From Promethearchaeota archaeon (lineage in GTDB: Archaea; Asgardarchaeota; Lokiarchaeia; Sigyniarchaeales; SOKP01): a stretch of DNA of 64,000 bases. Positions 1-64,000 of the stretch are shown one piece after another. The notes beneath the pieces are model-generated. The model saw nothing but the letters and a program-made list of their open reading frames with translations. It was not told where the DNA came from and did no database searches. The position numbers were made by a program, and so were the translations under genes. The DNA lies in the NCBI GenBank assembly GCA_030599585.1, contig JAUVNS010000008.1, positions 96,001 through 160,000 of the forward strand. Reading direction: 5' to 3'. Numbering within the stretch: position 1 is the first letter of the stretch; the number at the start of each line of letters is the position of its first letter.

Positions 1-1102
1 AGATTATTCCAATAATAGATCCTACAACTCCAATCATTACTCCTTCAAAAATTACCATTTTTACAGGAAAATTTTTTTTTCCTCCTACAACTCTTAAGAT
101 CCCATATTCTCTAATTCTTTCTTCTGTAGATGTGGAAAGAATAGAATTTATTAAAATACCTGTAATAAGCATAGAAATTATCGTAATAAACCAAAAAATG
201 ATTGTCATACCTATTAGCATAAACTGTTGGGCACTTATTTCTCCTAATTTTGGCATTGCTACAGTATATTCATTAGGATCTAGTCTTTGTTGAATTCGCG
301 TACCTATTTCCCTAACTTTTCGCTTAGTGAAATCAATGTCGCTAACAACGTAAATTGATTGTGGATTTTCAACAGTACCCATTATTAAGTTAATTTCTCC
401 TTCCCGCTGCAAAAATGATTGAGCTTGTTCTAGATTTATAATAACCAGAGCGTTTTCTAATTCGGTAAATTTTAAGTCTTGATTACAAATAGCCACAACC
501 TCAACATCTAAAGTATATTGCTGATAATTCATGTGGATTGTATCTCCGATACTTACATTTAAGAGCTCTGCAACCTTCCATAGTATAACACATTCTCCCA
601 TATTTGGTTTTCCAATATAAGAACTTCCTGTTTCAGTACCATTCTGATCTACCAAGTTTAAATCTCCCATTTGTCCATTACTAACTTCTTTTAAGAAATT
701 AATGCCATAAACTTGTAACGAACCATTCGCATCAGTATTATCAGAAGATACTTTCACAAGCATCATAATTCGCGGAAATAACTCATCTACACCTTCAATA
801 TTTGTTAATTCATTATCTATTAGTGTTTCATCAAAAAAAGGATCAAACGTTAAATCTGTATTTACGGCTTTAGATATTAGTATGTCGGAGCTTCCAGTGG
901 TACTCGTTATAATCCCCATATAATTATAAGACATCGAATCGTTGATCATACCGATTGCGGTGAGAAGAATTATTGAAATTGTAATACCACTCAAACCAAA
1001 CAAAACTTTTGCCCGATCTTTTTTTATGTTTAACCAAGATTGTTGTAAAAATTGGATTCTGAGTTTTAATCTTAGTTTATATAATATGTTTTGTATACTC
1101 AC
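1..1102 (-). CDS. FtsX/MacB-like ABC transporter permease (5' part; runs off left edge)
   Basis: Hand-translated from GTG at 1102: MSIQNILYKLRLKL...KVLFGLSGITISIILLTAIG...EERIREYGILRVVGG...FEGVMIGVVGSIIGII. Paralogous to 9905..12910. Confidence 0.85.
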   Translation of the reverse strand, partial: MSIQNILYKLRLKLRIQFLQQSWLNIKKDRAKVLFGLSGITISIILLTAIGMINDSMSYNYMGIITSTTGSSDILISKAVNTDLTFDPFFDETLIDNELTNIEGVDELFPRIMMLVKVSSDNTDANGSLQVYGINFLKEVSNGQMGDLNLVDQNGTETGSSYIGKPNMGECVILWKVAELLNVSIGDTIHMNYQQYTLDVEVVAICNQDLKFTELENALVIINLEQAQSFLQREGEINLIMGTVENPQSIYVVSDIDFTKRKVREIGTRIQQRLDPNEYTVAMPKLGEISAQQFMLIGMTIIFWFITIISMLITGILINSILSTSTEERIREYGILRVVGGKKNFPVKMVIFEGVMIGVVGSIIGII

Positions 1103-1132
1103 TATATCACGCTTTACTTACGATTGTTTTAA

Positions 1133-4100
1133 TTACCTATCTAATATACTAAATTTTTTACCCTTATATTCGAATTTTCTTAGAAAAATACCCTTTTCTT
1201 TTAATAATTCTTTTATTTCTTCAATTTCTCGCCTAACTAATCTAACTCCTCGACATTTTTTGTTCTTACAGTAAAAATTCTCTCCCGGTTTATCTTTAAA
1301 ATACCATTTACCGCAATTTATGCAATTATATGCAATATAGATTTGATCGTGATCGCACTTCGGACACATATAGTTAAATTTACTTGATTCAAACCAAGAT
1401 TGACAATACTTGCAGTGGAGGATGAAGGGATTCTTGTGTTCTTCTGGAGTTTCTATGACCTCTATTCTTTTAATGACTTTCTCTTTATCAAGTTCTTTTA
1501 ACCTTAGTTTCTCCGCAAAAATGTTTCTACGGTGTCTGAAACTAAATTTACCATATTTTTCTGCTAAAAAATAAGATATAATACCTATTATGATAACACT
1601 CACAATTACTAGGAACCAAATTCCCCAAGTTTGAAAATTCATTAACCCGTTTTCTACATCGACGTGAACTACTGATTCAGCTTTATTTCCTTCTGCATCA
1701 TAAGCAACGACCATTACTACATACGTCCCATCGTTATATTGAGTAGTATCCCAATCAAAGCTTAAAACCCCGGTACCGTGATTGAATTTCAGCAAACTTC
1801 TATCAACAATTTTGTCGTTGATATAGATATTAATACGATTTTCATCTATTCCAATATTATCGCTGATATTTGCCTCAATTTTAGTAATTGAGTTAACGAT
1901 TTCATCACTTAGTGGTGCACTAATTTCGATCGTAGGGGCGATGAAATCTGTTGATTCATCATAACCTAAATAGATATTTGATAGTAACCACCCATAACCC
2001 AATCCTGTTGTAATGTCGTTGGAATGTAAAGTAAATTTGATTATCACAATTTCATTAGAGTATTGCGAAATATCCAATGATTCGTTTCCTGCAAGATTTT
2101 CAGAATCAAAGTAGTATTCTTTCAATATATCCCAACTTTCCCCGTAATTACTTGAGATCGAAATTGTACACTTGTCAAGTTCGTCCTGTTCCAAAAAGAA
2201 TTCATTCTGTAAAGAAATTTCATAAGCAAAGTTCAAAAAGACATCGTATTCATCTCTAACATGTAAGGGGTATGTGATTAAATTAGCTTCCCAATCGGGT
2301 CCATATCCTTGTGAGAGACTACCGTAGCTTTGGCCTAAACCCCCATATATGAAGGGATTTCCAAAGCGATAATATAGATGCCAACTATTGTCTCCTTTTA
2401 ACCATTGCGTTAGCTCTTTTTGCATCGGATTTCCAGTGATAAAATAATCTGATAAAGACGCAAGCGTATAATCGAATCCAATTAATTTACCACTTTGATT
2501 TATGTTAAATTCGTAAGCAATAGGATTTTGGAAATTAAATAAATTATTATCTTGATTAAAGAAATTAGTAGATGTTAAAAACTTACCATCGTATACATGA
2601 AACCTAAAAGTCAGATTAGTAAGATCGTTTAATACGATTGATTTTACGAATTTAATTCCGCGAGGGTGGAAGGAGTTAAAACTCGAGTTCCAAGCACCAA
2701 AAACATTAATCATAGAGTAATTCTGATTATTAATTTCAATAAATACATATTCGGGATAATTGTTGTCGGAATCGAAGTAATATACCGAAAATGCGATTCT
2801 GTCGTATTTAAATCCTTGGATATCAGATATATTTTCATCTACATTAAAATCTATTTCAGGAGCTTGAAAGTTCGTATAGTTCTCTAGCGAGAAATAAGCC
2901 AACGTAAATCCTTTATAATTAATAGGATCGTAATCTTCATCTAATTCGGCTATAAGCCTGAATTGGACGTAATTTCCAATATATTGAGTTATATTTATTT
3001 CATCTAGAAACCAGTCCCTTTCTTCATTTGAATATGTTCTCAATGTAATCCATCCCGTCCAATTAGGATTTATCTGTAAATACATGAAATCACCCGAATT
3101 TAAGCTCGTTCTTAGCCCTATTTTAGCAACGACTTGCGTATTGTTCTTATTGATGTGGGTTATATTAAACAAGGGACTTCTTAATGTCCCGTTAGGAAAG
3201 GGATTTGTTATTATATATGGTTGGTAGGTATAATTTAATGGAAAATTATGATCTCTCCCGAAATATAATGCTGACCAATTTTCAGAATATAAGGTGGAAC
3301 GATTGTCATTCTGATTACTCTGATTCAACAATCCCCAACCTGTTCCATTATATGTCCATCCATTAAAACCATCGTTAAAATCCTGGAGATATGGAAATGC
3401 CTCACTATCATCCGGAAATTCGATATTGATATTTAATAACTCAGATAGTGGATATTTTGCATGGTGAGATCCATCACTTGCGTTAAAATAGTAGTAATAT
3501 TTTCCCGGTGTAGAAAATTTAACAAAATCACTTCGAAAAACGGCTCCATCAGTGTAATTATCATCAAAAGCGAAAACTTGAGTCATTGCATACTTTTTTG
3601 AAGTATTTACAATATACAAATATACTTCTTGAGGAGGTACATTTGAAGTATCGTTATCAAAATATTCTATGTAAAACCAATAATTATCAATAGTATAATT
3701 CTTAGCGGGCTCATTTCCATAAAATTGTTGTAGACTGATAACCGTATCATTTTTTGCCCCTCCGAAATAATTTATCTCGGTCATTTTTAATTCTGGAGTG
3801 AAATTATTAATCACGCTAGAAACATTCAAAGTAAAGTTACTCTTCCCTGAAATAGCTTTAACTATTACTATACATTCTGTTTGGTTATATTTTGGTGTGA
3901 AGTAGAAGAAATCTGAGTCCCCATACCACTTTTGTGCTGCTTGCAATAACAGTGGTTCTCCAAACCGGTTTGATTCATTTGCATATAGAAATAAATCTAA
4001 ATCTGCACTACCATCTACATTTGATAGATTGAAAATGTATTGAACATCTTCAATTAAATGCACCTTTCTTGCAAACACATGATTTTCCAAGGGATTTAAT

Positions 4101-5944
4101 TCTGAGCTTGTCAATTCGTAATTAATGGATTCATTTATCTCAATTTGTTTAGTTAAGGCATCAATCGCAGCTTGAACATTCATCCTTCCATATCCTTCAT
4201 GGACATCTTTCAGGTTAGTTAATAAACCATTAAAAAGATTTGGTGAGTAATCACTTTCATCTATTTCTGTTTTAGGATCGTCCTCTCTTTCGAGATTTGT
4301 TTCTGATGCAGTCATGAGTAATATAGCTTTTAACATTTTTACCCATTTCGTAAGATTCTGGTTATTCCATTCAGCCCAACTCCCCCATTTCGCATCTATT
4401 AAAATGTTTATTACCGCAGAAACGATAGCGGTTGATATTGAAGTGCCGATCAAAGCGGTTGTATCATTAGATTTTCCATCTGCACTTACAATTGAGCGAT
4501 GACCTGGGATTATACTACCTCCTGGTGCAACTATATCAGGTTTCAGAACGTTTTCTCCGACATTTCTTCCCATACTGCTATAAGAAGTTATCATGTCTTC
4601 ATCGTTGATCGCACCAACAACAATTGCATTTTTATTTACGCCTAAGCTGTTAAAAGGCTTCGTACCTTCGATGCCATTATTTCCCGCAGCAATCACAACT
4701 AAAACATGATTGTCAATGACTTCATCAATTACAGCATTAATTGCAGTCACATCTTCTCCTATAGTTCCAATGCTTAAGCACACTGAAATTATATGATGGG
4801 TAGTTCTATTTTGGATTACGCTTGCCATTGCCGATATTAAATCAGACACATACCCTTGTCCTGAACTATTTACTATTCTATAACTCAGAATTTTGGTAGC
4901 GTTAGCGATTCCATTAAAATGATTATAGTTCTCATAATAAGATTCGGGAAAAAATGACATAGATATGTTGAAAGAAAAGGCTGGAGCAGTATTACTTTTT
5001 TTATGATATTTAATATAAACATCATAAATCCCTCTTTTATTAGGGGCGACATTATGAATAATTGAATAAATTTGATTAGGATTTTGGATGGTGCTCGAAT
5101 TAACTAATGTAGAATTATAATACAATTCCAGCCAAAAAGTATCTATTTCATTCATCGGATAGTCGAAGCTGGAATTTATCCCAATATTTGCGCTACTTTT
5201 TGATATATTTACAGCGAGAATTTTAAGAGTATAATTTTTTGATGGTAAATAATCTTCAAATAGCTCCAAATGTGTGTAATTTCCATACATTTTAATTATA
5301 GAAGGGCTACTAGATTTATTGGTGAGGATGCCAGTGCCTGCAATAACAGAGGATATGAATGTTCCGTGACCATTTTTATCGGATATCAAATCATCGTCGA
5401 CAAAATTTTGCCAACCTACAATTTTATTCTGTAAATAGGCTTGATTAGGATTAATACCGCTATCTAAAACTGCGATAGAGGAATCAGTGTCACCGTTATA
5501 ACCATTGTTATACCATGTAGCATTAACTGATTGTGTTTGAGCGCTAGCATAATTCATCTGAACTTCAATTATTTCATCGGTATCGATATTAATATCGGGA
5601 AATTCACTCTTATATAAAGATAGATTTGTTAAAGGGATTGTCCCAGCAAATCCCGAGAATTCATTAAATAGTCCATTCCAATCTTCATTCTCTTTTAAAA
5701 TACCACCATAAGATACAAAACTATTTTTTGCGCTTACATTGTAATTTGAATTATTAAAAAAAACTATTACGTTTCTGTTACCATTGTTTGATGTACGTAG
5801 CGTATCTGAGAAGTCTTTTTGCTTCACAAGGTTCGCACCGTATAAATCTATAGTTTGAAATTCTAAAAGAAGACTAACACCAATATTTAATCCGAGGATA
5901 AGAAGTAAAACAACAAGATATTTTGATACTTTTTTCAAATTCAA
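1133..5944 (-). CDS. Membrane-anchored S8 (subtilisin-like) serine protease with large extracellular region and C-terminal Cys-rich Zn-ribbon tail
   Basis: Catalytic motifs VLDSG, HGTFISSVIAG, AAGNNG, GTSIS; N-terminal hydrophobic helix; Ig-like domain (WDTTQYNDGTY); C-terminal TM followed by CKYC/CPKC/CINC/CKNKKC. Confidence 0.9.
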   Translation of the reverse strand: MNLKKVSKYLVVLLLILGLNIGVSLLLEFQTIDLYGANLVKQKDFSDTLRTSNNGNRNVIVFFNNSNYNVSAKNSFVSYGGILKENEDWNGLFNEFSGFAGTIPLTNLSLYKSEFPDINIDTDEIIEVQMNYASAQTQSVNATWYNNGYNGDTDSSIAVLDSGINPNQAYLQNKIVGWQNFVDDDLISDKNGHGTFISSVIAGTGILTNKSSSPSIIKMYGNYTHLELFEDYLPSKNYTLKILAVNISKSSANIGINSSFDYPMNEIDTFWLELYYNSTLVNSSTIQNPNQIYSIIHNVAPNKRGIYDVYIKYHKKSNTAPAFSFNISMSFFPESYYENYNHFNGIANATKILSYRIVNSSGQGYVSDLISAMASVIQNRTTHHIISVCLSIGTIGEDVTAINAVIDEVIDNHVLVVIAAGNNGIEGTKPFNSLGVNKNAIVVGAINDEDMITSYSSMGRNVGENVLKPDIVAPGGSIIPGHRSIVSADGKSNDTTALIGTSISTAIVSAVINILIDAKWGSWAEWNNQNLTKWVKMLKAILLMTASETNLEREDDPKTEIDESDYSPNLFNGLLTNLKDVHEGYGRMNVQAAIDALTKQIEINESINYELTSSELNPLENHVFARKVHLIEDVQYIFNLSNVDGSADLDLFLYANESNRFGEPLLLQAAQKWYGDSDFFYFTPKYNQTECIVIVKAISGKSNFTLNVSSVINNFTPELKMTEINYFGGAKNDTVISLQQFYGNEPAKNYTIDNYWFYIEYFDNDTSNVPPQEVYLYIVNTSKKYAMTQVFAFDDNYTDGAVFRSDFVKFSTPGKYYYYFNASDGSHHAKYPLSELLNINIEFPDDSEAFPYLQDFNDGFNGWTYNGTGWGLLNQSNQNDNRSTLYSENWSALYFGRDHNFPLNYTYQPYIITNPFPNGTLRSPLFNITHINKNNTQVVAKIGLRTSLNSGDFMYLQINPNWTGWITLRTYSNEERDWFLDEINITQYIGNYVQFRLIAELDEDYDPINYKGFTLAYFSLENYTNFQAPEIDFNVDENISDIQGFKYDRIAFSVYYFDSDNNYPEYVFIEINNQNYSMINVFGAWNSSFNSFHPRGIKFVKSIVLNDLTNLTFRFHVYDGKFLTSTNFFNQDNNLFNFQNPIAYEFNINQSGKLIGFDYTLASLSDYFITGNPMQKELTQWLKGDNSWHLYYRFGNPFIYGGLGQSYGSLSQGYGPDWEANLITYPLHVRDEYDVFLNFAYEISLQNEFFLEQDELDKCTISISSNYGESWDILKEYYFDSENLAGNESLDISQYSNEIVIIKFTLHSNDITTGLGYGWLLSNIYLGYDESTDFIAPTIEISAPLSDEIVNSITKIEANISDNIGIDENRINIYINDKIVDRSLLKFNHGTGVLSFDWDTTQYNDGTYVVMVVAYDAEGNKAESVVHVDVENGLMNFQTWGIWFLVIVSVIIIGIISYFLAEKYGKFSFRHRRNIFAEKLRLKELDKEKVIKRIEVIETPEEHKNPFILHCKYCQSWFESSKFNYMCPKCDHDQIYIAYNCINCGKWYFKDKPGENFYCKNKKCRGVRLVRREIEEIKELLKEKGIFLRKFEYKGKKFSILDR

Positions 5945-8900
5945 AATTCACCTCCATCTTTGATTCCTTTTTTATTATAACTCTGCTCTTTGGATAGTGA
6001 AACTAGTCGGTCTCTTAAGGTATTTTCAACTTTTAGAACCGAATCGCTGTGTGATACTTTAAAGAGCAATAATTCGTTCCTTTGAAGTTCATACTTATTA
6101 GCCTTATATTTCTTAGTTTTCCAAATGAAAATCGTTAAAATAGTAAGAGCTACAAAAGCTGGACCTAGTACAAATAAAATATTAACTTCTTCTGGGATTA
6201 TCACTTTAACTTCAATAGAATTCGATCTTTCTATTACTTTTTGTAAGTAGAAGTATTCAATACTCGCAGGTTTCAGCCAGATTAAAACTTGTTTAGTCGC
6301 TTGAATTTTATAGGAAAATGTAATTTCCTCACCTGGTTGCAAACTCGGAGCAGTAAAAATAAGACTTCCGCTTATTAATTCAAACTCAATATTTGTAAAG
6401 CCAATTGCGTCACTAATGGTAATATTTTTCGCACAAATATTCCCGGTGTTAGTAACCGTTATGTTTACGGTAATAATATCCCCAATTTCTATTTGATCTT
6501 GATTAACCGATTTTATTATTGAAAAATTGATAAAACCAAGAATTAATGGCCTTGAAGAGGCAATTTGAATCGTGTTCTCCTCTAGGCAACTGAAATAATT
6601 GACTGAAGGATAGTAGTACCCTTTCCATCCAATTTTTTTTACAGAAATAGTAGAATTTATTAACTCATTGTACATAATTTCTGGCGTAACCACATTCAAC
6701 TTTCCAATAGGTGCTAAGTCTCCGTATTGATCGTTAAATGCAAGTGATATATTTGGAATCATTAATCCCGCAAATCCAGTATTTCTAATATAAATTGACA
6801 AGTTAAATTTTTCATCGATATCAGGAGCTAGAGTTGTGGAATTACAATAAATCTCAATCGTCCTAATATAAGGATTACGGGATAAATAATCGATTGGAGC
6901 AGAAAAATACACATCGTTTGGATGAGACTCTAATGTTGTAGAATTTAAATTTTGAATAAATTCTAAATTGTTATAGCTAATTGTTGTATTGCTAATTGTA
7001 GCCGTATTTGGAATGTAAAAAGAAAAAGAAATTTGTTTTTTCTCAGAGGGTGCAAGTTCAAAAATAGAATACTTTAGATAGTCTTTTTCGATTGTAAAGT
7101 TGAAAGGGTTATGAATAATTCCGGGGACCATAATTGATATATTAATATTTCTTGCGATATTTGATCCTACATTGCTAAAAACTAATGTGTAGTTATTTAT
7201 CACTCCCGTACTTGAACTATAGCTAGATAAGTAAGCATATGAGGTAATAGACGCCATATTGTAAGTACTTAAAGAGATGGTATTTGATATTTTAATGTAT
7301 TCAACTTTACCGCTTAAAGAAGTATAAATAACTCTAGAGCCTAAAACGGTATATTCGTTAACATCTCTGTAATAAAATTCTATATCTAAATCATTAATAG
7401 AAATATTAAATTTGTTAGAATTGATTCCCTTTACTTTTAAAATAATTGAATGGTTGTTTCTATTGGCAGGATCAAAAATCCATTCAAGTGTCCCTTGGTT
7501 TTTAATAAATGTGTAGGTTGCTGTGTTATTAATTGTTGTAGTCAAATACGGGGATATATCTTCAAAAACCTCCGAAGAAAAATTAAAAACTTCAAAATTC
7601 AAAACATCGGTAGTGTCTGTGTAATTAACAACAATTGAAATGCGATCTAAAGAATTGTTCGTTAGATCTATCACAGTTTCGTTCATAAAAAGAAAGTGTA
7701 CCTCGATTTCGTATTGATCAACATATTTCTGTTCTGATTCGAGTATCCATTCTTGGTTATCGTTGTTTAACGCCATTTGAGGTGAAGTTCCTTCAATTGA
7801 TAACCCCGAAATAATCGAAGGTATCTGTGGAAAATTTTCTTTAAGAGTAAAATTATATCTGTAAAAAGAAGAAAATGTATCAAAACCCTCAATTGAAAAA
7901 TTATCATTTGTATAAGAAAACGCTTCATTTGGTTCTAACTTCCAATTTTCACTATTCCAAATACTCTGTTCATTCGTGAAAGTATCTTTTAGCGATTCTG
8001 AAGATTGACCTATTGCGTCTAATGAAGAAATTAATTGTGGGTTACCTATTGCAATTAAATCTATCACATGATCCATATTTTCATTATAGGGTAAAAAATT
8101 AGTGAGATTGTTAATATCTGGAAAATAAATATCTACTATTCCTGTTCCTGTTGTATCAAAATAAAAAATGCGTGGATTCTTATCAAAGTTAAAAAAATCC
8201 TCCAAAGAAGTGTATTGACCAGCATACTCAATTCTGACAACCTCCCATATAGATTCTTTAAGATCTTCATCAAGTCCTAAAAGAACTCCGATTGGTCCCA
8301 CAATTATAGGAAAAATATCATCAAGTTCTATAGGTATTGAAGTAGGAACCCCCCAAGCAGTTTCGTTCCCTACATTTATGGCAGTAATATTAAATGAAAA
8401 GTCTTTATAAACTCCATTTGAGGCATTACCACCAATTAAGTCTTTTGTAATTACTAAATTTGGTTCTGAATTTGAAATTTTATATGTAATAACTAGCTCT
8501 TCAATTGGATTAAAAATTCCTGTAGGTATTCCTGGCAACCCTTGAATTCCGATCGCGTGTAGAAAATTTATAACATCTGCTTGATCGTTTAGGTTTACAG
8601 GTTTAACATAACTTTGCTTAAACCCATTGTCGTTAACCCAGAATAATTCAAACGAATAATCTTTTAGCGCTTGGATATCAAACTCTATTTCAGCGTAGTA
8701 AAGTAATAAGCCGATTTGCTCTAAAAGAAAGTCATAAAGTGTGAAATAGGAGGGTGTTGCATCGATTACATCAGTACAAAAAATATTAACATTAATTTCA
8801 CTCATAAAAGCGCCTATTAAAGAAATAAATATCTTTTCACTAGGTTTGAGCGACTCTCCTTGATATCCCATAGCATCCCATAAATTAAAACGATATTCGT

Positions 8901-9888
8901 CTTCGCTGATTTCAGTAATTCCACGAGCTGAACCTTCATATTGTATCATTAAACTCGTGTAATGTGATTCATTAGAAAGCGTGAGGGAACCAAAGGAATC
9001 ACCAAAATCACCAAAATCGTTCTGAGTCGATGTTTGATTAACCACATCTGAAAAATTTCCGAATAGGGAACTAATATCCGAAAATTGTTCAAATATATTA
9101 TCGATTTCAAGATTTTCTAAATAGCCTAAATCCAATGAATCAATATTAAAGTTTACCTGATCCATGGACTTATAAACATCATAGTCTAAGAAATCCAAGG
9201 AGTTTACCAATAGAAATGTTGAAGATAAATGTTGTGTATTAATGTATTCTTCGGAGGTTAAACGGTCAACATCTAAAGCTTTCCAGTATCCATCCATAGG
9301 TATGTTTTTTGTAATCTCATCAAAATAAATCTCCCAATTTGGATGATATCCTATAAATGGAAAGAAATAAGCGTTCGAGGAATTTATCATTATTAAATCT
9401 ATTTCAAATTTATTTTTTATAATATCTAGAGCCCGACTTGCCCTAAATGACACGTCTTCTTCGCTCATTTCTTCATTATAATAAAGAAATCCCGAAAAAC
9501 TGTTAAAACTCATTTCATATTGCTTACTATATGGATTCTCATTAAGAACGCGAGGGAATAATTCTGGAGTTATCCCGTTTGATGCACTGAAAAGGACATT
9601 ACATTTATAAAACGCTGGATCCCTCGTATCAAACTTAGGAAGAATATTTGTATCATTAGTGAAAAGTGATTGCTTAATAACCGATTTATTTCCTGCCACC
9701 AAGGCTTTAATTTTTTCTGCATATAGATCTGTTCCTGCAATATCAGAAATTTTTAGTAATTTTTCTTGAAAATTGGATTGTTCTTCGTAATCAAGTATAA
9801 ACTCTTGACTGATAAAATTGTCATCTAATGGGGAAAAAATAAAACTAAGGAAGAATAAAGTTATTAAAATTTCTTTAGAGTATTTCAT
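5941..9888 (-). CDS. Large cell-surface glycoprotein-like protein with DUF11/CARDB-like Ig domains and C-terminal TM anchor
   Basis: Signal peptide; many N-x-S/T sequons; KSVNQDQIEIGDIITVNITVTNTG (DUF11-like); TM helix then basic tail. Confidence 0.7.
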   Translation of the reverse strand: MKYSKEILITLFFLSFIFSPLDDNFISQEFILDYEEQSNFQEKLLKISDIAGTDLYAEKIKALVAGNKSVIKQSLFTNDTNILPKFDTRDPAFYKCNVLFSASNGITPELFPRVLNENPYSKQYEMSFNSFSGFLYYNEEMSEEDVSFRASRALDIIKNKFEIDLIMINSSNAYFFPFIGYHPNWEIYFDEITKNIPMDGYWKALDVDRLTSEEYINTQHLSSTFLLVNSLDFLDYDVYKSMDQVNFNIDSLDLGYLENLEIDNIFEQFSDISSLFGNFSDVVNQTSTQNDFGDFGDSFGSLTLSNESHYTSLMIQYEGSARGITEISEDEYRFNLWDAMGYQGESLKPSEKIFISLIGAFMSEINVNIFCTDVIDATPSYFTLYDFLLEQIGLLLYYAEIEFDIQALKDYSFELFWVNDNGFKQSYVKPVNLNDQADVINFLHAIGIQGLPGIPTGIFNPIEELVITYKISNSEPNLVITKDLIGGNASNGVYKDFSFNITAINVGNETAWGVPTSIPIELDDIFPIIVGPIGVLLGLDEDLKESIWEVVRIEYAGQYTSLEDFFNFDKNPRIFYFDTTGTGIVDIYFPDINNLTNFLPYNENMDHVIDLIAIGNPQLISSLDAIGQSSESLKDTFTNEQSIWNSENWKLEPNEAFSYTNDNFSIEGFDTFSSFYRYNFTLKENFPQIPSIISGLSIEGTSPQMALNNDNQEWILESEQKYVDQYEIEVHFLFMNETVIDLTNNSLDRISIVVNYTDTTDVLNFEVFNFSSEVFEDISPYLTTTINNTATYTFIKNQGTLEWIFDPANRNNHSIILKVKGINSNKFNISINDLDIEFYYRDVNEYTVLGSRVIYTSLSGKVEYIKISNTISLSTYNMASITSYAYLSSYSSSTGVINNYTLVFSNVGSNIARNINISIMVPGIIHNPFNFTIEKDYLKYSIFELAPSEKKQISFSFYIPNTATISNTTISYNNLEFIQNLNSTTLESHPNDVYFSAPIDYLSRNPYIRTIEIYCNSTTLAPDIDEKFNLSIYIRNTGFAGLMIPNISLAFNDQYGDLAPIGKLNVVTPEIMYNELINSTISVKKIGWKGYYYPSVNYFSCLEENTIQIASSRPLILGFINFSIIKSVNQDQIEIGDIITVNITVTNTGNICAKNITISDAIGFTNIEFELISGSLIFTAPSLQPGEEITFSYKIQATKQVLIWLKPASIEYFYLQKVIERSNSIEVKVIIPEEVNILFVLGPAFVALTILTIFIWKTKKYKANKYELQRNELLLFKVSHSDSVLKVENTLRDRLVSLSKEQSYNKKGIKDGGEF

Positions 9889-9904
9889 AGTTTTTCATCT
9901 CCTC

Positions 9905-12900
9905 CTACATCGTTTCCCTATAAATATCTACAATTTTCTCTTTTCGAGATTTATTTAGTAATACTTTCATTCCTACTAGAGTAAAAATTATCGATATGGT
10001 AAAAATTACTAACATATCTGTTAATGGAAATACGGGTATATTTGGTAAGCCGCTAGTTAGATTCATAGACACACTTAGAAGTAGACTAGTAGCCCAACCT
10101 ACGAGGACACCTACTGTTCCACTACTTAACATAATAATTAACGACTCTATAATAAACATTCTTCCGATTTCTTTCCCTTTTAAACCTAAGGTTCTAATGA
10201 TGCCTATTTCTTTTTTTCTTTCAATAATTGTTGAATAAGAAGACGATAGTAATCCAAATAAACAGATAATTACAGTCGCATTCAAAGTCATAGAGAAAAA
10301 CACGGTAATAATTGTGAAAAATAATTGTTGTTGTGCAATCATTTGTTGTAAACTAGTTATCTCAAAATCAAAAGAGTTCTCATTTTCCCTTGTCAGTTTA
10401 TTCATGATAATCTGTAATGAACTTTGGGCATTCAGATTGAGTTTAATAAAAATCTTATCTAAGTATGGAATTGGGGGAATATCCATAATAATCATATAAG
10501 TTTCTTGAGAAATCATAACTCCACCCATATTAGCCGTTGCGGCCGATCTTCCAAATTTTCCAGAAAAGCCTGGCATAGATGCTGCTACTCCAACTATTTT
10601 AAATGTATAAATTTCAGACTCATCCCCCCTCTGTATTGCCATCCGAATAATGTCTCCAAGATACATATCCATACTTAAAGAAATACTCTCTGATATGATA
10701 CAGGTATAGAGCGGTTGTTCATTGAACAATTGTTCGAAAGATAGTTTGATTTCTCCCTGTGTAAATTCCATGTATTTATTGTTGACCGTAGACGGATAAA
10801 TTTCATCGACGCCTATTAGGCTTATTTCTTGTGTAGTTAAACCCGCGTAATCCCCAATCTCCGCTGTAAATTCTTTACCTTCTTCAGAATAAATTTGTGT
10901 TAAATGGTAAGGGCTGGCAATAACTGAGGATATCCTCTCGATACCATCAATTTTTAATAATTCTTCCTCGAAACTGCTCGTGAGGATTCTATTTGGATTT
11001 ACAGGAAAGCCATTATCTTGACTTGTTTTAAGTCCATTGACAGAGGTGCTAAGAAAATCACCACCCTCACCCCCACCCCCAAATAAGTTAAAACTTTCTA
11101 CTTCTTCAGGTTCAAGCCATCCTTCTGTTTCTATTACTAAATCTGAGCCAAAATTCAGGTTAGCACTTACTACGCTCTCGTTCGCTAAGAAGTTAAATAC
11201 ACTCGCAGTAAATATTACAAATGAAAAAGTAAATGCAAAAGTTATTATCGTGCTTGAGTTCCTTCTGACATATCTAAATATAAAGATTTTATATACTGGT
11301 GCTATTTTTTTGGTAAATACTTGAAAAAAACTAATGAACATTCTTAAAATTAAAGGTAAAAGGCCCAATCCTGCCAATGTCATTCCGATCAAAAATACTA
11401 ATAACAAAGCTATTAGTGTTCCGGACATCAAAGCAGCGTCTCCCGTATTTAATATCCTAGGGATAACAAACATTACAAATGCTCCATTGGCGGCCAATAT
11501 AATACCAACTATTAAAAGCTTATAGTTTACAGAAGCCTTTTTTTTAAGTTTATATAACACATCCTCCTTACGATATGGATGGATAGATTCTATTAATTGG
11601 AGTTGCATAACTTTAACAGCAGGGGAGATACTAACAATAAGCCCTACACTTATTCCAATGATATAAGCAATTAAAAAAGACCAAATTGTCGACGAGAAAG
11701 TTATATTTCCTGCTAAACCGGGAATCGATTCCGCTACAACACTCCCTGCTATCGGAAGTACGATATATTGAGTTCCTAATTGAGCCAGAATCAAACCTAA
11801 TATCGTTCCAATATTACATAGCAACAATCCTTGTACTAAAACTATTATTAAATTATAACGCTTGGTTGCTCCCAGTGTTCTAAAGATTCCAAATTCTCTT
11901 ATACGTTCCTCAACAGAAGTTTTTAAAATTCCGTTGATTAAAACACCAGATATTAACATAGAGATCATTGTGACAAATACAAAAATTATCGTCAACCCGA
12001 CGCTAAACATTTCAGAATAACCTAAGATGTCTAATTTGGGTAAGTTTATAGTATACTCGTTTAATCCGATTAGTAGTTGAACTTTCCCCGCTAATTTCTT
12101 GACCCGTTTTTCCGAACCATCGATATCCCTTGCGTCATACAAACTTTCCTCGTCTTTTAAAGTTAAAATTAATTCGTTACATTTTCCATTGAATGTTGTG
12201 TTGCCAAAGGTATCATAAATTGTATCTATATCAACAACAATCAAGGGTCGGTTCGCAAATACTATTGGCCATTTCAATTGAAAATCAAAAATCCTATGTA
12301 TGGTAAAATTTTTCACTCTGTAATAGGATGTATTTCCGTGCCATATTCCCATTCTAATTTCAATTGTATCGTTCTCAGCGTATTTAATTTCGTCGTTTAA
12401 GCCATAATATATAGCACATTGATCCAAAGCTAAATTGGAAATCGCTAACAAATCGTTAGTATCAGGCTTTAAAAAACTCCCAAATTGAAGTTGGTTTTCT
12501 AATTCAAAATCGATACCCGATATAATAACATTTCTCCTTTTATTTTCTAATTCTTGGGTTTCAAAACCCTTAGAATAGTTAACATTTCCCCATAGACTCA
12601 TCCTAGGAATAAAGGATTCAACTTCTTCTATATTATTTCCAATTGTTTCTATTACTGGCTGATAACTGAAATAATTCGACCGATTATAAGGTTCGCCGTT
12701 ATAATGTCTTACGGAAACATTAAAATCTTGTTGACCTGCATCAATACTAAGATAATCAATGAAAGTGACTGCTATAGAATCTGATAAAAATAGAATTAAC
12801 GCTAGAAGTCCAATAGAAACTGTAATTCCTAATACCCCAACAAAGGTCCTGGTCTTGTGACGGACGAAATCTTTTAAGGCGTATTTAAATACTATTTTTA

Positions 12901-12910
12901 TGTTAGTCAT
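9905..12910 (-). CDS. FtsX/MacB-like ABC transporter permease (duplicated FtsX domains)
   Basis: EERIREFGIFRTLG and ERKKEIGIIRTLG motifs; two TM bundles with large extracellular loops. Confidence 0.9.
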   Translation of the reverse strand: MTNIKIVFKYALKDFVRHKTRTFVGVLGITVSIGLLALILFLSDSIAVTFIDYLSIDAGQQDFNVSVRHYNGEPYNRSNYFSYQPVIETIGNNIEEVESFIPRMSLWGNVNYSKGFETQELENKRRNVIISGIDFELENQLQFGSFLKPDTNDLLAISNLALDQCAIYYGLNDEIKYAENDTIEIRMGIWHGNTSYYRVKNFTIHRIFDFQLKWPIVFANRPLIVVDIDTIYDTFGNTTFNGKCNELILTLKDEESLYDARDIDGSEKRVKKLAGKVQLLIGLNEYTINLPKLDILGYSEMFSVGLTIIFVFVTMISMLISGVLINGILKTSVEERIREFGIFRTLGATKRYNLIIVLVQGLLLCNIGTILGLILAQLGTQYIVLPIAGSVVAESIPGLAGNITFSSTIWSFLIAYIIGISVGLIVSISPAVKVMQLQLIESIHPYRKEDVLYKLKKKASVNYKLLIVGIILAANGAFVMFVIPRILNTGDAALMSGTLIALLLVFLIGMTLAGLGLLPLILRMFISFFQVFTKKIAPVYKIFIFRYVRRNSSTIITFAFTFSFVIFTASVFNFLANESVVSANLNFGSDLVIETEGWLEPEEVESFNLFGGGGEGGDFLSTSVNGLKTSQDNGFPVNPNRILTSSFEEELLKIDGIERISSVIASPYHLTQIYSEEGKEFTAEIGDYAGLTTQEISLIGVDEIYPSTVNNKYMEFTQGEIKLSFEQLFNEQPLYTCIISESISLSMDMYLGDIIRMAIQRGDESEIYTFKIVGVAASMPGFSGKFGRSAATANMGGVMISQETYMIIMDIPPIPYLDKIFIKLNLNAQSSLQIIMNKLTRENENSFDFEITSLQQMIAQQQLFFTIITVFFSMTLNATVIICLFGLLSSSYSTIIERKKEIGIIRTLGLKGKEIGRMFIIESLIIMLSSGTVGVLVGWATSLLLSVSMNLTSGLPNIPVFPLTDMLVIFTISIIFTLVGMKVLLNKSRKEKIVDIYRETM

Positions 12911-12960
12911 TCGAATTATTGCGATAAAACGTACTTTTATAATAAAATAGATGAATTATA

Positions 12961-14139
12961 TCAATCTAAAATTAATTCGTCTCCCGAAATTTGTCCACTA
13001 ATATTATTTTCTTCTATAAGTTCATCCAAAATATCGTTAAAATGCTCTGGAAGGTTTGAAACGATCGGAATTGGGATGCTATTTTTAATATCACTAACTT
13101 TTATATTGGTTTTACCTTGAGACGCATACAAGTATTTAAATATCAGACTCTTGCATTTTTCCTTATTAATTTCGGCGTCCGTTTTCCTTTTATACTGCAT
13201 AATTTCTGTTTCTTTTAGGCCTCCAATTTTCCCCTCGTGAGTTAATTTACCATCTCTCATGTGATAAACTTTACTAGCGAATTCAGAAACCGCAGCATCG
13301 TGAGAAACCGATATAAATGTTGCTCCTTTTTTATTTAAATCTCTAATAAGATTCAAAATCATAATACCGGTCTTGGAGTCTAAGTCACCCGTCGGTTCGT
13401 CGAGAATTACTATGGCTGGATCGTTTGCAAATGCTCTTGCAATCGCTACCCTTTGTTGTTCTCCACCACTTAATTCTGATGGCGTATGGTGAGAACGTTC
13501 ATCCAATCCTACGAGGCTTAGTAAATCCATAGCTTTTTTTCTCTTACCTCTTTTACTTAACTTCCCAGAAAAATGTAAAGGGACCATCACATTTTCTAAA
13601 GCTGTCATCTGTGGTAGTAAATTATAGAATTGAAATACAAAGCCAATACTTTCTCTTCTTATTTCTGCTAAATCGTTGTCATTAAGCATAGATATATTAC
13701 GCCCTTCCAAGTAAATTTTTCCCCTCGTAGGTGTATCCAATCCGCCTACTAGGTTCAAAAGTGTTGTTTTGCCACTTCCTGAAGGACCCATTATATCTAT
13801 AAAATTTCCTTTATCAATCGTTAAATCAACGCCGCGTAGGGCCGCCACGGCTGTGGTTCCAAGTAAATATGTCTTGTGCAAGTTCTCAACAACAATTAAA
13901 TGGTCATAATCTCTGCCTACTTCTTTTTCTTGTTTTAATTCTAATTTGATTTTCTTTCTTTCTTCACGAGAGAGGGTAAGTGATTCCATTTTCTGCTTTT
14001 TTAATGTATTTTTTTGTTTTTTCATTTGCCATTTTCGAAAATCTTTACTTTCGTTTCCCTTCCATATCGCAAGTTTTCCAGTTTCGTTTTCGTATTCATC
14101 CATTTCCGGAGACTTTTTAACAATTCTTCTTTCAGACAT
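12961..14139 (-). CDS. ABC transporter ATP-binding protein (LolD/MacB type) with N- and C-terminal extensions
   Basis: GPSGSGKT, LSGGEQQRVAIARA, ILDEPTGDLD, SHD motifs. Confidence 0.95.
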   Translation of the reverse strand: MSERRIVKKSPEMDEYENETGKLAIWKGNESKDFRKWQMKKQKNTLKKQKMESLTLSREERKKIKLELKQEKEVGRDYDHLIVVENLHKTYLLGTTAVAALRGVDLTIDKGNFIDIMGPSGSGKTTLLNLVGGLDTPTRGKIYLEGRNISMLNDNDLAEIRRESIGFVFQFYNLLPQMTALENVMVPLHFSGKLSKRGKRKKAMDLLSLVGLDERSHHTPSELSGGEQQRVAIARAFANDPAIVILDEPTGDLDSKTGIMILNLIRDLNKKGATFISVSHDAAVSEFASKVYHMRDGKLTHEGKIGGLKETEIMQYKRKTDAEINKEKCKSLIFKYLYASQGKTNIKVSDIKNSIPIPIVSNLPEHFNDILDELIEENNISGQISGDELILD

Positions 14140-14314
14140 TAAGTTTAACCCCTTTTTGAGTATAGAAATATAAATTATAGAACAAATACTAATATAATCA
14201 TAACTGCAGTAGAATTAGAAGTATTAGGAATGTTTTAAACCTTAAGATTCTATTATATTCGAACATCTAATAAATATAATTTTAGATATATGATGATTGA
14301 AATAGGAGTGAAAT

Positions 14315-15037
14315 TCATTTTCCTTCTAGGTATTTTAAAATTTTTAGACTAATATTTTTCTCAGCATCTTTATGTGTTCTAAATATTTCTGATTTTAAGT
14401 TATTAGGTAGTTTAATCAGCTCTTTCTGGTTATTATCAACTATTTCTGGGTTTTTCGCGACCCAATGAGTATCATTATCTGGACCTAGCTTTTCATAATC
14501 AAACTTTATCGTAGGTGTTATCTTGAATTTATTCTGTAAATATTCTAGAAGCTGGTTTTTGTATAAGTGTGGTGATTCCTTTATTAACAATTCCCAATCA
14601 GTTATAAATCTATCAATAATTATTTTTTCAACAACTTGTAAATTATTCCCTGAATCGATAAAAATCGCTCCACATATCGCTTCGAATATGTCTGCAAGTA
14701 TCGAACTGTCTTTTACTCTTTGCTTTTTTGAGGAAAAAATGTATTTCCACAATTCCATTCCCATCGCTATTTTATGAAAAGTTTGATTATCCTCTAAGCG
14801 TAGTTTAGTTTTAGTTAAGTTGCCAGGGTCAATTTCACCTTTACTATAGAGCTTCAAACTAAAGAGTAATTTGATTACAGCATCTCCAAGTGTTTCGAGG
14901 ATCTGATAAGAAGAAGTGTTATTTTCGTTAGCAAATTGGGATGTAGTTAAGGCTTGAAGCAGTATTTCTGGTTTATTAAAACGATAATTTATAAAATCTT
15001 GAAATTGATTTAGTATCTTTTCTGTAATCTTATTCAT
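14315..15037 (-). CDS. rnc: Ribonuclease III family protein (RNase III domain + dsRBD-like C-terminus)
   Basis: LLQALT...YQILETLGDAVIKL and LADIFEAICGAIFID signature motifs; KNQLLEYLQ...KDAEKN dsRBD-like helices. Confidence 0.85.
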   Translation of the reverse strand: MNKITEKILNQFQDFINYRFNKPEILLQALTTSQFANENNTSSYQILETLGDAVIKLLFSLKLYSKGEIDPGNLTKTKLRLEDNQTFHKIAMGMELWKYIFSSKKQRVKDSSILADIFEAICGAIFIDSGNNLQVVEKIIIDRFITDWELLIKESPHLYKNQLLEYLQNKFKITPTIKFDYEKLGPDNDTHWVAKNPEIVDNNQKELIKLPNNLKSEIFRTHKDAEKNISLKILKYLEGK

Positions 15038-15091
15038 ACTTATATAAAATGAAGGGATAAATTTAAAAATTTAAATAAAGTTAGTTAGTAT

Positions 15092-15523
15092 ATGGAGCGA
15101 GAAAACATATTAAAAGCTCTTTCACTTATAGAAGACTTCGAGCAAAAAAATGTAGAAATAGATGAAATTCTTTCAAACTTGCCGATATTCTCTCGTATTG
15201 AACTTCTTCAGGAGATCACTCGAGATATTATTGAACAGAATAGTATTATTAAAGAACATGGATTTCCTAAGGAAAATATCTGTGATCCCGAATCGTCAAA
15301 TCAAGAGGTCTCATCAATAAATATATTAATTGATAATCTCGTTTCAACTATTCAAAAAAACCCTTCCAAGAAAGTGCTCTATTTAAGGTTATTCCTTGAT
15401 AAATTTAAAGATATTTCTGATCAAGATAAAAATGTTGTTATTCAGTCTATAAAAGATGAAGATTCTAAAGGTTTAAAAGAAAAAATATTATCTATTTTAA
15501 AAGTATTCAAATTGGAAGGATGA
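15092..15523 (+). CDS. Hypothetical helical protein
   Basis: 143-aa ORF with ATG start filling an intergenic gap. Confidence 0.65.
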   Translation: MERENILKALSLIEDFEQKNVEIDEILSNLPIFSRIELLQEITRDIIEQNSIIKEHGFPKENICDPESSNQEVSSINILIDNLVSTIQKNPSKKVLYLRLFLDKFKDISDQDKNVVIQSIKDEDSKGLKEKILSILKVFKLEG

Positions 15524-15590
15524 ATAGAAAAAAATAGATTTTATATGTTATCGATTTTAATTACTATACCCTGTTTGAACTTGTCTTATC

Positions 15591-16004
15591 CTATGCAGGT
15601 TCAACTTCATATTCAAACAGTTTCATTAAAATTAGAACATTTTTAATACTTTTTATTTTGATCCGGAAAGTGATGACTTTCCAAATAATTGATCCTATTG
15701 AAATATCATCCCCTCCCAAGATGTCTGCAAACACATTGGTTTTTGTTTCTATAAAACCATCCCAACCGAGAGCTTTTTTCGATATGCTCGATTTTGGGTT
15801 GTTTTCAATGCCCTCAACATAGATTTTACCCTTTTCTATCACTAGAAGGGCAGCTTGTTTTCCATCTTTGGGGTTTAAAAGAATTTTGATTAAAGAATCC
15901 TTATAATCTTCTTTAAATTGCTCGATTGTGTTAAGAACTTCTACTTCTTTAGCCACAACCTTAGCTATTCCTTTTAACCGCTTCTTTTTTTCTTCTTCAT
16001 TCAT
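15591..16004 (-). CDS. Hypothetical protein, possible SCP2-like lipid-binding fold
   Basis: Pattern LVIEKGKIYVE...WDGFIET..VFADILGG...RIKIKS resembles SCP2. Confidence 0.5.
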   Translation of the reverse strand: MNEEEKKKRLKGIAKVVAKEVEVLNTIEQFKEDYKDSLIKILLNPKDGKQAALLVIEKGKIYVEGIENNPKSSISKKALGWDGFIETKTNVFADILGGDDISIGSIIWKVITFRIKIKSIKNVLILMKLFEYEVEPA

Positions 16005-16162
16005 AGCTAATCATTTTTACATTAATGTAAAATAGCGATACCTTAATTTCCTATCCTAATAAGTCTAATAATAGTAAAATATCTATAAAATTGTCTTTTT
16101 TAATGTTTAAATCTAAGAAGAAGAATGATTCTCATTCGGAGAGATGTTATCGCTCCGTGAGG

Positions 16163-16417
16163 TTAATAACTCTCAGCACCACCAGCATCAAAGAATTCTT
16201 CAAAAGCTTTTCTATCCTGGGCAGAAATTTTGGTATTACCCATAGTTTCTTTTACAACTATAGGAGCCGACTCCTTCTCGTCGTGTCTGATTTTTTTAAC
16301 TATCTTAAAATCATCTGGTTCGGCTTCTAAATCGAATTCTTTATCGCAAGCTTTGCAATATAATTTATTGTTTTTTGTCGGAATGATGAAATTATCACAA
16401 TCTGGGCAGAACTTCAT
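16163..16417 (-). CDS. TFS/RpoM-like protein with only the N-terminal Zn ribbon
   Basis: MKFCPDCDNFIIP...LYCKAC from ATG at 16417 (ORF track extends upstream to a TTG); no C-terminal ribbon. Confidence 0.75.
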   Translation of the reverse strand: MKFCPDCDNFIIPTKNNKLYCKACDKEFDLEAEPDDFKIVKKIRHDEKESAPIVVKETMGNTKISAQDRKAFEEFFDAGGAESY

Positions 16418-16751
16418 GGTTTCGATTATCACTAATTTTTCGTTTTTTACTTTTTTAATCCTTAAGTGTCTTGTATAATCTTCTATCGTCAATTAATATG
16501 TAAAATAGTTAACATTTATAAATTTAATGGCGTCCAATGAGAAAAGTTGAGTTCAGATATTTAAACATTTCTATTACGTTATTATTGTATAACAAATGAA
16601 AAGGTTAGGATAGTTTAATTTATACAAGTGAAGGGTATGAGAAGTTATATGTTTATATTCAATCGATTTAAATTTAGCAAAAATACATATTTAATTAAAA
16701 AGTAATATTAAATTTTCTCAGCAAATGTAATTTTTAAGTGAGTTTTATACA

Positions 16752-17486
16752 ATGAGCCATTCGAAAAATCAAATTTTAATTATGGGACATCGTGGAGCAA
16801 GTATAATTGTTCCCGAAAATACTTTAAAAGCTTTTGAAAAAGCTATTGATCTTAAAGCGGATTTTATTGAGTTTGATGTTCAAGAAACCCTTGATGGAGA
16901 GTTGGTGATAACTCACGACGAAGATATTAAAAGAATAACTGGTCAGGATGGAATAATCTCTAAAATGACTCTCAATGAATTAAAAATGTTGGATTTTGGT
17001 GAAGGTGAAAAGATTCCTACATTGGAAGAATTAGTTAAATTAACAAAAAATAGGATTAAATTAAATTGTGAAATCAAGGTTAAAGGAATAACTGAAAAGG
17101 TGATAAAAATTTTTCGAAAATGGGATATTCTCAACACAACTATAGTGAGTTCTTTTATCCATGAAGAACTCTTGGCTATTCAAAAATTAGCACCTTCGGT
17201 AAGATTAGCGTCACTTGAACCAACTCCCGGGACAATAAAAATCGATTGGGTTAGAAAGAAGGAGATGATCGAATACTGTATTAACAATAAATTTTACGCA
17301 ATAAATCCAATTGTTATGATGGTAGATCAGCAGTTCATTGATTATGCCCATGCGAATGATATTAAGGTCTTTCCTTGGACAGTTGATTCGAGAATATCTA
17401 TAAAAAAACTCATAAGACTGGGTGCTGATGGGATAATAACTAATGATATCACTAAAGTAAAAGATATTATTAAATCATTTTCTTAA
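16752..17486 (+). CDS. Glycerophosphodiester phosphodiesterase
   Basis: GHRGAS..PENT, IEFDV, ITHD, WTVD, GIITN motifs. Confidence 0.93.
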   Translation: MSHSKNQILIMGHRGASIIVPENTLKAFEKAIDLKADFIEFDVQETLDGELVITHDEDIKRITGQDGIISKMTLNELKMLDFGEGEKIPTLEELVKLTKNRIKLNCEIKVKGITEKVIKIFRKWDILNTTIVSSFIHEELLAIQKLAPSVRLASLEPTPGTIKIDWVRKKEMIEYCINNKFYAINPIVMMVDQQFIDYAHANDIKVFPWTVDSRISIKKLIRLGADGIITNDITKVKDIIKSFS

Positions 17487-17534
17487 AAATTAAGATTAGA
17501 AGAGGTAATACTCACGAAAGAAAAAAATGTTGAT

Positions 17535-18233
17535 GTGCTTGTAATCGGACACAAGGGCGCGAGCTCAATAGCTCCAGAAAACACATTAAAAGCATTTCAG
17601 AAAGCTATTGAATTACATGCGGATTATGTGGAATTTGACTCACATTTAACTAAAGATGGTGAAATTGTCATCATTCATGATGCGGATACGTTTAGTTTAA
17701 CTGGAGTCCATGGTTTGATTAGGGATAAAACCTTAAAAGAAGTAAAGAAGTTAAATGCGGGTGAAGGCGAGCGAATACCCACGTTACAGGAACTCGTAGC
17801 TATTGCTAAAGGCAAAATTGGGCTCCAATTGGAAATAAAATCTACAGGACTCCTTGAAAGGATGGTAAAAATTTTAAGAAAAGAAAATTTAATTCAAAAT
17901 TCTATTGTTAGCTGTTTTATGTTTGATGAACTTTTAAAATTAAAGGAAATCGAGCCGAAATTAAAAATAGGTTTCTTACTACCAGCTGAATTAGTGCGAT
18001 CACGAATAATAAAAAGAAAAATTTTAAAATGTGAAAAAGAGGGTTTTTATGCCATCCATCCACATTTTAATACAGTTGATAAAGAGATTGTTGATTTTGC
18101 TCATACAAACGGTCTTAAAGTTAATGTATGGACTGTAAACGATCGTAATTCTATGAAAAAATTAATCCAAATGGGCGTTGATGGGATAATTACTGATGAT
18201 ATTTCGCTCGCTCTTAAAACAATCAGTTCATAA
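17535..18233 (+). CDS. Glycerophosphodiester phosphodiesterase (tandem paralog)
   Basis: GHKGAS..PENT, VEFD, IIHD, WTVN, GIITD motifs. Confidence 0.93.
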   Translation: MLVIGHKGASSIAPENTLKAFQKAIELHADYVEFDSHLTKDGEIVIIHDADTFSLTGVHGLIRDKTLKEVKKLNAGEGERIPTLQELVAIAKGKIGLQLEIKSTGLLERMVKILRKENLIQNSIVSCFMFDELLKLKEIEPKLKIGFLLPAELVRSRIIKRKILKCEKEGFYAIHPHFNTVDKEIVDFAHTNGLKVNVWTVNDRNSMKKLIQMGVDGIITDDISLALKTISS

Positions 18234-18328
18234 AATTATATTAACAACTGAAGTAAACACAATAAAATATTTTAGTCAAGTTCTATTATATTTGTTAATA
18301 ATTATTACGAATTTTTCTTAGTTTAACA

Positions 18329-19816
18329 ATGTCTTCATTACAAAAATCATCTATAGATTTTAAACGATTATTCTTTCCAAGAGCTATCGGTATTATTGGA
18401 GCAAGTCATCATCCTGCAGGTGGTGGTTTTTTTGTTCGATCATTGAAAGGTAAATTCAAAGGAACAACCTATTTATTTAATCCAAGATTAGCTGGAAAAA
18501 CATTACATGGTCAGAAAGTTTACTCATCAATCCTGGAAATTTCTGAACCAATAGATTATGTTATTATTGCGGTTCCTGCACGCCTGGTTCCAAAAGTTTT
18601 AGATGAAGTAGGTCAAAAGTCCGTTCCCTTTTGCACAATTTTCTCTTCAGGATTCCGCGAAGTTGGTAACGAGGATTTAGAAAAAATAACTCTTGAAACA
18701 GCTCGTAAACATAAAATACGTATCATTGGCCCAAATTGTATTGGTGTATATAATCCGAAAGGTGGATTATTTTTTGCTTACGAACAATCCCGTAAGTATG
18801 GAAATTTCGGAGGAATTTTTCAATCAGGAGGAATTGCTCAAAATATATCCCAACTCATAGTATCTTATGGCTTGTATGCATCTAAATTCGTCTCTATAGG
18901 GAATTCCCTCGACTTATCTCCAGTTGAATTTTTAGAATATTTCTTAAAAGACGAGTATACAAAAATTATTGGCTTATACATTGAGAGTCTAAGGAATATT
19001 GAACAAGGAAGAAAATTTATGGATATTGTTAAAGAGTGTAATTTAAACCGTAAACCTATTATTCTTTGGCGGGCAGGATACGGAGAAGCAACTAAAAAAG
19101 CGATATTATCTCACACAGGAGGTTTGGCGGGTAACAACGAAATTTGGAAGGCTGTAGGAAAACAAACTGGGAGTTGCATAGTAAATAACTCAAATGAACT
19201 TGCTGCGTTAGCATCTGCTTTTAATTTAACTCGTTTACCTAATTCACGAAATGTTGGCGTGATTGGTATTGGTGGGGGTTCAACAATAGAAGCGATAGAT
19301 ATTCTAGAAAAGTACAACCTAACAATTCCTCAATTATCAGAGAAAAGTATTAGTAAAATGAAAAGATTCGTCCCTGATGTAAACACTAACTTATCAAATC
19401 CCATAGATCTAGGTGGGATGGGAATTCAACCCAATATCTACTATCGTACGATATTAGCGCTTGATAAAGATCCTAACATTTCTTCTATTATTTTTATTAA
19501 AGATCCCGAGAGATTTGGAGGATTTTCTGACTTAATGGAAGAATTAGGCTACGGAGCATTAGATCTAAATAAAGAATTTATCCGATACATATCAAAAGCG
19601 AAGAGTGTATGTACAAAACCTATGTATTGCGTCATGCTGAAAATCAACGAGGGATTTGAAGAGTATAAAAGTAGATACAAATTCAAGCTAAAATTACTTA
19701 ATCGAAATGTTCCAGTATTTGAATCCTTAGATCTCGCAGGAACTGTTTTGGATAAACTAAATTCGTATCGAGAATTCTTACAAAAGCATAAAAAATATCC
19801 AAAAAGCAAAGATTAA
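18329..19816 (+). CDS. Acyl-CoA synthetase (NDP-forming) alpha-subunit-like CoA-binding protein
   Basis: IIGAS, SGFRE, IIGPNCIG, QSGG, SHTGGLA (phospho-His), NPIDL motifs. Confidence 0.88.
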   Translation: MSSLQKSSIDFKRLFFPRAIGIIGASHHPAGGGFFVRSLKGKFKGTTYLFNPRLAGKTLHGQKVYSSILEISEPIDYVIIAVPARLVPKVLDEVGQKSVPFCTIFSSGFREVGNEDLEKITLETARKHKIRIIGPNCIGVYNPKGGLFFAYEQSRKYGNFGGIFQSGGIAQNISQLIVSYGLYASKFVSIGNSLDLSPVEFLEYFLKDEYTKIIGLYIESLRNIEQGRKFMDIVKECNLNRKPIILWRAGYGEATKKAILSHTGGLAGNNEIWKAVGKQTGSCIVNNSNELAALASAFNLTRLPNSRNVGVIGIGGGSTIEAIDILEKYNLTIPQLSEKSISKMKRFVPDVNTNLSNPIDLGGMGIQPNIYYRTILALDKDPNISSIIFIKDPERFGGFSDLMEELGYGALDLNKEFIRYISKAKSVCTKPMYCVMLKINEGFEEYKSRYKFKLKLLNRNVPVFESLDLAGTVLDKLNSYREFLQKHKKYPKSKD

Positions 19817-19888
19817 AATCGTATATTAAAGTTTTATCACGCATACTATTAATTTAACCGTTTTTTAAATTTCCTTTCAGGAATCTTT

Positions 19889-20692
19889 TCATTTATCAAT
19901 GTGGCTCGTTTCTATAGGACGACCGGGACTTCCTTGGTAATAGAATTTTCCCGGTTTACCTCGCCAATTTTTATGCAATACTGTGTTTGGAAAAATTACA
20001 TTGTTATCAGTGGTTACAGCATTTGGACCCATTATAATTCCGGGATACAAAGTCGTGTTTTTTCCCATTGTTATTTTCATCATGCTAATTTTCCCAAATA
20101 TTGTATTTACAGCGTGACTTGAGAGAGCAGATGTAGGGTATACGAACACATTATCTCCTAATTCTGTAAATTCTAATCCTACGTAAGAGTCGCAATAAAT
20201 AACATTCTTCCCTAGGTTATTGTGGCTTACTCTACGCAAAACTCTATTAACGAGCCATGGGAAGGGAGATTTCGAAGTCAACCACATCGGAAATTTAATG
20301 ATAAATCCTCGCTTATGATAGTATTTCATCATTTTACCCTCCTTACTATTTTCATCTTCTAAGACTCTTTTAAACACACCTTCAGCAGGAGGAGATTTTT
20401 TATTCCATCTTCGCACCCATAACGCTGTAAACTCAATTAAAAGAATAAGGTAAACGAAATAAAGAAAAAAAAGAAATCCCGGGAGTATTAATAAATGAAT
20501 ATCTAAAGGAATTGAGAGTGGAATTATAAAACAATACTCAAATAACAAAAAAAGCCCTAAACAGATGTAGAGAGGAACTAAAAAACTTATGAAATTTATT
20601 TTAAAAAAGTCCAGAACGGGAAGCTCTACTACTTTATCCTTTTTCTGTTCAAATTCAGAATTTGTTTTTCCTACTCCTTTCTCATCGTTCAT
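19889..20692 (-). CDS. Membrane protein with left-handed beta-helix (hexapeptide) acyltransferase-like domain
   Basis: Two TM helices, then LGKNVIY/LGDNVFV/MGKNTTL hexapeptide repeats and YYQGSPGRP. Confidence 0.7.
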   Translation of the reverse strand: MNDEKGVGKTNSEFEQKKDKVVELPVLDFFKINFISFLVPLYICLGLFLLFEYCFIIPLSIPLDIHLLILPGFLFFLYFVYLILLIEFTALWVRRWNKKSPPAEGVFKRVLEDENSKEGKMMKYYHKRGFIIKFPMWLTSKSPFPWLVNRVLRRVSHNNLGKNVIYCDSYVGLEFTELGDNVFVYPTSALSSHAVNTIFGKISMMKITMGKNTTLYPGIIMGPNAVTTDNNVIFPNTVLHKNWRGKPGKFYYQGSPGRPIETSHIDK

Positions 20693-20786
20693 ATTATAAT
20701 TATTACTAAAATCTTATAAAAAATTATTTACGTTAAATAAAACAGAAAGGAATTTGCTCAACAAATTAAAAAAAAAAATTCAAAAA

Positions 20787-22076
20787 TTAGATTTCTTGCG
20801 TTTCTACTTCTATTACCTCTTGTGTCGACACAACTTCTATCTCTGGTTCTTGTGGACGATCTAAATATCTTATCTTAGTGAAAAACCATAAAAAAATTGG
20901 ATTTATGATTCCTATTATAGCACTAACGAGTAAGAGATTCACAACACCCATTACACCCGCGAGCGGTCCAACTAATAACGCACCAATAGGTGCAATTGCC
21001 ATAGATACTGTGTGATCAATTGACATAACGCGCCCTATTTTATCGGATGGGACAACGGTCTGCAAAATCGTTAAGTAAGTAGCAACAGTAATGGGAAAGA
21101 TAATTGCTCCGAGAAACCCACCTATCATCATAAAGTAGAAATTTTGATATGGTGCTAGGATGATCAGTAAATAAAACGTGAAAAAAACCATCTCTCCGAT
21201 TAAATTGATCTTAATCTTGTTTTTCCATTCTTTCTTTATCGATGTAATTAAAGAGCCAATCACATTCCCTACTTGGATTGAACCAAAAAGGAAAGCTAGA
21301 TGAAACACAGATCCATCGTGTATAATATTTATGAAGTAGGGCCACAGCACTCCGAAGGGCCTAAAAATGAAGTTGAATATCATCGCAAAAATGATCATAC
21401 TTAAAAGACCCGGAATCGCCTTTACAATCATAAACCCGTCTTTAAATTCCCCCATAAATGATGTATTCTCAGTAGCTCTAGTTTCTTTAGCATTGAAAGG
21501 AATTCTTATCAAGAACAAGGGTACTAAGGCTATTAGGAAAGTTACACCGTCAATGAGAAATATATAAGTAATTGGGAATAACTCTAACAGTAAAGCTGAT
21601 AAAATCGGGCCGACCATGAAAATTAAGCCAGAAAACAAAAAATTTGCTCCGTTAACTCTGCTTATTTTATCTTTGGGAACCATTGAAGGAAGTATCGCGT
21701 GGAAAGTAGGGACTTGAAAAGCATAGAGCGTATTTCGCAATGTATGTATAATCAATATCATCCAAATATGCGTGAATCCAGTAAAAAAAATTAGAAATAA
21801 ACCAAAAGTCAAGATTGCTTGTAAGGAATCCACGGTAAAAATGATGGTTTTACGATTTAGTCGATCGGAAAGTACGCCTGCAAATGGAGTAACAATAACT
21901 TGAGGTAGAAAAATCAAGAATGTCGCTAACGATAGATAAAAAACACTCTGCGTCTCAATTGTGATCCACCAAGTGATAACAAAACCAATAATTCCTGAAC
22001 CCAATAGCGAAAATTGCTGTCCAGCCATAAAATAAAGGTAATGTCTAAACGATTTTTTTGTTCGTAATTCTTCCAT
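20787..22076 (-). CDS. MFS transporter (DHA3/MefA-like)
   Basis: GQQFSLLGS, FAGVLSDRLNRK motif A, about 12 TM helices. Confidence 0.9.
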   Translation of the reverse strand: MEELRTKKSFRHYLYFMAGQQFSLLGSGIIGFVITWWITIETQSVFYLSLATFLIFLPQVIVTPFAGVLSDRLNRKTIIFTVDSLQAILTFGLFLIFFTGFTHIWMILIIHTLRNTLYAFQVPTFHAILPSMVPKDKISRVNGANFLFSGLIFMVGPILSALLLELFPITYIFLIDGVTFLIALVPLFLIRIPFNAKETRATENTSFMGEFKDGFMIVKAIPGLLSMIIFAMIFNFIFRPFGVLWPYFINIIHDGSVFHLAFLFGSIQVGNVIGSLITSIKKEWKNKIKINLIGEMVFFTFYLLIILAPYQNFYFMMIGGFLGAIIFPITVATYLTILQTVVPSDKIGRVMSIDHTVSMAIAPIGALLVGPLAGVMGVVNLLLVSAIIGIINPIFLWFFTKIRYLDRPQEPEIEVVSTQEVIEVETQEI

Positions 22077-22347
22077 TTTTTTATCAAACCTTCAATTCTA
22101 TTTTCTTACAACTTAAAACCTTTTTCTTTAATACTTGATACCAAAGATTCAATTAATAGTTTCGAATCGTGAAGTTTACGCATAGTTCGAACTACGGGAA
22201 AAGAAGCTAATTTAATAAATCTACAATTTTGCTCAACTTTCTTCCAAAATCAACTGCAAAATTTTTCCTTTATAAATCATCGTAGCATATTATCTTCCAG
22301 ATATTCCATAAATTTAAAAATAAAATAATAATAATGTTATGTAGCGT

Positions 22348-23595
22348 ATGGATGACCATTTAACTATATTTTCTAATACGGTTTCAAAATCTAAAGAAGA
22401 GATTGTTACACTTGAAGATATTTTTAACACTTATCCACATTTAACAGAGATTGATTTGGAACGAGGGCATGAATTCGTAAATTCTGTGAGGAATGGCAAA
22501 AAAGTACCATCACTAAAGTTTGCCACTGAAGAGGATGCTGAGGAAATAACTCAAATATTCAAAGAAGTTTACGATAATACTTACCCTTATAAAAAAATGG
22601 AATCCGTGTCAGAAGTTCAGAGAATGATAAGTGATCCTAATTATTATTGGATCGTTTTTACGCTTAAACCAGATATTACAGTTGGCTGTATTGGGATTCA
22701 CTTAAATTTTGAACTTAAAGTAGCAAATTTCTTCGGTTTCGCTTTTAGGGAGGGATTTCGACAAAAAGTTGATATAGCTACAGCGAGCTTAGCTTGTATG
22801 GTTGCTCCTGTATACAAATTTAGAGACAGAATTTTAATTTGGTATGCCGAAATTCGTTCAAGCTTTTCTAGCATTCAATATTTAGCAAAAACAGCAGGAC
22901 TCCTTCCGATAGCGTTTCTCCCTAATAAAGATATATTTTTTAACCATCCTGAATCAGAAATCTTGTTTACTATTTACGGAAGGGATGTTTTATTCAAATA
23001 CCGAAGCTCTAAAAAACCAGAATTAATCTCTCAAGCAATTTTTTGTTACTTCCATACATTTCAAAAATATAGTTTAGAATTACCTACCATAAAAAATTAC
23101 GAAAAAATAGAATCAGAATTGAACAATAGTGAAATTGCCCACAATAAAAACCAATTGCGAAAAAGAATTGAAAGAGATGAGTTTGGAAACGAGTTAATCA
23201 CTTTTTCGATAAAAGGAACAGATTCTTACATCCAATTTCAATACTATAAAAATATAAAAATTGCAGAAAAAACTATTTTTAAAGTTTCTAAAGTAGAAGA
23301 ATTACAATTATTTTTAAGAGAGATTAAGGCATTTATTATTACATCTAAACTACGGTATTTTGAAGCTTATCTCTCTGCTTATAATTCGGAACATCAAGCT
23401 CTCTTTTTTAATGCCGGATTTAAACCAACGGGATACATCCCCGCTTTTAAATACAACAGAACTAGGAATGATTTTGAGGACCAAGTGGTGTTTGTACATC
23501 ACGAAAAAGAATTAGATAAGTACGTTTATTTAATTCCCGAAACGGAAGAGTTTCTTAAGTCTATAAAATATTATAAAGAACTACAAAAGATTTAG
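22348..23595 (+). CDS. Putative tandem GNAT-fold protein
   Basis: FATEEDAEEI..IFKEVY..TYPY start; GLLPIAFLP and GFKPTGYIP repeated C-terminal GNAT motifs. Confidence 0.6.
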   Translation: MDDHLTIFSNTVSKSKEEIVTLEDIFNTYPHLTEIDLERGHEFVNSVRNGKKVPSLKFATEEDAEEITQIFKEVYDNTYPYKKMESVSEVQRMISDPNYYWIVFTLKPDITVGCIGIHLNFELKVANFFGFAFREGFRQKVDIATASLACMVAPVYKFRDRILIWYAEIRSSFSSIQYLAKTAGLLPIAFLPNKDIFFNHPESEILFTIYGRDVLFKYRSSKKPELISQAIFCYFHTFQKYSLELPTIKNYEKIESELNNSEIAHNKNQLRKRIERDEFGNELITFSIKGTDSYIQFQYYKNIKIAEKTIFKVSKVEELQLFLREIKAFIITSKLRYFEAYLSAYNSEHQALFFNAGFKPTGYIPAFKYNRTRNDFEDQVVFVHHEKELDKYVYLIPETEEFLKSIKYYKELQKI

Positions 23596-23627
23596 AGTCT
23601 ACATATTGGACACTTACTATTTTTAGG

Positions 23628-24674
23628 GTGAAGCAAATTTCAAATAAGGATGGATTAAAAAATAAACAAACAACTTCTATGTTTAGCATTGAAGTTGAAG
23701 AACAACCCAACGAAATCCTAAAATGGCTATACATTGGCACAAACTTACCCGTTTGGCCCGAGTTCTACCCATATATATTGCACGATCTTAAAGCATTTCG
23801 AACGAAATCGTTACTTCTTAAAGAAGAAGGTAATATTGCTGGTCATGTATTGGTCTTTCATGAGGATACTGAGATTCTTTATTTTGGTTTTTTTGGCGTT
23901 TTTAACAACGTAAAAGAGAAAATTGAGTTTTTGTTAAGCAAATTAATAGATTACGGTAAACAACATAATTTTCATAAAATTATCGGACCGATAAATATTC
24001 CAATTCCAATTTATGGATGGGGATTCTTGGAAAAAGATAGTATTGCAAATTTATATGTTGGAAAGCCTACTAACCTTCCTATTTATCAAGAGATGTTTTT
24101 TCAAAAAGGATTTAAAGTTAAAACAAAAGAAATCTCGCTTGAGGGACCAATATTTGAAGTTGATAGTAAAATTATGAGAGCGTATGATTCTGAAAACTAT
24201 GAAATGTTTCATCCAAACAATTGGGAAGAAGTATTAAAATTTAAGGAGACTTTTTTCAAATTGAATGAGAATCTTCCTCCTGAATCCGTTATTACTCCCG
24301 GGACAGAAAATCTTTACGAAAATTATATTAAATTTATAAAACAATATGGAGATCTTTTTCTGATTAATCTTCTCAGATATAAACCAAATAATCAGATAGT
24401 TGGTTGCTTTTTTTGTTTACCGAATCCCTTGAGGAAAAATGAGAGAGGAAATTTTGACTCAGCAGAAGCCTTTATAATATTAATTAATAAAAAGCTGCAA
24501 AATCAAGGTTTAGGTGGAATATTAATGCTCTATGCGGTAAATGAAGGTTGGAAGAACAATATTCGGTATAATGTGTCTCCTTTTGAGATTAGTTCAATAC
24601 ATAGTATAACGCTAGCGAAAAAATTTGGTTTCAAACATAAAAGAACTCATTTGATCTTGGAGTACTTAATTTAG
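23628..24674 (+). CDS. GNAT family N-acetyltransferase (YghO-like, two domains)
   Basis: YFGFF, IIGPIN, LQNQGLG acetyl-CoA motif, AKKFGF. Confidence 0.7.
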   Translation: MKQISNKDGLKNKQTTSMFSIEVEEQPNEILKWLYIGTNLPVWPEFYPYILHDLKAFRTKSLLLKEEGNIAGHVLVFHEDTEILYFGFFGVFNNVKEKIEFLLSKLIDYGKQHNFHKIIGPINIPIPIYGWGFLEKDSIANLYVGKPTNLPIYQEMFFQKGFKVKTKEISLEGPIFEVDSKIMRAYDSENYEMFHPNNWEEVLKFKETFFKLNENLPPESVITPGTENLYENYIKFIKQYGDLFLINLLRYKPNNQIVGCFFCLPNPLRKNERGNFDSAEAFIILINKKLQNQGLGGILMLYAVNEGWKNNIRYNVSPFEISSIHSITLAKKFGFKHKRTHLILEYLI

Positions 24675-24770
24675 CCTAATTCACCCACTTATTTATATTT
24701 ATAGACTGTTATATTCTATTATAAGATTAATTAACTAGTTCTTATTAGAACATACTGAATAAACACATTT

Positions 24771-25499
24771 TTGTGGTATGAAATGCTATTACAATCTATC
24801 GACCAATCAAGGATATTAATAATTTTTACAGGTCAATTGATCTTAGCAAGTATCTTCCTATTTATCGCAATTAAACTACTTATACGCACCCGACCACGCC
24901 CTATAATTACTTTAAGTATATTATATATTTTATCCCCTGCTGGTTTTATATTTAACGTATTACATGTTCTTATAGCAGCAATCCAACCTGAGAATGTAGT
25001 ATTGTTGAGAGTTATTTATTTTTTTTCTTTTTATCCACTTTTGTTTTCTCCGATTTTTCTTCTAACATTCATAATAAGTATACTGAAACTAGGAGATGTA
25101 TTTACAATAAAAAAACAATTGATAATCACTTTGATTTACGGTTTTGTAACCTTATTGATATTTTTTATACCTGAGGGAATAACTTTCACTGAGCAATGGC
25201 GACCGATTTATAGTTGGGGCTTCTTTACAGCGATTTACATTTCATTTACAATATTTGTTACTATACCAACAATTTGGTATTCGAGACGATTAATAAAAAC
25301 ATTTCAAGATAGGATATTGAAGAAGAAGCTCACGACCTTTTTAATTGGTGTATTTGGGATGTATTTTGTTGTTTATGGAGCAACTCTTTATCTTACATGG
25401 CAAAACCCTCTTTTTACTACGATTTGGAGTGTAGTTACTTTTTTTCTAATGATCCCCTCAGCTATTCTCATCTATCTTGGAATTGGGAGAGAATTATAA
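24771..25499 (+). CDS. Stand-alone 7-TM membrane protein (HisKA_7TM-like sensor domain)
   Basis: Seven hydrophobic segments, no cytoplasmic output domain; start may be ATG 24783. Confidence 0.6.
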   Translation: MWYEMLLQSIDQSRILIIFTGQLILASIFLFIAIKLLIRTRPRPIITLSILYILSPAGFIFNVLHVLIAAIQPENVVLLRVIYFFSFYPLLFSPIFLLTFIISILKLGDVFTIKKQLIITLIYGFVTLLIFFIPEGITFTEQWRPIYSWGFFTAIYISFTIFVTIPTIWYSRRLIKTFQDRILKKKLTTFLIGVFGMYFVVYGATLYLTWQNPLFTTIWSVVTFFLMIPSAILIYLGIGREL

Positions 25500-25629
25500 A
25501 AAACTCTTTTTTTATTGAACTTCTAATTACTATTTTGTTTTTACCGACTTTTTTTATACAACATCCAAAAAGAGCATTTAAATAGGAATTCTTTCATAAT
25601 GGAAATGTATAAGAATAATTGTAATTGAC

Positions 25630-26016
25630 ATGTATGAAGTTGATCATATTAAATCTTTAAGTGATGTTCCCGATAATATTTCTAATCTTTTAACGGAGTT
25701 AAAAGAATTTAAAGAAGATTTCAAAATAAAAGTTGAATACTGTAAAGATAGATACAAAATTACATTATATGAGTCAACAGTTAATCGTAAACTAAGCATT
25801 ACAAGATGTATATTAATGGAAATATCCGAAAATCCATGCTCGTATTCAATTCATTTGTTTAATAAACAAATACAAAATTCTGGCAATGGAGAATTAAAAA
25901 AAGTTTATGAGGTAGAAGTAGAAGGGGAAAACGATTTTAGATTGATTAAACAAGACGTAAAAGATTTAATCGAAGGTAAAAAAGGAGCTTCTTTTTCCTC
26001 TAATTACCCATTATAA
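25630..26016 (+). CDS. Hypothetical protein
   Basis: 128-aa ORF with ATG start. Confidence 0.6.
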   Translation: MYEVDHIKSLSDVPDNISNLLTELKEFKEDFKIKVEYCKDRYKITLYESTVNRKLSITRCILMEISENPCSYSIHLFNKQIQNSGNGELKKVYEVEVEGENDFRLIKQDVKDLIEGKKGASFSSNYPL

Positions 26017-26116
26017 GTTTTTTCCAATTAAATACTAATTTTTTACTCTCTGATCTATTAAATGCCATCGAATAATTTTCATCATTAAATCCATTTGCAT
26101 TTTTTACTAGGGTGAA

Positions 26117-27028
26117 ATGTATTTGAAAGCTAAACTTGTAGATGCTCAAACAGCATCCTCTGTAATCGCCATAAAAGACGATTATATTTCTAATTTTAGC
26201 GAGTTTGACTTACAATCTCGCTTAAGAACCTCTAAATCGGTATCAAAAGAAGATTTATTGGAATTTCTTTCACGACAGACAGTTGATTGGACTAATTCTG
26301 AGGAAATTGTCGTTAATAGAATTTTTAGTGAATTGGACATTTGCTATAAGCCGTATAAAGAATATCTATTGGACAGCATAAAGATTATCAAAACAACAGG
26401 TCAAGAAGAATGCGACGCCGCTTACACCAGGAATAAGTGTATATATGTCCCAAATTCTATGGTTCAATGGCCATACGACGAATTAAAAGAACTAATCGCC
26501 CACGAGCTTTTTCATGTAATCAGTACTACCAACCCAAAATTCAGGAATGATTTATATCTTAAACTAGGATTTACAGCTTGTCCCGAATTAGATGTCCCAA
26601 ACGAATATAACCATCTATATGTGTCAAATCCGGATACTATTGGGAAGAATTCCTATGTGGAATTTGAAAACAACGGGGCTCAGATAAAAGCAGTGCCTTT
26701 TCTCTACTCTAAAACTCCGTATAGCGGTGGTTATTTCTTTGAATATTTCCGCTTTACATTTCTTGAGTCTGAATTGGAACAAGATAAATGCGTGCCGATA
26801 TATGAAAACAACCGACCAAAATTCATTAGTCCTCCACATAAATTGTTTGAGATGTGCAAAGAAATCGATCCCTACAACAACCAGCACAGATTACATCCAG
26901 AAGAGATCCTGGCCTATTATTGGAGCCTATTACCCTTTTCTGAATCAAAAATAGAACCTTACAAAAGAAGTTATCTCGTAAAGATTCGGAATCTCTTAGA
27001 GCAGGAAGGAACCAGTGTATTTAGTTAA
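26117..27028 (+). CDS. Putative zincin metallopeptidase
   Basis: AAYT strand, IAHELFH (HExxH), downstream HPEEILA; GGGTGA SD upstream. Confidence 0.7.
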   Translation: MYLKAKLVDAQTASSVIAIKDDYISNFSEFDLQSRLRTSKSVSKEDLLEFLSRQTVDWTNSEEIVVNRIFSELDICYKPYKEYLLDSIKIIKTTGQEECDAAYTRNKCIYVPNSMVQWPYDELKELIAHELFHVISTTNPKFRNDLYLKLGFTACPELDVPNEYNHLYVSNPDTIGKNSYVEFENNGAQIKAVPFLYSKTPYSGGYFFEYFRFTFLESELEQDKCVPIYENNRPKFISPPHKLFEMCKEIDPYNNQHRLHPEEILAYYWSLLPFSESKIEPYKRSYLVKIRNLLEQEGTSVFS

Positions 27029-27084
27029 AAATCTAATAATAAAATTCTTTTTTTTTAATTTTTTACAAATATTAAATTACAGAT

Positions 27085-27648
27085 TTATTTTCCTACTATA
27101 ACCTGCTCCCACAGATTTCTCCTACTTTTAATAACTATGGCAACCATAAATAATCCCATTATCAGATTAGTTAGAATATTAGCAATTAAAAATCCCCGTT
27201 TTATATCACCATCGACTGCGAAAACAAGAACTAATACTCCAACAATGCTATTAGGGTCTACGAAGGGCCACAGAATTAAACTATATGGATGCATTGGAAG
27301 GTCTAAAAGGATGTGGAAAACATTTCCAAGCAGACAGGATAACACAAGAGCCGGGGTTAACTTACATACCTCTTTCACCTTAGCCTTATCGAGCTGAAAT
27401 AGTAACGAAGCTAAAATAGGATATAGTAGAACAGTAGCTAAAGTTGAGATTAGAGTTCCTATAGTGAGCGCGCCAACCAAGCTGTGTAAAATGAAATGGT
27501 TGTCGATACCTATGTTAAAAAAAAGGAATAATATTGGCACCTCAATATCGGGTATAAACGATCCAACGATTAAGCCCGGTAGATTCAATCTTTTGTTTAG
27601 TTTTGAGAGTCCCCATGCAACGGGGTAATGTAGTGGTGTGGCTGGCAT
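27085..27648 (-). CDS. Membrane metal-dependent hydrolase (DUF4184/YdjM-like)
   Basis: MPATPLH, GSFIPD, HS, HILLD..H motifs with TM segments. Confidence 0.75.
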   Translation of the reverse strand: MPATPLHYPVAWGLSKLNKRLNLPGLIVGSFIPDIEVPILFLFFNIGIDNHFILHSLVGALTIGTLISTLATVLLYPILASLLFQLDKAKVKEVCKLTPALVLSCLLGNVFHILLDLPMHPYSLILWPFVDPNSIVGVLVLVFAVDGDIKRGFLIANILTNLIMGLFMVAIVIKSRRNLWEQVIVGK

Positions 27649-27762
27649 TTTTAAACTCCTTCAGCGTTTTTTATTAGAATTGTTCATTTATATTTACTTT
27701 TTCTACTTAGCTTTGTTAATTCTCATAAAATCAATATTTTAAGATTTATTTCAGATCAAGTG

Positions 27763-30423
27763 CTAATACGATGGCATTATAAATAAAGAAATAGGAAAAA
27801 ATGGAATAAAAAAACTAATAGGTAAAAAAATCGTTAGTATAAATATAGAGATTAATCCAGGTAGGAGGCTTCCGGTTTTTAAATAAATATATCCTAAGAT
27901 TAAGCTAATAAAGCTTGAACATATAAAATCTAAAATAACTAATGATATAATATAGGAAGATGAAACACCGGGAGATATATATGAAAAAATGGGAATGATG
28001 TAGACGAAGGCTTTTACGATGATAGTGATGAAAGTTTGCAATAATAGCGCCCATAATTGGGAGTATTTACCTACTAACATTGTTAGAATGATACCGCGAT
28101 GTAGTATCTCCTGCCAATAACAAAAAGTAAAAAGAGTTAATAAGATAACTATTATCTGTAAGTAACTTAAATTCAGTGAAGGTAAGTCTAATATTGCTTG
28201 AGTTATGAAGTAGATAATGAAGATCGAAGGAATAGTAAATAATATTGCTTTAATATGCTTTTTAAAAAAATTACTTTTCACCCAACTTAACCCTATGCAA
28301 TCTAAATATTGTTTAAACGGTTGTTTCCCATATGGAAGTCCAACATACTTAGGAATGACATATAACCATATAAAACCATAAAGAAGATTTGGTACTAAGA
28401 TAATTAATAAATTTTGAATTAACAATTTCAGATCTTCACTAAAGGAACGCGGGAGAAAAAAGGGATATGGGTCTATCATGGAAGAAAGGATTGCCATAAC
28501 TAAACTTATAAGAAAAAACAATAAGAAATTGATGATAAGTAGGATTACTATTGATAACCAAATATGTTTAGAGAATATTGTTGGGACAATATTTTTTTTA
28601 AGCGTTTTTTCCCTTGAAAAAAAGTCCTTATTAAAATCAGTCCATTTAGTTATGAGCCCTCCTTGATAAACTGGCAACATTATGTTAAAAATTAAGACTG
28701 AAATTAAGAATCCTAATACTATTACTGCCCAAAATAGAACCAACATACTATTGCTATCCTGGTGGTATAAAAAATTTATCCCAAACGATGTTATCCAAAA
28801 AAAAAGGATGTATGGCACAGAGATAATCAATGTCCATTTATACATTCGGTTTTTTGGATTATAATCTTCTAACACGTAAAATTTTGCTCTCTTTTTTCCG
28901 AAGAAGTTGATTTTTAAAATAAAAATGATTAATAAAAATAACCAAGCAAAGGGTAATGTGAAAAGGAAATTAATGAAGATAGATACAAAATTTGGAGAGC
29001 TAAGGTAAAGTAAAGATGGTAAGAGAGTTGCGCATGTTTGGATAAAATAGATTAATAATAATTTAGGTTTTGCTTGGTTTCGTGGAATTAGTGGTAAAGC
29101 GGCTATAATCGATTCTCCCCGATTATCAAAATTAGTTAAACCATAAACTATTAATCCTGAAAGAATAGGGCTAAAAGTTAATATACCAATCCAATTTTGG
29201 AAGAACCCTCTATCAAGTAGATTTATTGTTCCGATATCTTTAATCCCAAATGCTACGATAAAAATAAAAGAAAGCATTATCGGCATAATAATTGACATAA
29301 AAACTTTAAGATCTCTTGTAATTATGCGAAGATCCTTGCGAATATAAGCAATAAACGGTACACTAGGTTTTACATTCACTTTCACTTCTAAATGAGATGG
29401 TTTAGTAGTTTTTATTATGTTGATAGCTTTAAGCTTTGAAACGCTAATTCTCTCAATTGCTTTAAACGCTTTTCTAGATATCCCATATGTTATTATAACT
29501 AATAGTGCAAATCCAATTAGAGTACTTATCCAAAGTTGGAGAGATGCATGATTAGGCGCGATTAATAAAGAAATTAAAAAACTAGAATTAAATGGGAAAG
29601 GAATAAAACTCAAAATAATATTAATTATGGATTGGTATTCGGAAGCTGTAAATATAATGTAAAACGTCTCTATTGAGCTAAGGAACCATTGAATCAAAAC
29701 ATAACTACTGATGATGATAAAAATGTAACTCAGAATATTGATTAAGCGAATAAATAAAGTTCTTTTTGAGCTCTTATCATTTATATCTAAAATTCTATTT
29801 ATTCTTTCTCCAAATAATAATAAAATGCTAAATGATAATATCATATTCACAAAAGAAATTCCAAGGCATACCAAAAAAATTACTATATTTTGACTTCCAA
29901 TTAACATAGTAATCGGAAAGGCAAAAACTAAAACAATTATTGGTAAATCATAACTTCGAAATAAAGTAAAATAAACTATTCTCAAATATTTTCTTTTTGA
30001 AATGGGTAATGTCTCGAACCACTCAAAAATTTTCCCTGAGGTTATCATTGCTGTATCCAACATCCCCATTACAAAAAAACTTAGAAACTGTAAAGAAAAA
30101 TAAAAGGAAAAAAGTAAACCTCCTATAAAATAAACACCTTCAATTGATGTCGAACCCTGCGAAATAAGTCTGACAATTTCGAAATAGGTTAATAAAGGAA
30201 GTACAGGTATTATTCCAAATGTGATCGCAAAAAATAATTTTGTTAAAATAACTTTAAATTTTAGTCTAAACGGATGGCGGATATATTTTTCTAAATAGTA
30301 AGATTTAGCTCCTCCCTTCGATAATACTAATTCTTCAACAAGCAATTCTTTACTTGCATATTTTGCTAAACTAAATGATGTAAGAACCTCTTCTACCTTT
30401 AGATTTCTTCTTTTTATCTTCAT
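27763..30423 (-). CDS. ABC-2-type exporter permease-like protein fused to a degenerate CPBP (CAAX/Abi) domain
   Basis: TLPIS and ALPL..R..AKPK EAA-like loops, YIRKDLRIITRD linker; C-terminal WQEILHRG and YIYLKTGSLLPG. Confidence 0.65.
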   Translation of the reverse strand: MKIKRRNLKVEEVLTSFSLAKYASKELLVEELVLSKGGAKSYYLEKYIRHPFRLKFKVILTKLFFAITFGIIPVLPLLTYFEIVRLISQGSTSIEGVYFIGGLLFSFYFSLQFLSFFVMGMLDTAMITSGKIFEWFETLPISKRKYLRIVYFTLFRSYDLPIIVLVFAFPITMLIGSQNIVIFLVCLGISFVNMILSFSILLLFGERINRILDINDKSSKRTLFIRLINILSYIFIIISSYVLIQWFLSSIETFYIIFTASEYQSIINIILSFIPFPFNSSFLISLLIAPNHASLQLWISTLIGFALLVIITYGISRKAFKAIERISVSKLKAINIIKTTKPSHLEVKVNVKPSVPFIAYIRKDLRIITRDLKVFMSIIMPIMLSFIFIVAFGIKDIGTINLLDRGFFQNWIGILTFSPILSGLIVYGLTNFDNRGESIIAALPLIPRNQAKPKLLLIYFIQTCATLLPSLLYLSSPNFVSIFINFLFTLPFAWLFLLIIFILKINFFGKKRAKFYVLEDYNPKNRMYKWTLIISVPYILFFWITSFGINFLYHQDSNSMLVLFWAVIVLGFLISVLIFNIMLPVYQGGLITKWTDFNKDFFSREKTLKKNIVPTIFSKHIWLSIVILLIINFLLFFLISLVMAILSSMIDPYPFFLPRSFSEDLKLLIQNLLIILVPNLLYGFIWLYVIPKYVGLPYGKQPFKQYLDCIGLSWVKSNFFKKHIKAILFTIPSIFIIYFITQAILDLPSLNLSYLQIIVILLTLFTFCYWQEILHRGIILTMLVGKYSQLWALLLQTFITIIVKAFVYIIPIFSYISPGVSSSYIISLVILDFICSSFISLILGYIYLKTGSLLPGLISIFILTIFLPISFFIPFFPISLFIMPSY

Positions 30424-30580
30424 TTGAAACCCAGAATAGCCATCTCTAAAGTAATATTAATCATGTAAAAATATAAAATTAATCCAATTCCAATTAGTAT
30501 TGTTGGAATAAATAGTAATTTCTTCTCATTTTCACTCATTTCTCTTTTGGTATGCTTTTCCTTATTAAAGATTCTGTAAT

Positions 30581-30880
30581 TTATTGATTCTTTAAAGATT
30601 TTCTGAATGCTCGAACCTTACTAAATGTATAAGAAAATATACCAATACATATAGCACTGGCAAGAAAGTTAGAGATGGACAATGATAAAGTATAGGAATA
30701 TGTAAGTTTATCGTATGGAAAAATATTAGTCCTGGCATAAATTAAAACAGGAACTGCAAAGAATATTGCTACTGCGAAAAATGAGGAACCAGTACTACTC
30801 AGAACACTTAAATAAATTGCCCGTTTTTTCGTTAACCTTATACCGAGCCATCTTATTTCATTATTTTTGTTTTTTTCCAT
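30581..30880 (-). CDS. Small 2-TM membrane protein
   Basis: 99 aa, two hydrophobic helices, GGGTGA SD upstream. Confidence 0.7.
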   Translation of the reverse strand: MEKNKNNEIRWLGIRLTKKRAIYLSVLSSTGSSFFAVAIFFAVPVLIYARTNIFPYDKLTYSYTLSLSISNFLASAICIGIFSYTFSKVRAFRKSLKNQ

Positions 30881-31080
30881 AGTTTTATTTTCACCCTTGT
30901 GTGTTATTTTATAATTTCATTCTTTGTTATTTAACCATTTTGTTACCCTTCTATTTGATATAAAAAACTGAAGTGAGAATGTGTTCCGGAGTTTTTATTG
31001 ATTTTTTAAAATATAAAAAGCTTTAGAGAAAAAAGGTTCGAAAATAACATTTTAAAAATAAAGGTTAAAAAAAAAATAAT

Positions 31081-31155
31081 TTAATACCTTACTGCGGCAA
31101 TATGATATCCCGTTGGGTTTAGGATTGATTTGGCTCCCTTTTCTTTTCTTTTCAT
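31081..31155 (-). CDS. Small peptide A1 (24 aa) MKRKEKGAKSILNPTGYHIAAVRY
   Basis: SD GAGGT 8 nt upstream of ATG; 15/24 identical to paralog at 32964. Confidence 0.8.
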   Translation of the reverse strand: MKRKEKGAKSILNPTGYHIAAVRY

Positions 31156-31250
31156 ATTCTTTTACCTCGTTTTTTTAATTTGGTTTTGTTTTGTGTAGTA
31201 TTTGTCGTTAAATTGTGAATTTTTAATTATTCTAAAAAAAATTATAATTA

Positions 31251-31325
31251 CTAAAATATATCAAAACGGTCAGGAATATATCCTGCGTTTCTGATTATTA
31301 TCGTTCTTTTCTCTTTTTCTTCCAT
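31251..31325 (-). CDS. Small peptide B1 (24 aa) MEEKEKRTIIIRNAGYIPDRFDIF
   Basis: SD GAGGT upstream; tandem stops TAG TAA; 17/23 identical to paralog at 33155. Confidence 0.8.
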   Translation of the reverse strand: MEEKEKRTIIIRNAGYIPDRFDIF

Positions 31326-31389
31326 CTTTTTTTACCTCGCTTTTTATTCTTTTTTTTATTGGTTTAAAAAATATTAAAAAAAATTTATA

Positions 31390-31464
31390 TTAAAATCTAA
31401 AAACTAAATTCTCTGGATTGAAGTTTTTCGTAAATTTAACTTCTTTTACTCTGGTTTTACTCAT
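31390..31464 (-). CDS. Small peptide C1 (24 aa) MSKTRVKEVKFTKNFNPENLVFRF
   Basis: SD AGGAGGT upstream; 17/24 identical to paralog at 33310. Confidence 0.82.
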   Translation of the reverse strand: MSKTRVKEVKFTKNFNPENLVFRF

Positions 31465-31723
31465 AAGCTTTTACCTCCTTTTTTTTTTTTTTATTTTTTA
31501 TTTTTGTTATTAAATTATAATATCCATAAAATCCATATTTAGTTTTCAGATCAAAACTCTGAATGGACTTTTAAATATTTATTGAACTGTATTAGGAAGA
31601 AATCGATTTGGCAGGGTAAACGACATCAAAAATAGCAGAAATTAAGAATTCAAAAAAACAATAAAGGATCGTTATTTACATCGACAGATAAACTAAGTGA
31701 GAAATAACCAAAATTCCAGAGTA

Positions 31724-32623
31724 TTAACGGTATAAATTGGTCCCTCTTCCTAATATTTCTTTCACAACTCGTTTGTTTGCCTGAAAAGGATTTATAATCT
31801 TCTTTTTTGGAAATTCTAAAGGAGGTGTAAAGACTTGTTCTTTTTCGATCAGTAAATTATAGGCTTGATGTAAGAGAAACTCGAGATTGATAACGTCTTC
31901 GTTGTTATAGGCAAGCAATGTATCAAGATATTCTTTCTCTTTAGTTTGTTTATATTTTTTCCACAAGAGCACAGCAGAATAGCCGTCCAAGTCTTCAAGA
32001 GCTCCGCGCGAAATCCCAAACCTTTTTTCAATTTTTTTTAACCCCCCCTTTATCTGTAATCTCCTGAGTAAAAAACACACATCATAATGGATCTGGTTAA
32101 AATCGATTCCCATTTCGTGTTGGATGAATGGAATATCAAAAGATTTACCGTAAAAAGTTGTTATTGCTGGAAATTTCGAAATAAACGCGGGAAATTCGTC
32201 TAAGTTATCACCTCGGACAAAATCGTGAACGCTCACTCCATCGTAAACGGCAATAGTCGTTATATGGCTATAGTGAGGGCTTAAACCCGTGGTTTCAATA
32301 TCAAGGTAAGCAATACTGTCAATTAAGTTTGGAATCATCTTCCAATGTTGTATTTTGGGTATAAGGCTTGTTAATTGGGAAATATCGAGGATTTTTAGCG
32401 CTTCTATTGCTGAATTGACACCATTCCATATTGCGTTCCATTTTTGTTTTGGAAACAGTTCAGGACACTGCTTTTTTATCACATCGTTCCAACAGCATAT
32501 CCCTAATTCTCTGAGTGTCGTTTCTGCCTTAACGCCAATCCCTTTTACAAAAGTAAACGAGTTAAACAGTGGATGGTCATTTTCTAAAGATAAATCGTCG
32601 TCTCTTATCACGATTTCTTTCAC
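31724..32623 (-). CDS. RNase H-like (YprB/DEDD) exonuclease with N-terminal helix-hairpin-helix
   Basis: VKGIG HhH; YLDIETTG, FYGKSFDIPF, HYDV, GGLKKIE, YNNEDV motifs. Confidence 0.88.
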   Translation of the reverse strand: MKEIVIRDDDLSLENDHPLFNSFTFVKGIGVKAETTLRELGICCWNDVIKKQCPELFPKQKWNAIWNGVNSAIEALKILDISQLTSLIPKIQHWKMIPNLIDSIAYLDIETTGLSPHYSHITTIAVYDGVSVHDFVRGDNLDEFPAFISKFPAITTFYGKSFDIPFIQHEMGIDFNQIHYDVCFLLRRLQIKGGLKKIEKRFGISRGALEDLDGYSAVLLWKKYKQTKEKEYLDTLLAYNNEDVINLEFLLHQAYNLLIEKEQVFTPPLEFPKKKIINPFQANKRVVKEILGRGTNLYR

Positions 32624-32707
32624 ACTATTAGTTTGAGATGTATTAAAGATAATTTTTTAGTAATAAGTTACAATTTGAAATCGCATATTTAAACTTTTTG
32701 GGTAATG

Positions 32708-32738
32708 TACGGAGCGTATCTAAATAATACGCAGCGTA
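32708..32738. promoter_or_regulatory. Two TACG-N3-CGTA palindromic boxes 20 bp apart upstream of the exonuclease gene
   Basis: TACGGAGCGTA (32708-32718) and TACGCAGCGTA (32728-32738); TTTAAA box at 32688-32693. Confidence 0.5.
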
Positions 32739-32776
32739 AGTAAAGTAAAACATAAATATTGGTTCCAACTTTTAAC

Positions 32777-32830
32777 CAAAACAAAACAAAACAAAACAAA
32801 AAAACAAAACAAAACAAAATCAAAACAAAA
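32777..32830. repeat. (CAAAA)n pentanucleotide tract; (UUUUG)n on the minus strand, possible terminator
   Basis: About 10 imperfect CAAAA units downstream of peptide cassette 2. Confidence 0.75.
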
Positions 32831-32963
32831 TCTCTGCTTTTGCATTCGTTCGCGATTGGTTTATCATTTTAGAAGAGATTTTATTTCCCCATCTGAATCT
32901 CTTATTAAAAAATTGGTTGTAATTCTAAAAATAAAGTGGTTTAAAAATAGTTAAAAAAAATAA

Positions 32964-33038
32964 TTAATATCTTAATGTTGTAATATGATATCTCGTCGGG
33001 TTTAGGATTGTTTGGGTATCCATTTCTTTTCTTTTCAT
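32964..33038 (-). CDS. Small peptide A2 (24 aa) MKRKEMDTQTILNPTRYHITTLRY
   Basis: SD AAGGT upstream; paralog of A1 with synonymous changes. Confidence 0.78.
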   Translation of the reverse strand: MKRKEMDTQTILNPTRYHITTLRY

Positions 33039-33154
33039 ATGCTTTTACCTTGGTTTTTTAATATGGTTTTTTAATTATGTGTAGTATTTGTCGTTAAATC
33101 GCAATTTTTTATTGTTATTAGGTTATTATTATAGAAAAAATGTGTTAATTACAT

Positions 33155-33226
33155 TTACATATCAAAACGGTCAGGAAAATATCCGCCGTTTCTGATGATT
33201 ATCGTTCTTTTCTCGCTATTTTTCAT
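33155..33226 (-). CDS. Small peptide B2 (23 aa) MKNSEKRTIIIRNGGYFPDRFDM
   Basis: SD GAGGT upstream; paralog of B1. Confidence 0.8.
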   Translation of the reverse strand: MKNSEKRTIIIRNGGYFPDRFDM

Positions 33227-33309
33227 TTTTTTTTACCTCGCTTTTTTTTTGGGTTTTGTTTATTTTCTTTTTTGGTTATTGGTGGAAAAATTATTAAAAA
33301 AAATTATTT

Positions 33310-33384
33310 CTAAAATCTTAAAACTAAATTTTCAGGATTGAAGTTTTTCGCAAATCTAACTTCTTTTATTTCGGTTCTTTCCAT
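33310..33384 (-). CDS. Small peptide C2 (24 aa) MERTEIKEVRFAKNFNPENLVLRF
   Basis: SD AGGAGGT upstream; paralog of C1. Confidence 0.82.
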   Translation of the reverse strand: MERTEIKEVRFAKNFNPENLVLRF

Positions 33385-33457
33385 GATTTTTTTACCTCCT
33401 TTTTTTGGTTTTTTTTTTTTTTTTAATTCCTGGTGTTTTATTTTTAAAATTTTTTAA

Positions 33458-33745
33458 TTAAAAATTGATTAGATTATTTCTATATGCCAAAATTCTCGTA
33501 TCAAGGTTCGCATTCACAGCGTTTATGCATTTGACTTCCTCGTTAATTTTCGCATTTAATTTAACTTTATTGAACACTTTCCTAAGTTTCTTTTTAATCG
33601 ATTGTGATTCAAGTTTTTCAGTCGTAGCCTTCCTGACCAGCACCTGAGGCCGTAGCACCTCAGGTGCTTGGAGTTGGAAAGGAACCTGGCTATCGATGCT
33701 GGCGCTTTTTTCCTCTGCTTGTTTTTTTATTGTTGCTTGAGCCAT
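33458..33745 (-). CDS. Small basic hypothetical protein (95 aa), first gene of peptide cassette 2 transcript
   Basis: ATG at 33745 (MAQATIKK...) preceded by GTGAT SD-like site; ORF track starts at GTG 33757. Confidence 0.65.
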   Translation of the reverse strand: MAQATIKKQAEEKSASIDSQVPFQLQAPEVLRPQVLVRKATTEKLESQSIKKKLRKVFNKVKLNAKINEEVKCINAVNANLDTRILAYRNNLINF

Positions 33746-33811
33746 TTTTCTTATCACATCCTTTTTTTTTTTTTTCAGTTTTCTTTTTTTTGTTTCTAAT
33801 TTTATTTAGTT

Positions 33812-33887
33812 CCGAAGTTTAATATAGTTTGACTTCTTGAAGTTCGAACGAACTTCGAACTTCGGTGCGAATCGCAAACCTTAAATA
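33812..33887. promoter_or_regulatory. Divergent promoter with nested inverted repeats
   Basis: GAAGTTCG-AA-CGAACTTC (33839-33856), CCGAAGTT/AACTTCGG (33812-33819/33858-33865), TGCGA-A-TCGCA (33866-33876); TATA-like boxes at 33818-33826 (-) and 33881-33886 (+). Confidence 0.65.
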
Positions 33888-33909
33888 CCTACAAGACCAT
33901 AATATAACT

Positions 33910-36876
33910 ATGAGTATAACAAAATATCCACCTGAAGGTATAATTACACCTATGAAAATCAACAAAGATTTTGAATATATTATACTCTGGATGCTCTATA
34001 ACAACGATCACTGCACTTGGTCTGAATTTAAGTCAAAACCTGTAAACATTAGTCCAGCGACATTATCAAAATACTTGAATATTTTGATAAGTAACGGTCT
34101 TATTGAGAAGGAAAAGAAAGGAGAGTATAGGATTACCCCTGAAGGTCGGATACAATATGCGGAGTTACAGGTTAAAGGCTCATTGGAGAAATCTCTGAAT
34201 TATCCTCCTGAGATTATAACAAAAACTAGGGAATATGATCATTGGATTCTCTGGATGCTTTATAATAATGCGTATTGTAAGTGGTCCGATTTTATTGAAC
34301 CCCCTCTTTCAATCAATCAATCTTCATTATCAAAAAACCTGAATCTTTTATTAGATAAAGATCTCATTGAAAAAAATAATCGTGAGTATAGAGTTACAAG
34401 GGACGGTGAAATAGAGTACTTCAAAGTGTTAAAAACATATGATTTAGATCGCCAATCAATATTGGACGAAGAAAGCAAAAGAGTTGAAGTCATTACAGAT
34501 AAGGTTGGCAAATTCTTTGACGAATACAAGATAGAAGATGATGAGATTAGATATCGTTTCTTGAACATGGTCTTAAGGTTAGATTATACTAAGGTTGAGG
34601 CTACTTTGTCAGACGAGGTAGATTTTGATAAAATTTTGTTATTTTTATCGATAAATCACCCTAACAATTATCCTAATTATATTACAGCAAAAGATTTTGC
34701 GTTAGAGTATGATATAAAGCTAACAACATTGGACTTTTTTATAGAAAAAATCGTGGAAGATAAACTTTACGCGATTAAATTCTTTAAATTAAATGTTGAC
34801 AGTAAAATTACATATTACATCCAAGCTGAAGAAAGATTAGAAAAAATGTTAGGCGTAATCATTGAAGACTATATTAGGAAGTTCACATATTTGAGTAAGT
34901 TTCAGAAAAAAAATGGAGATCAATATCAAACGCCTGATATCAACCAATTACTCTACAATGTCCTAGAAGATTTATGTAATAATCTATTCAATGAAGGATT
35001 GAAACAGCCACTCAGGAAATTTTTAATCGAATATATTGAACATTTAGCATATAAATTTGAAACAGAGAAGAGTTTAATTAACCATACAGATAAAATAAAG
35101 GGGATTGCGTTTCAAAATGTGTTTGAAGTAATACAAAGCTTTGGAACATCGGAGACGGTGAATACGATAAGCACCCCTCCTGATAATGAATCCTTTTACT
35201 TTTTGCACAATAGAATTTTTGACACATTGGACATACTGTATTTATCGAAAATAGATTATATTCGAACCGCTGAGTTCAAAGAGACATATTTTCCGAAAAA
35301 TGGAGAATTTTTAACGAAGATTGAGCGTAAATTGGCGAAAGGAAGAGTATTGAAAGTAAACGAACTGCTTACTGCTAATCTTAAGAATCTAAGCGAAATA
35401 GAATTGATGATCCTGAAGGATTTAATTTACACATATAACGGAGAATTAGAAGAGTCACTAAACCTAACAAAAGAAATCATAGAAGCTCATCCTAACGAAT
35501 ATGTAGGGTATCTTTTTCAAGCCATTTCATATTTTTTTATGGGAAGATTCAAGGAAGCGTTGGATATTATCGAATTAGGTTTGAACATGTCCTATAATGT
35601 CTTGTTGATCTCTCAAAAAGCGCAAATTCTCATTAATTCCGATCACAAAAAAGCACTTGAAGTCGTAGATGAAGTTATTGAAGATTATCCAGATAATTTC
35701 GCTTTAGCACGCACGAAATTTCTAATTGAAATGACGGATAAAGAATGCTGCATACGAAATATTGACGAACCTTTGAATTTGATAAATTCACTTATAAGCT
35801 CGAATCCTGACGATTCAGAACTCTCAATACTAAAAGCGATATTATACATTGTGACCAATAAGTATAAGGAAGCAAAAAACTGGATTAAACAGACCGTAGA
35901 ATTCAATTTACTTAAAGGTAGTCCGAGAGTTGATACTGCTGCGTACTTAATACTATCATATTCATATTTAGCTAGGGGTAAATTTGAAAAGGCTTTAGAT
36001 ATTGTCAGCAAAGTCAGATTTCACTATCCAAATCACCCACTTTCACATATTATTACTGGTTTAGTTCACGGATTCAACATAGTCTACAAATTCGATCCAA
36101 GTAAAGCAAACAAAGAGCTATTTAGAGAAGAATTTCAGAAAGCAGAAGCAAATGAACAGAGTAAGAAGAAGTTGTCTAGGTATTATCAACTGGAAAGTTA
36201 TATTTTGAATGAGATAGATGGTCTTGAAGAGGCAATAAAAGTAATCGATAAAGCAATTAAATTAAGTCCGGAGCACTACGATATTCATAGCACAAAAGCC
36301 CATCTATATTTAGCCTATAGCGATAAAGGAGAAGAAGTTTTAGCATTTTACGATGAATTATTAGAGAAATTCCCTACTGAAGATAAAAGCATTCGCCAGA
36401 TGAAATCATTCTCTTATTTTGCGATGGGAAATGTAACAGAAGGAATTAAAATTCTTAAAGAAGGTCTTAAAGTTTACCCTGATGCGATAGGAATGTTAAA
36501 CAACCTCGCCGTATTCTTAAGTGATACAGGAAAATTTGAAGAAGCTTTGGAGACAATTGAAAAAGCTATTGAAATTGACCCACTCGAAGCAAATCTATAC
36601 GATACATACGGAGAAATATTAATGTTTGGTAAGGATTACAAATCAGCTATAGAAAAATTTTATCAAGCGTTAGAGATGAGTCCAACGGGATGGTTTAGGT
36701 TTCATACATTCTTAAAACTCTCGAAATGTTATCAAAGTCTAGGAATGCTTGAGGAAGCTACAACCTGCCACGATAAAGCAAAAATTTTAACGGAAAAAGT
36801 TATACCTGGAAAAAGAAAGGTATATTTAGATCAATTAGAAGCGAGTTTTGAAGATTTAACCACTTCTGAAAAGTAA
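33910..36876 (+). CDS. Tandem winged-helix DNA-binding domains + C-terminal TPR array (putative transcription regulator)
   Basis: Duplicated YPPE...ILWMLYNN..C.WS.F...LSK.LN.L....LIEK...EYR.T..G units; TPRs such as LNNLAVFLSDTGKFEEALETIEKAIEIDP; ATG 33910 preferred over GTG 33865. Confidence 0.85.
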   Translation: MSITKYPPEGIITPMKINKDFEYIILWMLYNNDHCTWSEFKSKPVNISPATLSKYLNILISNGLIEKEKKGEYRITPEGRIQYAELQVKGSLEKSLNYPPEIITKTREYDHWILWMLYNNAYCKWSDFIEPPLSINQSSLSKNLNLLLDKDLIEKNNREYRVTRDGEIEYFKVLKTYDLDRQSILDEESKRVEVITDKVGKFFDEYKIEDDEIRYRFLNMVLRLDYTKVEATLSDEVDFDKILLFLSINHPNNYPNYITAKDFALEYDIKLTTLDFFIEKIVEDKLYAIKFFKLNVDSKITYYIQAEERLEKMLGVIIEDYIRKFTYLSKFQKKNGDQYQTPDINQLLYNVLEDLCNNLFNEGLKQPLRKFLIEYIEHLAYKFETEKSLINHTDKIKGIAFQNVFEVIQSFGTSETVNTISTPPDNESFYFLHNRIFDTLDILYLSKIDYIRTAEFKETYFPKNGEFLTKIERKLAKGRVLKVNELLTANLKNLSEIELMILKDLIYTYNGELEESLNLTKEIIEAHPNEYVGYLFQAISYFFMGRFKEALDIIELGLNMSYNVLLISQKAQILINSDHKKALEVVDEVIEDYPDNFALARTKFLIEMTDKECCIRNIDEPLNLINSLISSNPDDSELSILKAILYIVTNKYKEAKNWIKQTVEFNLLKGSPRVDTAAYLILSYSYLARGKFEKALDIVSKVRFHYPNHPLSHIITGLVHGFNIVYKFDPSKANKELFREEFQKAEANEQSKKKLSRYYQLESYILNEIDGLEEAIKVIDKAIKLSPEHYDIHSTKAHLYLAYSDKGEEVLAFYDELLEKFPTEDKSIRQMKSFSYFAMGNVTEGIKILKEGLKVYPDAIGMLNNLAVFLSDTGKFEEALETIEKAIEIDPLEANLYDTYGEILMFGKDYKSAIEKFYQALEMSPTGWFRFHTFLKLSKCYQSLGMLEEATTCHDKAKILTEKVIPGKRKVYLDQLEASFEDLTTSEK

Positions 36877-36908
36877 ATCAACTTTACTTAATATATTTTT
36901 TCTATTTT

Positions 36909-38039
36909 TTATTTTTTATGTTCTTTTACGAGTTTTACCAAGTCTGCTTTCCTATAAGAAGCGAGCACTTTAAGATCGTTTTCAATACAATATTCTTTTA
37001 GTTTTTTTACCGTCCACTTGTTATAATCAAGCGGTTGTTCAGTGATTTCTTGAAGGGGTCCACCTCGGATGAGGTTAATAATTTGCGCTTTTCTATAGGA
37101 TGTTGGAACTGAAATGTTGTTTTCTTTGCAGTATAGTTTCAATTTCTTTACTGTCCAGGAATTGTAGTCTATTTCGTCTTTCTCTTCTATAATTTTTTCT
37201 TCAATTTTGGAAGTATCAAGTTTTTGGAGAATTTCTATTCCCTCAATACTACCAGAATTGGAATCAACATAGAGTCTTATAGTTCGATCTTTAAGTTCAA
37301 TTGGTCCTTCTGGTATTGAACTAACAGGTTCCCATTCGGTTTCCTCTATCTCTTTCCCGAAAACTTTTGCTTTTTTGACTGCTGCTCCGTAAATTTGAAA
37401 ATTCCCTAAAATCAAATTTTGTCTTTTAAAAGTAGCGGGAACTTTGTTTTTCACAATTTTATTAATCAATTTTTTATTATCTAACTTAGGTGGTTTGATT
37501 GTCTGTTGAGGTTTAGGGGCAATGACATAATCCTTCTTTTTTCCAATTAATGTGGATTTAACGTCACCATTAAGAGTCGGAGGTGGACCTTGCCATCCGT
37601 GAACCTTTTTATCTTTAGTTTCTGCAGATTCCTTGAGAGAAGACTGGTGTAAATGTTTAAACTCTATAGAGTTTCTTTCTAAGATTTCAGGAACTTCGGC
37701 TGTTTTAAAATTAAAGGCTCTCATAAATTCGTTGGGTTCATCTCCTTGATCTACTGAAATAATCTTACATCGATGGAAGTGGCTGTTAACAACTAAATCG
37801 TTTTGTAATTCAGCGGCAATCCGAGATGCTATAAATTTTTTCCTGACATGTGAATTGACGCCTTTCCAGATATAGATTCTCCTTAACCCCTCCTTGACAA
37901 TTATTAACACTTGGTTCGGATCTAATACATCTTGACCATTATTCAACAGAAAGGTATCTTCAGAAATATCTAACTTGACTTTTTCTCCGGTACTTTCTAG
38001 TCCAAAGATCATAAAGTTCTCATAAATTTCAGACATCAT
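36909..38039 (-). CDS. Gelsolin-domain protein with two C-terminal SAP/HeH(Rho-N)-like domains
   Basis: VLIIV...IYIWKG.NS...KF.AS..A..L...VDQGDEP.EF gelsolin signature; YNSWTVKKLKLYCKEN...RKAQII and YNKWTVKKLKEYCIEN...RKADLV repeats. Confidence 0.8.
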   Translation of the reverse strand: MMSEIYENFMIFGLESTGEKVKLDISEDTFLLNNGQDVLDPNQVLIIVKEGLRRIYIWKGVNSHVRKKFIASRIAAELQNDLVVNSHFHRCKIISVDQGDEPNEFMRAFNFKTAEVPEILERNSIEFKHLHQSSLKESAETKDKKVHGWQGPPPTLNGDVKSTLIGKKKDYVIAPKPQQTIKPPKLDNKKLINKIVKNKVPATFKRQNLILGNFQIYGAAVKKAKVFGKEIEETEWEPVSSIPEGPIELKDRTIRLYVDSNSGSIEGIEILQKLDTSKIEEKIIEEKDEIDYNSWTVKKLKLYCKENNISVPTSYRKAQIINLIRGGPLQEITEQPLDYNKWTVKKLKEYCIENDLKVLASYRKADLVKLVKEHKK

Positions 38040-38358
38040 TAAATACGATTTTTTTTTAAAATTTAAAAATGAGACAACTCTTACGAATTTTGAAAATCCA
38101 TTCTCTTTGTACTCAAATTAATATTGTAATAAATTTAAAATTGCTAAATACAACATCTTGTATTAACATTTAAAATTATTGAAATAGAAAATTTCGCACA
38201 TATATAAACACGTAAAGTAAATTAATTCTGCACAAATCATGCTCAATCTGCTTTTTAGTATAGTTTATTAGTCATTATCTATTTTAATCGTTAAGTTTAG
38301 GGATATTTAGTTTATTCTTATCTAATTCCTCTCGAAAATTGTTTAAGGTTATTAATTT

Positions 38359-39573
38359 ATGAATGAGAACAACAACCGAAAACTCTTCAAATATAAAATG
38401 TTAACACCTTTATGGATTGCGATCTTTATAGATGTTTTAGGCTTCACAATTCTTTTTCCAATGGTAGGTTATTTTAGCGAGCTTTTCAATACTTCGCAAA
38501 CGATGATTGGTTTAATTTTTTCTGTTAATGCTATGTTTGGTTTTGTTTTTGGACCTATTTTAGCAAAACTCAGTGATAAATACGGAAGAAAGCCGCTATT
38601 ATTAATTTCTCAATTTGGAACACTTTTGGCTTTTATATTAACCGCTTTTTCAGGCAATTTAATGATGTTAGTAATAGCGCGTATGATTGACGGCATGTTT
38701 GGAGGAAATTTCCCTATTGCAAAAGCTATTATTAGCGATAGAGTCCCACCAAAAGATCGGGGTATTCAAATGGCTAATGTGGGAATTGCGCATGTTTTAG
38801 CTTCATTAATTGGCCCAGCCATAGGTGGATTTTTCTTCACATATTTTGGGCTTTTAGGACCTGGATTATTTGCAGCGGGATTTACAGTTATTACGATTAT
38901 AGTTACTATAGTTATGTTGGAGGAAACCTGGACAAAAGAAGATAGAGCTCAGAACCATCGAGAGAAACTTGAAACTTCGCTTAAAATAAGGAATAATAAA
39001 AACGCTCTGTTCATGTTAGTTCTCTGGGCTTTTCATACGATTTCATTCACCACAGTTATGACTTCTATATCCTTTTTTAGTGCTAGCGTTTTGCATCTCG
39101 AACCACTTGAAATGTCTTTTCTATTTATGATCTCTGGCATTTTTAGAGCTGGAGTGAGATTTACACTTTTTAAACCCACGATAAGAAAACTTGGGGAGAG
39201 TAATGCAATACGATTAGGATTAGCTATGTTTGTTGTAAGCTTTTTTTTATTAGGTTTTTCTACAAATGTTATCGCTGTCATAATACTTTTTATGTTTATC
39301 AGTTTTGCTGCCTCCTTAACCCGGGGGCCTTTGAATAGTAAAATTAGTCAAACAGCATCTCCTCAGGAACAAGGCAAAATAAATGGACTTTCTTCCGCAT
39401 TGGATAGCGTCGCCCAGATATTGGGGCCCTTAATTGGACCTTTTATACTTGACACACTACCACCGTATTGGTTAGGGATAGTTGTTTCATTAATCGCATT
39501 ACCAGCACTTCTAATGTCCACGAGGAAAATAGAGAAAAAAAAATATGATCTCTCAAAGAACGCATTACTTTAA
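38359..39573 (+). CDS. MFS transporter (TetA/DHA1-like)
   Basis: IFIDVLGF, KLSDKYGRKPLL, ARMIDG, GPAIGG motifs. Confidence 0.92.
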   Translation: MNENNNRKLFKYKMLTPLWIAIFIDVLGFTILFPMVGYFSELFNTSQTMIGLIFSVNAMFGFVFGPILAKLSDKYGRKPLLLISQFGTLLAFILTAFSGNLMMLVIARMIDGMFGGNFPIAKAIISDRVPPKDRGIQMANVGIAHVLASLIGPAIGGFFFTYFGLLGPGLFAAGFTVITIIVTIVMLEETWTKEDRAQNHREKLETSLKIRNNKNALFMLVLWAFHTISFTTVMTSISFFSASVLHLEPLEMSFLFMISGIFRAGVRFTLFKPTIRKLGESNAIRLGLAMFVVSFFLLGFSTNVIAVIILFMFISFAASLTRGPLNSKISQTASPQEQGKINGLSSALDSVAQILGPLIGPFILDTLPPYWLGIVVSLIALPALLMSTRKIEKKKYDLSKNALL

Positions 39574-39603
39574 TCTTAAACAAAAATAGAAAAAGTAGGA
39601 ATT

Positions 39604-40452
39604 TTACTCGTTTAAGAAATCTATTATTGTCTGATTTACTTCAGGGGCTTTTGAGAGAGGGCTACTATGACCCGCTTTATCAATTACTACAAGTTTACTA
39701 TTAGGTAATTTTTCGTGAATCTGTTCCATTGATGATTTTGACATTAACCTATCGTGAGAAGCAACAAGTATTAGGGTTGGATTTTTTATAGTATCTAATC
39801 TATCAAAAGTATCGTGAGTCTTTAAAGCTTCAGCTTGCATGGTAATGTCCTTAGCTGTTGGAGGATCTATTGTACTCATTTCTATCAAATCTTCTGCAGA
39901 CCAAAGACCATACCATTTTTTAGAAGGTTCAGCTTCTAATTGCTTTCTGAATTTTATATAGTAACTAGATCGAGTTCCAGACCACCATGCTTTAACTGGG
40001 TCTTCTTTTTTCATTTCTAACTCACTTAACCGCATATTTTTATAAACTGTAGGTCCCCCCTCGTCAGGGAAACCATAATTGGTGTTAATTAATATTATTT
40101 TATTTACTCTCTCTGGATACTTCAAAACGAAATTCTGCACGATCATTCCACCAAGGCTCCAACCCGCAATATTTGCTTTTTCAATTCCAAGATGATCCAT
40201 AAGACCGTTGATATCATCTGCGAAAACTTCCATTGTATATTCAGTATCAGGTCTATCAGATTTTCCTGCTCCACGATTATCTAATCTTATAACCTTAAAA
40301 TGTTTTGATAAATCGGGTATTTGAGCAATCCACGATTCCTTTTTCGCTCCAAATCCGTGAATTAAAAATAAAGGGTAGCCATCTCCAAAGACTTCATAAC
40401 ATAGCTTAACACCATTAACATCTGCATATTGTTCTGTCATTTCTAAACACAT
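39604..40452 (-). CDS. Alpha/beta hydrolase
   Basis: IHGFG, DNRGAGKS, GWSLGG, HD, GH motifs; start probably MTEQY. Confidence 0.92.
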   Translation of the reverse strand: MCLEMTEQYADVNGVKLCYEVFGDGYPLFLIHGFGAKKESWIAQIPDLSKHFKVIRLDNRGAGKSDRPDTEYTMEVFADDINGLMDHLGIEKANIAGWSLGGMIVQNFVLKYPERVNKIILINTNYGFPDEGGPTVYKNMRLSELEMKKEDPVKAWWSGTRSSYYIKFRKQLEAEPSKKWYGLWSAEDLIEMSTIDPPTAKDITMQAEALKTHDTFDRLDTIKNPTLILVASHDRLMSKSSMEQIHEKLPNSKLVVIDKAGHSSPLSKAPEVNQTIIDFLNE

Positions 40453-40610
40453 TTTACTTATTAATTATTTAGTTTAACAAGGATTCAGTTTTATTTAAGA
40501 TTTCTTCTTCACTAAAATAAAGAAACATAGTTTACTTAATCTCGATAAAAAAATTATAAAAACAATTCTATTTAGAAACTTTACTTCTAATTTGTTATAT
40601 ACATAAGAGA

Positions 40611-41381
40611 GTGAGAAAAATGGAAGAAAAAAGAGTTTTAATCCCTTCTGCTACTGGTAATAAACTTCATGGAGTTTTATACATTGCGTCTGAAAAAAAC
40701 ATTCCTCTGACAACGCCAATTTTAATTATGTGTCATGGTTTCACGGGAGATAAATACGAGTGGGGGCGCTTTCCTAAAACAGCAAAAGTTTTAAATAAAG
40801 AAGGTTATGATGTGCTCATATTTGACTTTTCTGGTTCAGGAGAAAATAAGAGAGAAGTAGTTAATTTATCAAAACAAGCCACTGATCTAGAAAATGTCTA
40901 TGAATGGGTAAAAATTCAGGGATATTCAAAAATCGCTGTATTGGGCCTCTCTTTTGGCGGTCAGACGGTATTAAAAGCAAGTTTGCCTGAAATAATAACT
41001 TACATATTTTGGGCACCACTTCTATTACTCCACACAACAGGAGACCAGGCTGATTGGTTTAAGGATATAGCTAAAGGACCTGTAGAAATTCCCTCATCAG
41101 GAGAATTTGACCCCATAATAATTGACATGAGTTTTGTGACAGATATGGGACAATTCCGAGTAAAACCTGCTTTAAAGAAATTATATCCGCCTACTCTTAT
41201 AGTTCAAGGCACTAATGACGATAAAGTTCCTTTGGAATTGACTAAGAAAGCATTCAGTATGATGCCTCAAGATAACAATCATAAGTTAGTAGAAGTTCAA
41301 GACGCAACTCACGATTTTAACGAAAAACACTTACAAGAATTTATTAAGGAAACAGTAAGTTGGTTGAAAAGCTATTTATAA
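40611..41381 (+). CDS. Alpha/beta hydrolase
   Basis: CHGFTG, FDFSGSGE, GLSFGG, QGTNDDKVP, ATH motifs. Confidence 0.9.
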   Translation: MRKMEEKRVLIPSATGNKLHGVLYIASEKNIPLTTPILIMCHGFTGDKYEWGRFPKTAKVLNKEGYDVLIFDFSGSGENKREVVNLSKQATDLENVYEWVKIQGYSKIAVLGLSFGGQTVLKASLPEIITYIFWAPLLLLHTTGDQADWFKDIAKGPVEIPSSGEFDPIIIDMSFVTDMGQFRVKPALKKLYPPTLIVQGTNDDKVPLELTKKAFSMMPQDNNHKLVEVQDATHDFNEKHLQEFIKETVSWLKSYL

Positions 41382-41387
41382 AAAAAA

Positions 41388-43748
41388 TTATTTATTACTT
41401 TTGCTCTTTATTACTCTTGGAGGGTCTAATTTTAATATTTTAAAATTATCTAATAAGTCCTCAAATCCTTTATTAGAAATAATAAATTTACCCTGAGATT
41501 TGGATAGAATCTGAGAGTTGGAGGCTTTTTCAATGTGGTTAAGTATCATTGTTCCATAGTAGTTATTAGAAAGGTCATGAATATCATACGATGTATCGTT
41601 AATTTTGTATATTTTGCATTTTAAAAGTTCTTGTCTCAACATGTAAATTACTTTAACAGACCATTTTTTGAAAGTAGGGAATTTTTTCAGCGATTTTAAG
41701 TTAATTAGCTCCAATTGATTGCTTTTAATTAATTCGCTTAGTTTTAACGATACGAATTTCTTAAAATCTAACTTTAGCTCCTGTAACGATTGCTTTTTTA
41801 AGGAATTACTTTTAAATCCGGTTAGATACGATGGATCTGTGAAAATCTTTGAATGTCGTTCAAAACCAATTATTCTTAAAACTTTTTTTTTATAATTTGG
41901 TTTCTGTATTATCTTTAAGTACGTTTTATTTAATTCTTTTAGAATTTTACTTTGAATAAAATTACTAAAATATTTCCTGACGCTTTCTTTTTTTGGTAAA
42001 AAACTTTGTTTGAACCTTTCATCTATTTTATCATAAGCATCTAGTTCGTCAATTTGGTATTCTTTTAATTGGGTTATAATCTCGAAAGGGATATATGTTG
42101 AGACGAATTCTATTCCTTCCCATATGAGTTCTATTGCTGTCTTTATGTTAATCCTTCTTAAAGGCCTTATAATTTTAATATTACCCGCTTTAATTGCGAT
42201 TGGGGTCGTTTTACACAAAATTAGATCAAAAGGTTTAATTTCATGTGTTAAGGGATGATTATTATCTGGGATCAAGAATCCATCAGAAAATTGGCATATA
42301 TAACTCCCTAATATGGGCTTTTGGGCTAAGTCCCACTCAAGTATCATAAAATTCTCTAATTCTTTAAAGTTCACATCAAAATCTAAGTCAATTACGTTGT
42401 CGGTATAAACGGTATTTTTAATTTTTGGATTCTCACTTCCCCAGAATTGTTTTACTGGATTTCTAACTGGGTTATTTCCATCAAATATTTCATTAAATAC
42501 GGGATAGTTTTCTATAAAATAACTTTGTTCAAGATATTCTAAGTGGTGTTTTTCGAGGCCGCACTTTTCTAAAACGTAATAATACAATGGTATTTCTGAC
42601 CGGGAGGAAGACACCCAGATTAGTGTAGGATAGTTGTATCTATAATTAAATTTCATTTGTTTGAGTTTATCTGATTGAGTGTTCGCAATTACTAATGACC
42701 TAAGAAATCCATGTTTCTGCTTAAGCCCCTCTAAATATAGATCGCTCAACTTTTCCTTGTAGGTACCTATTTGTGAATAGATTTCGGTATTATTATTGAA
42801 ATTGCAATTTTTGGCAATTTTTAAATAACCATCCATGTTATCTTCTGATTCCATATTCAAAATTGCTTCTTTAACGCTTTCTAAAGTTAATTCTGCGATC
42901 TGCGTTTTTAAATCTATCTTTGAACTCTTGGGAAGATTTTTAAAAAAATCATCTAAATAAATTCCAGGAGCAAACTTATGAAGTAATAGATATCTAAGGA
43001 TTGGATTTCCCAGAGCAGTTACATTCATTTTTTTAATGGTTTCAACAACAAGTTTTTTAGGGAAATCGAAGAAAAGATTTTGTAAGTTGAGAATTGTGTC
43101 AATCTTTCTGTATAATTCATATTCCACAATGCTACTAAAAAGCGAGCTTATAAACTTAGGATAATCCGTAATAAAATCTCTTATTTCCTTAAATTTGACA
43201 GCGTATTTTATGAATTGGTCATTTAAATTGTATTTCAGAGAAATGTCTGCGATTTTCTTAACGTAATCTAAATTATTAGATTCTTTATGAGCTTGTTCTA
43301 AAAAATTTATTGCTTCATAATATTTTGAGTCTTTAATTAACTCCTCTGCTTTAACTATGAAATTCTCAGTTTTACTTTGCTTAATCAGATTAAAATTCGC
43401 AGAGAAATTTATAGTTCTTATATCTTTACACACGCTTTTGCATATATCTGGTTCAAGTAAGAGTAAAACTTTGACAATGTGTTTACAGAATTTCGTATTT
43501 TTTTTAAAATCAGGGCAGTCGTGGACGATATTTACTCGTCGCTCGTCTTGAAATATGTTTACTACATATTTTGAGTTACCGGAGCCTTGAAGATTAACTA
43601 AAATTTTAATTTTTGGATTCTTTACCACATTGAAATTAATTATGTTTTTATTTGGAATGTTTTTTCCTCGATTAAATCTAGCTCCCATTACATGTCTTCT
43701 GAATAAATCGCCATTCTGAAAATAATTTTTAAGACTTATATTGTTCAC
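41388..43748 (-). CDS. SWIM zinc-finger domain protein
   Basis: QGSG..KY.V...HDCPDF....FCKH.V.VLL (SWIM with His in place of the first Cys); long helical body. Confidence 0.7.
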   Translation of the reverse strand: MNNISLKNYFQNGDLFRRHVMGARFNRGKNIPNKNIINFNVVKNPKIKILVNLQGSGNSKYVVNIFQDERRVNIVHDCPDFKKNTKFCKHIVKVLLLLEPDICKSVCKDIRTINFSANFNLIKQSKTENFIVKAEELIKDSKYYEAINFLEQAHKESNNLDYVKKIADISLKYNLNDQFIKYAVKFKEIRDFITDYPKFISSLFSSIVEYELYRKIDTILNLQNLFFDFPKKLVVETIKKMNVTALGNPILRYLLLHKFAPGIYLDDFFKNLPKSSKIDLKTQIAELTLESVKEAILNMESEDNMDGYLKIAKNCNFNNNTEIYSQIGTYKEKLSDLYLEGLKQKHGFLRSLVIANTQSDKLKQMKFNYRYNYPTLIWVSSSRSEIPLYYYVLEKCGLEKHHLEYLEQSYFIENYPVFNEIFDGNNPVRNPVKQFWGSENPKIKNTVYTDNVIDLDFDVNFKELENFMILEWDLAQKPILGSYICQFSDGFLIPDNNHPLTHEIKPFDLILCKTTPIAIKAGNIKIIRPLRRINIKTAIELIWEGIEFVSTYIPFEIITQLKEYQIDELDAYDKIDERFKQSFLPKKESVRKYFSNFIQSKILKELNKTYLKIIQKPNYKKKVLRIIGFERHSKIFTDPSYLTGFKSNSLKKQSLQELKLDFKKFVSLKLSELIKSNQLELINLKSLKKFPTFKKWSVKVIYMLRQELLKCKIYKINDTSYDIHDLSNNYYGTMILNHIEKASNSQILSKSQGKFIISNKGFEDLLDNFKILKLDPPRVIKSKSNK

Positions 43749-43772
43749 CTTTAAAACATGAGTGGAATTAAT

Positions 43773-46361
43773 TTATTGGCTGGTAATGATTTCAGATATT
43801 AATTTTGGAAAGTCTCGCCACTGGTTTAGTGTTAAAAGTACTCCATTTGCCTCTTTTACCATTTTCTTTGCCATTACCGGAGAAAATCCAAATTTTGGAA
43901 CAACCATAACGAATTTTATATCTTTATCCTTCATTTTTTTTAATTCTCTTAAGCTATTTTTGAAGTCAAAAACATCTGCGTCTGTGAATAATATATTCAG
44001 TTTGTATTTCGAGCGAGCTTTTTTTTCAAATTGAAGATTTGCCCATTTAAGAGCGTGGTTTATACATGTGCCTCCCCTTGCGGTTATATCAAGTAATTCG
44101 TCAACAACTTTTTCCAATTCAACATCCTCATCAAGATTCTTTAATTTATGCGTGTTAGACTCAAAAAAAGTGAGTGCGATTTCTTCTGGTTTAAATGCAT
44201 ATACTAACATTGTTGTGCATAACGCCATTTGAGCTAACTTGTTTCCACTCATACTCCCGCTTATATCCAATTCAAGAACCATGCATCGAAGCCCATCAGT
44301 AGTTTTTGACACTAAAAAATCGTCGTTAGAAATTGTTTCAACGGTTTTCCCGCCTTCCAGTAAATTACTTATAGTCTCTTCTAGATCAATTAATTCAAAA
44401 TCGTCTCCTAAAGTGTAAGGGATTACAATGTTTTCTACGAGGGGTCCAGATTTGGCGGTACCAATTAGGGAGTTTGCCGCATTAATACCTAAATCAATCA
44501 TAATTTGTTTTATGATCTCTTTCAACTTCTTCTTGATTTTGGCTGAAACATTGTGCCTTGAATAAAACCACTGCTCCAATAAATCCAAACCACTACCTGC
44601 ACCCAAAGAGGAAAATGCCATATCTAGAGCATCGTTGCCCATTTGTTCAGCTGATCTTAATACTTGAGATAAATTTTTTTCGCTTAATGCGCTTAGAACA
44701 TCTAAATTCGGCTGTTTTGGTGGAACACCTCCTAACGCTAACTTAACAATCTCATCAATCTGTTGGGGAGATATTTCCATCTGCTCGAGATAATCCTTAT
44801 ATGTTTGGTAATTTGATTGATTCTCCTTAACAATTTGTTTAAAAACTTTATAACTTTTCTCGATTAAGTTAAGAATTTCTATTTCTGTCATATTTAGCCT
44901 TTTGCCTGCGTTTTTGATTGAGTTAATGTTCGGAGAAAAGCCTTTCTTGTTAAAATCTTTAACCATATTACTTAATGAGCTTTTATTTGCTGCACCTTCG
45001 ACTGCGTTATTAACTAAATCAGAAATTTTATTGGTCAGTTGCGCTTGGCAAGAGAAATCGCTACAATTTTCTTTAGATCTAACTAAGTTATCGATGTAAT
45101 TCTTTATCTGGGCATCGACCATTTGCTTATCGCTGTAATCGTCGTTTATTGATTGAACATCTTTATCAATAATCTTTGACATTAATTTTCGCCATGCAGG
45201 AGACTTAATAGGGTTATTAATTAAATCTTTTTTAATGTCAGTTGAATTTTTTCCTTTACTAAAATTATCAAAATTGGCGATAATTTGATCTAAATATTGT
45301 TCGCTCAAATTATCTCCAAAATATTGATCAAAGTTCTTTGCATTATTATAAGCGTCTTTAAATGGGAGCTTCAAACTAGTATTTAAGATATTAACCATTT
45401 TTTTCTTCGCTATATTGGGATTTGACCCCAAGACTCTTGAAGTGTTAAAGATATCGTTTAAATTTTTGTTAGAATTAGAGAGATTTTGTTTCAAAAGACT
45501 TTTTAATATGTTTTGACCTTGTTGGGTTAATATATTAGATTTCAAGGCAAATTCAGCAATGTTCAATCCTTCAAAGGAATTATCCTTTAAAGCTTTTTTA
45601 AGACTTTCCTTAAATTTGTCCAAATTTTGGTCTTTTGCGAGTTGAGACATTATTTTTTCTTTTAACGAGTCAGATTTCGAAATAATATCGTCCAGCAAAT
45701 TTAATTTTTCTGCCGCATCTATATCCTCAGGTTCTAAATGGTTTATTTTATTTTTTAATAATTCTTTTGCGTAATCGAGCAAAGCTTTTAAATCCTTAAA
45801 TTGATTGAAGTTTGCTATAGCGTTATTGTCAATAACATCTAAAGCTGTTTTATATGGATCTTCTTCCAGCTCTTTGCTAAATTGGTCAAAAAAATCGTTT
45901 AAACTCTCGTCCATTAACTGATCTAAATCAAGATCTTCTAACTCTTTAAAAAAATTATTTAATAATTCAAAATCGTCAAACATCTCATCTAATTCACTCA
46001 AATCTAATCCTAAATCATCGAGTAAGTCTTGGGCCGTTTCGCTCCCAAACATATCAGATTTTGCCATGTCAGAAGACATACGATTCTTCATGGGTTCATT
46101 ATATGTTAATAACTCTGTGGCAATTTTGCGGGCTAAAGCTTGATTTTCAAGAGGACTAGTAACAACTGCAATTTCAATAAAGTCGTTGATTTCACAAACA
46201 CCTTTATTCATAAATCTCGCTATTATTAATTTACAAATTGCAATTGCCTGGCGAATCGATGGCTTATACATACTTTTCTCATGGTTCCTTAATGCATTTA
46301 TGAACTTAAGAGAAAACCAAACTGGGCTTTGGGGGAAGATTATCATCCAGATCAATACCAA
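43773..46361 (-). CDS. VWA domain protein (CoxE-like partner of MoxR)
   Basis: LDISGSM MIDAS, GGTCI, FTDAD; IDLEETI pre-VWA motif. Confidence 0.88.
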   Translation of the reverse strand: MVLIWMIIFPQSPVWFSLKFINALRNHEKSMYKPSIRQAIAICKLIIARFMNKGVCEINDFIEIAVVTSPLENQALARKIATELLTYNEPMKNRMSSDMAKSDMFGSETAQDLLDDLGLDLSELDEMFDDFELLNNFFKELEDLDLDQLMDESLNDFFDQFSKELEEDPYKTALDVIDNNAIANFNQFKDLKALLDYAKELLKNKINHLEPEDIDAAEKLNLLDDIISKSDSLKEKIMSQLAKDQNLDKFKESLKKALKDNSFEGLNIAEFALKSNILTQQGQNILKSLLKQNLSNSNKNLNDIFNTSRVLGSNPNIAKKKMVNILNTSLKLPFKDAYNNAKNFDQYFGDNLSEQYLDQIIANFDNFSKGKNSTDIKKDLINNPIKSPAWRKLMSKIIDKDVQSINDDYSDKQMVDAQIKNYIDNLVRSKENCSDFSCQAQLTNKISDLVNNAVEGAANKSSLSNMVKDFNKKGFSPNINSIKNAGKRLNMTEIEILNLIEKSYKVFKQIVKENQSNYQTYKDYLEQMEISPQQIDEIVKLALGGVPPKQPNLDVLSALSEKNLSQVLRSAEQMGNDALDMAFSSLGAGSGLDLLEQWFYSRHNVSAKIKKKLKEIIKQIMIDLGINAANSLIGTAKSGPLVENIVIPYTLGDDFELIDLEETISNLLEGGKTVETISNDDFLVSKTTDGLRCMVLELDISGSMSGNKLAQMALCTTMLVYAFKPEEIALTFFESNTHKLKNLDEDVELEKVVDELLDITARGGTCINHALKWANLQFEKKARSKYKLNILFTDADVFDFKNSLRELKKMKDKDIKFVMVVPKFGFSPVMAKKMVKEANGVLLTLNQWRDFPKLISEIITSQ

Positions 46362-46379
46362 TATATTAATTAATTTAAA

Positions 46380-47537
46380 TTATGCTGACCCTAGAACTTG
46401 AGAGATTATGTTGGTAATAACATCCTTAGCTTTAACGCCAGGCTTAGCCTGGATAGCTCCAAATAAAACATTGCTTGCAAGATTCCTTAGAATTTTATGT
46501 GTATCTGCTTTCTTATTTCTTTTCTGAGCTACACCCGTTAACCTGGCCAACGCAATCCCACTTCTTAAACTGGCTGGTGTTTGGACTTGGTGATGGGTGC
46601 GAGTTCTATTAATAATTAAGTAGATTTTCTCTAAAATGCTCTCATCGACTTTATAATATGGGTTGTTATGCTCTATTATTTTCATTTCGGTCTTTTTATC
46701 AGGGTAGTCAAGCTCAATCCAGACGTTAAATCGATCTTTTAGGGCTTCACCTAATCTATGTGTTCCTACTAATTCTGATGGATTCATAGCGCCAATAAAG
46801 AAAAAACCAGGGGACGATTTGACGCGCCCTATGTGCGGAATGGATAAAGTCCTTTCTTCTAAAGGTTCTAATAATGAATTCTGTGTGTATTCAGTAGCAC
46901 GATTTATTTCATTCGCTAAAAACAATCCACCGTTTAACATCGCTTTTATGAGTGGCCCTGGATTGAACGCTTCGAACGAAAAACCCTTTTGAATCGTTGT
47001 TGCTGGATTAAATGAACCTATTAAGTGAGAGGGTTTAGTTGATTCGTCAAATGTTATCCACTCAAACGAATCATTTCCAGTGATTTCTGCTCGTGATTGA
47101 GCGTAATACCTACATAGTGTCGTCTTGCCTATTCCTGGTGGCCCTACTAAAATTGGGTATAAGTTGGAAGCGTCTGCTTCAAACATTAAATCAAGAGCTT
47201 TCTCATACTGACCTGTTAAAACGATGTCTAGCTTTTCTTTTTTCTGAAGAAGTAGATTTCTTTCAAACAAATCTTTTAAGCTTGCTTGTTTCTGATTCAG
47301 CTGACTTTTATCATTCCCTCTGAAATACGGAGAACTCTTTAAAATTGAAATGTTATCTAATATTTTTTCTTTAGGCTCTTTCGGAGGTGTTTTTTTAGCA
47401 GTAGGTTTTTTTGCTGTGATACTAGTTTTTGCCGTCGTTTTGGTATTAGTTTTAAGAATTGTTTTAGTTGGAGTTTTATTTGGGCTTTTTTGAGTTTTTT
47501 TAATCTGATTATTTTTAGTTACGGGTTTCTTTGCCAT
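46380..47537 (-). CDS. MoxR-family AAA+ ATPase
   Basis: GPPGIGKT, GPL..AM, ANEINR, GAMNP, EALKDRF, LDYP motifs; Lys/Thr-rich N-terminal tail. Confidence 0.92.
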   Translation of the reverse strand: MAKKPVTKNNQIKKTQKSPNKTPTKTILKTNTKTTAKTSITAKKPTAKKTPPKEPKEKILDNISILKSSPYFRGNDKSQLNQKQASLKDLFERNLLLQKKEKLDIVLTGQYEKALDLMFEADASNLYPILVGPPGIGKTTLCRYYAQSRAEITGNDSFEWITFDESTKPSHLIGSFNPATTIQKGFSFEAFNPGPLIKAMLNGGLFLANEINRATEYTQNSLLEPLEERTLSIPHIGRVKSSPGFFFIGAMNPSELVGTHRLGEALKDRFNVWIELDYPDKKTEMKIIEHNNPYYKVDESILEKIYLIINRTRTHHQVQTPASLRSGIALARLTGVAQKRNKKADTHKILRNLASNVLFGAIQAKPGVKAKDVITNIISQVLGSA

Positions 47538-47745
47538 ATAGAAAACCTTTACAGTTAAATTTTTGAATTTATGTCTGATGTTTAGTAATAAACATCACTA
47601 TTATTAACTTTCAAAATCTATATATAAATCCAGAGAATAAAGAAAAAGTGAATTATTTAATATGATTCTAAGGGATAGAAACTCATTTAATTTTGCGTTT
47701 ACTTCATAATAAGAATGTTTCTCTTATTTTTTAACCCTCAATCTT

Positions 47746-48573
47746 TTATGGTGCTATAATTAAAACGATGGTATAAACAAGTATCAGATTTCCTAAAATT
47801 ATACCAACATCCTTTAGTGCGGTTCTACCTAATAAATCTTGACGAGGTTTCCTGAATATATACATGATTCCAAAAGGAAAGAAAATTATAGGGAGAAATA
47901 TAATGAATTGTGTAATGATTAGTGAGATTATTGCTATGGTTAGCGATACTAAGGAAGCAATCCAAATCACTACTTGAGAAGCCTTTGGAGATAACTTAGA
48001 TAAGGAGTCTCCATCAATTAACTCATGTAGCATTTGACCCGTAAAACCTACGGATGCTACTGAAAGTAGTATTAATAACTCAAAAACAGATAGATCGGGA
48101 AAAAAACCTAAGATAATATCACCAGCATTAATTTTTATCATCATCCATGGCAATACGATATGTGAGATTCCTAAAATGATATGGTTAATGATTACTAGTG
48201 ATTTGAACAGACAATAAAAAATTACTAAAATAACTATGATAACTAAATAAATTCCTAAGATTGGATACACAACAATTCTATTCATAAAACACATGGTTCC
48301 TATTAAGAAACATGCTAACGAGATTGTAAAAATTTCTTTACGACTATAACCTTGGATTCTTTTGAGGGTTTCGCTTTCGTCTGGATCCTTCATATCTATT
48401 ATGTCATTTAAGGTATTTCCTGTAATAGCATAAAAAGCAAACCCTGTTAATATCCAAATGTGTGCGGTGATCTCATACCCATTTAAATAAACGCTTAATA
48501 AACAAGGGACAAGAACTGAAAATAAGTATTCAATTCTTAATAATTTAAATCCATTACTCACTGAAAAAATCAC
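47746..48573 (-). CDS. UbiA-family prenyltransferase-like membrane protein
   Basis: LLRIEY start, GNTLNDIIDMKD Asp-rich motif, about 8-9 TM helices. Confidence 0.7.
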   Translation of the reverse strand: MIFSVSNGFKLLRIEYLFSVLVPCLLSVYLNGYEITAHIWILTGFAFYAITGNTLNDIIDMKDPDESETLKRIQGYSRKEIFTISLACFLIGTMCFMNRIVVYPILGIYLVIIVILVIFYCLFKSLVIINHIILGISHIVLPWMMIKINAGDIILGFFPDLSVFELLILLSVASVGFTGQMLHELIDGDSLSKLSPKASQVVIWIASLVSLTIAIISLIITQFIIFLPIIFFPFGIMYIFRKPRQDLLGRTALKDVGIILGNLILVYTIVLIIAP

Positions 48574-48727
48574 TTTAAGATATCGTATAATGAATTAATA
48601 ATTAAATAAGTAAAAAAATTTAGGATTTTAGAACAAATACTCCTAAAAATCAATTAAGGAGTAGAAATCTGGATTCATTAAATTAGAAAAAGAAAGGTGC
48701 AAGGATATGGCAGGATTGATCTAATTA

Positions 48728-49915
48728 TTAAACTACATTTTCATGGTGAAATTTTTCTATTTCGTTATCATCATACCCTAATTCTAAAAGGATTTCTTTA
48801 GTATGTTGTCCTAATATGGGTGGAGATGTTAAAACCTCCCCTGGTGTGGCAGAGAGTTTAACAGGAATTCCTGTTACCCTGATTTTTCCTGCTTTCAAAT
48901 GATCGAGATCTTTGACCATGTTTCTATGGAGCACCTGCGGATCAGTAAAAATCTTATCCATAGTATAGATCGGACCACAGGGAACTCCAGCCTTTGTTAG
49001 AATATCCAGCCACTCTTGCGCAGATTTCGAACTAATTATTTTACTAATGGTAGTTACTAAATCATCCCTATTTTCGACACGTTTTGCATTTGTAGAATAT
49101 TTAGGGTTATCTATTATGTTTTCTAATCCAACAGCATGACAGAATTTTTGCCATAATTGATCGTTACCCGCTGCAATATTAACATATGTGTCATTAGCTT
49201 TGAAAGCTTGATATGGTACAATATTTGGGTGTCCAGAGCCTAAAGGTTGCGGTATTTCACCAGATGCAAAAAAGGATCCTGCCCTATAAGTTAACCAAGC
49301 AACTTGGCTATCTAATAAAGATACATCAATCAGTTGACCTTTGCCAGTTCTTTCACGATTAAAGAGAGCAATCATAATACCATAAGCTGCAAACATACCT
49401 CCGGCAATATCAGCCACCGCTATCCCCACTTTAATTGGAGGACCTCCTGGTTCACCGGTAATACTCATAAGCCCGCCCATTCCTTGTAATACTTGATCAA
49501 AACCAGGTAATAACTTGTATGGTCCATCCTGCCCAAATCCAGAAATACTCGCATATATAATTTTTGGATTTAACTCTACAACGCTCTTATAGCCTAAACC
49601 AAGTTTTTCCATCGTTCCGGGCCTAAAATTTTCAACAACAACATCTGCTTTTTTTATTAATTTTTCAATGATCTCTTTCGATTTCTCACTTTTCAAGTTC
49701 AAAGTTATACTCTTTTTATTTCGATTAACGCTCATAAAATACGCACTTTCTCCTTCTACGAAAGGAGGTCCCCATGATCTAGAATCATCTCCCCTACCAG
49801 GCATCTCTATTTTAATAATTTCAGCCCCCATATCTCCTAACATCATTGTACAATAGGGACCCGCAAGAGCTCTTGACAAATCCAAAACTGTAATGCTTTC
49901 TAGTGGTCTTACCAT
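48728..49915 (-). CDS. CaiB/BaiF family III CoA-transferase
   Basis: LDLSRALAGPY, NRNKKS, ENFRPG, ISGFGQDGP, AD, PPILGQHT motifs. Confidence 0.95.
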   Translation of the reverse strand: MVRPLESITVLDLSRALAGPYCTMMLGDMGAEIIKIEMPGRGDDSRSWGPPFVEGESAYFMSVNRNKKSITLNLKSEKSKEIIEKLIKKADVVVENFRPGTMEKLGLGYKSVVELNPKIIYASISGFGQDGPYKLLPGFDQVLQGMGGLMSITGEPGGPPIKVGIAVADIAGGMFAAYGIMIALFNRERTGKGQLIDVSLLDSQVAWLTYRAGSFFASGEIPQPLGSGHPNIVPYQAFKANDTYVNIAAGNDQLWQKFCHAVGLENIIDNPKYSTNAKRVENRDDLVTTISKIISSKSAQEWLDILTKAGVPCGPIYTMDKIFTDPQVLHRNMVKDLDHLKAGKIRVTGIPVKLSATPGEVLTSPPILGQHTKEILLELGYDDNEIEKFHHENVV

Positions 49916-50034
49916 CTCCTATTTCACTTTTCTTATATATATCATGCTTAATAATGTTATGAATAAATTATTAACTATTATAATTGAAGATTTCCATACA
50001 AAGACAATAATTTATCTTCATAGATAAAAATCAT

Positions 50035-50835
50035 CTAGAAAAACATGGTTATTGCCAAACCTATTAAAACTACTGCCACAAAAAGTTTTAAATAGAATTT
50101 CGGCATTTTTTTTGAAATTTTCGCTCCAATTATAGATCCAAAAATAGATCCTATTGATATTATAATTCCAACAATAACATCAATTTGTCCTGTAATAAGT
50201 TTTACTAACGTATTATAAATTGCTGTGAAAAAAACTATTGAAGTTGATATGGCAGTAGAATTATGAATTGGAAAGTCTAAAATAATATTAAGTGAGGGAG
50301 AGTTAATAATTCCTCCTCCAATTCCTAAAAGGTTAGCTGCAAATCCTGCTAAAATAAAATATGGAATTGATTTCTTAAAATTAGATTTATAGTCATGAGA
50401 ATCTAAAGAAAATACAATTACTTCTTCAGTTTGATTTTTTGTTCTTTTATTTGTTTTTAAAGTCTTATAAATCATATTTATTCCAGCAATTAATAAGGTG
50501 CCCGCAAAGATTATTTTTAACACATTACTTTCAACATGAACAAATGAAAATAAAATCGACGATAAAATACTCCCCAAAATTGAAAAAGCAGCGAATATTA
50601 AGGATAGACGAACCTTTGTTCTTTTTTGTCGCAAATAGGTTATAAAACCTGCTAAAGAAGAAAAAAGAATTATGAAGGTGCTTGTATCTACTGCAACATT
50701 AATAGGGAAAAGAAAAAGGAGCGTCATGATGGATACAAAGAACACTCCTCCGCCTATTCCGGCAATAACAGAGACAATACCGGATAATAGACCCAGTAAA
50801 ATTAATAAGGAGACAAGATAGAAAGATAATTCCAT
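50035..50835 (-). CDS. TauE/SafE sulfite exporter family protein
   Basis: Two GIGGG motifs, about 8 TM helices. Confidence 0.9.
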   Translation of the reverse strand: MELSFYLVSLLILLGLLSGIVSVIAGIGGGVFFVSIMTLLFLFPINVAVDTSTFIILFSSLAGFITYLRQKRTKVRLSLIFAAFSILGSILSSILFSFVHVESNVLKIIFAGTLLIAGINMIYKTLKTNKRTKNQTEEVIVFSLDSHDYKSNFKKSIPYFILAGFAANLLGIGGGIINSPSLNIILDFPIHNSTAISTSIVFFTAIYNTLVKLITGQIDVIVGIIISIGSIFGSIIGAKISKKMPKFYLKLFVAVVLIGLAITMFF

Positions 50836-50983
50836 GGGCGATAAAATGGTATATTCATCATAAATCTTTTTAATAATTAGAAAGAGAATCTTAATCGAAA
50901 ATTGAAAGAAAAATCAAGAATTAAATTATAAAAGAGTTATTAGATAGTAAATATATAATTTTGAATTCAAATAGTTATCATTT

Positions 50984-51379
50984 ATGCCCGATTCTAACGA
51001 AGATAAGCTGGTTGTTGCTCTCGTTGCTTGTTCTAAGTGTGGAAATGCTTTCATGATAAAAAAGGGACAAAAAAAAACCGATGATTTGGTATGTGATAAC
51101 TGTCTTAGGTTAGAACAGCGAAAAAAACAGCTTACAGACTCAGTTAAAGAATCTCAAAAAGAAATTGAAAGTTCTATAAGGGGATATAAAAATTCGTTGC
51201 GAGTTGCTAAATCTCAACAAATAAAACAAATATACTTCGATAAGATTAAGAAAACTTCTAACACATTAAATAACTCTGTCGATCTTCTTAAAAAGATAGA
51301 AGAAACTAACGATGAGAATTATATTGAAGAATATAAGAAGTTGTTTGAAGAAATGAAAAAAGACTATGCAGATAAATAA
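50984..51379 (+). CDS. Zn-ribbon + coiled-coil hypothetical protein
   Basis: CSKC...CDNC followed by a heptad-rich helix. Confidence 0.7.
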   Translation: MPDSNEDKLVVALVACSKCGNAFMIKKGQKKTDDLVCDNCLRLEQRKKQLTDSVKESQKEIESSIRGYKNSLRVAKSQQIKQIYFDKIKKTSNTLNNSVDLLKKIEETNDENYIEEYKKLFEEMKKDYADK

Positions 51380-51513
51380 TAAGCAATACTTTCTTCTTCT
51401 TTTATATTTTCATTCAGAATCATTTTTAAACAATCTAAATTTCAAATTATTTAAGTAGAAATATCATTTAAAGATTAAAATATTAAATAAAATACATTTC
51501 CCGTGAACAGAAA

Positions 51514-51936
51514 ATGCCATTAAAACAAATATCTCTATTTCTCCCAAATAAACCAGGACAACTAGCTAATTTCTTTGAATTTTTGATGAACAACAAAATA
51601 TACATAAGATCTTTAACTGTTGCTGAAACAGAAGACTATGGATTATTATTACTTCTTGTTAACCCTTTTGAAAAATGCATAGCATTATTAGAAGATAATG
51701 ATTATTTACATTCAGTAACGGAAGTTGTTGCTGTAAAGTTATCTGACAACATCACTCAATTGTATAATATAGCTAAAACGCTAGGGAATCACAATATAAA
51801 CATCGAATATATATATACATTTGCCGAAAAGACCTCAGAAATAAGTACAATGACAGTTCTGAGGTTAGATGATAACGAAAAAGGAATAAATGTTTTAAAA
51901 GAGCACGGTTTTGAAGTAGTGGAAAATTTAGAATAG
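51514..51936 (+). CDS. ACT domain pair protein
   Basis: KQISLFLPNKPGQL, AETEDYG, NINIEYIY motifs. Confidence 0.9.
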   Translation: MPLKQISLFLPNKPGQLANFFEFLMNNKIYIRSLTVAETEDYGLLLLLVNPFEKCIALLEDNDYLHSVTEVVAVKLSDNITQLYNIAKTLGNHNINIEYIYTFAEKTSEISTMTVLRLDDNEKGINVLKEHGFEVVENLE

Positions 51937-51975
51937 TTATGGAAGCTAATATTCCCCATTTTTTAAATATAAATT

Positions 51976-53343
51976 CTATGTATTCAATTTCATGCGATCC
52001 AACAATACTTTTATCGCATAAGCTGCCTCTGTTGGCGTAAAAAACACTGGTGCTTCTTCTTTTTTAGCAAAATCTCTTAGATCTTTGAAATTTTCTCCAA
52101 AAAAAACAAAAGGTACGAGCGGTTTTAATCTCTTTGTGTCATTCCAAGCTCTAATCATACCCCTATAATGCTCATCAGATTTCATTTCTAAGAATGGGGG
52201 GATAACCAAGCATGGAACGACTATATCTATCTTTGAATCTTCCAACATGGCTTTTGTTATCTCGTAAAATTGTTTTTCAGCGGCTACACCAATCATGTCA
52301 AGAGGATTCTGAATTTTAACAAGTGAAATCAAAAACGGTTGAATTTTTTGTTTGAGAGCATCGGAAAACTCAGCTAATGTCAAATTAAACTCTTCTACCT
52401 TATCACTAAATAAAACAGAGCTTCCCCCACTATTCGTCAAAACTCCTATTCTCTTACCCTTAGCGTTTGGTAAAAATGAAAACGCTTTTAATGCTGTAAT
52501 AAAGTCAGTGGCATTTTCACACAATGTTGCTCCTGCTTGTTGTATAGAAGTTTTCAACATTTTATAGTTTGTGGCTATTGAACCAGTGTGACTACTTGCA
52601 GCTTTCATCCCCGTTGAAGTTCTTCCTCCCTTTAAAATGATAATTGGTTTAATAGGAACAATTGTTTTTAATGTATTTAATAGTTTCCTTCCTTCCTCAA
52701 CTGTTTCCATGTAGATACATATAATTTTTGTGTTCGCATCTTCTTTATAAAAATCAAGAATTTCATCAAATGAAACATCAATGTTATTTCCGATATTTGC
52801 AAATTTAGAGCATCCAATATTTTCTCGGTCCATAGCGTAAAAACTAGCACAGCTAAATGAACCTGATTGACTAATCATGCTAATATTCCCCCTTGGAGCT
52901 GCCTGTATAAAAGAAGCGTTGAGTCCGATATCAAGATTTTGTATTCCAACGCAATTTGGCCCCATAACTCGAATTCCCGCTTTTTTACATTTTTTTGCAA
53001 TTAAATCTTCAGCTTTTTTTCCTTCTTGATTAATTTCTCCAAATCCAGCAGTTATAATTATTACACATTTTACATGCTTTTCAATACACTCATCAATTAC
53101 ACTGTCTACAGCTCTAGCAGGAACTAAAATTATTGCAAGATCGATTTTTTTCTGAACATTTAATATGCTCTTATAACATTTAATTCCAAGAATTTCCTTA
53201 GTATTTTGAGTTATAAGATATAATTCACAAGCAAGATCTTTGTTTTGAAGGATATTTATGGTAACAGCATTTCCAAACTTTTTTGGATTAGCAGTCGCTC
53301 CGATGATTGCAATCGTTTTGGGAGAAAAAAAAAGAGAAATCAT
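51976..53343 (-). CDS. Acyl-CoA synthetase (NDP-forming) alpha subunit
   Basis: IIGAT, TAGFGE, MGPNCVG, SQSG, KGGRT..G.KAASSHTG, TNSGG, NPLD motifs; start ATG 53343 just after the iorA stop. Confidence 0.92.
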   Translation of the reverse strand: MISLFFSPKTIAIIGATANPKKFGNAVTINILQNKDLACELYLITQNTKEILGIKCYKSILNVQKKIDLAIILVPARAVDSVIDECIEKHVKCVIIITAGFGEINQEGKKAEDLIAKKCKKAGIRVMGPNCVGIQNLDIGLNASFIQAAPRGNISMISQSGSFSCASFYAMDRENIGCSKFANIGNNIDVSFDEILDFYKEDANTKIICIYMETVEEGRKLLNTLKTIVPIKPIIILKGGRTSTGMKAASSHTGSIATNYKMLKTSIQQAGATLCENATDFITALKAFSFLPNAKGKRIGVLTNSGGSSVLFSDKVEEFNLTLAEFSDALKQKIQPFLISLVKIQNPLDMIGVAAEKQFYEITKAMLEDSKIDIVVPCLVIPPFLEMKSDEHYRGMIRAWNDTKRLKPLVPFVFFGENFKDLRDFAKKEEAPVFFTPTEAAYAIKVLLDRMKLNT

Positions 53344-53347
53344 ATTT

Positions 53348-55261
53348 TCATTCAATCTCCTCATATATCGCATCTTGAGGACAAACATCTATGCAGACTT
53401 TGCACCACCTACAAACAGAACTCTCAATCGAAACTTTTTTATCAGCTTCATTAAAATTTAACGCTTGACACCCAAATTTATTAATGCATATCATACAACC
53501 TATACATTTTTCTTGATCTACCACTATGGAGGGAGGTGTTATTTGTTGAACCCGAAATTGGTTAGACTCTACCAAGGAACACAGATGTCGAGAAATGAAA
53601 ACTCGAACCCCATCTGCCTTGACTGCTTCTTCAAGCTTTTTAATTGTCGCGTTCAATTTATAAGCATCTTCAACCCAGATCTTTTCGGGAGGGACGCCAC
53701 AACCTTTCACAAGATCTTCTAAGACAACGCGAATGCCGGGTTCTTTAGTGATGGTAACGCCTGTACCCGGATTATCTTGAAATCCTGTCATACTTGTTGA
53801 TCTGTTATCTAAAATAACGACCAACATATTATTTTTGTTAAATACAGCATTGATTAAAGCTGGAATCCCTGAATGGAAAAATGTAGAATCACCTAAAATT
53901 GCCAAGACTGGATTATCTGAACTTTGAACCTTTGCAATTCCGTTTGCTAAGCCTATTGAGCCTCCCATACACACTTCTGTGTCTATTCCCTCTAACGGTT
54001 TGTAAACTGCGAGAGTATAGCAACCAATGTCAGATGAGTTCACAAATTTCGTCTTCATCGTCTTTTCTACTTGTTTAATCGCATAGAATGTGGATCGATG
54101 TCCACAGCCTGGACATAAGATCGGAAGCCTTGGAGGGATGATTAATATATTTTCAGGAACAGATACTTTCTTATATGATAAACCAATCAATCGAGCAATA
54201 TTTTCGAGATATATCTCCCCAGAAAATTCTCCGTTTTGTGGAAAAATGTCTTTACCATGAATAATTAACTCTTTTGAGTAGCCTTCTTCAAACGCAATTT
54301 GCTTCATGATATTTTCAAGGAAAGGTTCGAGTTCTTCAACTACCACGATTTCGTCTGAGTGAGTAAATAATTTCTTTATTAACTCCTTAGGTGGTGGATA
54401 AACTAATCCAAGTTTTAAAATTGAAACCTTATCAGTAATACCGTAGTGATTAAGGGCATCTAACAATTGAGAATATGGTACTCCTGCAGCTACAAACCCA
54501 TATCTAACACCGTTAATTTTTTCTCCCGATAATTGTAGCGAATTAAAGGGAAAATAATCAGCAAATTTGGAGATTTCTTCTAACCTTTCTAACAACCTCA
54601 AACGCAATATTCGGGAGTGAGAAGGTAAACAAACCCATCTTGAGCGGTCCCAATCAAAACCGTAATCACGATCTATTAGATCCACATCTCCAAGAATCAC
54701 ATCACCTCTACCGTGGTTTAATCTAGTAGTAGTACGAAACAATACCAAGGATTGATATTCTTCTGAAAAATCAAATGCGTACTTTATCATGTCTTTTGCT
54801 TCTTGTGGGGTTGAAGGCTCAAACACAGGCACAAGAGCATGTAATCCAAAATATCTGTTATCTTGTTCATTTTGAGAGGAATAACAGTTAGGATCATCTG
54901 CCGAGATCAATACCATTCCACCTCTTGCTCCTGCATAACATGCTGTCATGAAGGCATCTGATGCAACATTGACTCCAACATGTTTCATAACAGCAACTGA
55001 ACGTACATTCGACATCGAACCACCGTACGCTACCTCAAAGCCTACTTTTTCATTTACACTCCATTCTAATTTGAGATGAGGATAGAACTTTTGCATAACC
55101 GCTAAAGTTGGTAATATTTCTGATGAGGGAGTACCGGGGTAACCAGCACCAATTACAACTCCTGCTTCTAGAATTCCTCTGGCAATTGCTTCGTTTCCCA
55201 ACAGTATTATTTTTTTTCCTGGATTCTCCTCAGCAAATTCGGGTCTAATCATTAGAACCAC
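53348..55261 (-). CDS. iorA: Indolepyruvate:ferredoxin oxidoreductase alpha subunit
   Basis: LGNEAIARG, GYPGTPSSE, MKHVG, SSQNEQD, CPGCGHR, DIGCY, GDSTFFHSG, C-terminal ferredoxin. Confidence 0.96.
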   Translation of the reverse strand: MVLMIRPEFAEENPGKKIILLGNEAIARGILEAGVVIGAGYPGTPSSEILPTLAVMQKFYPHLKLEWSVNEKVGFEVAYGGSMSNVRSVAVMKHVGVNVASDAFMTACYAGARGGMVLISADDPNCYSSQNEQDNRYFGLHALVPVFEPSTPQEAKDMIKYAFDFSEEYQSLVLFRTTTRLNHGRGDVILGDVDLIDRDYGFDWDRSRWVCLPSHSRILRLRLLERLEEISKFADYFPFNSLQLSGEKINGVRYGFVAAGVPYSQLLDALNHYGITDKVSILKLGLVYPPPKELIKKLFTHSDEIVVVEELEPFLENIMKQIAFEEGYSKELIIHGKDIFPQNGEFSGEIYLENIARLIGLSYKKVSVPENILIIPPRLPILCPGCGHRSTFYAIKQVEKTMKTKFVNSSDIGCYTLAVYKPLEGIDTEVCMGGSIGLANGIAKVQSSDNPVLAILGDSTFFHSGIPALINAVFNKNNMLVVILDNRSTSMTGFQDNPGTGVTITKEPGIRVVLEDLVKGCGVPPEKIWVEDAYKLNATIKKLEEAVKADGVRVFISRHLCSLVESNQFRVQQITPPSIVVDQEKCIGCMICINKFGCQALNFNEADKKVSIESSVCRWCKVCIDVCPQDAIYEEIE

Positions 55262-55865
55262 CCTTTAAATCTATTCCCTTTTCAATTCCAATTTCAAATG
55301 CTTTCTTGTTTATATCATGAAACTTTGAAGGTAGATAACTTAAGATAGCTTTCTGGAGCGTTTCTTTTTTAAGTGGTAATACTTGTAAACCAATTAGAGT
55401 TCCTACCATTACAACATTCATTGTTCTTGGATTCCCCAAATCCGTGGCAATTTTTACGGCGTCTATAAAAAATATATGCGGCGATACACTTTTCAAAAAA
55501 TCGCGAATTTCTGTTATGTTTGGATAGTCCATTCCCATCTGGTGAATCATTGGAGGAATGATAATGTTCTCATTAATCAAAAAAACGGTTTCTGGTCCAG
55601 CATAATTAAAAATCCTAACAGCCTCACTCGCCTCAAATGCTAAGATGGTATCAGTTTTTCCTCTTGGAATAAGTGGACCTTCTACTTCGGTGCCAAAACG
55701 TAGAAAAGACGTAACTGAACCACCTCTCTGGGCCATACCATGAGTTTCTGCAGTTCTAATTTTATAATCATCTAATAAAGCAGCATATGAGAGAATTTGT
55801 GCTGCCCGAATTACTCCTTGGCCACCCACTCCTACATTCAATAAATTATAACTTTTGATTTCCAT
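55245..55865 (-). CDS. iorB: Indolepyruvate:ferredoxin oxidoreductase beta subunit
   Basis: GVGGQG, ETHGMAQRGGSV, N.VMVG, INKKAF motifs. Confidence 0.95.
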   Translation of the reverse strand: MEIKSYNLLNVGVGGQGVIRAAQILSYAALLDDYKIRTAETHGMAQRGGSVTSFLRFGTEVEGPLIPRGKTDTILAFEASEAVRIFNYAGPETVFLINENIIIPPMIHQMGMDYPNITEIRDFLKSVSPHIFFIDAVKIATDLGNPRTMNVVMVGTLIGLQVLPLKKETLQKAILSYLPSKFHDINKKAFEIGIEKGIDLKGGSND

Positions 55866-55952
55866 GATTAAGTATCATCAAAAATTAAGCTTTTTACTAT
55901 CCTCTTTAGTTTTTCTTAATCTCTTAAATTTAATTAAATTATTCCTTAAAAT

Positions 55953-55985
55953 AGATAATGGGAAGATAATGGGAAGATAATGGGG
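55953..55985. repeat. 11-bp tandem repeat x3 (AGATAATGGGA) upstream of iorB
   Basis: agataatggga agataatggga agataatgggg. Confidence 0.85.
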
Positions 55986-56582
55986 AGCACCTATTCATTT
56001 TTAAATATGGATTAAGAGAATTAAAAAAGAAAATTTTAATCTGAAACTAAGTTTGCGTTTAGCAAAATAAGATTTGTATTATGCAACTTTAGACATTGCG
56101 AGATATATATAATTGAAAAAAATGAAAAGTAGTCGTTAAGCCAAAAAATAATTATCTATTAAATGGTTTCACCAATCAGATTTATTCTTAAGTATCAAAT
56201 CTAAAATCATAATTAATTAAATTAAAGATGAGTTGTTAATCGCTCTTTTAATGAAGGATTTATGCCTATTAAGTTCTTAATAAATTTTGATTTTGAATTT
56301 GTAATAGCTTGTCGATCAAAAATTTTGCACACAAATTTGGTTAATTTTAGTTGAATAAACTGGTTTAGGTCTGAAGAAATTCGAGAATTTTTTTTTTTTT
56401 AAATTAAATCTATGAATTATCTTCACATTTATATTTAAATCTAACATTAAATAGATAAAGTAAATGAGAATATATTTCAAATGTGCTAATATCATTTTAA
56501 TTTATTGAATATTCAAATAGAACGATTGTAAAATTAACGAATGAATCGTAATATTTTTATAGGTTTAAAATCATTATTATGT

Positions 56583-56734
56583 TAGAAAATTTCGATTTTC
56601 TATCTTGTAGTGGAATGTTTCGATTTTAGCCCGTAATTTATTCCTCCACGAATGAGTTTTTCCCGCTAAAAGTATTTGCATTCCATTACGTTTTTTTTAT
56701 TTTTACCTACCTGACATTCCATTTCAGGCAAGAT
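56583..56734 (+). ncRNA. Candidate structured non-coding RNA / leader element
   Basis: UUCG-loop hairpin, long three-stem arm with G-U pairs, U-tract, further hairpin; TATA-like box about 25 nt upstream. Confidence 0.45.
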
Positions 56735-56955
56735 TGTTTGAATTTTTATTCGTCAATCATATTTTAGTGCTATTTCTAGAAGATATTATTCAACATCAGC
56801 AAGAGAAATTCAAAGGTTTTAAATGTTAACTATGTCAAAAAAGTGTAGATTTAATTATATAAATTTTAAATCGTTGTTATTATTCAAATTCATATTGAAC
56901 TGAAGTTTAAATTTCAATCAGTTTATAAAAAAAATAAATCTCAAGGTTGAATATA

Positions 56956-57747
56956 ATGGGAAAATTTGATGGAAAAGTAGCATTTCTAACAGGTGGTGCA
57001 TCTGGACTGGCAGAACAGGCTGCTAAAGATTTTGCTGCTGAAGGATCAAAAATTGTAATTTTTGATATTGATAAGGAAAACGGAGAACGTGTAGAAAAAG
57101 AAATAAAAGACGCTGGTGGCGAAGTTTTTTATTTTGAGGGAGATGTAAGAAAATCCGATTCTGTTGATGCTGGAGTTAATCAAGCGTTTGAAAAGTACGG
57201 AACTGTTGATTTTTTAATTTACTCTGCTGGTATCTTAAAAGATGGAATGATACATAAATTGTCGGAGGAATATTGGGACGATGTGATTAACACACACCTT
57301 AAAGGTTTTTATCTATCTTTACAAGCTTGTGCTAAACGATGGATCGCCTCTTGCAAGGAAAATCCGAAAGAAAAAATTGCCGATTACCCCGATAAGAGAG
57401 TGATCACAATTAGTAGTCAAGCAGCTGAAGGAAATATTGGGCAATTGAACTATGCAGCAGCTAAATCTGGTATGTTAGGGATGGTTAAAACAGCAGGGTT
57501 AGAATTGATTCGTTATAATATTAGAACGCACGCAATCATGCCTACTTTAATCGAAACTCCAATCCTCGGTGAATTATTAAGCAAACAAGAGGGTAAATGG
57601 AGAAAATACTATTCTGGAAGGATTCCCTTAGGAATAGGAGAATCCAAATATGTATCTGAAGTCATATTATTTTTATGCAGCGAAGCCGCATGGTTTATGA
57701 ACGGAGAGATTATAGGTATAAACGGCGGTCGTTTAGATAAGGTTTAG
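56956..57747 (+). CDS. SDR family oxidoreductase (FabG-like)
   Basis: TGGASGLA, SAGILKD, ISS, NYAAAK motifs; ATG 56956. Confidence 0.92.
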   Translation: MGKFDGKVAFLTGGASGLAEQAAKDFAAEGSKIVIFDIDKENGERVEKEIKDAGGEVFYFEGDVRKSDSVDAGVNQAFEKYGTVDFLIYSAGILKDGMIHKLSEEYWDDVINTHLKGFYLSLQACAKRWIASCKENPKEKIADYPDKRVITISSQAAEGNIGQLNYAAAKSGMLGMVKTAGLELIRYNIRTHAIMPTLIETPILGELLSKQEGKWRKYYSGRIPLGIGESKYVSEVILFLCSEAAWFMNGEIIGINGGRLDKV

Positions 57748-57789
57748 ATAAAAGCTAATTAATAAATAAAAAATTATTTTTCATTTTTC

Positions 57790-58992
57790 TTATTCTTTAT
57801 TTAGGGTCATTTTCTTTATTTCTTCAATCAATATAGGAATTATTTCATGAAGATTTCCTACAATCCCATAATGAGCAAAATTGAAGATAGGAGCATCTGG
57901 ATCCTTATTGATTGCTACGATAATATTTGAATTTTCCATACCAACGATATGTTGGATAGCTCCGGAAATACCGCAGGCAATATATAATTTTGGAGAAACT
58001 GTTACACCTGTTTGGCCAATTTGCCTGTCCGGATCAAGCCAATTTAACTCAATGGTTATTCTTGAGCCACCTAATTCTGCCCCCAATACAGTTGCTAAAT
58101 CTTCGATGAGTTTAAAGTTTTCTTTTGAACCAACTCCTCGTCCACCTGCCACTATGATTTTTGCGTCTTCGAGGTTTACTGGAGTTTTACTCGTATTTAT
58201 GACTTTTATTATTTTGGAAACAGAATCTGCTTCTGTAAAATTGTAATCAATTACTTTAACGGGTACCTCTTTTTTAATCTTTTTGGGTGCTTTAAAAATT
58301 CCCGGCCTTACTGTAGCCATTTGAGGTCTACTAAAAGGAGTTCTAATAGTTGCCATGATATTTCCGCCAAATGTTGGGCGAGTTTGTAAAAGATTTTTAG
58401 TCTCGGGATTTATGTCCAAACCCGTACAATCTGCTGTCAACCCTGCGTGTAGTCTTTTGGCTACTCTAGGCGCAAAGTCCCTTCCGGTTGGAGTAGCTCC
58501 AATAAGTACTATCTCCGGTTTATGTTCTTCGATAAGCTCTGAAATTACTTTTACATATAAATCTGAATAATAATCTTTTAAAAGAGGTGATTTGACGTAA
58601 ATTATCTCATCCATTCCATATTCGCTAAAATCTCCAATATCTTCGTCGAAATTAGCGCCTAAAATTACGAATGTTAACTTTGAATCTAATAGATTTGACA
58701 ATTCTCGTCCTTTTCCTAACAGTTGGTATGCTACTTTGTGAACTACCTCTTTGTAGTGCTCGGCTATAACCCAAACACCTTTATATTGAGATAAATCTAT
58801 TTTATCTTCTGACGCTTTATCTCGCTCTAGAGTTATTGCCTCAACAGGACAGTTTTCTACGCATATTCCACAAAGATTACAATTTGGTAACACTATTGCT
58901 TTATCGTTTTCTAATTCAATTGCTCCATACGGGCAACTATCAACACAGTTCCCGCAACCAGTGCATTGATCTTCGTCAATGATAATGCTCAA
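57790..58992 (-). CDS. etfA: Electron transfer flavoprotein alpha subunit with N-terminal 2[4Fe-4S] ferredoxin
   Basis: CTGCGNCVDSCP and CNLCGICVENCP; GLTADCT, RPTFGG, QIGQTG, GISGAIQH motifs. Confidence 0.95.
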   Translation of the reverse strand: MSIIIDEDQCTGCGNCVDSCPYGAIELENDKAIVLPNCNLCGICVENCPVEAITLERDKASEDKIDLSQYKGVWVIAEHYKEVVHKVAYQLLGKGRELSNLLDSKLTFVILGANFDEDIGDFSEYGMDEIIYVKSPLLKDYYSDLYVKVISELIEEHKPEIVLIGATPTGRDFAPRVAKRLHAGLTADCTGLDINPETKNLLQTRPTFGGNIMATIRTPFSRPQMATVRPGIFKAPKKIKKEVPVKVIDYNFTEADSVSKIIKVINTSKTPVNLEDAKIIVAGGRGVGSKENFKLIEDLATVLGAELGGSRITIELNWLDPDRQIGQTGVTVSPKLYIACGISGAIQHIVGMENSNIIVAINKDPDAPIFNFAHYGIVGNLHEIIPILIEEIKKMTLNKE

Positions 58993-59004
58993 CTATAATT
59001 CCTC

Positions 59005-59808
59005 TTATAAAACTTTATCATCCTTTAAATTTTGACATAATTTTTGAACAACTTCTTCAATTGTCCCCCTTAAAATAACTCGATCTCCCTTCCGTTTGGG
59101 CACGAAGATTTTCCAAACTTCGGTACTTGAACCATTTAACCCAATTTTCGACGGATCAGCGTTTAAAGCAACACTATCTAAATGCACAATTTCTTTATTG
59201 TGTGCCTTCATAATTCCAGCCATGCTAGGATATCTAGGTTCGTTGATGTCGTTCAAAACAGAAATTAAAGCCGGTAAATTTGTTTCAATTACAACAATTT
59301 CTATTGCTCTAAATTTTCTCTCAGCAATTAATTTATTTCCCTTTAATTCCACATTAAGCACATATGCAATTTGCGGTATTTCTAACTCTTCAGCTAATTC
59401 GGGAGGAACTTGACCAGTATCTCCATCAATAGCTTGAGCACCGCATATAACAAGATACTTTTCTTCAGAATCTGATTCTTTTAATATTTTTTTGATAGCT
59501 AAAGCTAGTGTATATGAAGTAGCTAGCGTATCTGCTCCAGCAAAAGCTCTATCAGTTAATAAATAAGCTTGATCTGCCCCCATCGCTAAAACTTCTCGTA
59601 AAATTTCTTCTGCTTGAGGAGGCCCCATACTTAAAGCTATAACCTCAGCAGTATATTTTTCTTTTAATGAAAGAGCTATTTCAATTGCATTTCGATCGTT
59701 GGGATTAAGTATAGATAAAATTCCCTCTCTTACGAGCGTATTGGTTTTAGGGTCAATTTTTACCTCTGATACACCCGGAACTTGTTTTACGCAAACAAAT
59801 ATCTTCAA
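59005..59808 (-). CDS. etfB: Electron transfer flavoprotein beta subunit
   Basis: VCVKQVP, NPND, MGPPQA, FAGADTLATS, QAIDGDTGQV, PRYP, IGLNGS motifs. Confidence 0.95.
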   Translation of the reverse strand: MKIFVCVKQVPGVSEVKIDPKTNTLVREGILSILNPNDRNAIEIALSLKEKYTAEVIALSMGPPQAEEILREVLAMGADQAYLLTDRAFAGADTLATSYTLALAIKKILKESDSEEKYLVICGAQAIDGDTGQVPPELAEELEIPQIAYVLNVELKGNKLIAERKFRAIEIVVIETNLPALISVLNDINEPRYPSMAGIMKAHNKEIVHLDSVALNADPSKIGLNGSSTEVWKIFVPKRKGDRVILRGTIEEVVQKLCQNLKDDKVL

Positions 59809-59965
59809 ATCGAAATCACAACTTCTATAACCTATTTTAATTTAATGCATACTATTTTTTGTTAAAACGAATAATTTATTTAAGAGAAATAAATTTTTCG
59901 ATATTGAACCAAAAATGTGAAAGAAAAATTAGTTATTTAATAATAATGAATTTCATTTAAACCAC

Positions 59966-61120
59966 TTACGCTCCTTTTCTAAGTAAATTAGCAGCAATTA
60001 CTAATCTTTGTATTTCACTGGTTCCCTCGTAAATTTCGCCCATTTTAGCATCTCTGAAATACCGTTCTACAGGGTATGCTTTCATCAACCCATAACCGCC
60101 GTGAATTTGAACAGCACCATGAGCTGCTAGCATAGCTGCTTCAGATGCAACTAATTTCGCCATAGCACTTGCCATACCAAAATCCGCACCAGTATCATGC
60201 AGATAAGCAGCTTTATACGTAAATAACCGCGCTGATTCAATAGCACAAGACATATCGGCGATTTTCCATTGGATAGCTTGAAACCTTCCAATAGGTTTGT
60301 TGAACTGGACTCTTTCGTTTGCATATTTAATTGAAGCTTCTAATGCTGCTTGTCCTAATCCTACACATTGAGCGGCAATACCTATTCTACCAAAGTCTAA
60401 AATTTTCATAGCCATTTTGAACCCCTCACCAGGATTACCTAAAATGTTCTCTTGGGGCACTCTAACGTCTTGAAACACAAGTTCAGATGTGTTTGAGGCT
60501 CGAACTCCCATTTTATCCTCTTTCACGCCCACAGAATAACCGGGGGTGTTAGCATCTACTATAAAAACGGTCAGTTTTTTTCTACTATCTTTTTCTCCAG
60601 TTTTAGCTACGACTAAAAGCGTTTTCGCAATTCCACCGGATGTTGCAAAGATTTTAGTTCCATTTAGAATGTAATCGTTTCCATCCTTAACAGCTGTTAA
60701 TTGAACGCCACCTGCGTCTGAACCCGCATTCGCTTCGGTCAAACAGAATGCTCCAATCTTATTTCCCTTAGCAAGATCAATCAGAAATTTTTGTTTTTGC
60801 TCTTCAGTTCCAAACTTATAAATCGGATAAGCGGCGACACCATTGTGTACTGCTGTTGTAATACCCCATGCTGCGTCTCCTCTAGAAATTTCCTCAATAA
60901 CAATACAAAATCCGATTGAATCGTTGTGGAGTCCAGCTCCTCCGTATTCTTCAGGTATACAACTCCCAAAAAAATTCATTCCTTTCATTCTTTGAAGAAC
61001 ATTATCGTCTAACTCTTGTTTTTCATCGCTTTCACGAGCAACAGGTACGATAAATTCTTCTGTAAACTTCCTTGTGACATTTTTTAACATTTTTTGTTTT
61101 TCACTTAACGAAAAATCCAT
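59966..61120 (-). CDS. Acyl-CoA dehydrogenase (butyryl-CoA dehydrogenase-like)
   Basis: FCLTEANAGSD, KMGVRAS, GRIGIA, QIHGGYG, IYEGTSEIQ motifs. Confidence 0.95.
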   Translation of the reverse strand: MDFSLSEKQKMLKNVTRKFTEEFIVPVARESDEKQELDDNVLQRMKGMNFFGSCIPEEYGGAGLHNDSIGFCIVIEEISRGDAAWGITTAVHNGVAAYPIYKFGTEEQKQKFLIDLAKGNKIGAFCLTEANAGSDAGGVQLTAVKDGNDYILNGTKIFATSGGIAKTLLVVAKTGEKDSRKKLTVFIVDANTPGYSVGVKEDKMGVRASNTSELVFQDVRVPQENILGNPGEGFKMAMKILDFGRIGIAAQCVGLGQAALEASIKYANERVQFNKPIGRFQAIQWKIADMSCAIESARLFTYKAAYLHDTGADFGMASAMAKLVASEAAMLAAHGAVQIHGGYGLMKAYPVERYFRDAKMGEIYEGTSEIQRLVIAANLLRKGA

Positions 61121-61233
61121 AAATTCATCAACTAAGTTTTTTTACTTTTATATTTTAAATGCATACTATAATTTAAATTACCTTAAAAGATGTAATCTTA
61201 CCGCTTAAGAGTCGTAGTAAATAGTATTCCTAT

Positions 61234-62007
61234 CTATGTTTCTGATCTTTTTAAGAAGTTTGTTAACTTTTTTTTAGGTTCTCCAGAGGAAAACCGCTCA
61301 TGGAACGCATTACATTCCATTTGAAATCCTTCCTCGTTGCTGTAAATCCCCATTTTTATCAATTGCTTACTTAGTGTGATTGCTTTCCCTGAATTTTTAA
61401 TCATCATGTTTGCTACTTCTTTTACTTTAGTTTCAAGATCTCTTAAAGGGACGAGTTCATTAATCAAACCAATCTTTAGAGCCTCTTCTGCATTTATGAT
61501 TCTTGAAGTAAATATGAGGTCTTTAGCTTTTGAAGGTCCTATTAAGCGGAGTAATCTTTGAGTAGATCCAGCAGCAGGAGTCATTCCCCATTTCGTCTCA
61601 ACTTGCCCAAATTTCGCATTGTCGGCGGCAATAATGATGTCAGTACACAACATGAGCTCAAATCCGGCAGTAAGATTTAACCCTTTAATTGCTGAAATAA
61701 CGGGAATAGGTAAATTTTCTACCATTTTATAGATCTTCTGGAGATGTCTTGTCATATCTCCCGCTTCTGATTCTTCTAAAGTTACAAGCCACTTAATATC
61801 AAGACCTACCGTGAAGATTTCATCGAGTGACGTAGTAATTACTAAAACGCGAACTTCTCCTAAATTCTGTTTAATGTCTTCTTCTAAAATTCGTTCCAAT
61901 TCGTCAAAAACATTAAGATCAAAGGCGTTTTTCTTATCCGGTCGGTTTAAATAGAGCCAAAAAATTTTATTTTCGAGTTTAATTAACCAGTATTTATAAT
62001 CTGCCAT
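61234..62007 (-). CDS. Enoyl-CoA hydratase/isomerase
   Basis: LNRPDKKNA, AGFEL...D, FGQVE..WG..P..G motifs. Confidence 0.92.
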   Translation of the reverse strand: MADYKYWLIKLENKIFWLYLNRPDKKNAFDLNVFDELERILEEDIKQNLGEVRVLVITTSLDEIFTVGLDIKWLVTLEESEAGDMTRHLQKIYKMVENLPIPVISAIKGLNLTAGFELMLCTDIIIAADNAKFGQVETKWGMTPAAGSTQRLLRLIGPSKAKDLIFTSRIINAEEALKIGLINELVPLRDLETKVKEVANMMIKNSGKAITLSKQLIKMGIYSNEEGFQMECNAFHERFSSGEPKKKLTNFLKRSET

Positions 62008-62307
62008 GATTATAATTATATTTTTTCGTAATTTAATAATTTTTTACTTAAATTCAGTAGACCTTTAACAGTGAAGGAATTAAAAAAAAGAGATAATTTA
62101 GGCATTCATATGAGGTTAATTCTACAACTATTTTAATCCTAAATTTGAGATGAAATTTACTTTTTAAAAATTTTTTTCGAATTTTATGTTAATTGTATAA
62201 ACTAGAATGTTAAGAATATTATATTTCTGAGCCCCTATCTTTAAAATTTCTAATACTTGCAATATAATTGTAATAAGTAATAATTTAAATAAAAAGGTGT
62301 TAAAAAA

Positions 62308-62676
62308 TTGAGTACAATCATGAAATTAAACAAAACATTCGAACGCCTATCTTTAGAAAATGAGGAATTCAAGGAAGAATTAACTTTTTTCAAAAAAAAT
62401 GTCATCCAAGTAAATATGCCTGACTCTGATTTCAATTTCTGGATTGAATTTGGAAACGGAGTATACTTAACTGAAAAGGGAGTAAAAGATAATCCACCGA
62501 TTACGTTCACTATTCCTGAGAAAAACTTGACTTTAATTCTTGAAGGAAAACTTGTATGGTTTGGTGAGTTTTTCAATGGAAATCTCAAAGTTGAAGGCGA
62601 TCTTCAATATACATTAGTTTTCTTTGATATCGTAAAGTTAGCATTAGAAATTACTAACGAAATAGGAGGTGTGTAA
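62308..62676 (+). CDS. SCP2 sterol/lipid-binding domain protein
   Basis: FFNGNLKVEGDL SCP2 signature. Confidence 0.8.
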   Translation: MSTIMKLNKTFERLSLENEEFKEELTFFKKNVIQVNMPDSDFNFWIEFGNGVYLTEKGVKDNPPITFTIPEKNLTLILEGKLVWFGEFFNGNLKVEGDLQYTLVFFDIVKLALEITNEIGGV

Positions 62677-63430
62677 TTTGAATAGGACATTTATATGGGG
62701 TCATCGTGGAACTGGATTCACAGGTACACAAAATACTATGTCTTCTTTTCGGAATGCAATTCATGATATGAGAGTCGATGGAATAAAAACGGAAACAAAG
62801 TTATCAAAAGAAGGTGAAGTCGTATTAAGTTATTTTAATACTCTTAAAATAAACGGGGAAGATGTTCCAATCCAAGAATTAACTATAGAAGAAATCAAAA
62901 AATTTGAACTCGAAAATAATGAAACAATCCCTACTTTACGCGAAGTTCTTGAAGCGTTTGAAAGTTATGATACTAAATATAATTTTGACATTGCAAATCC
63001 TGAAGAGGGAATAGGAATCATCAGAACCGCTAAGGAGTATGGATTAGTAGATCATATAGAACTCGCTAAACCTTCAACACGCCCAGATTCTCTCAGCAAT
63101 TTTTTTACTGAAATTAGAAATTTCGATAAAAATGTAACTTTGATCAATTCTGTCTTCTTAAAACATTCAGTAATTGAAGATAAACATCTAGAACTCGAAG
63201 ATATGAGAAAACTAAACATCAAAGGTTTTAATGTAAACTACAATTTAGCAAATTTCGAACTATTTAAAAGAGTTAAAGAACATGGGTTCAAATTTTGTGT
63301 ATGGGGCGTTCTTTTTAAAAGATCAATGAAAAATTTTCTTACTATGAACTACAAAGGTGAATACATAGACGCAATAATGTCAAATCAACCAGGAAGATTA
63401 GTAAAATTCCGTAATGAATTTCAAAACTAA
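62669..63430 (+). CDS. GDPD-like protein (divergent active site)
   Basis: WGHRG..QNT, IPTLREVL, VWG, IMSNQP present; ExD and second His motifs replaced. Confidence 0.75.
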   Translation: MCNLNRTFIWGHRGTGFTGTQNTMSSFRNAIHDMRVDGIKTETKLSKEGEVVLSYFNTLKINGEDVPIQELTIEEIKKFELENNETIPTLREVLEAFESYDTKYNFDIANPEEGIGIIRTAKEYGLVDHIELAKPSTRPDSLSNFFTEIRNFDKNVTLINSVFLKHSVIEDKHLELEDMRKLNIKGFNVNYNLANFELFKRVKEHGFKFCVWGVLFKRSMKNFLTMNYKGEYIDAIMSNQPGRLVKFRNEFQN

Positions 63431-63522
63431 ATATTTCTTTTGTTTTCTTCTTTTTTTTAACAGATATTGAATTTAAAGGATATCTTGAATGTTTGGTATA
63501 TTATAATAAAAAAAAGGGTGTT

Positions 63523-63825
63523 TTAGTGCCCATCTTGGACTCCTAGTACGACTAAGTTTTCGAGACATTTTATACCTCTTATTTCATCAGCTTTTATAAA
63601 GATAAAATCGTTCTTTTTCAGATTAACTTCTTCTACATTTTTTGTAAAAATTCCCGAACCACTTAAAACTAGAAAGAAAACAGCGTAAGGTTCCGGGTGG
63701 GGCTTTATTTCCAGTCCTTTTTCTAAACAAACGCGAACTATGTTAAACTTCTTTTTTGATTTAACGATCCTCTTTAACGCCGGCTTTCCTGATAAAAATT
63801 CTAAATTTTTTAAAAAATCTGCCAT
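63523..63825 (-). CDS. Cupin domain protein
   Basis: PHPEP...FLVLSGSG..., L...DFIFI cupin pattern. Confidence 0.8.
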   Translation of the reverse strand: MADFLKNLEFLSGKPALKRIVKSKKKFNIVRVCLEKGLEIKPHPEPYAVFFLVLSGSGIFTKNVEEVNLKKNDFIFIKADEIRGIKCLENLVVLGVQDGH

Positions 63826-63867
63826 AATTACGTCACTTTAGGTGCTCCTATATTTTTTTTAATAGTT

Positions 63868-64000
63868 TTAGTGTCCGTCTTGCACAGCTAAAAACACTAA
63901 GTTTTCAATACATTTAATTCCTCTTATCTCATCGGCTTTAATAAATTGAAAGCCATTTTTATTAAGGGTGACCTCTCCAGCTTCACTTGTAAATATTCCA
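63868..64000 (-). CDS. Cupin domain protein, tandem paralog (3' part; runs off right edge)
   Basis: Hand translation GIFTSEAGEVTLNKNGFQFIKADEIRGIKCIENLVFLAVQDGH* closely matches the C-terminus of 63523..63825. Confidence 0.85.
   Translation of the reverse strand, partial: GIFTSEAGEVTLNKNGFQFIKADEIRGIKCIENLVFLAVQDGH

Follow-up and report, generated by a model that had tools for sequence, protein, structure and literature searches.

The 64,000-nucleotide (nt) stretch of archaeal DNA analyzed here (the window) encodes what appears to be a lineage-specific, autoregulated transcription factor that controls an operon of micro-proteins and that plausibly receives feedback from those products through its TPR domain, a reading to which we assign a probability of about 0.55. 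The module would be specific to one Lokiarchaeia-type family, and its 988-amino-acid (aa) protein would be a one-component transcription factor whose tandem winged helices most likely bind a unique palindrome (GAAGTTCG-NN-CGAACTTC) between back-to-back TATA-like boxes. Such binding would place the factor's own gene, as well as the divergent operon P95-C2-B2-A2, under its control. The products of this operon, which are probably translated, are polar micro-proteins with a charged N terminus, an aromatic C terminus, and between them a short core of beta-strand and turn, and their site of action would be intracellular. Sensing would fall to the long TPR solenoid, and the most economical candidates for its ligands are the operon's own products, which appear to have a common tail; their binding would close a feedback loop.

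What is new at this locus is the presence of operator-linked micro-genes that face the regulator in relatives, a palindrome that is unique in the genome, unlinked pairs of C and B genes with an upstream element (USE) of their own, and regulator paralogues that are free of peptides.

Six micro-genes in two cassettes

Six open reading frames (ORFs) of 23 or 24 codons on the minus strand of the window are real, conserved genes. As the first-pass annotation had noted, they form two C-B-A cassettes: cassette 1 contains C1 (positions 31390 to 31464; core FNPxNLVFRF), B1 (31251 to 31325; core IIIRNAGY..R.D.F), and A1 (31081 to 31155; core ILNPTGY and C-terminal RY), and cassette 2 contains C2 (33310 to 33384), B2 (33155 to 33226), and A2 (32964 to 33038), all of 24 codons except B2, which has 23. 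Every ORF is led by a Shine-Dalgarno (SD) sequence (GGAGGT, GAGGT, or AAGGT; GAGGT for A1) that ends 7 to 9 nt before the ATG, and the B-family HMM recognizes both B1 and B2. The 2.3-kb stretch thus holds six SD-led micro-ORFs, compared with 0.03 expected by chance, as estimated from the 124 ORFs of 20 to 30 codons with [AG]AGGT-N6-9-ATG genome-wide (9.7 Mb, both strands). The cassettes share ~75% DNA identity, with A1/A2, B1/B2, and C1/C2 forming paralogous pairs. The peptide genes are absent from public gene calls on near-identical contigs. Both cassettes recur with no differences in contigs of the probable source run, none of which bridges positions 31468 to 31750.

Translation of the micro-ORFs is likely, judging from their pattern of conservation. 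In more than 12 species, the A, B, and C families keep their start, stop, SD, and length, indels involve whole codons, and the amino acids of the cores are retained while codons vary. Orthologues of A occur in 6 further species, and the B family, which has an invariant Ile-Ile-Ile run, is matched by its HMM in 16 of 41 genus genomes, in every case as an open frame of 23 to 34 codons; all matches of this HMM are short open frames, and 27 of the 28 have no internal stop. The pN/pS ratios of A, B, and C are 0.50, 0.40, and 0.73, respectively. The weak purifying selection on C is a point against our preferred explanation, as is the finding that the locus was present in no RNA run.

The palindromes, the 95-aa ORF, and the 988-aa wHTH-TPR protein that had been reported alongside the peptides are each present in the sequence. 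The 95-aa ORF encodes P95 (33458 to 33745 on the minus strand, stop included, with its ATG at 33745), a Lys-rich protein and the first gene product of the divergent operon. Members of this conserved family are 70 to 95 aa long, start with M[AV]Q, and are found at the corresponding place in 20 loci spanning two genera; their 74 homologues in public metagenomes are all unnamed or labeled "hypothetical protein." Inside P95 lies a GC-rich hairpin (33639 to 33668, minus strand; arms CACCTGAGG and CCTCAGGTG; −32.8 kcal/mol, z = −4.9), which occurs in 10 of 10 genus loci with a MAQA-type P95, and all three changes in its stem yield G-U pairs on the sense strand.

The high stability and conservation of this hairpin in the P95 mRNA would suit small ORFs that are non-functional as proteins and that serve instead as cis-acting leader or upstream ORFs or as parts of a structured RNA. 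The Ile-Ile-Ile run of B also recalls attenuator leader peptides, the non-coding parts of the two cassettes are as well conserved as the ORFs, and conservation of the USE exceeds that of the peptides (its copies on contigs C34 and C45 have 93% identity over 87 nt, more than their peptides do). Such a role is nevertheless highly improbable: across three locus types, no gene consistently follows the cassettes, selection acts on the amino-acid cores (pN/pS < 1), three distinct families each retain their SD, and a search of Rfam returned no family match.

A palindrome between divergent promoters

Cassette 2 and the regulator gene share a palindrome-rich divergent promoter, as originally described, in which an 18-bp palindrome sits between two conserved TATA-like blocks. 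On the operon side (33817 to 33830, minus strand), the block reads AAACTATA(T/A)AA and is conserved in 11 aligned species, its assignment as a TATA box being putative; on the regulator side (33879 to 33890, plus strand), a conserved CTATTTAAGG block lies ~26 nt before the regulator ATG. We infer from the sequence that the regulator mRNA is leaderless or nearly so. The operator itself (33839 to 33865) consists of the perfect palindrome GAAGTTCG-AA-CGAACTTC at 33839 to 33856 and a further CGAACTTCGG repeat. The palindrome is the sole perfect copy in the 4.85-Mb genome and is nearly invariant across the genus. The second genus has a related palindrome, GAACTTCA-N3-TGAAGT, in which the same half-site recurs. 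Binding of the regulator at the palindrome is likely.

Architecture of the regulator

The regulator gene (33910 to 36876, plus strand) was characterized with Pfam, NCBIfam, AF2, and Foldseek. Its product contains two wHTH domains (residues 20 to 90 and 100 to 176) and a third winged-helix-like domain (residues 236 to 305), followed by a helical linker and then by a 555-residue TPR solenoid of ~13 repeats (residues 434 to 988). Pfam matches include HTH_45, MarR, HTH_34, and many TPR families, and NCBIfam matches include Sso10a, Sta1, and Lrs14. The AF2 model has an overall pLDDT of 78, exceeding 90 across most of the TPR part. The top 50 Foldseek matches of the TPR part are long TPR superhelices, including APC/C subunits, OGT, TTC7B, Ski3, Tom71, and LbcA, and contain no Rap, NprR, PlcR, Rgg, PrgX, or AimR. 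Single winged-helix domains resemble MarR, PadR, and PhiH1-repressor-like proteins (probability 0.99 to 1.0, but with E values above 0.01).

The recognition-helix residues are invariant, and invariant Asn and Lys residues occur in the last TPR repeats. Outside one family of the phylum, the N-terminal module of 430 residues is nearly absent; within that family it has expanded, with up to 9 of the listed matches in a single genome, at 45 to 55% identity.

Linkage of micro-genes and regulator across genomes

In all 13 genus loci with enough flanking sequence, the cassette is divergent from a regulator orthologue of ~985 to 995 aa. Where the regulator is only 41 to 50% identical (both genera, g1 and g12), 11 of 13 loci still have co-oriented micro-genes facing the regulator, as scored on P95-like genes and/or genes of 21 to 46 codons in the same place as the cassette. 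The original proposal had been staked beforehand on whether peptide ORFs also adjoin homologous regulators in other genomes, and divergent micro-ORFs do adjoin them there. B-family genes without a close regulator orthologue occur in four genomes, all of them incomplete.

The arrangement of gene, operator, and gene is retained in both genera, and the micro-gene sequences next to the regulator are fast-evolving. The peptide repertoire differs between the genera and P95 is deleted in two species that retain the peptides, indicating that no single product is an obligatory partner. Synteny within the genus also takes in neighboring genes, namely, those for an MFS transporter and for the gelsolin/SAP protein encoded beside the locus, so part of the linkage between regulator and cassette reflects shared ancestry.

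Cassettes without regulator or operator

Further C-B pairs occur far from any regulator, in this genome and in relatives, and these cassettes have no operator. They adjoin housekeeping genes, namely, a CCA-adding-enzyme-like gene and that for EF-2, one pair lying upstream of the latter. The unlinked cassettes on C34 and C45 have in common with cassette 1 the USE (31465 to 31585, minus strand), which contains GTTCA-type repeats and a TATA-like box and which nhmmer detects upstream of cassette 1 at C22:127465-127585 (E = 1e-17). Cassette 1 as a plain tandem copy was rejected, its upstream region being the USE, as in the unlinked cassettes. Because C-B cassettes exist without regulator or operator, the link between the peptides and this receptor is not an exclusive one, and because these cassettes, including cassette 1, run from the USE, the micro-proteins also have an operator-independent role.

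These paralogous cassettes, with their different and strongly conserved upstream element, are what would be expected if the micro-proteins were solely outputs, that is, effectors with targets of their own, with the TPR domain sensing another protein or a cellular state and the unlinked cassettes serving the same role under other promoters. A P95 paralogue stands alone on contig C8, which points the same way. The neighbors of regulator paralogues are genes for small GTPases, Roadblock proteins, and TPR proteins; peptides of this kind do not occur at those loci, and the TPR domain of this family therefore need not be a peptide receptor. We regard this alternative as rather unlikely, since it leaves unexplained both the apparently common C-terminal tail of every operon product and the persistence of micro-genes beside the orthologue over long distances despite sequence turnover.

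Peptide chemistry and the common tail

All six peptides are polar, with 7 to 9 charged residues among their 23 to 24 and with no hydrophobic run longer than 3 to 4 residues. Inspection of the sequences revealed neither a Sec signal nor an SHP-type hydrophobic export segment in any of the six, bearing out the earlier observation that a hydrophobic Sec signal is lacking, and with peptides this polar, secretion is unlikely. Cell-cell signaling is likewise unlikely, given charged peptides without an export signal and the lack of a conserved exporter or importer.

Quorum sensing of the RRNPP type, in which the peptides would leave the cell, might undergo processing, and after re-import would bind to the TPR receptor, could draw on the Rgg/SHP-like layout of a small gene divergent from its regulator, on the basic N termini, and on a ~890-aa 12-TM/Rce1-like (CPBP) membrane protein whose gene, in this genome and the relatives nearest to it, lies downstream and is read in the same direction. 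It is very unlikely: the charges and short hydrophobic runs of the peptides stand against it, seven further species of the genus lack the CPBP gene next to the cassette, the conserved neighborhood contains no oligopeptide importer, and the receptor lacks the features of RRNPP members. The downstream gene, whose 886-aa product combines 12 TM segments with an Rce1-like part in this genome and the closest relatives, might alternatively encode a protease that processes modified-peptide or bacteriocin-like precursors. This too is extremely improbable: only a few near-identical genomes show the CPBP association, none of the locus types has a modifying enzyme conserved beside it (the other genus species examined included), the peptides contain no Cys and no Ser/Thr-rich core, and there were no PADLOC or RiPP-type matches.

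The operon products appear to have a common C-terminal tail that runs from basic through hydrophobic to aromatic. The last residue is F, Y, or W in 21 of 22 peptides collected from the genus, against a background of 12 to 15%, these sequences being related rather than independent, and an aromatic C-terminal end is also found in most P95 proteins and in B-like peptides of the second genus. An autoregulated factor that controls a micro-protein operon, with feedback as a plausible addition, remains our preferred reading, and its ligand component is held more loosely: that the TPR domain binds peptides is a tentative suggestion from sequence, and it is doubtful that the micro-proteins are direct TPR ligands that, through the common tail, control whether the winged helices occupy the palindrome inside the cell. 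From the peptide-sensing circuit first proposed, we retain the conserved pairing of DNA-binding domain, TPR, and small peptide genes, now joined by an operator. RRNPP membership, whose defining receptor features fail here, is set aside, and cell-cell signaling is considered unlikely.

Implications

The locus provides a concrete set of regulator, operator, and targets, consisting of a foldable protein, a unique 18-bp palindrome, and four small products that can be synthesized. It adds three families of 23 to 24 residues and one of 70 to 95 residues that standard annotation missed or left unnamed, along with a lineage-specific, expanded triple-winged-helix/TPR family whose other members neighbor the genes for small GTPases and Roadblock proteins that Asgard genomes typically carry. 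Should the peptides be ligands, peptide-controlled transcription switches would extend to Archaea, and this would be the first described archaeal peptide-sensing one-component transcription switch. Such a switch would be intracellular, not a means of communication between cells, and would have arisen independently of bacterial RRNPP systems, from a TPR superhelix with eukaryotic nearest structural relatives (APC/C, OGT, and Tom70). Should the peptides turn out not to be ligands, the locus still contributes a defined regulon and conserved micro-proteins to a group that is only now becoming open to experiment.

Comparison with known systems

RRNPP receptors are 250 to 500 aa long, with an N-terminal XRE-type HTH or Rap three-helix bundle and a TPR-type domain of the RRNPP fold group; the adjacent propeptide gene encodes 10 to 100 aa, has an RBS, and specifies a Sec signal or SHP-type hydrophobic export segment; the mature peptide is re-imported, binds the receptor, and alters its activity; and the hosts are Bacillota and their mobile elements (PMC10075063). 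In Rgg/SHP and ComR/ComS, a gene of ~17 to 24 codons, missed by annotation, is divergent from or adjacent to the regulator gene, and its peptide has a basic N terminus and no Sec signal (PMC10075063). The present locus has the adjacent small gene with an RBS, conserved beside regulator orthologues, and resembles Rgg/SHP and ComR/ComS in pairing a tiny divergent or adjacent gene with a cytoplasmic regulator that has a DNA-binding domain and TPR-type repeats. In contrast to those systems, the receptor has 988 aa, three winged helices in place of an XRE-type HTH, and a ~13-repeat superhelix whose nearest structures are APC/C, OGT, TTC7, and Tom71; the peptides are polar rather than hydrophobic; the host is an Asgard archaeon, as indicated by the gelsolin/SAP protein encoded beside the locus and by homologues labeled as Lokiarchaeota or Promethearchaeota MAGs; no exporter or importer is linked; and each operon encodes up to three peptide families and a 95-aa protein. 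RRNPP membership was ruled out by size, HTH type, TPR fold relatives, export signal, and taxon: the layout of the locus is analogous to RRNPP, and the locus is not a member.

The TPR receptors APC3/Cdc27 (IR tail), Hop, and Tom70/71 (EEVD) are structural neighbors of the TPR part. They bind C-terminal tails, and the candidate ligands here appear to have a common extreme C terminus. Unlike the present regulator, these receptors have no DNA-binding fusion, and their ligands are the tails of large proteins.

The gene for AfsR of Streptomyces, a large regulator that includes a TPR region, lies beside that for AfsS, a small protein under AfsR control. AfsR combines a SARP DNA-binding domain with an NB-ARC ATPase, AfsS is a single 63-aa product, and the host is bacterial.

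With local archaeal regulators of the wHTH type, the locus shares a winged-helix domain and a conserved palindrome at its own and divergent promoter. The palindrome lies beside a TATA-like box, as with many archaeal repressors and activators, and the domains match wHTH families such as Lrs14, Sta1, Sso10a, and MarR/TrmB-like proteins. Whereas those are single-domain proteins, the regulator described here has two to three tandem winged helices fused to a 550-residue TPR solenoid.

Micro-genes A, B, and C

The genome holding the window comprises 4.85 Mb in 52 contigs, and the window itself has a G+C content of 31% and carries local genes whose homologues are labeled as Lokiarchaeota or Promethearchaeota MAGs. 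Together with the gelsolin/SAP-domain protein encoded beside the locus, these labels place the organism among the Asgard archaea. The first-pass annotation described six tiny minus-strand ORFs led by SD sequences and arranged as two C-B-A cassettes. All six are present exactly where it placed them, within cassette 1 (31081 to 31464) and cassette 2 (32964 to 33384), and each consists of 23 to 24 codons with GGAGGT, GAGGT, or AAGGT 7 to 9 nt upstream of the ATG. The duplicated arrangement is likewise borne out, the two cassettes aligning with each other at about 75% DNA identity. Across the genome, 124 ORFs of 20 to 30 codons have an SD at that spacing, giving an expectation of 0.03 in the cassette stretch, as opposed to the 6 observed. 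The A, B, and C families account for 9 of these 124, and the remainder are apparently unrelated.

Each family has a distinct core: FNPxNLV(F/L)RF in C, (R/K)TIII(R/K)N(A/G)GY.P.RFD in B, and ILNPT(G/R)YH in A, which ends in RY. Public gene calls on near-identical contigs include P95 (the 95-amino-acid [aa] Lys-rich protein encoded by the first gene of the operon P95-C2-B2-A2) and the divergent regulator and skip the peptide genes, which were traced by whole-genome searches. (The gene-call context comes from a contig with a 92%-identical P95; an exact search of public gene calls with the P95 of this genome had no match.) Within the genus formed by the close relatives of this genome, 16 of the 41 genomes sampled yield open frames of 23 to 34 codons with a B-family profile, which matches nothing in the other genera at E <= 0.001. 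Every locus examined has a C gene, led by an SD of its own, upstream of B, and eight cassettes have an A gene downstream of B. Among orthologues, start, stop, SD, and length are preserved, and indels are of whole codons and occur only in the charged N-terminal part. Summed pN/pS values are 0.40 for B, 0.50 for A, and 0.73 for C, and all three families appear to be under modest purifying selection that is strongest on the cores. The peptides match no family in Pfam, NCBIfam, or PADLOC, and an Rfam scan of positions 30500 to 34200 returned nothing credible (the sole match, CrcZ, scored 17 bits where the threshold is 95). Judged from sequence, we hold with high but not complete confidence that A, B, and C are real genes.

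Conserved pairing with the regulator

Throughout the genus, the P95-C-B(-A) operon faces a regulator orthologue of ~985 to 995 aa in all 13 loci with enough flanking sequence; in two species, P95 has been lost, and the retained peptide genes immediately follow the promoter. Because the adjoining gelsolin/SAP and MFS genes are also syntenic in the genus, this conservation partly reflects plain shared ancestry. A more distant set contains 16 loci from two genera, with regulators 41 to 50% identical, and 13 of the 16 have at least 400 nt of flank. P95-like genes (69 to 95 aa, starting M-V-Q-V-L-E-K) occur in 11 of these 13, as do one or more co-oriented genes of 21 to 46 codons (11 of 13). Such small genes encode either B-like peptides, in which three or four Ile/Val residues are followed by a tail such as SRYI.Y, or CxxC...CxxC zinc-ribbon proteins. 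The first-pass annotation had named a lack of peptide ORFs beside homologous regulators as a result that would refute its proposal; micro-genes were found beside them in both genera, and this test does not refute it.

At five loci of the second genus (L049, L050, L053, L059, and L060), the divergent operon encodes zinc-ribbon proteins of 31 to 46 aa, either instead of the B-like peptides or alongside them. The gelsolin/SAP gene (36909 to 38039) is convergent with the regulator and syntenic throughout the genus; its 376-aa product has a gelsolin repeat at the N terminus and two SAP/HeH-type motifs at the C terminus.

The divergent control region

The regulator ATG lies ~165 nt from P95. Between them is a perfect palindrome, GAAGTTCG-AA-CGAACTTC (33839 to 33856), extended by one more CGAACTTCGG unit and flanked on both sides by conserved AT-rich blocks that we read as TATA boxes. 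One TATA-like block is situated ~75 nt upstream of P95, and the other is only ~26 nt before the regulator ATG, suggesting that the regulator mRNA is leaderless. The palindrome, a putative operator, is nearly invariant across 11 aligned species while its flanks vary, and it is the sole perfect copy in the genome, the next best matches having at least two mismatches. The second genus has, in the same place, GAACTTCA-N3-TGAAGT flanked by CACTTCG/CGAAGTG, which is the same half-site in a different arrangement. A search for the operator upstream of cassette 1 and of the cassettes unlinked to any regulator found no copy, and a simple model of one operator and one regulon for all cassettes is rejected on these grounds.

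Domains and family of the regulator

The regulator was originally described as a 988-aa wHTH-TPR protein, and this is confirmed, with an ATG at 33910 on the plus strand (33910 to 36876). Pfam and NCBIfam recognize two winged helices (HTH_45, MarR, Sso10a, Sta1, and Lrs14) and many TPR families. An AlphaFold model (20 orthologues as input; mean pLDDT, 78) resolves wHTH domains at residues 20 to 90 and 100 to 176, a third winged-helix-like domain at residues 236 to 305, a poorly defined helical linker, and a confident TPR solenoid of ~27 helices at residues 434 to 988. Both wHTH domains have recognition helices whose residues do not vary among orthologues and paralogues. A Foldseek search with the N-terminal 430 residues alone yielded nothing at E <= 0.001; the top rows, all weak, were multi-winged-helix proteins (RPC34, RPC62, and TFIIIC tauB) and MarR-type regulators.

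The N-terminal module occurs in 31 of 40 genomes of one family, as opposed to 1 of 160 elsewhere (E <= 1e-10), and in 106 of the 131 genomes of the family sample, with up to nine matches per genome among those listed, at 45 to 55% identity. It is almost restricted to this one family of the phylum and is expanded there. This genome encodes four paralogues of 636 to 824 aa with the same triple winged-helix module (contig C21, 103019 to 104929, 115870 to 117816, and 259866 to 262340; contig C20, 340143 to 342053). Each adjoins Rab/Ras-like small GTPase genes, a Roadblock/LC7-like gene, or TPR proteins of 570 to 650 aa, a neighborhood that constitutes a second, larger context of the protein family. 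Around the four paralogues, there are no A/B/C-like or SD-led tiny ORFs.

P95 and its hairpin

P95 (33458 to 33745, minus strand) has no match above threshold in Pfam, NCBIfam, or PADLOC, yielding only a sub-threshold match to HEPN_MAE_28990 (E of 0.005 to 0.026 in three scans), and an ESM Atlas search gave no usable match. Four P95 homologues carry the precomputed label PF27216, a family that the Pfam copy used for these scans lacks. Inside the gene, on the minus strand at 33639 to 33668, is a GC-rich hairpin of 11 base pairs with a 6-nt loop (-32.8 kcal/mol; z, -4.9) in a genome of 31% G+C. Its sequence encodes the motif A-P-E-V..P-Q-V, and it is preserved in 10 of 10 genus loci with a MAQA-type P95 while the codons around it vary; each of the three stem changes seen produces a G-U pair on the mRNA strand. 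The hairpin might act in RNA processing or stability, or it might provide a second site for protein binding. At one locus, the P95 start is fused straight to a B-like peptide, and the Ile run of B is also present in second-genus P95, suggesting that P95 and B may be related. A lone 81-aa P95 paralogue with an Ile/Val run is located on contig C8 (76831 to 77076), behind a 75-aa ORF and a weak element resembling that described below, with no regulator nearby.

Cassettes away from the regulator

Two further C-B pairs exist in the genome, both distant from any regulator and both syntenic in other species. The pair on contig C34 (47716 to 47934) lies upstream of EF-2 (48162 to 50414), with a 484-aa nucleotidyltransferase-like gene on its other side, and its synteny extends to at least three other species; the pair on contig C45 has a C gene of 32 codons. 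Both pairs, as well as cassette 1, are preceded by a conserved upstream element (USE) that differs from the operator region: ~90 nt with GTTCA-type repeats ~11 nt apart, about one helical turn, and a TATA-like box (window, 31465 to 31585; C34, 47599 to 47715; C45, 4969 to 5095). The C34 and C45 copies are 93% identical, exceeding the identity of their peptides. Weaker copies precede other genes, including the lone P95 paralogue (C8, 76440 to 76540). Because the repeats resemble the operator half-site, one might speculate that a regulator paralogue binds the USE.

A 299-aa RNase_H_2 gene (YprB-like, DEDDh exonuclease-type; 31724 to 32623) is inserted between the two cassettes. Other species lack this gene, cassette 1, and the membrane genes downstream at the equivalent position, and in one metagenome contig 31193 is followed immediately by 33130, a single-cassette form; the insertion and the duplication therefore look polymorphic, and the duplication recent. 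Between cassette 2 and the 299-aa gene is a (CAAAA)11 microsatellite (32777 to 32830). In four incomplete genomes (79 to 88% complete), B genes are present and a close regulator orthologue is absent. The off-locus pairs, the USE, the apparently recent duplication, and the occurrence of B without the regulator do not fit a closed receptor-peptide pair.

Export and C-terminal tails

The peptides contain 7 to 9 charged residues in 23 to 24, and their hydrophobic runs do not exceed three or four residues, in agreement with the earlier observation that a hydrophobic Sec signal is lacking. No exporter or oligopeptide importer is conserved near the locus. Co-oriented with the cassettes is a region (27763 to 30880) encoding an 886-aa 12-TM membrane protein with a C-terminal Rce1-like (CPBP) protease domain, whose homologue on a related contig also matches 12TM_1; membrane ORFs of 39 and 99 aa precede it. 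This gene lies downstream only in this genome and near-identical contigs; seven other species of the genus lack it next to the cassette. Given the charged peptides, the lack of a conserved transporter nearby, and the failure to keep the CPBP gene, extracellular signaling by the peptides is unlikely.

Nearly all operon products share a C-terminal pattern: a basic and a hydrophobic residue, then a final aromatic one. It is found in 21 of 22 genus peptides, as opposed to 12 to 15% of other ORFs, an effect overstated by the relatedness of the peptides, and it is seen again in the second genus and in the majority of P95 proteins. Like Hop, Tom70, and APC3, TPR solenoids of the type matched by Foldseek frequently bind partner proteins by their C-terminal tails. 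Since the operon's own products share such a tail, we infer that they would be the most economical candidates for TPR ligands. Complex prediction with the TPR domain (residues 430 to 988; 20-row alignment) and a B peptide (13-row alignment) gave no call (score, 0.02; mark, 0.32) with a method that is uncalibrated for chains of fewer than 30 residues, a result that counts neither for nor against binding.

Comparison with RRNPP systems

The best-supported mechanism is one in which the regulator would be a lineage-specific, autoregulated transcription factor that controls the micro-protein operon through its unique palindrome. Given the rest of that mechanism, intracellular feedback of the operon products through the TPR domain is plausible but less likely than not. 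No description of the module was found in the literature on Asgard small proteins, RRNPP in archaea, Asgard wHTH/TPR regulators, or archaeal peptide quorum sensing.

The whole regulator model is nearest to long TPR superhelices (APC/C subunits, OGT, TTC7B, Ski3, Tom71, and LbcA), and no RRNPP receptor is among its best 50 Foldseek matches. The first-pass annotation had likened the architecture to that of RRNPP systems: the locus works in a similar manner, but of the five testable defining features it shares only one, the small RBS-led gene adjacent to the regulator, and lacks the other four, so that it falls outside the RRNPP family.

Follow-up and report, generated by a model that had tools for sequence, protein, structure and literature searches.

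Very short peptide genes placed divergently to the gene of a cytoplasmic regulator with HTH and TPR-type domains are known from the RRNPP systems Rgg/SHP, ComR/ComS and PrgX/PrgQ of Bacillota, their phages and plasmids. The peptide genes there encode 17–25 aa and are separated from the regulator gene by an intergenic region that contains a dyad. Genomes carry several distinct pairs of this kind, and in the peptides a charged N-terminal part precedes a C-terminal half that is better conserved; the locus described here resembles these cassettes in each of these respects. TPR receptors for short C-terminal motifs are also known (PEX5–PTS1, Hop/CHIP–EEVD and the APC3–IR tail), and among archaea, Methanosarcina mazei carries sP26, a 23-aa small protein that binds glutamine synthetase. 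We found in the literature no description of the present peptide family or of an archaeal counterpart of peptide/TPR-regulator cassettes. The family is missing from annotations and protein databases because genes of 22–26 codons fall below the standard gene-caller cut-off.

In the 64,000-nt stretch of Promethearchaeota DNA analysed here (the window), six micro-ORFs form two diverged copies of a three-gene cassette, both in the order C-B-A on the minus strand. As originally predicted, cassette 1 comprises C1 as first gene (31390–31464), B1 (31251–31325) and A1 (31081–31155), and cassette 2 comprises C2, again first (33310–33384), B2 (33155–33226) and A2 (32964–33038). The near-fixed length (24 aa for five ORFs, 23 aa for B2) and the identities between copies (15/24 for A, 17/23 for B, 17/24 for C) were likewise confirmed. 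All six ORFs have a Shine-Dalgarno (SD) sequence, GAGGT or GGAGGT (AAGGT in A2), 8–9 nt 5′ of the ATG, and a T5–T10 tract 4–15 nt past the stop. In cassette 2 these are GGAGGT at 9 nt and T8 at 7 nt past the stop for C2, GAGGT with an 8-nt spacer and T6 for B2, and AAGGT with an 8-nt spacer and T8 for A2. C2 belongs to the syntenic copy, which adjoins the gene of a protein of about 95 aa (c5) and the regulator gene c1, the only regulator gene adjacent to the two cassette copies; C1 has its own upstream promoter-like region, common to the cassette of genome G024 and to a cassette linked to aEF2. A non-coding block in the B-A spacer (31184–31225, minus strand; twin at 33070–33111), 40–60 nt 5′ of the A start codon, is 83% identical between the window copies and is also kept in G002, G031 and G034; it probably serves gene A as promoter or 5′ leader. 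Between the two cassettes lies a gene of the RNase_H_2 superfamily (31724–32623, minus strand; 299 aa; PF13482, E 1.4e-35), which has no counterpart at orthologous loci of other species and is outside the module.

The six peptides appear to belong to one fast-evolving superfamily of 21–29 residues. A narrow length and an aromatic C-terminus, both predicted from the window, were recovered in 40 unique regulator-adjacent peptides: these have 22–29 aa (mode 23–24), and 28 of them end in F, Y or W. Members of the superfamily begin with a charged stretch, followed by a short aliphatic strand (III/IIL), a turn centred on Asn (NxG, NPTG or NPEN) and a second strand, most often with [RK/DE]-[FY] at its end. 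The C-terminal halves are conserved and the N-terminus is the variable part; family B is most invariant at its central III strand. The statement that the three families do not align was upheld for B against C and for A against C, but hhalign aligned the family A profile full-length with a broad B-like one (probability 86%, E 5.6e-6). The window peptides are hydrophilic, with GRAVY values of −0.6 to −1.07 and a maximal 9-residue Kyte-Doolittle window of at most 1.1; neither a signal peptide nor a hydrophobic segment is present.

Directly upstream of cassette 2 and co-oriented with it is c5 (33458–33742, minus strand; about 94 aa), which belongs to no known family and has no match in Pfam or PDB. 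It is conserved in 10 loci of the genus, and distant paralog modules, as well as genus g28, have a c5-like gene of 69–83 aa at the equivalent position. Divergent from c5 and the peptides is c1 (33910–36876, plus strand). Its predicted product begins with two winged-helix domains, continues as a helical region and ends in a superhelix of about 12 TPRs (Pfam matches to HTH_45/MarR and many TPR families). Residues 545–988 form 24 helices in the AF2 model (pLDDT 85.7), and the best 50 Foldseek matches include OGT, TTC7/TTC7B, APC3/APC subunits and Tom70; the C-terminal part of c1 is, by this model, a canonical long TPR superhelix. TPRs of the OGT, TTC7, APC3 and Tom70 type bind extended peptides or C-terminal tails. 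RRNPP receptors were absent from these 50 structural matches and from the phmmer matches in PDB, which were canonical TPR proteins only. Orthologs of c1 were found in 14 genomes of the genus. Across the taxonomic family, 106 of 134 genomes have a member of its N-terminal family, with up to 11 paralogs per genome; the N-terminus had no match in five genomes from other genera, each complete or nearly so, or in any of 14 genomes of family f2. A nested palindrome with half-sites GAAGTTCG / CGAACTTC (33812–33865, no strand assigned), located 45–100 nt 5′ of the c1 ATG, is a candidate operator. Its 11-mer core is unique in the 4.85-Mb genome, and similar half-sites occur at the same place in G005 and G034.

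This arrangement recurs. The layout of c1 divergent from a gene of about 70–95 aa (c5) followed by 1–3 micro-ORFs was found in 24 of 27 loci, covering paralog groups and a second genus, although these loci are not independent and support comes from about 5–6 paralog or genus groups, since gene order within a genus may be conserved through inherited synteny. Thirteen species of the genus keep the order c1 / c5 / peptides, and c1 paralogs only 38–46% identical to c1 carry different peptides at the equivalent position; G014 has two modules with different peptides in one genome. ORFs of 18–33 aa led by an SD and followed by a terminator numbered 41 in 46 kb of upstream-divergent flank, against 0–2 in each of three control flanks. 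The second genus shows the same layout with a single B-like peptide: when the search was started there from peptide-profile matches, a c1-family gene lay within 1.5 kb in 14 of 20 loci, and a c5-like ORF was present in 3 further loci of the 20. From these comparisons, the micro-ORFs appear to be the variable third component of an undescribed c1/c5/peptide module in one family of Loki-type Asgard archaea. Exceptions occur in both directions. Three loci of c1 paralogs of about 1000 aa have c5 and no detectable peptide, and four other c1 paralogs of this genome have no SD-led micro-ORF upstream. Orphan C-B pairs occupy two conserved sites with no c1 nearby, one about 230 nt upstream of the aEF2 gene, with the gene of the CCA-adding enzyme on its other side, and one near GNAT, HAD and CDP-alcohol transferase genes. 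A c1-type operator at these orphan cassettes was considered and rejected: the core of the palindrome occurs nowhere but upstream of c1 and provides no link.

The micro-genes lie back-to-back with the gene of c1, a large DNA-binding protein with TPRs, which makes their peptide products candidate partners of c1 or signals to it. The reading that we favour, tentatively and at somewhat short of even confidence, is that they are cytoplasmic micro-proteins that work with c1 and probably bind it. A single ancestral B-like gene would have given rise to the C-B-A array in this lineage, the array would then have been duplicated to form cassettes 1 and 2, and C-B pairs would also have been copied to the two other chromosomal sites. 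The duplication is old: the copies are 77–83% identical in nucleotides, about the divergence between species, and a W1-type copy is also present in G024. The two copies might be specificity variants, as first suggested, but only one regulator is adjacent to them. Four steps of action are proposed, in falling order of support. The peptides would remain in the cytoplasm, given the lack of a signal peptide or hydrophobic segment; they may fold as beta-hairpins; they might bind the TPR superhelix of c1, probably by the conserved C-terminal strand and tail; and this binding could tune c1 occupancy of the palindromic candidate operator, closing a feedback loop on the c5-peptide unit. The original prediction had named a receptor, a protease or the ribosome tunnel as possible sources of the constraint on length and C-terminus. 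The receptor gains support here, because the neighbour conserved in divergent orientation is a winged-helix TPR protein, and extended peptides or C-terminal tails are common ligands of TPR domains. The analysis thereby defines concrete, conserved partners: regulator c1, the protein of about 95 aa, the peptides and the candidate operator.

The same module could instead be read with the peptides as regulated output, c1 sensing something else by its TPRs and switching on the c5-peptide unit. The peptides would then have targets other than c1; they might, for example, be small inhibitors or adaptors for housekeeping proteins, or be released to act as antagonists. This is possible, if on the doubtful side. 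In its favour, the orphan C-B pairs near aEF2 and GNAT show that peptides can persist where no c1 adjoins, and the palindrome lies at the c1 side of the intergenic region. Several c1 paralogs also face other divergent partners, a Ras-like GTPase (as for one paralog in this genome) or a c5-like ORF; the window module has c5 and SD-led peptides and no GTPase. Against it, the peptides differ in sequence from one c1 paralog group to the next, and a single genome can hold two modules whose peptides differ, which makes a cognate pair the simpler account. Nor did conserved neighbours offer a target or an exporter: genes downstream vary between loci, often on the other strand, and an ABC-2/CPBP fusion (27763–30423), considered as exporter or immunity partner, was present in only 2 of 13 loci.

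A third reading takes the peptides as true pheromones of the RRNPP quorum-sensing kind, or as RiPP-type precursors, exported, trimmed to a C-terminal core, re-imported and sensed by c1. The layout is that of Rgg/SHP, ComR/ComS and PrgX/PrgQ, down to the palindrome between peptide gene and HTH-TPR receptor gene, and the several distinct pairs per genome and the conserved C-terminal halves agree with it. We nevertheless regard it as improbable. The peptides have no export signature of the kinds sought above, and no modifying enzyme (radical SAM, YcaO, LanM, P450 and others), protease, transporter or Opp-type importer was conserved among Pfam matches and neighbours in any of the three contexts. 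Moreover, c1 is unrelated in sequence to RRNPP receptors, none of which was among its best 50 structural matches, and family B is most invariant in its central strand and not in a C-terminal core. The original proposal of a RiPP-type leader plus core precursor is accordingly disfavoured, since the enzymes are missing and it is the N-terminus that varies. A bolder version would see the cassettes as signal genes of a native Asgard peptide communication, each winged-helix TPR regulator receiving its own peptide or peptides of 22–29 residues, which would leave and re-enter cells. This is a long shot; if true, the c1 paralogs, up to 11 per genome, would be a set of orthogonal peptide channels and the first peptide quorum-sensing-type system in Archaea.

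Coding-type conservation had been claimed from the two window copies, and here indels and substitutions gave different answers. One gap column falls in the ORFs, where B2 stops one codon earlier, against 37 in the spacers. The synonymous changes listed in the original prediction are real, but differences at the three codon positions (7/2/4 for A, 3/3/6 for B, 4/4/5 for C) and pN/pS values of 0.72, 0.88 and 0.98 (A, B and C; pooled 0.84) are not coding-like, and identity is 0.82 in ORFs and 0.81 in aligned spacer. When only the window copies are compared, the indel pattern alone favours coding.

It is among relatives that the claim was borne out: frame, ATG and SD are kept, with in-frame pN/pS of 0.53 for B, 0.59 for A and 0.71 for C. 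An ORF with SD, ATG, frame and a length of 22–26 aa recurs in 18 of 41 species genomes of the genus (E ≤ 0.1). The family B profile gave 28 full-length matches (E ≤ 1e-4) in 17 of these 18 genomes, 27 of them without a stop, with open frames of 23–34 aa; family C has orthologs in at least 12 loci, and family A was seen in 8 when weak-SD copies are counted. Losses are rare (a frameshift of A in G150, a TAG in G026, C absent in G034 and G020). For B and C, pN/pS in shifted frames was 0.85–1.04, whereas for A, with five sequences, the frames do not separate (0.51 in the +1 frame). Purifying selection on the ORF frame is modest, and the comparison of the two window copies gave no sign of it. The SD of the micro-ORFs is complementary to the genome's own 16S 3′ end (CACCUCCU), and a comparable SD precedes only 160 of 3634 long ORFs of the genome (4%). 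SD sites have been reported to be rare in Lokiarchaea (PMC12993045). In this genome, strong sites are concentrated on a special micro-gene class. Intergenic ORFs of 15–40 aa with an SD and a T-run number only 28 genome-wide, and 10 come from this peptide family, which excludes a chance origin. Searching the own genome with the six peptides by tblastn returned the two cassette copies alone; a DNA search with an ORF scan added weaker paralogs at C34 and C45.

Taken as a whole, these comparisons indicate that the six ORFs are genuine conserved protein-coding micro-genes under constraint. The opposite view, that the conserved blocks are promoters, terminators or a small RNA and the ORFs incidental, could point to the equal conservation of ORFs and spacers between the window copies and to the very A/T-rich DNA. 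It is very improbable, given that over 50 diverged copies keep an open frame and that indel lengths are multiples of three, and given an invariant SD and ATG, a synonymous excess confined to the ORF frame, stops in 10–14% of shifted-frame codons, and an Rfam scan of 30400–34000 that gave only a chance-level CrcZ match. Cis-acting leader peptides, which would control a gene downstream of them by being translated or by stalling in the ribosome tunnel, are hardly credible: 22–26 aa does fit arrest peptides such as TnaC and one paralogous pair precedes aEF2, but every ORF has its own T tract, downstream genes differ between loci, and an attenuator is not built from two or three successive ORFs that look unrelated and have separate leaders.

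How the module compares with known systems follows from these features. Attenuation uORFs sit in the 5′ leader of one regulated gene, and RiPP precursors typically neighbour a modifying enzyme and usually a protease or transporter; neither setting is found here. sP26 is similarly an independently transcribed archaeal gene of about 23 codons (transcription being predicted in our case) and acts by binding a large protein, but has no sequence relation to the micro-ORFs and occurs outside a regulator module and not in arrays. With PEX5, Hop/CHIP and APC3 the module shares a long TPR superhelix and candidate ligands ending in [RK/DE]-[FY]-COOH; the ligands of those receptors are, however, tails of large proteins and not free-standing products of 24 residues, and the receptors are not transcription factors. 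RRNPP cassettes likewise have a peptide gene adjoining a regulator gene, and c1 matches their receptors, cytoplasmic proteins with a DNA-binding and a TPR-type domain, in architecture only: its DNA-binding part is a tandem winged helix and not an XRE-HTH, and its canonical superhelix of about 12 repeats has no homology to Rap, Rgg, NprR, PlcR, PrgX or AimR (phmmer against PDB; best 50 Foldseek matches). RRNPP pro-peptides carry an export signal, are trimmed to 5–10 aa and are re-imported by Opp, whereas the peptides here are hydrophilic, lack an export signal and have no linked exporter, protease or Opp. The host here is an archaeon, and its module adds to the RRNPP plan a further conserved protein gene of about 70–95 aa and up to three different peptides.

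The source genome comprises 4.85 Mb with 32.6% G+C, and the window corresponds to C22:96001-160000. Its neighbouring genes include those for a gelsolin/SAP-domain protein, Ras-like GTPases and Cdc48, and the relatives recovered by genome search were Loki-type Asgard archaea. Six micro-ORFs are arranged in two minus-strand cassettes, at 31070-31504 (cassette 1) and 32953-33424 (cassette 2), both of which run C-B-A. The cassettes are 77-83% identical over their whole length, spacers included, and the amino-acid identities originally reported for the A, B and C copy pairs were reproduced exactly. Each ORF carries GAGGT or GGAGGT 8-9 nt 5′ of its ATG and a T5-T10 tract 4-15 nt past its stop codon. 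A 299-aa RNase_H_2-superfamily gene (PF13482; 31724-32623, minus strand) lies exactly between the copies; 12 other species had no counterpart of it at their orthologous loci, and it may therefore have come with, or after, the cassette duplication. Between this gene and cassette 2, the spacer includes some 55 nt of (CAAAA)n-type microsatellite (32776-32830).

The 3′ end of the 16S rRNA in this genome is GGAUCACCUCCU. GAGGT or GGAGG was found upstream of 160 of 3634 long ORFs, in agreement with the published rarity of Shine-Dalgarno (SD) sequences in Lokiarchaea (PMC12993045). Intergenic ORFs combining an SD, a length of 15-40 aa and a T-run number 28 genome-wide, 10 of which belong to this peptide family, and we consider the SD signal of the micro-ORFs meaningful here. 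Another family of SD-led micro-ORFs with T-tracts (25-28 aa) exists in the same genome, as a tandem pair (C28:16292-16378 and C28:16537-16614) and an identical copy (C8:13221-13307); it shows no sequence relation to A, B or C. A 19-22-aa ORF occurs three times (C9:150086-150154, C32:190417-190476 and C39:3597-3662), always with an identical 16-nt SD-containing leader and a common LPKDKNPGR-type core, and may be either a repetitive element or a gene family of small size.

The original prediction read coding-type conservation from the two window copies. This comparison showed it weakly: gap columns were distributed as proposed (1 in ORFs, 37 in spacers), but this was the sole asymmetry. Copy-versus-copy pN/pS was 0.72 for A, 0.88 for B and 0.98 for C, differences were not concentrated at third codon positions, and identity was 0.81 in aligned spacers versus 0.82 in ORFs. 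At the sequence level, the coding question was settled by orthologs. A DNA search of 60 relatives detected the cassette in many same-genus genomes, and at every locus the homologous stretches were SD-led ATG ORFs of 22-26 aa with their order kept. Full-length matches to a 23-position profile of family B numbered 28 at E 1e-4 or better; 27 were stop-free, and they sit in open frames of 23-34 aa only; 18 of 41 genus genomes had a match at E≤0.1, and beyond the genus no match had an E below 0.004. Collection of orthologs and a selection ratio had been proposed as a check, and for B and C it came out in favour of coding: pooled in-frame pN/pS was 0.53 (B) and 0.71 (C), against 0.85-1.04 in shifted frames, where stops occupied 10-14% of codons. 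For family A (five sequences) the +1 frame gave 0.51 versus 0.59 in frame, so that A alone is not informative on selection. Losses comprised an A-gene frameshift in one relative (G150), a TAG in another (G026) and the absence of family C from two more (G034 and G020), B being the most stable member. The coding status of the micro-ORFs is well supported.

An invariant III strand leading into an N-x-G-Y type turn characterises family B, most of whose members end in D/E-F; family C has an F-N-P-x-N turn and an R/K-F/Y end; in family A the ILNPT-x-Y segment is invariant and the end is R-F/Y. The central Asn/Pro/Gly motifs between beta-branched and aromatic residues suggest beta-hairpins. The families had been described as mutually unalignable, which held for B against C and A against C as profiles, but the alignment of A with a broad B-like profile was full-length (86% probability). 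Three tandem peptides on contig C8 of the relative G014 mix B and C features, which makes tandem duplication of a single B-like gene the most likely origin of the array.

Cassettes occur in three contexts. Type 1, found in 13 species and including cassette 2, consists of the divergent regulator gene c1 (33910-36876, plus strand; a wHTH-wHTH-TPR protein of ~990 aa), c5 (33458-33742, minus strand; ~95 aa, no known family) and then C-B-A. Cassette 1 is a second, old copy, whose own upstream region is common to a cassette of another relative (G024) and to type 2. In type 2 (8 species; C34:47716-47934, L071 7917-8135, in the own genome), a C′-B′ pair occupies a translation-factor neighbourhood, flanked by the gene for the CCA-adding tRNA nucleotidyltransferase and by aEF2, ~230 nt before the latter, with aIF5B and a GNAT gene upstream. 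Type 3 (several species; C45:4733-4968, L069, in the own genome) pairs B′ with a 32-aa C″ variant, whose C-terminus is both different and longer, among GNAT, HAD, CDP-alcohol phosphatidyltransferase and thioredoxin-like genes.

Micro-ORFs of 21-29 aa, SD-led and T-terminated, likewise lie upstream of c1 paralogs with 38-46% identity to c1, on the divergent strand and in most cases behind a c5-like gene; they have the design in common but not the sequence. The upstream-divergent flank contained 41 such ORFs in 46 kb, at 24 of 27 loci (non-independent, representing ~5-6 paralog or genus groups), against 2, 2 and 0 in three control flank/strand combinations and a genome-wide background of ~0.015 per kb per strand. 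In g28, a second genus, ~990-aa paralogs were accompanied by a c5-like gene and a single 24-29-aa B-like ORF at 9 of the 18 loci whose flank could be used. The reverse test, which searched g28 with a peptide profile independently of c1, gave matches at 20 loci in 17 of 54 genomes, with a c1-family gene within 1.5 kb at 14 loci and a c5-like ORF at 3 more. The architecture is kept with c1 divergence down to ~40% identity, and the two modules of G014 differ in their peptides. The c1/c5/peptide module is well supported by these genome comparisons.

The regulator belongs to a large paralogous family whose members measure ~640, ~830 or ~1000 aa, a single genome having as many as 11. Within the taxonomic family, 106 of 134 genomes matched the N-terminal 417 residues of c1, against 0 of 14 in the neighbouring family, which includes the complete ~4.4- and 6-Mb genomes. 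Pfam assigned two winged-helix domains and many TPR families, and residues 545-988 were modelled as a 24-helix superhelix (pLDDT 85.7). The likely start is 33910, because orthologs begin at the equivalent ATG with an MS-I/V-x-K-F/Y-PPEG type N-terminus. A nested palindrome, its core unique in the genome, precedes this ATG by 45-100 nt, with comparable half-sites at the same place in the relatives G005 and G034; the longest c1 ORF begins within it, at GTG 33865. The c4 gene (36909-38039, minus strand; 376 aa, gelsolin repeat and C-terminal SAP/HeH domains) is a conserved c1 neighbour in 11 species.

Extended peptides and C-terminal tails are common ligands of TPR superhelices. We favour a reading in which the micro-proteins would bind the c1 TPR directly and, once bound, would modulate its DNA binding. 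Consistent with this, the six peptides are hydrophilic (GRAVY -0.6 to -1.07), with no hydrophobic segment and no signal, and c1 is cytoplasmic; peptides diversify along with c1 paralogs; and 28 of 40 peptides end in an aromatic residue. The main rival takes the peptides as regulated output with other targets, which fits well with orphan C-B pairs and with c1 paralogs facing other partners: one in this genome, at C21:102977, is divergent from a 183-aa Ras-like GTPase gene (C21:~102770) and another, near C21:~115700, faces a 65-aa c5-like ORF. Secreted pheromones or RiPPs, including the leader+core precursor of the original prediction, are disfavoured, as they have no component for export, processing or modification: the conserved neighbours of types 1-3 include no radical-SAM, YcaO, lanthipeptide, P450, peptidase or transporter gene, and an ABC-2/CPBP fusion downstream of cassette 1 was seen again at one other locus only. 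Leader-peptide readings, with them the suggested ribosome-tunnel constraint, and non-coding ones conflict with the cassette anatomy.

Literature searches turned up neither these peptides nor any RRNPP-like system of archaea. By both sequence and structure, the c1 TPR part does not resemble RRNPP receptors, none of which was among its 50 best structural matches, but is like canonical long TPR proteins (OGT, TTC7B, SPINDLY, APC subunits, Tom70 and LbcA).
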